A stretch of DNA of 29,415 nucleotides from Acidimicrobiaceae bacterium. GTDB taxonomy: Bacteria; Actinomycetota; Acidimicrobiia; Acidimicrobiales; Poriferisodalaceae. The translations under genes were made by a program, and so were the position numbers. This document shows positions 1 to 29,415 of this stretch, in pieces (position 1 is the first letter of the stretch; each line of letters begins with the position of its first letter). The DNA is taken from positions 1-29,415 of the forward strand of contig DMOB01000259.1 in assembly GCA_003452475.1 (NCBI GenBank), in the 5' to 3' direction. The notes under the pieces are model-generated. The model was not told the DNA's origin. It did not search any database and was given only the letters and a program-made list of their open reading frames with translations.

Positions 1-33
1 GACCAACTTCGAGAAGCGGGAATAGTTGGATAG
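1..33 (+). CDS. 3' end of an upstream gene (partial; ...DQLREAGIVG*), possibly a family III CoA-transferase C-terminus
   Basis: Frame 1 is open from base 1 to TAG at 31-33. The peptide resembles the LxxxGV/I tail common at CaiB/BaiF C-termini, but only 10 codons are visible. Confidence 0.3.
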   Translation, partial: DQLREAGIVG

Positions 34-82
34 CTATCGGTAATCGCACACAATTGTCCCATCGGAGTGAGATCATGTTTCT

Positions 83-1285
83 ATGGATATTGTGTTAGTG
101 GTAGTAGTTTTGCTTTTAGCAGCAACTGTAGTGACTCTTGTCCTGCGGCTGAACAGGGAATCTGTGTCAGTCCCAGCTCCGGAGATAAAAGTGGATACAA
201 CTAGTCTGGTAACTGCAGTGAAAGAGGCTGTCGATGCTCAAGTCCAGAGTTCAGCGCGCGGGGCACTTGAGCACAACGCAAAACAAGCAGATGCATTGCT
301 TGGACAGCGCGGAGAAACTCTCAAAGAAGAAACAAAAAATCTGTTACGTCCTATTAGCGAGCAGATGAACCAGTTAAAAGAATCAGTAGGTCAGCTCCAA
401 TCCTCATACGAAAAAGAACAAGGAACTGTTAGCCAGCTGAAAGAATCTTTAGTAGAGCAGATCAGTGGTTTACAAGGTGTTACTACGGCTTTGGCTGGCG
501 CTCTGAAGTCACCCTCAGCTCGTGGCGCTTGGGGGGAGAACCAGCTAAAAAACATCATCGAGTTGTCAGGTATGGACGAACATTGTGACTTTAATCTTCA
601 ACATACGGCCCGTGGCGACCAAGGCGTTCAGCGACCGGATGTAACAGTCCGCCTTCCAGGTGATGCATATTTAGTAGTGGATTCTAAGGTCCCACTATCA
701 GCTTACCTTCGGATGCAGGAAGCCTCAGACACTGAAGGTCGTGATGCAGCTTTAGATGATCATGTGCGCGCCGTCAAGTCTCATGTTAAATCATTAGCGG
801 ACAAAAAATATTGGGACTTGTTTCCTAATGCTCCCGATTTTGTAGTGATGTTTGTACCAGGGGAGTCATTTCTAGCTGACGCAGCTCGTCACGATGCGGG
901 GCTAGTCGAGGAATCAATGCGTATGAGAGTTTTACTTGCTTCGCCGACGGCGTTAATGGCGTTATTGTTAGCTGCGTCGCGAGGTTGGCAGACCAATCAA
1001 CTGGCTGAGAATGCTCGTGCAGTTGAACAAGAAGGCCGGGAACTTCATCAGCGAGTTGGAAAGGTCCTGAGTGCAATGTCGAAGACTGGCCGATCTCTAG
1101 AATCAGCGACCAAGGCTTATAACGAGATGGTGGGGAGCGTCGAAAGCAGAGTTATGCCGAGTATGCGAAGGTTGGCAGAGTTTGGAATCAGTTCCGAAGC
1201 TCTTCCCGATATTCCTGCAATAGATAGCAATCCGCGACAAATATCATCGCCGGAACTGAACAGTGAAGATTCTAAGAATAGCTAG
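83..1285 (+). CDS. rmuC: DNA recombination protein RmuC
   Basis: N-terminal hydrophobic anchor and coiled-coil region, then RmuC motifs RGAWGE-QL, RPD-V-LP, VVDSKVP, DFVVMFVPGE and SPTALMALL. Confidence 0.93.
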   Translation: MDIVLVVVVLLLAATVVTLVLRLNRESVSVPAPEIKVDTTSLVTAVKEAVDAQVQSSARGALEHNAKQADALLGQRGETLKEETKNLLRPISEQMNQLKESVGQLQSSYEKEQGTVSQLKESLVEQISGLQGVTTALAGALKSPSARGAWGENQLKNIIELSGMDEHCDFNLQHTARGDQGVQRPDVTVRLPGDAYLVVDSKVPLSAYLRMQEASDTEGRDAALDDHVRAVKSHVKSLADKKYWDLFPNAPDFVVMFVPGESFLADAARHDAGLVEESMRMRVLLASPTALMALLLAASRGWQTNQLAENARAVEQEGRELHQRVGKVLSAMSKTGRSLESATKAYNEMVGSVESRVMPSMRRLAEFGISSEALPDIPAIDSNPRQISSPELNSEDSKNS

Positions 1286-1288
1286 GCC

Positions 1289-2176
1289 TCAGCTAAGACT
1301 GTTAGCTGCTTCAACGAACGGCTCGATGCGGGTTAAGTTGCTATCGAGATGTTTCAGTCCTTGTCTGAGGAAAGGGATTAAAAGCTGAGTCACGCCAGCT
1401 TCTTTATACGCTTCAACTAACGCCGGGTCTATGGTGTCATCAATAGCACCAATATGGATTTCTATCTCTGATATATCTCGGTTTTCTTCTGCCATGAACT
1501 TCGCAAGCCTATCGATGAGGCTTTTGCTTTCTGAAGGAGAAAGGTTGATTCCGTACCAGCCTGACCCGTACCGCGCGGTGCGTTTGAGAGCAGCATCGGA
1601 ATGTCCGCCCACTGTTATCGGCACCATTGGCTTTTGTACCGGTTTTGGATACACCCTGCATGGAGCCAATTGGTACATGTCACCATAGAAAGAACTGACT
1701 TCATCAGTCCAACATGAAGTAATTACTTCGAGATATTCATCGCAACGTTTACCTCGGTTAGGCCATGGCGCACCGAGCGCCTCAAACTCTTCCCAACTCC
1801 ATCCGACACCTACCCCGAAATCAAGGCGACCACCGCTTAAAAAATCGAGAGTTCCGTACTCTTTGGCTACATAAACTGGATTGTTTTGAGGGAGTATACA
1901 AATACCGGTGCCAAGCCTAAGAGTCTTTGTGCAGGCAGCGAGAAATCCTATGCTGCTGACCATGTCCATCAATCCGCTTCCCTCAGGGAATCGGAAAACA
2001 CCATCACTGCTACCCGGGTATTTTGAGTCATACTGGTCAAAAGTAACTACATGTTCCCCTAACCAAAATGAGTTAACCCCCATGGATTCGGAGCCTTGCG
2101 CAAACTCACGTAAAAATTCGGGAGTTGCTGCCGGTGAACGAAGCGGCGTGAACAATCCTATTTTCATAGAACTCAA
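1289..2176 (-). CDS. LLM-class probable F420-dependent oxidoreductase (Rv2161c/TIGR03619-like); start may be ATG at 2167
   Basis: WLGEHVV, LRLGTGICILPQNNP, SGGRLDFGVGVGWSWEEF, PKPVQKP-PI-VGGHS-AA-R-A-YG-GW. The TTG at 2176 overlaps the P450 stop codon. Confidence 0.88.
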   Translation of the reverse strand: MSSMKIGLFTPLRSPAATPEFLREFAQGSESMGVNSFWLGEHVVTFDQYDSKYPGSSDGVFRFPEGSGLMDMVSSIGFLAACTKTLRLGTGICILPQNNPVYVAKEYGTLDFLSGGRLDFGVGVGWSWEEFEALGAPWPNRGKRCDEYLEVITSCWTDEVSSFYGDMYQLAPCRVYPKPVQKPMVPITVGGHSDAALKRTARYGSGWYGINLSPSESKSLIDRLAKFMAEENRDISEIEIHIGAIDDTIDPALVEAYKEAGVTQLLIPFLRQGLKHLDSNLTRIEPFVEAANSLS

Positions 2177-3426
2177 GTGCTTTCGGCTGTTGCGCTGTTT
2201 CTTTTGACCGCATCGTCGTGACTAGTTTCCCAAGTTAGAGGGATAGAACGTGGTCCTCTTACTGGGCCGCCTGCCCATGTGACCTTATTAGAATCAGTCA
2301 ATTCAAATTCTGGAACTCTCTTAAGCCATTCTTCTAAAGCGACTTTGATCTCCATGCGTGCGAGGTTAGATCCGAGACAACGGTGAATACCTAATCCGAA
2401 AGCTGAATGCCTATTGACTTCTCGATTGATCTGAAATTCTTCGGCATCAGCTAAAAATTCCGGATCACGGTTAGCTGAAGCGAAAGGAAGCATGACTCGC
2501 TGCCCTGGACACAGTGTTGTTCCTGAAATTTCAACCTCGTTTGTAACTACTCTGGCCATAGAAACGGGAGAATAGAAACGCAAAAACTCTTCGACTGCGG
2601 CATCCATGGCTTCGGGGTCATTAACTAACCGGCTCCTGTCCTCACTGTTTTGGCTTAAGTGAAGAATAGACGAACCGATCGTTCCCCAGGTCGTGTCTAT
2701 CCCGGCGAGAAGTAATAAAAAAAGCCCTCCGCTAATCTGCCTATCATCGAGAGGTTTCCCGTTCATGTCTGCTTCAAGTAGATAAGTTAAAATATCGTCA
2801 CGGGGATCATTTCTTCGTGATTCAATAAAAGTTCCAAAATATTCAAAAACTTCAGAAGTTGCTTTTGCAGCTAATTTGACGTCTGTTGGCCCGGCTTCAA
2901 GAAGCTCGTAAACCCACCTTCTGAACATGTCTCCATCTTTTTCGGGTATCCCAATCATTCTTGCGATTACTTTTACAGGAATATGTTTGGCATAACTTTC
3001 GCTCGCATCGCAAGACCCATTTTCAGCGAACTCATCCAGTAACTCGTTACAAATATCGCGTGTTATCGGTAGCCATTTTTCAATGGCCTTTGCGGAGAAT
3101 GCTGGAAGCAACACGCGCCTATGATCCTGATGATCGGGTGGATCTGAAGTTATTGGAGGTGAGCTAAACGAACCAAGGTCTTCAACTCGAACGTCACTAA
3201 TAATTACTGATTTGGATGAAAAATTTTCAGTATCGTGGGCTATGGCAGAAATATCTTCATGCTTAGTAGGTAGATACACTCCGTTGAAACGGTCGGTGTG
3301 TGCGATTGGACAGCCACTCTCGCGGATATCTTTCCAAATCGGGTACGGATCGGTCAGATACTCTTCGTGATAGGGATCGAAGTCATTTGCCCAGTCAGTC
3401 ACGTCTGGACGATTTGGTGTGTTCAT
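2173..3426 (-). CDS. Cytochrome P450 (soluble bacterial type)
   Basis: I-helix AGIDTT, K-helix EEFLR (ExxR), heme motif FGLGIHRCLG, and DPPDH-HRR. SD-like GGGAG lies upstream of the ATG. Confidence 0.97.
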   Translation of the reverse strand: MNTPNRPDVTDWANDFDPYHEEYLTDPYPIWKDIRESGCPIAHTDRFNGVYLPTKHEDISAIAHDTENFSSKSVIISDVRVEDLGSFSSPPITSDPPDHQDHRRVLLPAFSAKAIEKWLPITRDICNELLDEFAENGSCDASESYAKHIPVKVIARMIGIPEKDGDMFRRWVYELLEAGPTDVKLAAKATSEVFEYFGTFIESRRNDPRDDILTYLLEADMNGKPLDDRQISGGLFLLLLAGIDTTWGTIGSSILHLSQNSEDRSRLVNDPEAMDAAVEEFLRFYSPVSMARVVTNEVEISGTTLCPGQRVMLPFASANRDPEFLADAEEFQINREVNRHSAFGLGIHRCLGSNLARMEIKVALEEWLKRVPEFELTDSNKVTWAGGPVRGPRSIPLTWETSHDDAVKRNSATAEST

Positions 3427-3437
3427 TCTGGCTCCCT

Positions 3438-3455
3438 TATAACCGCGCCGTTATA
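3438..3455. promoter_or_regulatory. Candidate operator: 18-bp near-perfect palindrome TATAACCGCGCCGTTATA
   Basis: 8 of 9 positions pair. It lies immediately upstream of the P450 ribosome-binding site, in the divergent P450/CoA-transferase intergenic region. Confidence 0.4.
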
Positions 3456-3620
3456 TCCCATTGGCAACATCTCATTAAAATAGTAGTCGATCGATGCACA
3501 AAGTGCCCCAACTATTGAAGAAGTCGGCTAAATGGTTTGCCAGATGATCATGGGGTGATTAATAGTTGTAACGGGGGCGTCGCAATTTGTTTAAGGCGCG
3601 ATGACGAGGGGAATAAGAAC

Positions 3621-4901
3621 TTGGGTTCTGCAGATTTATCAAATGGTCCATTAACCGGACTTAAAGCTCTCGATATGACAGTTGCTGTCCAAGGGCCGCA
3701 CGTTGGGGCATTTCTTAGCGATATGGGCGCAGAAGTGATAAAAGTTGAACCTCCTGGCGGGGAGCTAAACCGTTATGCGCGCGGTCCAGGTTTTGACTTT
3801 GACATGGATGTAATGGGCAGCCAACAGGTAGCTATGAATCGAGGTAAAAAGTCAATAGCTTTAGATGCTCACGGCGAGTTAGGTCAGCGGGTTCTTCATG
3901 AGCTAATAAAAGAGTCTGACATATTTGTAACAAATTATCGCTCAGAAGCACTGGAAAGAATGAGCTTAGATTACGAACATTTACGAAAGTTAAATGATCG
4001 TCTGATTTATGGCAGAGTGTCAGGATTCGGTCCGAAGGGACATGATGCCAACAAAGCGATGTTGGATGGAGCAGCTCAAGCTCGTGGAGGTTTGGCCGCA
4101 ATCTCGGGTTCTGCTGATGGGCCCCCTATGCCGCCCGGAGCAGCGATAGCTGATCATTCAGGTGCCATGCAACTGACTTTAGGTATTATGACTGCATTGT
4201 TCGCTCGTGAACGCACTGGTAGGGGACAAGAAGTAAATACGTCAGCATTGGGCACAATGATGTGGTTGCAATCTTGGGAGCTAACCCATACAGCAATGAC
4301 CGGCATCACTTTGGGACGTGATGGGCAGCATAACCCAAGTATTGCTAGCCCGTATGGTGTGTACCAGGCCTCCGATGGTGGGTCTTTCTTGTTGGCTGTG
4401 GCTATGTCAGACGAGTCATGGGATGAGTTTCTCGTGTTTGGTGGAAAGCCCGAGTTGGTCTTAGACAGCAGGTGGAACACAGGAGCTAAGCGAATAGGAA
4501 TTCTCGGGGATGGCGATGGTGTTGTTGAAATCCGAGCTGCGTTGAGCGAAGCATTTAAGACACGCACCACCGAAGAATGGGATATTTTCTTTAAACAACA
4601 ACCAGAAATCATCTATGAGCGAGTCCAGGGCTACAAGGAGCTATTAGGAGATCCTCAAGCTGAAGCTAATGGCTATATTGCCGAGATAGATGTACCGAAT
4701 TATGGGAAAACCAAAGTGGTCACCAACGTGGTGCAATTGAGCGACACACCAGGATTGGGAGCGACACTTCCCCCACCGGAACTAGGTGAACACACATCTG
4801 AGATCATGGTTTCTTTGGGTTTTTCACCAGAAGAGGTCGCGGAAGTACTTGCTCCAATAGAAGCTGCTGCAGCTGAAATAATTGGTTTAGTGATTTCTTG
4901 A
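3621..4901 (+). CDS. Family III (CaiB/BaiF) CoA-transferase; start revised from 3537 to TTG 3621
   Basis: GPLTGLKALD, GAEVIKVEPP-G, NRGKKSIALD, D-FVTNYR, catalytic Asp region AIADHSGA, PELGEHT. SD GAGGGG lies 9 nt before the in-frame TTG at 3621. Confidence 0.93.
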   Translation: MGSADLSNGPLTGLKALDMTVAVQGPHVGAFLSDMGAEVIKVEPPGGELNRYARGPGFDFDMDVMGSQQVAMNRGKKSIALDAHGELGQRVLHELIKESDIFVTNYRSEALERMSLDYEHLRKLNDRLIYGRVSGFGPKGHDANKAMLDGAAQARGGLAAISGSADGPPMPPGAAIADHSGAMQLTLGIMTALFARERTGRGQEVNTSALGTMMWLQSWELTHTAMTGITLGRDGQHNPSIASPYGVYQASDGGSFLLAVAMSDESWDEFLVFGGKPELVLDSRWNTGAKRIGILGDGDGVVEIRAALSEAFKTRTTEEWDIFFKQQPEIIYERVQGYKELLGDPQAEANGYIAEIDVPNYGKTKVVTNVVQLSDTPGLGATLPPPELGEHTSEIMVSLGFSPEEVAEVLAPIEAAAAEIIGLVIS

Positions 4902-4956
4902 AAAAGCTCCTACCCGAGCGGCTATTATGTGAGATACATAACGCTGGGGGGCGTAA

Positions 4957-6663
4957 ATGGCATACGACATAGTTATAAGAAACGGAACTGTAATAGACGG
5001 GACTGGTGGAAAAAGTCGATCAGCCGACATTGGAATCGTAGATGATCGAATCGTCGAAGTTGGTGAATGCAGAGCTGAAGCCGAGAGCGTAATTGATGCG
5101 TCGGGCCGGATTGTTACACCAGGATTTGTTGATATCCACACTCACCTCGATGCGCAGCTTGCGTGGGACCCAATCGGAACGGTGTCTTGCTGGCATGGCG
5201 TTACCTCAGCTGTAATGGGTAACTGTGGAGTTACATTTGCTCCCTGCAAACCGGAAGATCGCAGTTTCTTAGCTGAAGTAATGGAGTCAGTTGAAGATAT
5301 ACCTGCTACAGCAATTTTAGAGGGTTTGCCCTGGGACTGGCGAACCTTTGGTGAATATCTAGATTCATATGAGCGCATGCCAAAGGGGCTGAACGTCGGT
5401 GGAATGGTTGGGCACTGTTCGGTTCGGCTAATGGCCATGGGTGATCGTGCTATCGATGAGCACCACGCAAATGCTCAAGACATTGCGAAAATGTGCGATT
5501 TAGTTGAAGAGAGCATGGAAGGTGGAGCACTAGGATTTTCTACATCGAGAACCTATTTGCACCAGACACCTGACGGAAGAGAAGTGCCTGGCACTTGGGC
5601 TCACCCGGAGGAGTTGCTTGCTATCGGTGAAGTAATGGGTCGCTTAGGCAAAGGAATTTTTGAAGCAGCAGTAGATAACGATCGAAAGCTGCACGGAATG
5701 GTCGGTATAGCCGACCGTTCCATCATTGATCGCGAAGTTGAGTGGATGAAAGAACTATCTCTGAGAACCGGTCGACCAGTTACATTCGGTTTTGTACAAA
5801 ACAGGTCTGATCCAAGTGCGTGGGAGTACTGGCTGGAACTAGTCGAACGTGCGAACGAAGATGGTGCATTGATATACCCACAAACAACTAGCCGAGGAAT
5901 TGGAGTGTTATTCGGCGTAGCTAACAGAACGCCATTTGATAATTGCTCTCGAGAGTGGAGAACTTTGCGAGGTCTGTCTTGGCAAGAGAAAATTAAAAAA
6001 CTTGGAGATAATTCCTTTAAGAACCAACTTGTGCTTGATGCCACGAAGACGCCTTCCAAACTTGATCTGGCAGGAATATATAGGTTGGATACTAGCCGAG
6101 TGGAATATGAGGCTGACCCATCAGAGTCGTTGCTTGCCCATGCTCAAACTAGAGGCGTATCACCCGCCGAAGCCTTCATAGATATGGCCCTAGAAACTGA
6201 AGGCCGCGGTCTTTGGAACTATCCATTTTTAAATTTTGATTTTGATGCGATTGAGTCAAAACTCAAGCATCCTGACGTAGTTCTTGGTATTGGCGACGCA
6301 GGTGCACACGTTGGGCAAATACAAGATGCCAGTCAGTCAACATATTTCTTAACAAGGTGGACTCGCGATAGTAAAACTTGGGAAGTCGAAGAAGCGGTAA
6401 AAATGTTGACGTCTGAAGGGGCCGATCTTTTCGGCTTCAAAGACCGCGGAAGAATACGTGAGGGTTCCTATGCGGATGTAAACATTATTGACTTCGAAAA
6501 TCTTGCTATTCACGCACCTGAGTTTGTTTATGATTTTCCTAATGGCGCCGGTCGCTATGTCCAAAAAGCTTCTGGATACGACCTAACACTAGTTAATGGG
6601 CAAATTTTCATGAGAGATGGTGAACACCAAGGGCCGCTCGCTGGAAGAGTCATCCGCAGCTGA
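4957..6663 (+). CDS. N-acyl-D-amino-acid deacylase family amidohydrolase
   Basis: YDIVIRNGTVIDGTG, PGFVDIHTH, GVTSAVMGNCG, GALGFSTSR, DAGAHV, RGRIREGSYAD-NI-D, G-LAGRVIR. GGGGGG SD upstream. Confidence 0.92.
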   Translation: MAYDIVIRNGTVIDGTGGKSRSADIGIVDDRIVEVGECRAEAESVIDASGRIVTPGFVDIHTHLDAQLAWDPIGTVSCWHGVTSAVMGNCGVTFAPCKPEDRSFLAEVMESVEDIPATAILEGLPWDWRTFGEYLDSYERMPKGLNVGGMVGHCSVRLMAMGDRAIDEHHANAQDIAKMCDLVEESMEGGALGFSTSRTYLHQTPDGREVPGTWAHPEELLAIGEVMGRLGKGIFEAAVDNDRKLHGMVGIADRSIIDREVEWMKELSLRTGRPVTFGFVQNRSDPSAWEYWLELVERANEDGALIYPQTTSRGIGVLFGVANRTPFDNCSREWRTLRGLSWQEKIKKLGDNSFKNQLVLDATKTPSKLDLAGIYRLDTSRVEYEADPSESLLAHAQTRGVSPAEAFIDMALETEGRGLWNYPFLNFDFDAIESKLKHPDVVLGIGDAGAHVGQIQDASQSTYFLTRWTRDSKTWEVEEAVKMLTSEGADLFGFKDRGRIREGSYADVNIIDFENLAIHAPEFVYDFPNGAGRYVQKASGYDLTLVNGQIFMRDGEHQGPLAGRVIRS

Positions 6664-6746
6664 TCTAGCTGTCACAAATTTTCTGACTAAAAACTTCACC
6701 GGACAAGGCATTTCTGAGCATTAGAGCAATACTTTTGTGACAACAC

Positions 6747-6752
6747 TACTGT
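6747..6752 (+). promoter_or_regulatory. Putative -10 box (TACTGT) of a leaderless transcript
   Basis: TANNNT hexamer exactly 6 nt before ATG 6759, with no SD sequence. Confidence 0.45.
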
Positions 6753-6758
6753 CAGCTT

Positions 6759-7823
6759 ATGCCAAAAATATTTACACAAATAGTCGCTCGGCCCGATTCC
6801 AGTAGGACAGCTCGGCGCATAGAAGAACAAGGATTTGACGGAATCTCATTTGTCGATTCACAAAATCTTTCTGGAGACGTTTATGTAGCAATGGCTACAG
6901 CGGCGGTCGCGACGGAGACTCTCGAGCTTTCGACAGGAGTTACAAACCCTGTGACTCGCCACCCAGCAGTAACTGCAAGCGCAATTGGAAGCGTGCAACG
7001 CGTCGCTGGTGATCGAGTTCAGTTAGGAATTGGACGTGGGGATTCTGCCTTGGCTCACATCGGCCGCAGCCCGGCTCGTGTTATTGATTTCGAGCGATAT
7101 CTAATAGCAGTTCAAAAGTATTTAAAGGGCGAAGAGGTTTTATTTGAAGATCTAAAATTCGGGGAAACAGTATCGCGAGGAGTTGATGAACTTGGACTAG
7201 CGGCATCAGCGATCGCGAGTCAAATAAACTGGCTTCCTGGAAGGCTAGGAAAAGTTGATGTAGAGGTCGCCGCCACCGGTCCGAAAGTAATTTCAGCAGC
7301 AGCTCGCCACAGCGACCGAATTATGTTTGCTTTGGGTGCTGATCATGAGCGAATCAAATGGGGAATAGAAATTGCTCGCAAAGCTAGAAAAGACGAGGGG
7401 CTAGATCCAGACGAGATTGACTACGGAGCTTATGTAAATATCATTTGCCATTCGAATTTAGAAAAGGCCCGCGAGCTTGTGCGTGGAGGTTTGTCTACGT
7501 TCGCTCGATTCTCCGTTATGCACGGAGAAGTTGTAGGCCCTATTTCCTCTGAGGACGAAAAGGTAATGAATGAATTACATGAGAGGTACGATATGAGGAG
7601 TCATACTCGGGCCGACTCTGATCAAGCATCTCTGCTATCTAATGATTTTGTAGATAACTATTCAATCGTAGGCGCACCCGACCGTTGTATCGAGCGCATC
7701 CAAAAACTCAGTGATCTCGGTCTAGACAAATTTATTTTTGTGGGCGCAACCCTAGGTTCCGACCAAAATGCGGCAGCTGAATCTGATGCGTTGATAGCTA
7801 AAGAGGTTGTCGCAAATTTATAA
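6759..7823 (+). CDS. LLM-class (Mer-like) flavin/F420-dependent oxidoreductase
   Basis: GFDGISFVDSQ, LELSTGVTNPVTRHPAVTA, LGIGRGDS, AATGPK, IVGAPDRC. Confidence 0.9.
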   Translation: MPKIFTQIVARPDSSRTARRIEEQGFDGISFVDSQNLSGDVYVAMATAAVATETLELSTGVTNPVTRHPAVTASAIGSVQRVAGDRVQLGIGRGDSALAHIGRSPARVIDFERYLIAVQKYLKGEEVLFEDLKFGETVSRGVDELGLAASAIASQINWLPGRLGKVDVEVAATGPKVISAAARHSDRIMFALGADHERIKWGIEIARKARKDEGLDPDEIDYGAYVNIICHSNLEKARELVRGGLSTFARFSVMHGEVVGPISSEDEKVMNELHERYDMRSHTRADSDQASLLSNDFVDNYSIVGAPDRCIERIQKLSDLGLDKFIFVGATLGSDQNAAAESDALIAKEVVANL

Positions 7824-7841
7824 CCAATAGCTTAAATTTAG

Positions 7842-8975
7842 TTACTTAAATAACGCTTGGGAGTAAGTATGAGATGCATGATCCCATGTTAAAACAGCGT
7901 GACTTCGTGCCGCATGAACGTCACGCCATATTCGCTGCATCAGCTCGGCGCTAGAAAGAGCGCTTCCGCCGCTTGCTTCAAAAAGTCGATCAACGGAATT
8001 AGCCAAAAGTCGGACTGCAAACCCACAATCTCTAACAATGACAGCATTATCTAACGCATCTACCTCACCAGCTACACCTAACAGATCTAGCTGCTTTGCG
8101 GCATGATAGAGCATCAACTCTGCCGCTTGAACTTCTGCCGATGATTCGGCAAGCCTATTAAGAGCGAGAGGATCATTGAGCTGTGTGGTTTTTAATGCGA
8201 CTAAGACGTGGCTATCCATGCGCTCTTGAAACCGTCTTATTGCAGCTTTAGCTGCACCAATTAGCGGTGCAGCTAGAACAAGTATCGCTGTAGTTCGCCA
8301 CGGTGTCATATATAGCGGATGACCATAAAGTTTCTGTCCAGGAGATTCCCGGTTCATAGATTCAGACACATGAAGAACCCTGTGGGCGGGCACCAGGACC
8401 TCATCAGCGATAACCAACTCCTTAGAACCGGTTCCTCTGAGGCCGCTTACTTCCCATGATTGATGGTCTATGGAAATAGAGTCCTTTGGCAACATACAAA
8501 TAACAGGCGAAGGTGTCTTATCTCCTATGAGCCCACCGACTCCGAGCCACGAAGCATGATCGCACCCAGACCCAAAACTAAACCTCCCGGAGACTAAGAC
8601 ATCTTGGCCTACTGCCTTGAATTTTGTTTTTGGAACTATTGATGCGCTGATTAAGGTTCTTGGATCTTCCCAAAAATCATGCTGTCCCTCTGCAGGGAAA
8701 TGAGACGCCATCCAATTATGTGCGCTCCAGACACCAAGGCACCATGCAGTTGACATGCAATACTCTCCAGCGACAGCGACAGCCCGCATATGATCTTCGA
8801 TAGACGACTGAGCACCTCCGAAGTTAAAAGGCTGCGTGAGTCTATGAGCCCCGATCTGTCGAATTTCCTCAGCATTTGCTGGATCAATGCTCCCACGAGA
8901 TTCGGCACCAAGAGATCTCTCTTTCCAAGCGGGACCGGCTAATCGAATATCACTGACTATCTGATCTAGGTCCAC
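7842..8975 (-). CDS. Acyl-CoA-dehydrogenase-fold flavin-dependent monooxygenase, oxygenase component (HsaA/HpaH C2-like)
   Basis: QPFNFGG, C-STAW, SGRFSFGSGCDHASW, W-VSGLRGTGS, QRIWRDVHAARSH. Confidence 0.88.
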   Translation of the reverse strand: MDLDQIVSDIRLAGPAWKERSLGAESRGSIDPANAEEIRQIGAHRLTQPFNFGGAQSSIEDHMRAVAVAGEYCMSTAWCLGVWSAHNWMASHFPAEGQHDFWEDPRTLISASIVPKTKFKAVGQDVLVSGRFSFGSGCDHASWLGVGGLIGDKTPSPVICMLPKDSISIDHQSWEVSGLRGTGSKELVIADEVLVPAHRVLHVSESMNRESPGQKLYGHPLYMTPWRTTAILVLAAPLIGAAKAAIRRFQERMDSHVLVALKTTQLNDPLALNRLAESSAEVQAAELMLYHAAKQLDLLGVAGEVDALDNAVIVRDCGFAVRLLANSVDRLFEASGGSALSSAELMQRIWRDVHAARSHAVLTWDHASHTYSQALFK

Positions 8976-8981
8976 GCCCCA

Positions 8982-8987
8982 AACATA
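8982..8987 (-). promoter_or_regulatory. Putative -10 box (TATGTT) of a leaderless transcript
   Basis: TANNNT hexamer 6 nt before the GTG start at 8975 on the minus strand. Confidence 0.4.
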
Positions 8988-9110
8988 GGGTAAGTAAACC
9001 CAAATTTCGAGTCAGGATTAGTGATAAGAGCGCAAACTACCTTAACGAAGTAGAATTTACAGTTGACCAGATAAGAAGCTTGAGCAATAGAAAATAAGAG
9101 CGGGGATGAA

Positions 9111-9830
9111 ATGGGACGATTAACAGGCAAAGTTGCAATAATCACTGGAGGAGCTCGGGGTCAAGGAGCAGCCGAAGCTGAACTCTTCCGTGATGAAGGA
9201 GCGACAGTCATAATTACCGATGTCTTAGATGAAGATGGAGGTAAGACTGCAGCCCAGCTAGATGTTGAGTTTTTACATCACGATGTTTCGTCGGTAGATG
9301 ATTGGGAAACCGTAGTAGCTGACGTTATTGCGCACCATGGTCGGATTGATGTTCTTGTTAATAACGCCGGTATTTTACGTGGGGCAAGACTTGTGAATAC
9401 CAGTGATGAGATATGGAACGAAACTGTTGCGATAAACCAAACTGGCGTTTTCTTAGGAATGCGATCTGTTGCACCCCAGATGATTTCCCAAAAGTCCGGC
9501 TCTATTGTGAACCTGAGTTCAGTTGCCGGTTTAGAAGCAACGTTCGCATCAATGGCTTATGGAGCAACTAAATGGGCTGTTCGTGGAATGACTAAAATCG
9601 CTGCCCTGGAGCTTGGAAGAAGTAATATTAGAGTTAATTCGATTCATCCCGGTCTAATCAATACGGAAATGACTTCTGAGTTCGATAAAGAAAAAATGGT
9701 GAGAGGCATACCACTAGGTCGAGAAGCGGAAGCATCTGAAGTCGCTGCTCTTGCTCTTTTCTTAGCATCTGAGGAAGCGAGCTATTGCACCGGACAGGAA
9801 TTTACCGTTGATGGCGGTATGCATCGTTAG
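9111..9830 (+). CDS. Classical short-chain dehydrogenase/reductase (3-alpha,20-beta-HSD/FabG3-like)
   Basis: TGGARGQG, HHDVS, VLVNNAG, NLSSVAG, YGATK (YxxxK), IRVNSIHPG, TGQEFTVDGG. Confidence 0.95.
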   Translation: MGRLTGKVAIITGGARGQGAAEAELFRDEGATVIITDVLDEDGGKTAAQLDVEFLHHDVSSVDDWETVVADVIAHHGRIDVLVNNAGILRGARLVNTSDEIWNETVAINQTGVFLGMRSVAPQMISQKSGSIVNLSSVAGLEATFASMAYGATKWAVRGMTKIAALELGRSNIRVNSIHPGLINTEMTSEFDKEKMVRGIPLGREAEASEVAALALFLASEEASYCTGQEFTVDGGMHR

Positions 9831-11116
9831 TGAGTTCGCCAAATACTTTTAAAGCTTTAAAGGTTAAGCATTTCCCTTTACTACTTGTAGCCGGGTGGAC
9901 TTGGGGTTTATCGAGATGGGGTGTGTCCTTTATCGGGCCTTTTATTGCCCATGAGTTAACTGGTTCAGCCCGAATGGTTCAGCTAACTGGCGTGGCCTTA
10001 TGGGCCCCGATGCTTTTTGGAGGCATTATCGGTGGCTGGATCTCAGACCGATTCGACCGACGACGGACAATGATCTGCCAGTTCCTAGTGACAATTCCCG
10101 CATTGTTAGTTCTGAGCGCAACTGAATTTTTAGGGATTCTAGATGTTTGGATGATATACCCCGTTCTCTTTTTAGCTGGCGCTGGAATGGTGTTCGACAT
10201 GACAGGCCGAAGAGCAATCGTCTATGACTTGGTTGGTGCATCAAATATTGATAACGCGATGGCTTTGGAATCAACTGCGACCTCAACAGCGCTTGCCTTA
10301 GGTGCGCTTGCCGGAGGGTCTCTAATCCAAGCAGCAGGAATCGGATGGGCGTTAACAGTAATGGCTGGCTTGCAAATAATAGCTGTAGTTACCTTCAGCA
10401 TGGTTCCTAGAATTGACCGGCTTCAAAAAGCTACTGAGGGTGGCTTAAGCGCGATAACTGATGGCGTAAGAATGTTACGAACCGAGCGAGGTTTGATCAG
10501 CATTCTTGGGGTCACAGCATGCGTAAATTTCTTTTTTTTCGCCTCAACACCATTAATTCAGATTGTTGGACGGAAATTCGAAGTTGGCCCTGCCTTGCTA
10601 GGACTGCTCGCCTCAATGCTCGGAATGGGAATGTTCATCGGTTCATTGACTGTTGCGAAACGCCAGCCGAAACGGAGAGGGCGAACGTATGTTGTCGGCT
10701 CATTCGCAGCATTCTTCTTTATGAGTGGTTTTGCGTCAGCTCCTTGGTTTCTGCTCGCCGGACTAATGTTGCTAGTTGCAGCGATTGGCATGGGGCTATT
10801 CGGATCAACGCAAGCAGTGTTAGTCATGGACTCAGTTTCTGCTGATAAGAGAGGCAGGGCATTAGGTCTTCTGACTACAGCTATAGGCGTGCTGCCAATC
10901 GGGATGCTTCTCTTAGGTGAGCTAGCAGAAATTCTCGGACCTTCTTCAGCAATCGTAATTTCGGTGGCTAGTGGTGCAGTGCTGATGTCTATATTTCTGA
11001 AATTTCGCCCCGAGAGCTACCGCATTCTTGTTAAGCAGGTCCCGCCGGAAAAGACATTTATTGATTCAGCGTATTCTGGGTCGGTGTTTGCTGTGGAACC
11101 AGTCCTAAATAGCTAG
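9830..11116 (+). CDS. MFS transporter (DHA3/H+-antiporter-like)
   Basis: About 12 hydrophobic segments, motif A GGWISDRFDRRR, and RGRALG in the C-terminal half. The GTG start overlaps the SDR stop codon (TAGTG). Confidence 0.9.
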   Translation: MSSPNTFKALKVKHFPLLLVAGWTWGLSRWGVSFIGPFIAHELTGSARMVQLTGVALWAPMLFGGIIGGWISDRFDRRRTMICQFLVTIPALLVLSATEFLGILDVWMIYPVLFLAGAGMVFDMTGRRAIVYDLVGASNIDNAMALESTATSTALALGALAGGSLIQAAGIGWALTVMAGLQIIAVVTFSMVPRIDRLQKATEGGLSAITDGVRMLRTERGLISILGVTACVNFFFFASTPLIQIVGRKFEVGPALLGLLASMLGMGMFIGSLTVAKRQPKRRGRTYVVGSFAAFFFMSGFASAPWFLLAGLMLLVAAIGMGLFGSTQAVLVMDSVSADKRGRALGLLTTAIGVLPIGMLLLGELAEILGPSSAIVISVASGAVLMSIFLKFRPESYRILVKQVPPEKTFIDSAYSGSVFAVEPVLNS

Positions 11117-11761
11117 TCCAACTGTGTTTAACCAAGATCGAAGGTCAAAAAGAGACTCACCATTTATTTCATGTTGCATCGGATACTCGAAATACTGGGG
11201 CTCAAGGCCAGATTCAATAAGAGAATCACGAATGTTTCGACCTCTATCGATAGTAACCATTGGGTCGTCAATCCCATGTTGAACCAAAATAGACACCGGC
11301 GGACCATTTAGTTGATATTGAAAGTTAGGAACTGTTTGAAGCATCCCCGATAGACAAGCTAACCCAGCGGGCCGAACTGCCTTGCCAGCTCTAAAACATG
11401 ATGCCAATGCCATAGCACAACCTTGAGAAAAACCTAGTAACACACTTTCGGAATAGTCAAAAGATCCCCATTCGCATATCTCTTTAATCGTTTCATCGAT
11501 GGCATCAACTGATGCAATAAAAGTTTCTGATGCGATCGCACCTGCAGCATCTCTCTCATACCAAGCAGCCCCAAATGGAACGAGGTCTATCGGAGCTCGA
11601 AGACAAACAGAAAAAAACAAGCCTTCAGGGTCAATATGTGAAACGATTGGCGCCAGATCATTTTCGTCGGCTCCATAACCGTGAAGTAAAATAAGCAGAC
11701 GCGACCCCGGACCTGAAGATCCGATTGTGTTCAAGGTGAGTCGGGTATCTCTGTTGATCAT
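11105..11761 (-). CDS. Phospholipase/carboxylesterase family alpha/beta hydrolase; start revised from 11785 to ATG 11761
   Basis: LLHGYGAD, nucleophile GFSQG, HGIDDPMV (Asp), HEI (His). GGAG lies 5 nt upstream of ATG 11761. Confidence 0.9.
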   Translation of the reverse strand: MINRDTRLTLNTIGSSGPGSRLLILLHGYGADENDLAPIVSHIDPEGLFFSVCLRAPIDLVPFGAAWYERDAAGAIASETFIASVDAIDETIKEICEWGSFDYSESVLLGFSQGCAMALASCFRAGKAVRPAGLACLSGMLQTVPNFQYQLNGPPVSILVQHGIDDPMVTIDRGRNIRDSLIESGLEPQYFEYPMQHEINGESLFDLRSWLNTVGLAI

Positions 11762-11832
11762 TGGGGCTCCGGTGTCCGTAAGCAAATAAAACGTGTCGCG
11801 ATCTAACAGTAAATCACATACTGTAGGTTCTT

Positions 11833-12783
11833 GTGATCGTAGGAATCGACATCGGCGGAACTAAGGCTATGGCAGTATTGGTCGATCCTGCATCCAACCG
11901 GGTAGAAGCTAGCATTGTTGCTCCGAGCTCAGGCAATGATTTTGAGCTCGTTGAATCAATAGTTGACTTAATTACAAATCTCGATGATCAAACGGCTGCT
12001 TCAATTGATGCGGTCGGGCTGGCTGTAGCGGGTCTAGTAACATCGGAAGGCTCTGTTCGATATTCACCAAATCTTCCATCTTTGATAGAGTTTCCTTTGC
12101 AAGAACGAGTATCCAACGCCATTGGCCTGCCAGTTGCCGTCGCAAACGATGCGACTGCTGGGACTATTGCTGAAGCTGAAATTGGAGCGGGTAAGGGCTG
12201 TAAGAACTTTATCTTTGTGGCTCTTGGAACCGGAATAGGAACTGGTCTGGTTGTTGACGGCCACTTACTTAAGGGATCAAATGGCTTTGCTGGCGAGTCG
12301 GGGCATATGACAATAAACTACGACGGTGATCTCCACGTAACTGAACGACGAGGCCCGTGGGAGATGTACGGCTCAGGTAGCTCTCTTACACAGATGGCCC
12401 GGCAGGCCGTTTCGGCGAGGACCGTGAGTCTCGATGAGCTAAATGTTGCTCAGATTGATGACATTCTTGGTAGCCATTTAGTTTCAGCTATGACATCTGG
12501 TAACAAACATGCGGAAGAAATATTCAGCCAGTTTTGTAGAGATGTAGCTATTGGAATGTCTAATTTGGTCATGGTGGTGGATCCCAGTCTCATAATAATA
12601 GGCGGAGGATTAGCAAACATTGGTAGCCCTCTCATTCAAGGTATTAGCGAGTGGTTGCTTAAAATAGCCGTAGGTGCAGAGCATCGAGACCCTGTGCGAC
12701 TAGAACTCAGCCCGCTCGGCTCGGATGGTTGCGCGATAGGTGCTGCTTTACTTACCAAAAGTTTGCTTAAGAAGCAAAGTTGA
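11833..12783 (+). CDS. ROK family sugar kinase (glucokinase-like) with a degenerate zinc motif
   Basis: GIDIGGTK, PVAVANDA, LGTGIGTGLV, GFAGESGH, IIIGGG, GAIGAA. Confidence 0.9.
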   Translation: MIVGIDIGGTKAMAVLVDPASNRVEASIVAPSSGNDFELVESIVDLITNLDDQTAASIDAVGLAVAGLVTSEGSVRYSPNLPSLIEFPLQERVSNAIGLPVAVANDATAGTIAEAEIGAGKGCKNFIFVALGTGIGTGLVVDGHLLKGSNGFAGESGHMTINYDGDLHVTERRGPWEMYGSGSSLTQMARQAVSARTVSLDELNVAQIDDILGSHLVSAMTSGNKHAEEIFSQFCRDVAIGMSNLVMVVDPSLIIIGGGLANIGSPLIQGISEWLLKIAVGAEHRDPVRLELSPLGSDGCAIGAALLTKSLLKKQS

Positions 12784-12829
12784 GCTTGCTGATAGATGCC
12801 AGGGGCGCTTATAAAGCAGATGTAGCTTC

Positions 12830-14116
12830 GTGGGCCCTAGGATAGAACTTCACATGAGTTCTGATTCTGAAATGTTTGATAGCGGCCGGGCTTGGGCAGT
12901 TGCGGTCGGAGCGATGATCGCTGTCGGTATTTCATTTGGGGTCCTTTACACCTTTGGTGCTTTTGTTTCGTCAATGGCGACCGAATTCAACGCAGGGCTT
13001 GGTCTTACCTCTCTGATGTTTGGGATAACAATGTTCTTGTTTTTCGGAACAGGTTCGATATCTGGGCGTTGGTGTGATCGCTATGGCCCGCGCCCCCTTC
13101 TAGCAATCGGAGGCTCACTATTTGTTGGTGGTTTAATAGCGGCTTCCTTTACCACAGCTATTTGGCAAAGTTACGTGGTCTATGGACTCGGTTTGGGTTT
13201 CGGAGGCGGACTTTACTGTTCGCCCCTGTTCTCAACAGTTGCTACATTTTTTGTCAAGTACAGAGCCTTAGCCCAAGGTGTTGCAGCCACGGGTTCAGGA
13301 ATTGGTACTTTGCTACTGGTTCCATTTGCTAAATCGTTAATTCAGACCGAGGGGTGGCGAGGAGCGTTTCGTGTTCTAGCGGTGATATCAGCAGTGTGCC
13401 TAGTGGCAGCCACATTTTTAGTAAGACGATCTCCAGTGCAAACTCAGGCGAATTCTAAAAACCATGTAGGTCTAGTAACTAAAACACCTGAGTTTAAAAT
13501 TTTATGCGGTTCCAGCGCGTTGATGTCAACCGCTCTGATGGCAGCTTTCGCTTTCGTTATTCGGTTTGCTGAAGAAGACGGTATTAGCTCTAACAGAGCT
13601 GCTCTTTTAATCAGCGCAATTGGGGGTTCGAGTATTCTTGGACGTTTGTTACTGACAAGTTTTGCTGGACGCCTCGGAGCTGTTCGTCTTTTGCAACTGT
13701 CATTTGCTGCTCAGCCAGTTGCATATTTAGTTTGGATGTTCGCTAATGGGAAATACTGGCTATTGATGATTTTCGCCTTGCTGCTGGGCGTCACCTACGG
13801 GGGTTACGTGGCTCTTATGGGAGCTGTAGCCGCTCACTATTTTGGAATGATCGGCATTGGATCGGTTATGGGGTACATCTTCCTTTTCAGCGGGGTTGGT
13901 AGCCTTATCGGACCTCCGCTCGCAGGTTTTTTGACTGACATGGCATCTACACGCTTTGTCCCCCTTGGCGTTATTTTCTTCATGTCACTGATGGGTGCAT
14001 TGATTCTTGCTAGAGGGTCTCGTGATCCAGTTAATTTTGAAGCTGGCGAGCCGAAAAATAATGTTGTTGACCTTCGTGAGAGACAACCAATTGTTTTCAC
14101 TCTTGAACCCGCATGA
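12830..14116 (+). CDS. MFS transporter (monocarboxylate/OFA-like); start may be ATG 12854
   Basis: About 12 TM segments, GRWCDRYGPR (motif A), GLGLGFG, FVKYRALAQGVAATGSGIG, AGRLG. Confidence 0.9.
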   Translation: MGPRIELHMSSDSEMFDSGRAWAVAVGAMIAVGISFGVLYTFGAFVSSMATEFNAGLGLTSLMFGITMFLFFGTGSISGRWCDRYGPRPLLAIGGSLFVGGLIAASFTTAIWQSYVVYGLGLGFGGGLYCSPLFSTVATFFVKYRALAQGVAATGSGIGTLLLVPFAKSLIQTEGWRGAFRVLAVISAVCLVAATFLVRRSPVQTQANSKNHVGLVTKTPEFKILCGSSALMSTALMAAFAFVIRFAEEDGISSNRAALLISAIGGSSILGRLLLTSFAGRLGAVRLLQLSFAAQPVAYLVWMFANGKYWLLMIFALLLGVTYGGYVALMGAVAAHYFGMIGIGSVMGYIFLFSGVGSLIGPPLAGFLTDMASTRFVPLGVIFFMSLMGALILARGSRDPVNFEAGEPKNNVVDLRERQPIVFTLEPA

Positions 14117-14205
14117 GAACCAGCAGCCGAGTTAGCTGCAAAAGAAGTAATATCAATAGTGAGATTGCATAGGGGCTAGTTTGCGATCGAAAGGGGCTTA
14201 GCTAT

Positions 14206-15384
14206 ATGACAGCAGTAAGCGAAATTTTTCCTGGGATTAGCATTATTGACTCTGACACCCATTGGTCTGAGCCTCCAGATCTCTGGACGAGTCTGGCTCC
14301 GGCTAAGTACAAAGATTTAGTGCCTCAGATGAAAGAACATAACGGCCGTCGAAAGTGGGTAGTGAATGGAGATATTCCGATAGCTGGGAGCTCTGCCGTT
14401 AGCGCAATACTTCCCGATGGTGAGAAGATGTTGGGCTTAAATTTTCTAAAAGCTGATATAGAAATGGTTCATGCCGCCTCCTATGACTGTGACGCTCGAC
14501 TAAAGTTAATGGACCAGATGGGTGTCAGCCATGGCATTGTTTATCCAAATGTTGGAGGATTTGGTAACCAAAATTTTTTGAAAGTTGAGGATCGCTCATT
14601 AAGGATTGCATGCGTCGAAATTTATAACGATTGGATGAGCGATCTTCAGAGCCGTTCCGGAGAGCGAATACTGCCAATGGCGCTGGTTCCATGGTGGGAT
14701 ATCGATGCCTGCATAGTCGAAGTGGAGCGTATGCATAAAAATGGGTCGCGAGGCATAGTTATGTGCTCTAATCCGCATGATTCGGGTATGCCTAACTTCT
14801 CCCAACCACAATGGAGGCCGTTCTGGGAAACGTGCGAAAGCCTCGAGATGCCAATTAATTTTCATATTGGTGCTTCTGAGGGCGATATCGATTGGTCAGG
14901 GAAAGTTCCATACGAGACTTGGCCTGGAGATGTAAAAATCTCTCTCGGTGGTGCAGCAATCTTCCTTGGACAACTCAGGTGGATGGTTAACCTTCTCGTT
15001 AGTGATGTCCCTGAGCTATACCCGAACCTAAAGTTTGTTTCTGTCGAAAGCGGTGTTGGTTGGATACCCTTTCTGCTGGACGCTCTTGACTATCAGTGCG
15101 GCGAAACAGCTCCTCAGCACCTCGCCCACTTATCTCTCAAACCATCAGACTATTTCCGGCGTCAATTTTATGGATGCTTTTGGTTTGAGTCACGAACCCT
15201 TGGTCCGGCAATTGAGCATCTTGGTCCTGACCGAATAATGTTTGAGACAGATATTCCTCACCCGACATGTTTATATCCTCATAGCGTTGAGCGAGTTAGA
15301 AACGCCATAAGCGAGCTAGACCCAGTTATTCAAAAAAAAATACTTCAAGATAATGCTGCCGACTTGTACAAAATCAAGGTCTGA
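14206..15384 (+). CDS. Amidohydrolase family protein (Amidohydro_2, decarboxylase/hydrolase type)
   Basis: IIDSDTHWSEP, YNDW, PINFHIG, FVSVESGVGWIP, RIMFETDIPHP. AGGGG SD upstream. Confidence 0.92.
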   Translation: MTAVSEIFPGISIIDSDTHWSEPPDLWTSLAPAKYKDLVPQMKEHNGRRKWVVNGDIPIAGSSAVSAILPDGEKMLGLNFLKADIEMVHAASYDCDARLKLMDQMGVSHGIVYPNVGGFGNQNFLKVEDRSLRIACVEIYNDWMSDLQSRSGERILPMALVPWWDIDACIVEVERMHKNGSRGIVMCSNPHDSGMPNFSQPQWRPFWETCESLEMPINFHIGASEGDIDWSGKVPYETWPGDVKISLGGAAIFLGQLRWMVNLLVSDVPELYPNLKFVSVESGVGWIPFLLDALDYQCGETAPQHLAHLSLKPSDYFRRQFYGCFWFESRTLGPAIEHLGPDRIMFETDIPHPTCLYPHSVERVRNAISELDPVIQKKILQDNAADLYKIKV

Positions 15385-15391
15385 ACGTTCT

Positions 15392-15949
15392 ATGCCGGGG
15401 CGAGGAAATGTTCACGAAGAACCAGGAGTTGGAACCGTTGAGTCCTTTCCTCTCAAAGCAGAGGAATCAGAATTGGTTTCATTAATTGAAGAAATTTTTT
15501 TACACTGGAAAGAGATAAGTTTCGGGCCAATTATTCAAGGTGCCGCTTATGAAATACGCGCACCAAAAAAACCAACCATGAGCACCCTAGACGGTTACCT
15601 GACCTTAGACTTCGGAAAATGGCATATTCATCTGTGTGTAGGGGAGACAAAAGGAGAACCTGGATTTCCTACTGATCCTTATGTAGCCGAGATCCGCCGC
15701 TGCGGCAAAGTTGAGTTATATAGGCTAGTAAGAGAAGAAGGCCCTGTCTCATGGGGATGTCGAATGTTCAATGGCTTAGGTGAGCAGATGCTGACTGTTC
15801 TATTGCCCAATCCGTTCTTAGATGGCAACAGCACAACAGATGAACCTGACTGGGAATGTTTAGATCTTTGGAATCACCTTCGTCTTAAATTTTTAGGTCT
15901 ACAGCCGGATGACTTTGACCAAAAATCAAATGGGTTTATACATGGCTGA
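15392..15949 (+). CDS. Conserved hypothetical protein, possibly HutX/ChuX(HemS)-like fold; start revised from 15353 to ATG 15392
   Basis: Well-formed ORF 7 nt after the amidohydrolase stop. Motifs DGYLTLDFGKWHIHLC and SWGCRMFNGLGEQMLTVLLPNPF. The fold assignment is an inference. Confidence 0.75.
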   Translation: MPGRGNVHEEPGVGTVESFPLKAEESELVSLIEEIFLHWKEISFGPIIQGAAYEIRAPKKPTMSTLDGYLTLDFGKWHIHLCVGETKGEPGFPTDPYVAEIRRCGKVELYRLVREEGPVSWGCRMFNGLGEQMLTVLLPNPFLDGNSTTDEPDWECLDLWNHLRLKFLGLQPDDFDQKSNGFIHG

Positions 15950-15995
15950 TATCCCCAAATTTTAACTTCAATTTTTGAGAGTAGGTTTCACTTCC

Positions 15996-17219
15996 ATGAA
16001 TGCACCATTGTCTGACATCGTTGTGCTTGATCTTACGAGAGCATTAGCAGGTCCGATCTGCTCTAGGCTGCTTAGTGATTTGGGTGCCCGTGTAATAAAA
16101 ATTGAGCCTCCTGATGGTGACTTGACTCGGTCACTAGTTCCTCGAGTTGATGGACAATCACCGTATTTTGTGCAGTACAACGCTGGAAAAGAGTGCGTTT
16201 CAATCGACTTGGCTGCCAAAGGTGGACGTGACTTGTTTCTAGAGATGGTTACGCGAGCCGATATGGTTCTTGAAAATTATCGCCCAAAGGTAATGAGTCG
16301 CTTAGGTCTTACTTATGAAGTGCTAAGCGAAGTGAATCCCCGGGTTATTCTTGGATCAATTAGTGGTTGGGGCCATGGGAATTCTCGATCAAACCAAGGG
16401 GCTTTTGCGTCAGCTATCCATGCGGAAGCTGGAATAACTGAAATGGTGGCTCGGCGTCGCGAAGAGCAGCCGCAAAATGATCCCATGTCGCATTCAGATA
16501 CATGCACTGGTCTGCATGCGCTTGGAGCAGTGTTGGCTGCGTTGTATATGCGAGAACGCACTGGGAAAGGTCAGGCTGTTGAGATCTCAATGGCTGAAAG
16601 CACCTTGATGGTCAACGATCTTGCAGCAGTGGAGATGACCGGTGAGGACCCGATGGTTGGTTTTAAAGGCGGCCAGAATTGGTCCCCGGTGCTTCAACTT
16701 GGTAATGGGCGTTACGTGAACGTGACTTTAGATATTACTACTGCCGACGGATTCAAGACATTGTGTCGTGTCATGAAAATTGATGGGCTTAGCAGCGATG
16801 CTCGATTCGCTGCGATAGAAGACCGAGTTCGAAACAGAGATCAGCTCACTGCAATATTTGCTAAATACGTGATTCAGTTTAATTCAGCGGAAGAGCTCGA
16901 AGCAGATATCGGCGTGAGCGCCGTTCTGGCATCTGAAGTTAAATCAGTTCCTGAGCTAGCTGCAACAAAATGGGCTGAAGAGCGAGGTGCTTTTATTAAC
17001 GTGGATACCGGTAGGGGCAAAGCGGTAAAAGTTCCACAATCACCATGGCGTTTTGGTGATGCTGCCGCTGGTGTTAAACCAACAATCGCGTACAGAGGGG
17101 AAAACAACAGAACGACATTGCAAGAACTCCTTGGCCTGACGAATGCCGCTATTGATTCTCTTGAGGCAGATGGTGTTCTGAGCAGTCGACCTCCAAGCTG
17201 GCATGAAGACTCCAGCTAA
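15996..17219 (+). CDS. Family III (CaiB/BaiF) CoA-transferase; start revised from 15975 to ATG 15996
   Basis: APLSDIVVLDLT, GARVIKIEPP-GD, NAGKECVSIDL, ADMVLENYRP, HSD (catalytic Asp region), YRGENN. Confidence 0.92.
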   Translation: MNAPLSDIVVLDLTRALAGPICSRLLSDLGARVIKIEPPDGDLTRSLVPRVDGQSPYFVQYNAGKECVSIDLAAKGGRDLFLEMVTRADMVLENYRPKVMSRLGLTYEVLSEVNPRVILGSISGWGHGNSRSNQGAFASAIHAEAGITEMVARRREEQPQNDPMSHSDTCTGLHALGAVLAALYMRERTGKGQAVEISMAESTLMVNDLAAVEMTGEDPMVGFKGGQNWSPVLQLGNGRYVNVTLDITTADGFKTLCRVMKIDGLSSDARFAAIEDRVRNRDQLTAIFAKYVIQFNSAEELEADIGVSAVLASEVKSVPELAATKWAEERGAFINVDTGRGKAVKVPQSPWRFGDAAAGVKPTIAYRGENNRTTLQELLGLTNAAIDSLEADGVLSSRPPSWHEDSS

Positions 17220-17230
17220 ATCGGGAATTT

Positions 17231-18016
17231 TTAGATGTCTGGGATACTCAGAAAGTCAGGTTCACGTTTTTGAATAAAAGCAGATACAGCTTCTTGGTTG
17301 GCTGGTGCGCCGAGGAGAGATGCGTAGGCACCGATCTCGCGTTTGTGTGCTGCCCATGCCTCAGTTGAGCGACCCGAATCCATCATCAGCTGTTTAGTTG
17401 CGATAAGAGAAGGAATTGGATTAATTGCTAGTTCCTGAGCGACACTCATAGCCTCTTCTAACAAGGTTTCTTGCTCAGTAACTCGCCAGACAAGGCCCAT
17501 GCTTTTACATTCATCTGCGGAGAACCAACGCCCTGACATGAGAGTGTAGGCAGCATTTTGCCAACCCATTCGCGTTGCGAAGGTATAACTGCTTCCTGCT
17601 TCGGGTGCAAGCCCAAGTTGCGGGAATGGAGTCCTAAGCCGAGCGCTGCTAGCCATAAAAACGAGATCACAATGTGCCAAAAACGTCATGCCGATACCGA
17701 CACCTAAGCCGTTAACAGCTGCTATTAGCGGCTTTCGGAAATTCGTAAGTTGTTGAAGCATCGCTGGAAATTGATGAGCGGTAGTTTCGCCTTCAAGGCC
17801 TTGTTGCATCTCAGTGAGATCTTGTCCAGCAGAGAATGCTCTACCCGCACCGGTGACGATTGTTACAGCCACGCTGTTGTCGATTTCGGCAGCGGCTAAT
17901 GCTTCCTTAATCCCAGCAAAGACATCATTATTCATCGAGTTAAGTGCTTGCGGTCGGTTGATGATTACTGTTCTTACTCGACCATGATCTTCTGTTATTA
18001 CTGAATTTTCGCCCAT
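17231..18016 (-). CDS. Crotonase-superfamily enzyme, probably delta3,delta2-enoyl-CoA isomerase-like
   Basis: INRPQALNS, GRAFSAGQDL, KPLIAAVNGLGVGIG, TPFPQLGLAPEAGSS. Confidence 0.9.
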   Translation of the reverse strand: MGENSVITEDHGRVRTVIINRPQALNSMNNDVFAGIKEALAAAEIDNSVAVTIVTGAGRAFSAGQDLTEMQQGLEGETTAHQFPAMLQQLTNFRKPLIAAVNGLGVGIGMTFLAHCDLVFMASSARLRTPFPQLGLAPEAGSSYTFATRMGWQNAAYTLMSGRWFSADECKSMGLVWRVTEQETLLEEAMSVAQELAINPIPSLIATKQLMMDSGRSTEAWAAHKREIGAYASLLGAPANQEAVSAFIQKREPDFLSIPDI

Positions 18017-18067
18017 TGTCGAATACTGCCACGACTACTTAATGCATGCTGTACAAATCATTGATAT

Positions 18068-18076
18068 TGCTAAAAT
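18068..18076 (+). promoter_or_regulatory. Extended -10 promoter (TGC-TAAAAT) of a leaderless transcript
   Basis: TGnTAAAAT exactly 6 nt before ATG 18083, with no SD sequence. Confidence 0.55.
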
Positions 18077-18082
18077 AAAAAT

Positions 18083-18712
18083 ATGAAATTAGAAGCCCCT
18101 TCTATCGTCGAATTGCACATTGGGGATGAGCCGCAAGTTTGGAAAAATTTAGGGTTCCGAGTCGAAAATAAACGATGTCGAGTAGGAACTATAGATTTGG
18201 TATTTGACCAAGGTTCTAAAGGTTCAGGAATCCATTCATGGGTTCTACAAAATGCTAAATCTCCAAATTTTGGTTCAATTAAAACTATGTCACAAGATTT
18301 TTTATCGACAGAAGTGGCGTCAGACCATCCGAATGGGTGCTTTGGTATTGACCACGTTGTGATGCGAGTACCTGAGTTTAGTAGAGGGCGAATGGCTCTG
18401 GAAAAGATAGGAGCGCTCGTTGGTGAACCCGAAGCCATTTCGAAATCTGGACCGACGATATTAAGATCTGCTGTGAATATGGGCGAAGTGGTCCTTGAAC
18501 TGATTGGGCCAGAAGAGCTTGACCCTATTGCTAGTTGGGCGCTTTGGGGTCTTGTGATGTCAGTTCGGGAGGTTGACGAATGTGCCAAGCTTCTAGGGCC
18601 AGCTGTAGGAAAAGTTAAACCTGCTGTTCAAAAAAATAAATGCATAACGACAGTTCGGAAGGAAGCGGGTGCCTCTGCAGCGATCGCATTCTTAGGGCCA
18701 CCTGCAAAATAA
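18083..18712 (+). CDS. VOC/glyoxalase-like fold protein
   Basis: IDHVVMRVP, VVLELIGP, LWGLVMSV, AVGKVKPAVQ. Appears to have repeated beta-alpha-beta-beta-beta modules. Confidence 0.7.
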   Translation: MKLEAPSIVELHIGDEPQVWKNLGFRVENKRCRVGTIDLVFDQGSKGSGIHSWVLQNAKSPNFGSIKTMSQDFLSTEVASDHPNGCFGIDHVVMRVPEFSRGRMALEKIGALVGEPEAISKSGPTILRSAVNMGEVVLELIGPEELDPIASWALWGLVMSVREVDECAKLLGPAVGKVKPAVQKNKCITTVRKEAGASAAIAFLGPPAK

Positions 18713-18760
18713 TTGGATTGAGTAATCGATATCTGTTCCCTTATTTCGTGCTCTAATGCT

Positions 18761-19747
18761 GTGATGAAGATTTCAGCCGCGTTCCCACCGACTCCCGAAA
18801 CTCCAGAGCACATAGAATTGGCTGAGCGACTTGGCTACGAGACGGCTTGGGTATACGACACGCCAGCATTGCAGCTAGATGTTTGGATGATTCTTGCCTT
18901 AGCAGCGACGCGAACAAAAAAAATTAAACTAGGCCCGGGCGTCTTAATACCATCTCTTCGCCATCCGATGGTCACTGCGTCAGCGATTGCAACTTTAGTC
19001 AGTCTTGTTGGCCAAGACAGGGTCGTGGTTGGCGCTGGAACTGGTTTCACAGGACGTCGAGCAATGGGACAGAAACCTCTGAAGTGGGCTGAATTTCCTG
19101 AAATGGTCAGAGACGTGCAAAGTTTACTCCGGGGGGAAACAGTCGAGCATGAGGGACAAGTCATATCAATGCTTCATTGGGAAGGCCATGCTCCCAATCT
19201 TCCAATTGAAGTGCCATGGACTCTAGGAGTTAATGGGCCGAGAGGCCTAGGAGTAGCAGCAGAAATGAACCACGGGGTTTTCACTTCCCGTCCTCGTCCT
19301 GATGCAGATTACTCTCAGCTTCGAGATGTTGTTTTGTTGACGAGCGGAACCGTTATGGATGAAGGTGAGACGGTCGATTCCGAACGGGTTATTGAAACGG
19401 CAGGACCATGGGTGAGTGTTGCCTACCATGCATTTTTAGAGCAAAAAGATGAACGACTGGCGTCTATGCCAAATGCTGAAAAATTCATTGAGCTAGTTGG
19501 CCAAGTTTCAGAAGAGGAAAAGCATCTGCACGTGCATGCTGGACATTTGACAAATATGAACGCGATAGATCGGGAAGTGATAACTGGTGAAAGCATGTTT
19601 GCATCACCATTTACGTTGCCGGCAAGTGATGTGGCCGCAAAAATAAATGAATTTGCTGACCAGGGAGTGACAGAAATCGCGTTTCAACCAATGGGCAATA
19701 TCGAGCGGGAACTCTCAGCTTTTGCTCGAGCATCGGGAATAAGCTGA
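18761..19747 (+). CDS. LLM-class (Mer-like) flavin/F420-dependent oxidoreductase
   Basis: AERLGYETAWVYD, IKLGPGVLIPSLRHPMVTA, GAGTGFTG, NGPRGL, GVTEIAFQP. Confidence 0.9.
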   Translation: MMKISAAFPPTPETPEHIELAERLGYETAWVYDTPALQLDVWMILALAATRTKKIKLGPGVLIPSLRHPMVTASAIATLVSLVGQDRVVVGAGTGFTGRRAMGQKPLKWAEFPEMVRDVQSLLRGETVEHEGQVISMLHWEGHAPNLPIEVPWTLGVNGPRGLGVAAEMNHGVFTSRPRPDADYSQLRDVVLLTSGTVMDEGETVDSERVIETAGPWVSVAYHAFLEQKDERLASMPNAEKFIELVGQVSEEEKHLHVHAGHLTNMNAIDREVITGESMFASPFTLPASDVAAKINEFADQGVTEIAFQPMGNIERELSAFARASGIS

Positions 19748-19833
19748 GAGTTCAATAACGAATTACTCCGGCGTTCCTGTTTAGTGAAAAGTCTTCTGCG
19801 CTAATTGGCAACCACACCGCCAATCATGTCATG

Positions 19834-19851
19834 AAACGTAATGATACGTTT
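19834..19851. promoter_or_regulatory. Candidate operator: AAACGTA-N4-TACGTTT
   Basis: Perfect 7-bp arms, 26 nt upstream of the YbhB/YbcL start codon. Confidence 0.35.
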
Positions 19852-19877
19852 GTTTAAAGTGATGTAAAGGAGCTTAA

Positions 19878-20414
19878 ATGCCAATACCAAATAGTCCATA
19901 TGATTTCCTTCCACCAGTTAGTAACTTCGCTCTCGATAGCTCCGATGTCTCGGATGGAGAGATGCTTCCGATGGCGCAGGTGTCAGGAATTTTTGGAGCC
20001 GGCGGCCAAGATATATCGCCAAACCTAAAGTGGTCAGGAGCACCAGAACAAACTGAGAGCTTCGTTGTCACTTGTTTCGATCCAGATGCACCTACGGGCA
20101 GTGGATTTTGGCATTGGGTCGTATATGACATCCCAGCTGACGTTTTTGAATTGGCGACCGGAAGCGGCGCAGAAGACGGTCAAAAGCTACCAGAAGGTGC
20201 AAAACAACTAAGAAACGATGCAGGGCTATATGGATATTTGGGCTCTGCGCCGCCGGCAGGACATGGCCCACATCGTTATATGTTTGCTGTCCATGCACTA
20301 AGCATTAAAAAACTTCCAATCGACGACCAAGTTTCTCCAGCTATCTGCGGATTCAACATGTTCGGAACTACCTTGGCTCGGGCCTTGTTAGTCCCAATTT
20401 ACCTGCAAAGCTAA
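19878..20414 (+). CDS. YbhB/YbcL family (PEBP, Raf-kinase-inhibitor-like) protein
   Basis: SPNLKWSGAP, TCFDPDAPTGSGFWHW, NDAG, GSAPPAGHGPHRY. AAGGAG SD upstream. Confidence 0.95.
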   Translation: MPIPNSPYDFLPPVSNFALDSSDVSDGEMLPMAQVSGIFGAGGQDISPNLKWSGAPEQTESFVVTCFDPDAPTGSGFWHWVVYDIPADVFELATGSGAEDGQKLPEGAKQLRNDAGLYGYLGSAPPAGHGPHRYMFAVHALSIKKLPIDDQVSPAICGFNMFGTTLARALLVPIYLQS

Positions 20415-20438
20415 ATCACTAAATAGTTTCGATCCAGG

Positions 20439-21482
20439 TCAGGATTGAGCTGCAGAGATTGTCTCCTCGATAGCTTCGATATCTGGTGGAGGTCCATAGA
20501 ACATCATGGTTGAACGATCTGCAAAAGTATTTCGCTCCCGGAGTTGAACCCCAACCTCTGAGGGTGTCCCTGATATGCAAAGAAGGTCTATTAAATCATC
20601 ATCTATGTTTTGAGTCATTTTCAACCACTCTCCCTGTTTAGAAAGCCGGTTCAGTTCTGGTTGTAGGTTCTCATATCCATGAAAATCGAGTACACCAGAG
20701 TAGGCGGGAGTTGATCCATAAAAAGCGAGTTGTGCCGCCGCTTTCGTTCGTGCTCGAGCAACTTCTTCATCATTCCTACCCATAGCGACGATAGTGAGAC
20801 ACGCAACGACAACTTCCTCCGCTGAACGTCCAGCAGTTTTTGCTCCTTTGGCCAATTCAGGAAGCGTTTCGTTGATCACATAATCAGCGGTGTGGAAGGG
20901 ATGCACGAAGAAGCCGTCCGCGACTTCGCCGACCACGTTGACTAGCTTGGGGCCAACACCAGCAACATAAATAGGTGGTTTGGAAACCGTTAAAGGCCCA
21001 GGACTGAAAGCTGGAGTCATGAGAGAGTGGGTATAGAACTCACCTTTAAAATTAAGTTCTGCACCCGTCTGGAAATTGTCCCAAATTGCATGTAGCGCTC
21101 TTATGTACTCCCGCATGCGTGCCGCAGGCCTTGACCACTGCTCGCTGTATCGCCTTGTGATATGGGGCTTTATTTGAGTGCCTAATCCAAGAATAAATCG
21201 GCCTTCAGATAAACGCTGCAGATCCCAAGAAGTCACGGCGCAGGTCATTGGGTTTCGAGCAAAGGCAACTGCAATAGCTGTTCCTAGATTTATGGACTTA
21301 GTTCGGTCAGCAGCCAAAACAAGCGGAAGGAATGGGTCATGTGATGCTTCAAAAGTCCATGCGGCATCCAATCCCATTTCCTCGAAGGCTACGGCTTCTT
21401 CGGCGCATCCATCTGGGGTAGGACTGCTAGTAGCACCGTCAATTAAAAGAGGTTCATTGAGCATTCGTTCCTCAGTCTCCAT
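20439..21482 (-). CDS. Probable F420-dependent LLM oxidoreductase (MSMEG_2256/TIGR03617-like); alternative start ATG 21464
   Basis: EASHDPFLPL, LGTAIAVAFARNPM, WDLQRLSEGRFILGLGTQIKPHI, WSRPAARMREY, FYGSTPAY. Confidence 0.92.
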   Translation of the reverse strand: METEERMLNEPLLIDGATSSPTPDGCAEEAVAFEEMGLDAAWTFEASHDPFLPLVLAADRTKSINLGTAIAVAFARNPMTCAVTSWDLQRLSEGRFILGLGTQIKPHITRRYSEQWSRPAARMREYIRALHAIWDNFQTGAELNFKGEFYTHSLMTPAFSPGPLTVSKPPIYVAGVGPKLVNVVGEVADGFFVHPFHTADYVINETLPELAKGAKTAGRSAEEVVVACLTIVAMGRNDEEVARARTKAAAQLAFYGSTPAYSGVLDFHGYENLQPELNRLSKQGEWLKMTQNIDDDLIDLLCISGTPSEVGVQLRERNTFADRSTMMFYGPPPDIEAIEETISAAQS

Positions 21483-22728
21483 ACCAATCGACTCCGCCTT
21501 TACCGCTTTGTCTGGCGATCTCTGCCTGGGCCAAAGTCAGCTTAGCTAACTGGTTCATGTGGACTTCATCGGGGCCGTCCGCAATTCGCATCAAGCGACC
21601 TATTACAAACATTTCAGCTATAGGAGTATCACCACTAACACCTTTACCACCGAAAATTTGCATTGCTCGTTCAGCGACATCATGAGCTAACTTAGGTCCA
21701 ACAATCTTGACCATGGAGATGTAATCCCTAGCTCCTTTAGCGCCAGATTTATCCATCTCTGCTGCGGCTTTCAAAACAAGCAAACGGGCTTGTTCGATGG
21801 CGCACCTAGCTCTTGCTATATCTTGTCGAGTGGAAGAGAATTCGCTGATTTTAGATCCAAAAGGTTCACGTCCTTCCGCCCGGGCGCACATCATGTCAAG
21901 CATCCTCTGAGCCATCCCAACATTTGTCATTGCATACTGAAATCTCCCTGGTCCGAGTCTTCCTTGAGCTATCTCAAATCCTCGGCCCTCACCAAGAATT
22001 ATGTTGTCGATAGGAACCCGAACGTTATGATAGGCAAGTTCGCCATGACCAGCAGGAGAATGAAAATTTCCAAATACTGAGAGCGGACGAACAATCTCTA
22101 GCCCAGGCGTGTCTTTCGGAACGATTACCATTGAGTGACGTTGGTGCCGGTTGTTATCGGGATTTGTAACCCCCATGGTTATGACAAACTCACAGAGCGG
22201 ATGATAAATATTACTGCTCCACCACTTTCGGCCGTTAAGGACGTAATGATCCCCATCTCGCTCAATTTGAAGCTCCATGTTGGTTGCGTCAGAAGAAGCT
22301 ACCTGTGGCTCAGTCATCCCATACGTTGAGCGGATTCGCCCCTCCATAAGAGGGCGAAGCCATTGATCTTGTTGTTCGGAGGTTCCGTATTTTGCCAGAA
22401 CTTCCATATTGCCCCGATCAGGAGCGGAGCAATTAAACACCTCGAAAGACCAGGGCACCCTGCCCATGACTTCTGCTAGGGGCGCGTATTCAAGATTAGT
22501 AAAGCCAGGACTCCAATCACCATATTCTGCAGGTAGAAACCAGTTCCAGATGCCAGCTTCCTGAGCTTTGGCTTTTAACTCTTCGACTACGGGTGGTTGT
22601 TGCCAAAGATTGTCTGGATTTTCGATGAAGTCATGGTGCTCGCGCTCGGCGGGGTAGACATGAGCTTCCATAAATGTTTCTAGTCGCTCAACGTGTTCCA
22701 TTGTTTTCGCGTTGTATTCAAAGTCCAC
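21472..22728 (-). CDS. Acyl-CoA dehydrogenase, ACAD10/ACAD11 (LvaC/FadE1)-like
   Basis: WNWFLP, TNLEYAPLAE-MGR, FNCSAPD-GNMEVL, MTEPQVASSDATN, FEIAQGRLGPGR, RIADGPDEVH. AAGGAG SD upstream of the GTG. Confidence 0.93.
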   Translation of the reverse strand: MDFEYNAKTMEHVERLETFMEAHVYPAEREHHDFIENPDNLWQQPPVVEELKAKAQEAGIWNWFLPAEYGDWSPGFTNLEYAPLAEVMGRVPWSFEVFNCSAPDRGNMEVLAKYGTSEQQDQWLRPLMEGRIRSTYGMTEPQVASSDATNMELQIERDGDHYVLNGRKWWSSNIYHPLCEFVITMGVTNPDNNRHQRHSMVIVPKDTPGLEIVRPLSVFGNFHSPAGHGELAYHNVRVPIDNIILGEGRGFEIAQGRLGPGRFQYAMTNVGMAQRMLDMMCARAEGREPFGSKISEFSSTRQDIARARCAIEQARLLVLKAAAEMDKSGAKGARDYISMVKIVGPKLAHDVAERAMQIFGGKGVSGDTPIAEMFVIGRLMRIADGPDEVHMNQLAKLTLAQAEIARQSGKGGVDWYGD

Positions 22729-22861
22729 AGTACCGAGCTCCTTAAGTAAGTATTGATACGGATACTTGCAGAGTTAGACCGGCTAGTGCTCAGTAAATGA
22801 AATGTATTTTGGGTTTCAGACCGTTATTGTGTAAGTACGTTGTTCTGATGGGAGAAATGCT

Positions 22862-22972
22862 ATGGAAGACGAAAACTCGCTGATTCCCGCAATGATCGCT
22901 GTTTTTCTAGGTATTGGTGGTGCGTTAGCAGCTGTGACGGTTGTGATCGTGACTGTTGTTGTCTTGGTCTGA
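22862..22972 (+). CDS. Small single-pass membrane protein, 36 aa (MEDENSLIPAMIAVFLGIGGALAAVTVVIVTVVVLV); not in the ORF track
   Basis: SD GGAGA (22851-22855) 6 nt before the ATG. Fills an otherwise empty intergenic gap. Acidic N-terminus followed by an uninterrupted hydrophobic stretch of about 27 residues. Confidence 0.65.
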   Translation: MEDENSLIPAMIAVFLGIGGALAAVTVVIVTVVVLV

Positions 22973-22993
22973 TTGACTAAACAAAAACTATCC

Positions 22994-23803
22994 CTAACTA
23001 AAATCGGGTAGATCTGAGTTTACGGATCCTTCCCATTCTGGGGCACGTTTTTCGATGAAGTGCAGTACTCCCTCTGTCCCATCTGGCTGAGCTCCTAGCC
23101 AAGGAATTATAGAAAACTCTTGCGAAACAGTTTTAAGTATTTCTGGCTTAATATTTTCCCACATCATTTTTTTAGTAACTGCTACAGACACAGGTGCAGT
23201 ATTTTTGGCAATGTCATGTGCCCAGTCCATGGCGGCGGGTAGAACCTGCTCCGCTGGCAGTGATTGCGCTACTAAACCTATTTGCATAGCCTCTTGACCA
23301 GAAAAAAATCTTCCGGAAAGCAGAAGGTCGCTAGCCGTTTGGAGTCCCACAATGTGAGTTAAGAGTTTTGATGAGCCTAGTTCTGGTGCAATGCCTCGTC
23401 TGACAAATGCGAACTGGAGCTTCGCATCCTCAGCGACAAAACGAATATCGGCTGAAAGCGGGAAAGTAATTCCGACACCGATGGCATGACCATTGATAGC
23501 CGCTACAACCGGTTTCGATAAATCCCAGGGCATCGTAGCGGGAGTGCCTTGTGCCTGATCACCGTTGTCGTTGTTGTCGGCAAAAGTATCTGCGCCAGCA
23601 GAGAGATCTTGTCCGGCGCAGAAAGCACGCCCGGCGCCAGTGATTACTACAGCACGAACTGAATCGTTGGTTTCTGCTGCATGCAGAGCATGGCTGATTT
23701 CGGTTGCCATTTCCGTGTTCCAAGCATTCAGGTATTCAGGTCTGTTCAGAGTTAGTACAGCTACTCCTGAATCGATTTCATAGATAATCTTGTTATAGGC
23801 CAT
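22994..23803 (-). CDS. Crotonase-superfamily enoyl-CoA hydratase/isomerase; start revised from 23839 to ATG 23803
   Basis: LTLNRPEYLNA, GRAFCAGQDL, KPVVAAINGHAIGVG, FVRRGIAPELGSS, HFIEKRAP. TACGTT -10-like hexamer 7 nt before ATG 23803. Confidence 0.92.
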   Translation of the reverse strand: MAYNKIIYEIDSGVAVLTLNRPEYLNAWNTEMATEISHALHAAETNDSVRAVVITGAGRAFCAGQDLSAGADTFADNNDNGDQAQGTPATMPWDLSKPVVAAINGHAIGVGITFPLSADIRFVAEDAKLQFAFVRRGIAPELGSSKLLTHIVGLQTASDLLLSGRFFSGQEAMQIGLVAQSLPAEQVLPAAMDWAHDIAKNTAPVSVAVTKKMMWENIKPEILKTVSQEFSIIPWLGAQPDGTEGVLHFIEKRAPEWEGSVNSDLPDFS

Positions 23804-23934
23804 AAACGGAAACGTACTCTCCCCGTTCGACCGAGCCACGTATTTCTAAAAGTTGTTTATGTCTGAGAGTTATATGAAATTTGGCGTGTTAATAACTTAG
23901 AGGAAGCTAGACCGGTTAGGTAAGAGGAGTGAAG

Positions 23935-24885
23935 GTGTCCCTCAAAGAACGTAATTTTGAAATAATTAAGACAAATGGTGTCAATCTACGCTGTGTCGTC
24001 GAGGGGAATGGTCCGTTAATAATTTTGATGCACGGATGGCCACAGTGCTGGTACCTATGGCGGCACCAGATTGACCCACTTATAGCTCAAGGGTGGACTG
24101 TTTGTGTCCCGGATCAGAGGGGATATGGAATGTCGGACTGCCCTTCTGCAGTCAGCGATTACAAAATTCTCGATCTCTGCGCAGATATTGACGGCTTAGC
24201 TTCTGCGCTAGGGCATGAGACGTACGTTCTGGGTATCCATGATTGGGGCGCGATTGTAGGGTGGAATGTCGCGCAGCTTTACCCACAACGAGTGCGTGCG
24301 GTAATCGGAATGTCAGTTCCCTACACGCGTGGATTCGACCCCGCATGGTGCACTCAAGCATTTTGGGGCGAAACTTTTTTCTATTGGGCTTACTTTTGTA
24401 ACGAAATTGGAGCTGCGGAAACTGAGTTTGAAAGTGACATTCGCAATTCGTTACTCACAATTCACATGTCCGCTTCCGGGAACTCAGGAGAATCCGTAAA
24501 CCCCATCGGTAAGAAACAAATGCTCGACGCGTTGCCGGCGCCAGCGAAAGAACTTCCTTCATGGATGACCGAAGAAGACCTAGAGTACTATGTCGAGCTT
24601 TACTCCCGTTCTGGGTTTCGTGGGGGACTAAATTGGTACCGGAATATCCCAACGCTGATGGCGGATACCAAGAATTTGGAAGGAATGAGTATAAAGCAGC
24701 CTTCTATTTTTCTTACTGGCGAAGTAGACCCTGTCCGGATGATGGCTCCGCATGAAGCCCAAGCTAAGCATTTTGATGATCTTCGCGAACAACATGTAAT
24801 CAAAAACGTGGGTCATTGGCTTCAGCTGGAAGCTAAAGATGAGGTCAATGAAATAATTCTCGATTTTTTGGCTGAATTTGTATAG
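23935..24885 (+). CDS. Alpha/beta-fold epoxide hydrolase (EphA/soluble EH-like); start probably GTG 23935 (track gives 23929)
   Basis: HGWP oxyanion motif, PDQRGYG, nucleophile HDWGA, NWYRN (lid Tyr), GEVDPV (acid), GHWLQLE (His). GAGGAG lies 5 nt before GTG 23935. Confidence 0.92.
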   Translation: MSLKERNFEIIKTNGVNLRCVVEGNGPLIILMHGWPQCWYLWRHQIDPLIAQGWTVCVPDQRGYGMSDCPSAVSDYKILDLCADIDGLASALGHETYVLGIHDWGAIVGWNVAQLYPQRVRAVIGMSVPYTRGFDPAWCTQAFWGETFFYWAYFCNEIGAAETEFESDIRNSLLTIHMSASGNSGESVNPIGKKQMLDALPAPAKELPSWMTEEDLEYYVELYSRSGFRGGLNWYRNIPTLMADTKNLEGMSIKQPSIFLTGEVDPVRMMAPHEAQAKHFDDLREQHVIKNVGHWLQLEAKDEVNEIILDFLAEFV

Positions 24886-24937
24886 CTAGCAAACCTTATT
24901 AGAGGACAAAGTTCAACATAAGTGGCAGACTAGCGAC

Positions 24938-25417
24938 ATGTCTAGTGAACCAATCTTGTCCTATTCGGAATCAATCGACATTAGAGCTTCGGCTTCCGAT
25001 GTTTGGAAGCTTGTGACTGATATGGAGCGCTACGGAGAGTGGAGTTCTGAAAATACCGGCGGCTATTGGCGAAAAAATGCCGATGGTGTCCCAGGAACTG
25101 GTGAGATTGGTGATGAATTCGTTGGAATTAACCGTAAAGATGGCGAAGAATGGAAAGCTTTAGTTGAGATTGTCGAAAGACAAGAAGGCCAATCATTTGG
25201 TTTCATTACTGGCGGCTTAGCAATGAATTTAATTTCATGGCGTTATTTGATTACCCCCAACGAAGATGGCGTGACCCTCAGTGAACATTGGGATCTGTTG
25301 AATTTGTCGCCGATGATGATTGAGAATGGGCAACCTGAGATAGATAAGCGTGCCGCAAATGCGAAAGAAAGTATTGGAGCTACGCTTAAGGCTATGAAAA
25401 TTACGGCTGAAAGTTAA
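24938..25417 (+). CDS. SRPBCC/START-like (polyketide cyclase/dehydrase) family protein
   Basis: SIDIRASASDVWKLVTDMERYGEWSSE, G-EFVGIN, WRY, GVTLSEHW. Confidence 0.88.
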   Translation: MSSEPILSYSESIDIRASASDVWKLVTDMERYGEWSSENTGGYWRKNADGVPGTGEIGDEFVGINRKDGEEWKALVEIVERQEGQSFGFITGGLAMNLISWRYLITPNEDGVTLSEHWDLLNLSPMMIENGQPEIDKRAANAKESIGATLKAMKITAES

Positions 25418-25460
25418 AGCTACGTTTTATAACTTCCGTATCCGAAAAAACCACGGCCCA

Positions 25461-26858
25461 TTGGCCGTTGCGTGTGGCGTTGGGTTTCTGAGCGGTCTTG
25501 ATACATCCGTTAACATAGCGTTTCCCGCTCTTAGCGCCGCCTTTGAATTAGACGTTTCGGATATTCAATGGGTTGTCATAAGTTTCGTTCTCAGCTATTC
25601 AATTTTGCTATTACCAATAGGCCGGTTTGCTGATCAAATCGGTCATGGTCGTGTTGTGCTAGCCGGGATCATTGTTGAAATGTTTGCTTTAGCAGCGTGT
25701 GGAATGGCGACAGTCTTCTGGTTTTTTGTTCTGGCAAGAATAGCCCAAGGAATCGGCATCGCATTTATGTTGAGCTCTGCGCCTGCGCTCGTAACCCTTT
25801 CAGTGTCTGAAGAAAATCAACCGCGCGCTCTTGCTCTTTTCGCAATGATGATCGCTATGGGCGTAGCTGCGGGAGCCCCGATAGGAGGCGTACTCCTCCA
25901 AACATGGGATTGGCAAAGTGTTTACCTATACAGAGTTCCCTACACGGGCCTGCTCATGCTCCTATCTCTCTGCTGTGCCATGTATCGTCGCCCAACGATA
26001 ACGAAACCTGAAGTGCTAGACATCAAAGGCGCTTTATCATTGGGGAGCGGACTTGGGTTAGTTCTCTTTGTGGCGAGCCGAGGGTTTACTTGGGGCTGGT
26101 TTGCGTTTCCAACTTTATCAATGGCAGGTATAGGCATCGGGCTGCTAGCTGTGTTCGTGATTGTTGAACGTAAGTCAGAAAACCCGTTAATAGACTTTAA
26201 CCTTTTTGCTATTCCTGACTTTGTTACTGCCAATTGTTTGAACGCATTAGCTAACGCAGCAATGTTTACAGTGTGGTTTTTGGGCCCATATTTTTTAGTA
26301 ACTGTTCGCGGCCATGGAACAACTGCCGGAGGCTTAATCCTTGCTGTGTCTCCTATTGCTACAGCCATTGCTGCGAAGTACTCGGCACGGTTAGTGCGAA
26401 GAATTAACATCAATTTGCTAAGTCGCTGGGGTCTTCTAATTGAAGGAATTGGGTTAGTAGCCATGAGCAGGGCAACTGCACTAACACCTCTACCAGTAGT
26501 GGTAATTTTTCTTGTACTTGTTGGCGCAGGACTTGGTTTGTTTCAAGTTCCGAACATGAGCTTTGTGATGGCTTCTATCGATCGAACAAAACAAGGATTA
26601 GCCGGTGGTATTACGCAAATGACCCGAACGGTTGGGCTAGTGGCCGGGCTGGCCGTCTGGAACACTCTTTACATCATTCTGCGTGATCGCAAAGCTGCAG
26701 AGTTGAGTATCAGCGAGTTAGAAGATCCGAGAATTTTTGTACCTGCATATAGCGCCGTCCTCGGTTTAGCTGGATTGTTGTGTCTACTCGGAACGCTTGC
26801 AACTCGTCAGAAACGAGCCACTATCAATGACCTTCCCGATGTTCCATTGTGTAAATAA
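25461..26858 (+). CDS. MFS transporter, 14-TM DHA2 (EmrB/QacA-like); true start uncertain
   Basis: LD-SVNIAFP (motif D1), QWVVISF, GRFADQIG, ARIAQGIG, GGVLL-W-W, ERKSENPLID, Q--RTVG. Confidence 0.9.
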   Translation: MAVACGVGFLSGLDTSVNIAFPALSAAFELDVSDIQWVVISFVLSYSILLLPIGRFADQIGHGRVVLAGIIVEMFALAACGMATVFWFFVLARIAQGIGIAFMLSSAPALVTLSVSEENQPRALALFAMMIAMGVAAGAPIGGVLLQTWDWQSVYLYRVPYTGLLMLLSLCCAMYRRPTITKPEVLDIKGALSLGSGLGLVLFVASRGFTWGWFAFPTLSMAGIGIGLLAVFVIVERKSENPLIDFNLFAIPDFVTANCLNALANAAMFTVWFLGPYFLVTVRGHGTTAGGLILAVSPIATAIAAKYSARLVRRININLLSRWGLLIEGIGLVAMSRATALTPLPVVVIFLVLVGAGLGLFQVPNMSFVMASIDRTKQGLAGGITQMTRTVGLVAGLAVWNTLYIILRDRKAAELSISELEDPRIFVPAYSAVLGLAGLLCLLGTLATRQKRATINDLPDVPLCK

Positions 26859-27753
26859 TAGTTCCTAAAGAAATAAGTACGATACCCATGCCCGCCATTT
26901 GCCAAACGTTCAGGCTCTCACCTAAAAAAAGGGCTGCCCAGGCAGTCGATAAAATGGGTACAGCGAGAAACATCAGCGAAACCAGAACAAGCTTGGTATT
27001 TGAGTGAGCAAAATTAACGAGTGTGTGTCCAGCCCCGCCGACTAGAGCCAAGAGCGCTAGAAATTTCCAATCTGAGCCTGAAACCCCCATGTCCTGTCCG
27101 CTTACAAGAGCTATGGGCAACGCAACGGCCGCAGCGACCAAGGTAAGAGTCGTTTGAAGTTCTATAGCGTCCAAGTGCTTACGAGCATTTTTTGTGGCAA
27201 AAAGATAGACGGTCCAAGCAAGAATTGCGCCAACTGAGAGAAGGTCGCCTCTAAAGTCCCACTCAGGTCTCGTAGACGAACCATAAACAACTGTAACAAC
27301 ACCTGCCATGGCCAAAAGAGCGAGCCATCGATCAGAATGGTAAACACGTTCCCCCAGAATCGGCCCGACTAGGACTAACGACATAGCCGGCTGAATCGCT
27401 CCAATAATAGTCGCATTAGCAATAGTTGTTAATTTCACAGCAGTAAAAAACATTGCGATGTTTATTGCGAAAAGAAGCCCAGGGAACCATGACCATCGAA
27501 GAGCAGCAAGAGTAATTGTTTTGCCGCGAATAGCCATAACAAGACTCAGCGCTAGAGCTAACCAAAAAAACCTGTGAAATGATAGCGCCAATCCATCAAG
27601 ACTAAGATGCTTAGCAACTGGCCCAGTGATACTCAATAGACAGACCGCGAAAGTAGCTACAGACCAACCGGGTAAAGCAGTTTTAGAACTGACAGATTCG
27701 GCTTGTGTTACTTCAAAAATATGTGCATTATCCACCGGGTGCGAATCTTCCAC
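26824..27753 (-). CDS. DMT superfamily (EamA-like) transporter
   Basis: About 10 TM segments in two EamA repeats: TTIANATII, LGERV, GDLLS, FLGESL-VWQ-AGM. Confidence 0.9.
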   Translation of the reverse strand: MEDSHPVDNAHIFEVTQAESVSSKTALPGWSVATFAVCLLSITGPVAKHLSLDGLALSFHRFFWLALALSLVMAIRGKTITLAALRWSWFPGLLFAINIAMFFTAVKLTTIANATIIGAIQPAMSLVLVGPILGERVYHSDRWLALLAMAGVVTVVYGSSTRPEWDFRGDLLSVGAILAWTVYLFATKNARKHLDAIELQTTLTLVAAAVALPIALVSGQDMGVSGSDWKFLALLALVGGAGHTLVNFAHSNTKLVLVSLMFLAVPILSTAWAALFLGESLNVWQMAGMGIVLISLGTIIYTMEHREGH

Positions 27754-27759
27754 GCGGAG

Positions 27760-28815
27760 CTAAGTTGCCATATGGCGACGCGAGACGAGGTCATTTACGC
27801 CGATAGCTTCTCGGATATCGGCCGATGGCTCGTCTGTCCCTGCGTCAAGCGGAGTTCCGGTCCCATCTGCTATTCGAGTCATCATATGAAACATTGCACT
27901 AACTCCGACTGCATCAACGAAAACATCAGCGCCGGCTGCATTGACTAATTCTTCGCGAACAGCAGTCAATTCATTCAAATTTTTAGACCACAAGGCCTCA
28001 GATAGTTTTGACAACAACTCTCCGTGAAGAACACCCCCATTACCGTCCGTGGAACTCGAAATAGCTTCGAAAGAAATATCTATGTTCTGGCTGACCCCAC
28101 TCAAACTGAGCAGAAAAGAATGGCTCGTAGTTCAATAAAAACACTCATTCAGCTTTGAAGTTCGGGCCGCAACTAATTCTATTTGAAGTCGAGTCAGCGA
28201 GTTGTACCCAGATGTCAAATCGCCCAACAGAGCAGCAGTTGGCACATATTGAACACTCGAAAGAATTTCTCGCGATTCATTTTCAAAAGGAACAGAGCTT
28301 AGCGCCTTCAAAACATTTGGACCTTTGGTAGCAGCGGTAGGTACCCAATGAGTCGTAACAGATACTTCTAACTCACTCATGACGGCAGTCTTTGTAGCTA
28401 TCGGGTCGGGCAAGTCGACTCTTTTAACGCCAAGGCCATCGGCAAATCGATCTACACAGTTAGCTTGAGCGACTAATCCAACCAACTCTACGTACGCAAC
28501 TGGATCAATATTTCGAGAGATAATCGATTCGTACCATTCCTTTGTGAGCGTTCCGGGGTGATTAGTTAACCGCCAAATAACATCTATCGCAGCATCAGGG
28601 AGAGGATGGTTATTGGCTATGAATCCTTCAATGGAGCTTGGCGCTTCCCAAGGAGCCAACTCGTCTGCGTCTATCGCACGGCGCACCTCAGCTATAACTG
28701 AAAGTCTCTGTTTGCTACTCCAAGAGTGACTGGGAGTAGCCCATCTTGTGGCTAAGTCTCCATGAGCTGCATCAAGCTCTGGCCGTATGGGAAGTTCCGT
28801 CGTGTAGGTAGACAT
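27760..28815 (-). CDS. AhpD/CMD-like alkylhydroperoxidase-related selenoprotein (CxxU motif). One 351-aa CDS (357 aa if started at 28833) with Sec at TGA 28132-28134; merges track ORFs 28132-28833 and 27760-28104
   Basis: The upstream ORF ends ...ELVAARTSKLNECFY-TGA. The same frame continues TTSHSFLLS directly into the downstream ORF with no further stop, giving C-F-Y-U-T-T-S-H, which matches the AhpD CxxCxxxH motif. A SECIS-like hairpin follows. The two halves share CMD-type endings (DRFADGLG and TRIADGTG). Confidence 0.85.
28097..28113 (-). promoter_or_regulatory. Putative bacterial SECIS element (CUGCUCA-GUU-UGAGUGG)
   Basis: 7-bp stem including two G-U wobble pairs. The apical loop begins with G and starts 25 nt after the UGA, within the spacing typical of bacterial SECIS elements. 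Confidence 0.6.
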
Positions 28816-28969
28816 TGTTCTATATTTGCACATTTTCTCTGAGTATCCTGAGAAGCTCTTTTTAAGGAACTATTCAGAAGTTAAAGGAAAAATTCAACTT
28901 CAGGTGACGTGACCCCCAAATGAGGCGTACGATTTGTCCAATAAGGCACGGCAATTATAAGGAGCGATC

Positions 28970-29415
28970 ATGCCGACTCCCCAGAAAGCCATCTTTAACG
29001 GGATGGGTCAAAATCAATGGTACGTTCACCTCAGTCGAACAGAAGGCGCTGACCTTGGAGTAATTAAGACAGCGCTGTCTGGCTTGGTTACCGATTGCAA
29101 CGCGGAGGGTATTAACCTTACTCTTGGCTTTGGTCCAGGTCTGTTACCAGAATTGACTGATGATGTTCCCGAAGACTTTCAGGCTTATACAACAGTTGAA
29201 TCCACCGATGGTTCAGGTCGCCAGGCTAAAGGCACTCAAGAAGAGCTGCTTTTGTGGCTGAATCATGATGACAAGGACAAGGTTTGGAAAGCTCAATACG
29301 ACGCTCGCAAAGCCCTAGAAGGTCACATGGCCGTTGCGCGTGAAACGCCAACGTTTATTTACGGCGAGTCCCTCGACATTGCCGGCTTCAAAGATGGAGC
29401 CGGTAATCCAGCCGA
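28970..29415 (+). CDS. DyP-type (dye-decolorizing) heme peroxidase, 5' part, truncated by the window end; not in the ORF track
   Basis: AAGGAG SD, then an open frame of 148 codons: MPTPQKAIF...LTLGFGP...TQEELLLWL...LDIAGFKDGAGNP, containing the GXXDG(xxNP) DyP motif at 29384-29398. No signal peptide. Confidence 0.9.
   Translation, partial: MPTPQKAIFNGMGQNQWYVHLSRTEGADLGVIKTALSGLVTDCNAEGINLTLGFGPGLLPELTDDVPEDFQAYTTVESTDGSGRQAKGTQEELLLWLNHDDKDKVWKAQYDARKALEGHMAVARETPTFIYGESLDIAGFKDGAGNPA

Follow-up and report, generated by a model that had tools for sequence, protein, structure and literature searches.

An AhpD-related selenoprotein gene read as two open reading frames, and its divergent DyP-type peroxidase neighbour, in a marine Acidimicrobiales genome

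Does an in-frame TGA on the minus strand of this locus separate two short genes, interrupt a broken one, or encode selenocysteine (Sec) within a single gene? The locus lies in a stretch of 29,415 nucleotides, here called the window, from the metagenome-assembled genome (MAG) of an uncultured marine member of the Acidimicrobiales. A 233-codon open reading frame (ORF) starts at ATG 28833, runs to N-E-C-F-Y and ends at TGA 28134-28132. Past this TGA the frame is open for 123 further codons, up to TAG 27762-27760, so that read-through would give a protein of 357 aa. An earlier sequence-only reading had proposed that a selenoprotein is hidden here, split into two ORFs by the UGA, and when we reread the frame it was exactly as described, with nine open and in-frame codons (TTSHSFLLS) joining the TGA to TTG 28104, the start of a 114-aa ORF. 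Our analysis indicates that positions 27760-28833 very probably constitute one gene for an AhpD-related selenoprotein of the NF041238 family. The features of this gene are:

27760..28833, minus strand: complete selenoprotein coding sequence, AhpD-related family NF041238, predicted from the frame, the NF041238 score and a single confident fold
28813..28815, minus strand: more likely start codon (M7 in the longest frame), suggested by homologue N-termini and the lengths of public fragments
28132..28134, minus strand: UGA, predicted selenocysteine codon U234 (TGA in 50/50 copies, TGC in G077)
28120..28179, minus strand: active-site segment E219-x9-N229-E-C231-F-Y-U234-T-T-S-H238, from an alignment of 25 sequences and a profile match to AhpD 6k40

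Neither ATG 28833 nor ATG 28815 is preceded by a strong Shine-Dalgarno sequence. Homologues have in common the N-terminus M-[SA]-T-Y-x-T-E-L-P, and the N-terminal fragments found in public records are 227 aa long in most copies. For these two reasons ATG 28815 (M7) is the likelier start, and the true product is probably about 351 aa long, the length that had been proposed for the putative selenoenzyme. Residue numbers below refer to the longest frame.

The read-through protein matched the NCBIfam equivalog NF041238 over its full length, scoring 306.7 bits (cutoff 175), residues 16-349 aligning to positions 1-355 of the 357 in the model. A six-frame genome scan with NF041238 gave 297.8 bits for the window gene, with one TGA inside the match. 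NF041238 (AhpD_rel_CFYUT, 'alkylhydroperoxidase-related (seleno)protein') is a curated model named after its CFYUT motif, and the window protein contains C-F-Y-U-T, the U being the in-frame TGA (N-E-C-F-Y-U-T-T-S-H). With the single sequence as query, generic models scored below their cutoffs, namely PF02627 (CMD; 17 bits, cutoff 23), TIGR00778 (19.9, cutoff 27.8) and TIGR01926 (32.5, cutoff 81.8). In a 2005 study of the Sargasso Sea selenoproteome the family figures as 'hypothetical protein 1'; four sequences were described, in which a CXXU motif is conserved and a bacterial SECIS element is predicted (Zhang, Fomenko & Gladyshev, PMC1088965). It is also listed in a 2026 review (PMC13188914). 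Given that description and the curated NCBI model, the family is already known. The sequence-only reading had likewise held that the family is not new, but had placed it among the AhpD-like selenoproteins of marine surveys. Those proteins, 'AhpD-like 1/2' (COG2128/PF02627; GOS study, PMC2398784), belong to the same superfamily and share the CxxU motif and the marine setting; however, they are abundant single-domain proteins of about 180-200 aa, whereas the window protein is a separate, two-lobed member of NF041238. Compared with the NF041238 family itself, the window protein has the same CFYUT motif, length (about 357), CxxU redox motif and SECIS-type hairpin, and nothing defining differs; its paralogue group, recognisable by A-A-R-T-S-K-L-N-E-C-F-Y-U, pairs with a DyP peroxidase, as described below.

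The position of the TGA was then compared across relatives. Of the 61 related genomes scanned, 36 belong to the same taxonomic family as the MAG, and every one of these matched NF041238. Paralogues often numbered 2-4 per related genome, and nearly all of the ~70 matches above the cutoff contained exactly one in-frame TGA. In 50/50 extracted Acidimicrobiia copies (43-45 distinct sequences), the TGA occupied the identical column of [NR]-x-C-F-Y-U-x-x-x-H. The copies with TGA come from many genera and from independent assemblies, closed chromosomes among them, and sister MAGs carry the same gene with the TGA kept, at 99% and 90% identity; the codon is thus not peculiar to this MAG. In the 25 aligned sequences E219, C231, F232, Y233, U234 and H238 are invariant, and these active-site residues are constant even in paralogue groups whose identity to the window protein is no more than 29-57%. 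A full-length NF041238 member in G077, a genome from another family of the class, has TGC at this position (N-R-C-F-Y-C-T) within an uninterrupted ORF, while G218, a relative of G077, has TGA there, and one more distant homologue has Ser. Conservation of the TGA across relatives and its alignment with Cys in a full-length homologue were the signs that the sequence-only reading had named for a Sec codon, and both are present. Within the MAG, TGA terminates 279 of the 754 long open frames (37%), and is therefore an ordinary stop codon that has not been reassigned. On the basis of these comparisons, position 234 is predicted to be a Sec codon that is replaced by Cys in a few family members.

Reading UGA as Sec calls on dedicated machinery, most of which we located in the host genome. 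The MAG comprises 1.99 Mb on 342 contigs, is 72% complete and has 16 assembled tRNAs. It contains selA (395 bits) and selB (271 bits), adjacent on contig C282, as well as selD (354 bits), all above their curated cutoffs, and selD is itself a Sec form with the active site S-H-G-A-G-U-A-C-K. The gene for tRNA-Sec, selC, was not found in the MAG using Rfam RF01852 and ARAGORN, the best matches being tRNA-Ser. Because the MAG is 72% complete with only 16 tRNAs, this absence carries no weight either way. A tRNA-Sec (65.5 bits) is present in both same-genus genomes, which are more complete, and it was also detected in two other genera of the family (64-70 bits overall). Of the four genes that had been singled out as a check, the MAG hence supplied selA, selB and selD but not selC, which is present in both same-genus genomes. 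The MAG also encodes a short AhpD-like selenoprotein (C58) with the motif N-E-C-H-Y-U-I-S-H-H.

Downstream of the UGA lies a candidate decoding element:

28096..28114, minus strand: bacterial SECIS-type hairpin UCUGCUC-AGUUU-GAGUGGG, 7 bp, loop G29 U30, predicted by comparative pairing and covariation

In every Sec copy, the hairpin is found at +21 to +39 from the U of the UGA, with a 7-bp stem and a 5-nt loop of the form N-G-U-N-N. In a 45-sequence alignment (A2), 96.8% of the hairpin cells were paired, compared with 29-49% when the 3' partner was slid by 1-3 columns. Two-sided compensatory changes occur at three pairs (G-C/A-U/G-U; C-G to U-A; G-C/C-G/U-A), and covariation was 0.264 versus 0.178, with none of 500 shuffles reaching the observed value. 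The stem overlaps the conserved codons for L-L-x-x-S-G, so part of this conservation is at the level of the protein; on the other hand, every sequence encodes the Ser of the 3' arm with AGY, as would be expected under selection at the RNA level. Taken alone, the hairpin of the window copy is weak, at about -7 kcal/mol with three G·U pairs, and folding the 81 nt downstream of the UGA as a single sequence yielded nothing significant (z = +1.27, no better than shuffles). The support for the SECIS element is therefore comparative, since the hairpin is evident only across homologues. These alignments suggest that it is of the bacterial SECIS type and is predicted to act as a SelB-dependent decoding element. 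TTG 28104, which had been noted for its missing Shine-Dalgarno sequence, has no ribosome-binding site and sits in the loop of this hairpin.

To see how the two ORFs relate at the level of structure, we consulted an AlphaFold2 model built with the 25-sequence family alignment. The predicted protein is all-helical, with a mean pLDDT of 90.9 and a pTM of 0.92, and is continuous through residue 234. Residues ~159-341 match AhpD-family chains with Z 10-13 (rmsd 2.5-3.0 Å, 141-167 residues), among them the single-domain structures of D. radiodurans AhpD (6k40), 2oyo, 2prr, 3c1l and S. pneumoniae AhpD (6e8l), for which Z is 11-13 and rmsd 2.6-3.0 Å with about 164 residues superimposed; unrelated structures in the same comparison gave Z below 4. 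This AhpD-like domain spans the UGA, which means that both ORFs are needed for it. The family profile matched D. radiodurans AhpD (6k40) with E = 3.2e-13, placing E219, N229, C231, U234 and H238 on its Glu/Asn/CxxC/His signature, and U234 aligned with the second Cys of the CxxC in 6k40, 2pfx, 3c1l and 2oyo. Although the generic domain models scored below their cutoffs, this profile match supports homology with the AhpD/CMD superfamily. The proposal that the UGA stands at the second redox Cys is borne out by this profile alignment and by the TGC in G077. The motif had been given as E-x7-N followed by C-x-x-U-x3-H; the latter part is as proposed, but the spacing between E219 and N229 is x9, the same as in D. 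radiodurans AhpD.

The best match over the whole chain (residues 3-357) was human Sestrin2 (Z 17.6, 244-248 residues aligned), a value that exceeds the stated background of the tool, with the caution that Z values for helical proteins call for. From this match the N-terminal half would be a second, non-catalytic AhpD-like lobe. The model thus predicts a protein of two AhpD-like lobes with a Sestrin-like arrangement, in which the C-terminal lobe (about 159-341) carries E219, C231-x-x-U234 and H238. The likeness to Sestrin2 (5dj4, 5t0n) is architectural only: both proteins combine two AhpD-like helical lobes in one chain, yet Sestrin2 is 8-9% identical to the window protein, contains no Sec, and is a eukaryotic leucine sensor that binds GATOR2. 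AhpD and the 'peroxidase-related enzymes' (6k40, 2pfx, 3c1l, 2oyo, 2prr; TIGR01926, PF02627) have the same all-helical fold as the C-terminal lobe, and the signature E-x9-N-x-C-x-x-C-x3-H can be aligned residue for residue, with Sec taking the place of the second Cys in the window protein. In contrast to AhpD, the window protein is about twice as long owing to the extra N-terminal lobe, which has no CxxC, and its gene has no adjacent ahpC; any AhpC-reducing or lipoamide-dependent activity would be hypothetical.

These results bear on three other accounts of the TGA. A single in-frame stop in a fragmented assembly (342 contigs) is typical of assembly errors, and the locus could accordingly be a pseudogene created by a nonsense mutation or by a sequencing or assembly error. 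The same TGA is, however, found in the same column in the sister MAGs (99% and 90% identity) and in 50/50 copies, closed chromosomes included, and the frame downstream of it is conserved and folds within the same domain, which leaves this account with a practically negligible probability. That the locus comprises two genuine genes, a 233-aa one ending at the TGA and a 114-aa one starting at TTG 28104, is what public pipelines imply by calling 227/233-aa and 114-aa 'hypothetical proteins'. We regard this as extremely improbable, given that the AhpD-like domain of residues 159-341 bridges the break and a protein ending at the TGA would lose the catalytic H238, that the NF041238 model covers both parts, and that the TTG lacks a ribosome-binding site and is placed in the SECIS loop. 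Homologues do not occur as two separate genes either: a single ORF encodes the Cys form, and the fold is predicted to run across the UGA without a break.

A further account accepts read-through but has the UGA read as another amino acid, either as Trp or Gly after codon reassignment or by Cys insertion or near-cognate suppression. It could draw on the failure to recover selC from the 72%-complete MAG with its 16 tRNAs, and on the fact that Sec machinery can insert Cys at UGA under selenium limitation in some systems. Against it stand the use of TGA as the terminator of 37% of long frames genome-wide, the presence of selA, selB and a Sec-type selD in the MAG and of selC in the genus, the conserved SelB-type hairpin, and the redox Cys found at this position in homologues, so that we consider it highly improbable. 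Decoding as Sec within one gene is the reading we prefer, and the identification of the window gene as a selenoprotein gene, drawn from sequence comparison, is almost certainly correct.

Other TGA-bridged frames in the window were considered as well. One at 3516 on the plus strand, with C-T-K-C-P-N-Y-U preceding a 454-aa ORF, was rejected as a selenoprotein because the standard ORF already contains a complete CoA-transferase III domain, beginning at its residue 39, and no family match was obtained for the 76 aa upstream. Six more such frames are flanked by short stretches and are located within annotated genes or opposite them.

We next turned to the genes surrounding the selenoprotein gene:

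28970..29413, plus strand: 5' part (148 codons) of a DyP-type haem peroxidase gene, divergent and cut by the window end, assigned through the scores of a full-length orthologue
28834..28969, no strand assigned: divergent intergenic region of 136 nt between the selenoprotein and DyP genes, presumed to hold their promoters
26824..27753, minus strand: gene for a transporter of the EamA/DMT family, 6 nt beyond the selenoprotein stop codon

The full-length DyP orthologue (L054:1937-2866:-) scored 145 bits with TIGR01413 and 117 bits with PF20628. DyP orthologues above 80% identity occur in 20 genomes. Comparison of the DyP and selenoprotein gene coordinates showed that in 19 of these, from at least eight genera, the two genes are neighbours in divergent orientation; in the exception, G017, they are 12 kb apart. 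The gap between them is usually about 110-260 nt and reaches about 930 nt in one genome. Across the paired genomes the DyP proteins are 78-88% identical and the selenoproteins about 55%, and the pairing is limited to the paralogue group with A-A-R-T-S-K-L-N-E-C-F-Y-U. On the other side, the selenoprotein gene is possibly co-transcribed with the EamA/DMT gene, which is followed by a convergent MFS transporter gene. Both transporters are conserved only within the genus, and for this reason we did not use them to infer function. No ahpC was found next to the selenoprotein gene in the window, and the remainder of the window encodes ordinary acyl-CoA, monooxygenase and hydrolase functions.

In AhpD from M. 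tuberculosis, the nucleophile is the second Cys of the CxxC, and we take U234 to be at the position of this residue. A catalytic cycle can be proposed on these grounds. SelB·GTP·Sec-tRNA(Sec) would bind the hairpin and insert Sec at UGA 28134, and the selenolate of U234 would be the attacking nucleophile, acting on an oxidised species, which could be a peroxide or a partner protein that carries a sulfenic acid or a disulfide. Resolution by C231 would then yield a selenenylsulfide, a proton relay may be provided by H238 and E219, and a cellular thiol system would re-reduce the centre.

The DyP neighbourhood suggests a role in the handling of peroxide or other oxidants, and a specific peroxide-linked redox role of the selenoprotein appears plausible at somewhat less than an even chance. 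A real selenoprotein could also perform other chemistry of the CMD/AhpD fold, such as Bmp8-like dehalogenation or a decarboxylase-type reaction, or have a regulatory, Sestrin-like role. The debrominase Bmp8 matches the model at Z 12.5, on a par with the AhpDs, the best full-length match is Sestrin2 at Z 17.6, ahpC is not adjacent, and DyP genes stand beside only some paralogue groups. Yet the full E/N/CxxC/H redox signature of AhpD is invariant, the conserved neighbour is a peroxidase, and Sec rarely serves any purpose other than redox catalysis; such alternative functions therefore strike us as possible but rather unlikely. Returning to oxidant handling, the selenoprotein and the divergent DyP might together form a dedicated two-gene module in marine and sponge-associated Acidimicrobiia, in which one conceivable task of the Sec/Cys centre would be to protect or re-reduce DyP or the oxidised products of DyP. 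This last proposal, which extrapolates from gene order, is tentative and we rate it as doubtful.

With regard to distribution, homologues with ~55% identity occur in Ca. Microthrix, in the sponge-associated Ca. Poriferisodalis and in Ferrithrix. We sampled 300 genomes evenly across the phylum, each at least 85% complete; three of them, all from one taxonomic family of the class Acidimicrobiia, carry NF041238 members, and this sample gave no match outside the class. The statement of the sequence-only reading that Sec use is patchy in Actinobacteria is a fair one. It had also suggested that the host lineage and gene context may be undescribed. As to the lineage, Sec machinery in Actinomarina, from another order of Acidimicrobiia, was reported in a 2026 preprint, the only item found in a literature search for Acidimicrobiia, Poriferisodalis or DyP together with the family. 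As to the context, no report of a pairing between DyP and an NF041238 selenoprotein was found in the searchable literature. The suggestion is thus borne out only in part.

Exact look-ups showed how the gene is represented in public records. In NCBI, ENA, IMG, Logan and Tara the N-terminal fragments (233 aa and 227 aa) and the C-terminal fragment (114 aa) are separate protein entries, and most go under the name "hypothetical protein", as they do in MAG records for Acidimicrobiales and Ca. Poriferisodalaceae. The expectation that standard pipelines would call two hypothetical proteins thus describes the submitter-annotated MAGs, in which the splitting arises; NCBI's own pipeline has the model that is needed to call the gene.

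What is new here is modest, as the family was already known, and consists of the conserved DyP pairing, the predicted Sestrin-like two-lobed architecture and the systematic mis-annotation of the selenoproteome of this lineage. Since the halves of such genes are deposited as unrelated "hypothetical proteins", standard gene callers miss part of the selenoproteome in abundant marine Acidimicrobiia. The 2-4 NF041238 paralogues, the Sec-containing SelD and the short AhpD-like selenoproteins point to a heavy use of selenium in the redox defence of this lineage. For a family that has been uncharacterised for twenty years, the DyP pairing and the Sestrin-like fold offer the first concrete and testable functional hypothesis and, if the two-gene module is true, the protein would be the bacterial equivalent of Sestrin's two-lobed architecture, with catalytic activity.

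In the AlphaFold model of the 357-residue read-through protein (27763-28833, minus strand), the selenoprotein adopts a predicted AhpD-like architecture made up of two lobes, and not of one AhpD domain. The top full-length structural match to this model was human Sestrin2, which aligned over residues 3-357 (Z 17.6, about 245 residues) at a sequence identity of 8-9%.

The genome that holds the window (G000) encodes further AhpD-type proteins as well as SelD, which is itself a selenoprotein:

G000:C294:6637-7623 (L027:1501-2487, plus strand), second NF041238 paralogue, 364 bits, with one TGA
G000:C58:642-1196 (L041), short AhpD-like protein consisting of a single domain, with TGA in frame at the U of N-E-C-H-Y-U-I-S-H-H
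G000:C272:5801-6229 (L040), Cys-type AhpD-like relative, N-D-C-M-Y-C-V-I-A-H
G000:C129:2218-3159 (L001), SelD, with Sec in S-H-G-A-G-U-A-C-K-L-G-P

The C58 protein is of the type of the classical 'AhpD-like' selenoprotein. The group to which the C294 paralogue belongs carries additional N-terminal cysteines: a G-x-C-G-T-W-W motif is present, and the first lobe contains a C-x-x-C. These extra cysteines, which the window copy lacks, could bind a metal or serve as a second redox centre. Family relatives without an in-frame stop occur in two forms, with either Ser or Cys at the Sec position:

L052 (G050:C117, about 1505-2377), minus strand, Ser form, N-G-C-A-Y-S-L-F-A-H
L077 (G077:C8), Cys form, N-R-C-F-Y-C-T-L-G-H, with TGC at this codon

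Downstream of this codon in the Cys form L077, the consensus SECIS-type hairpin was absent.

In the window, the selenoprotein gene divergently adjoins a peroxidase gene that is cut by the window end:

28970-29413, plus strand, DyP-type haem peroxidase (full-length orthologue L054:1937-2866, minus strand)

This divergent arrangement was retained in 19 of the 20 genomes with a DyP orthologue, spanning at least eight genera. Across the paired genomes the DyP proteins share 78-88% identity, while the selenoproteins share only about 55%. We found no mention of this pairing in the literature searched.

Elsewhere in the window, an in-frame TGA at 3516 (plus strand), upstream of the ORF at 3537-4901, resembles a selenoprotein codon in following C-T-K-C-P-N-Y. 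We judged it to be spurious because the CoA-transferase III domain is complete within the standard ORF and the 76 amino acids upstream are without any family match. Separately, two long ORFs on opposite strands, 18070-18588 (minus) and 18083-18712 (plus), overlap almost completely, and the latter had no Pfam match.

In NCBI, ENA, IMG, Logan and Tara, the two halves of the selenoprotein gene are deposited separately as 'hypothetical proteins'. The 114-aa C-terminal fragment and near-identical cluster members were each found on tens of contigs (44 to 93); the organism therefore appears to be widespread in marine metagenomes, and mis-annotation of the split gene is systematic.
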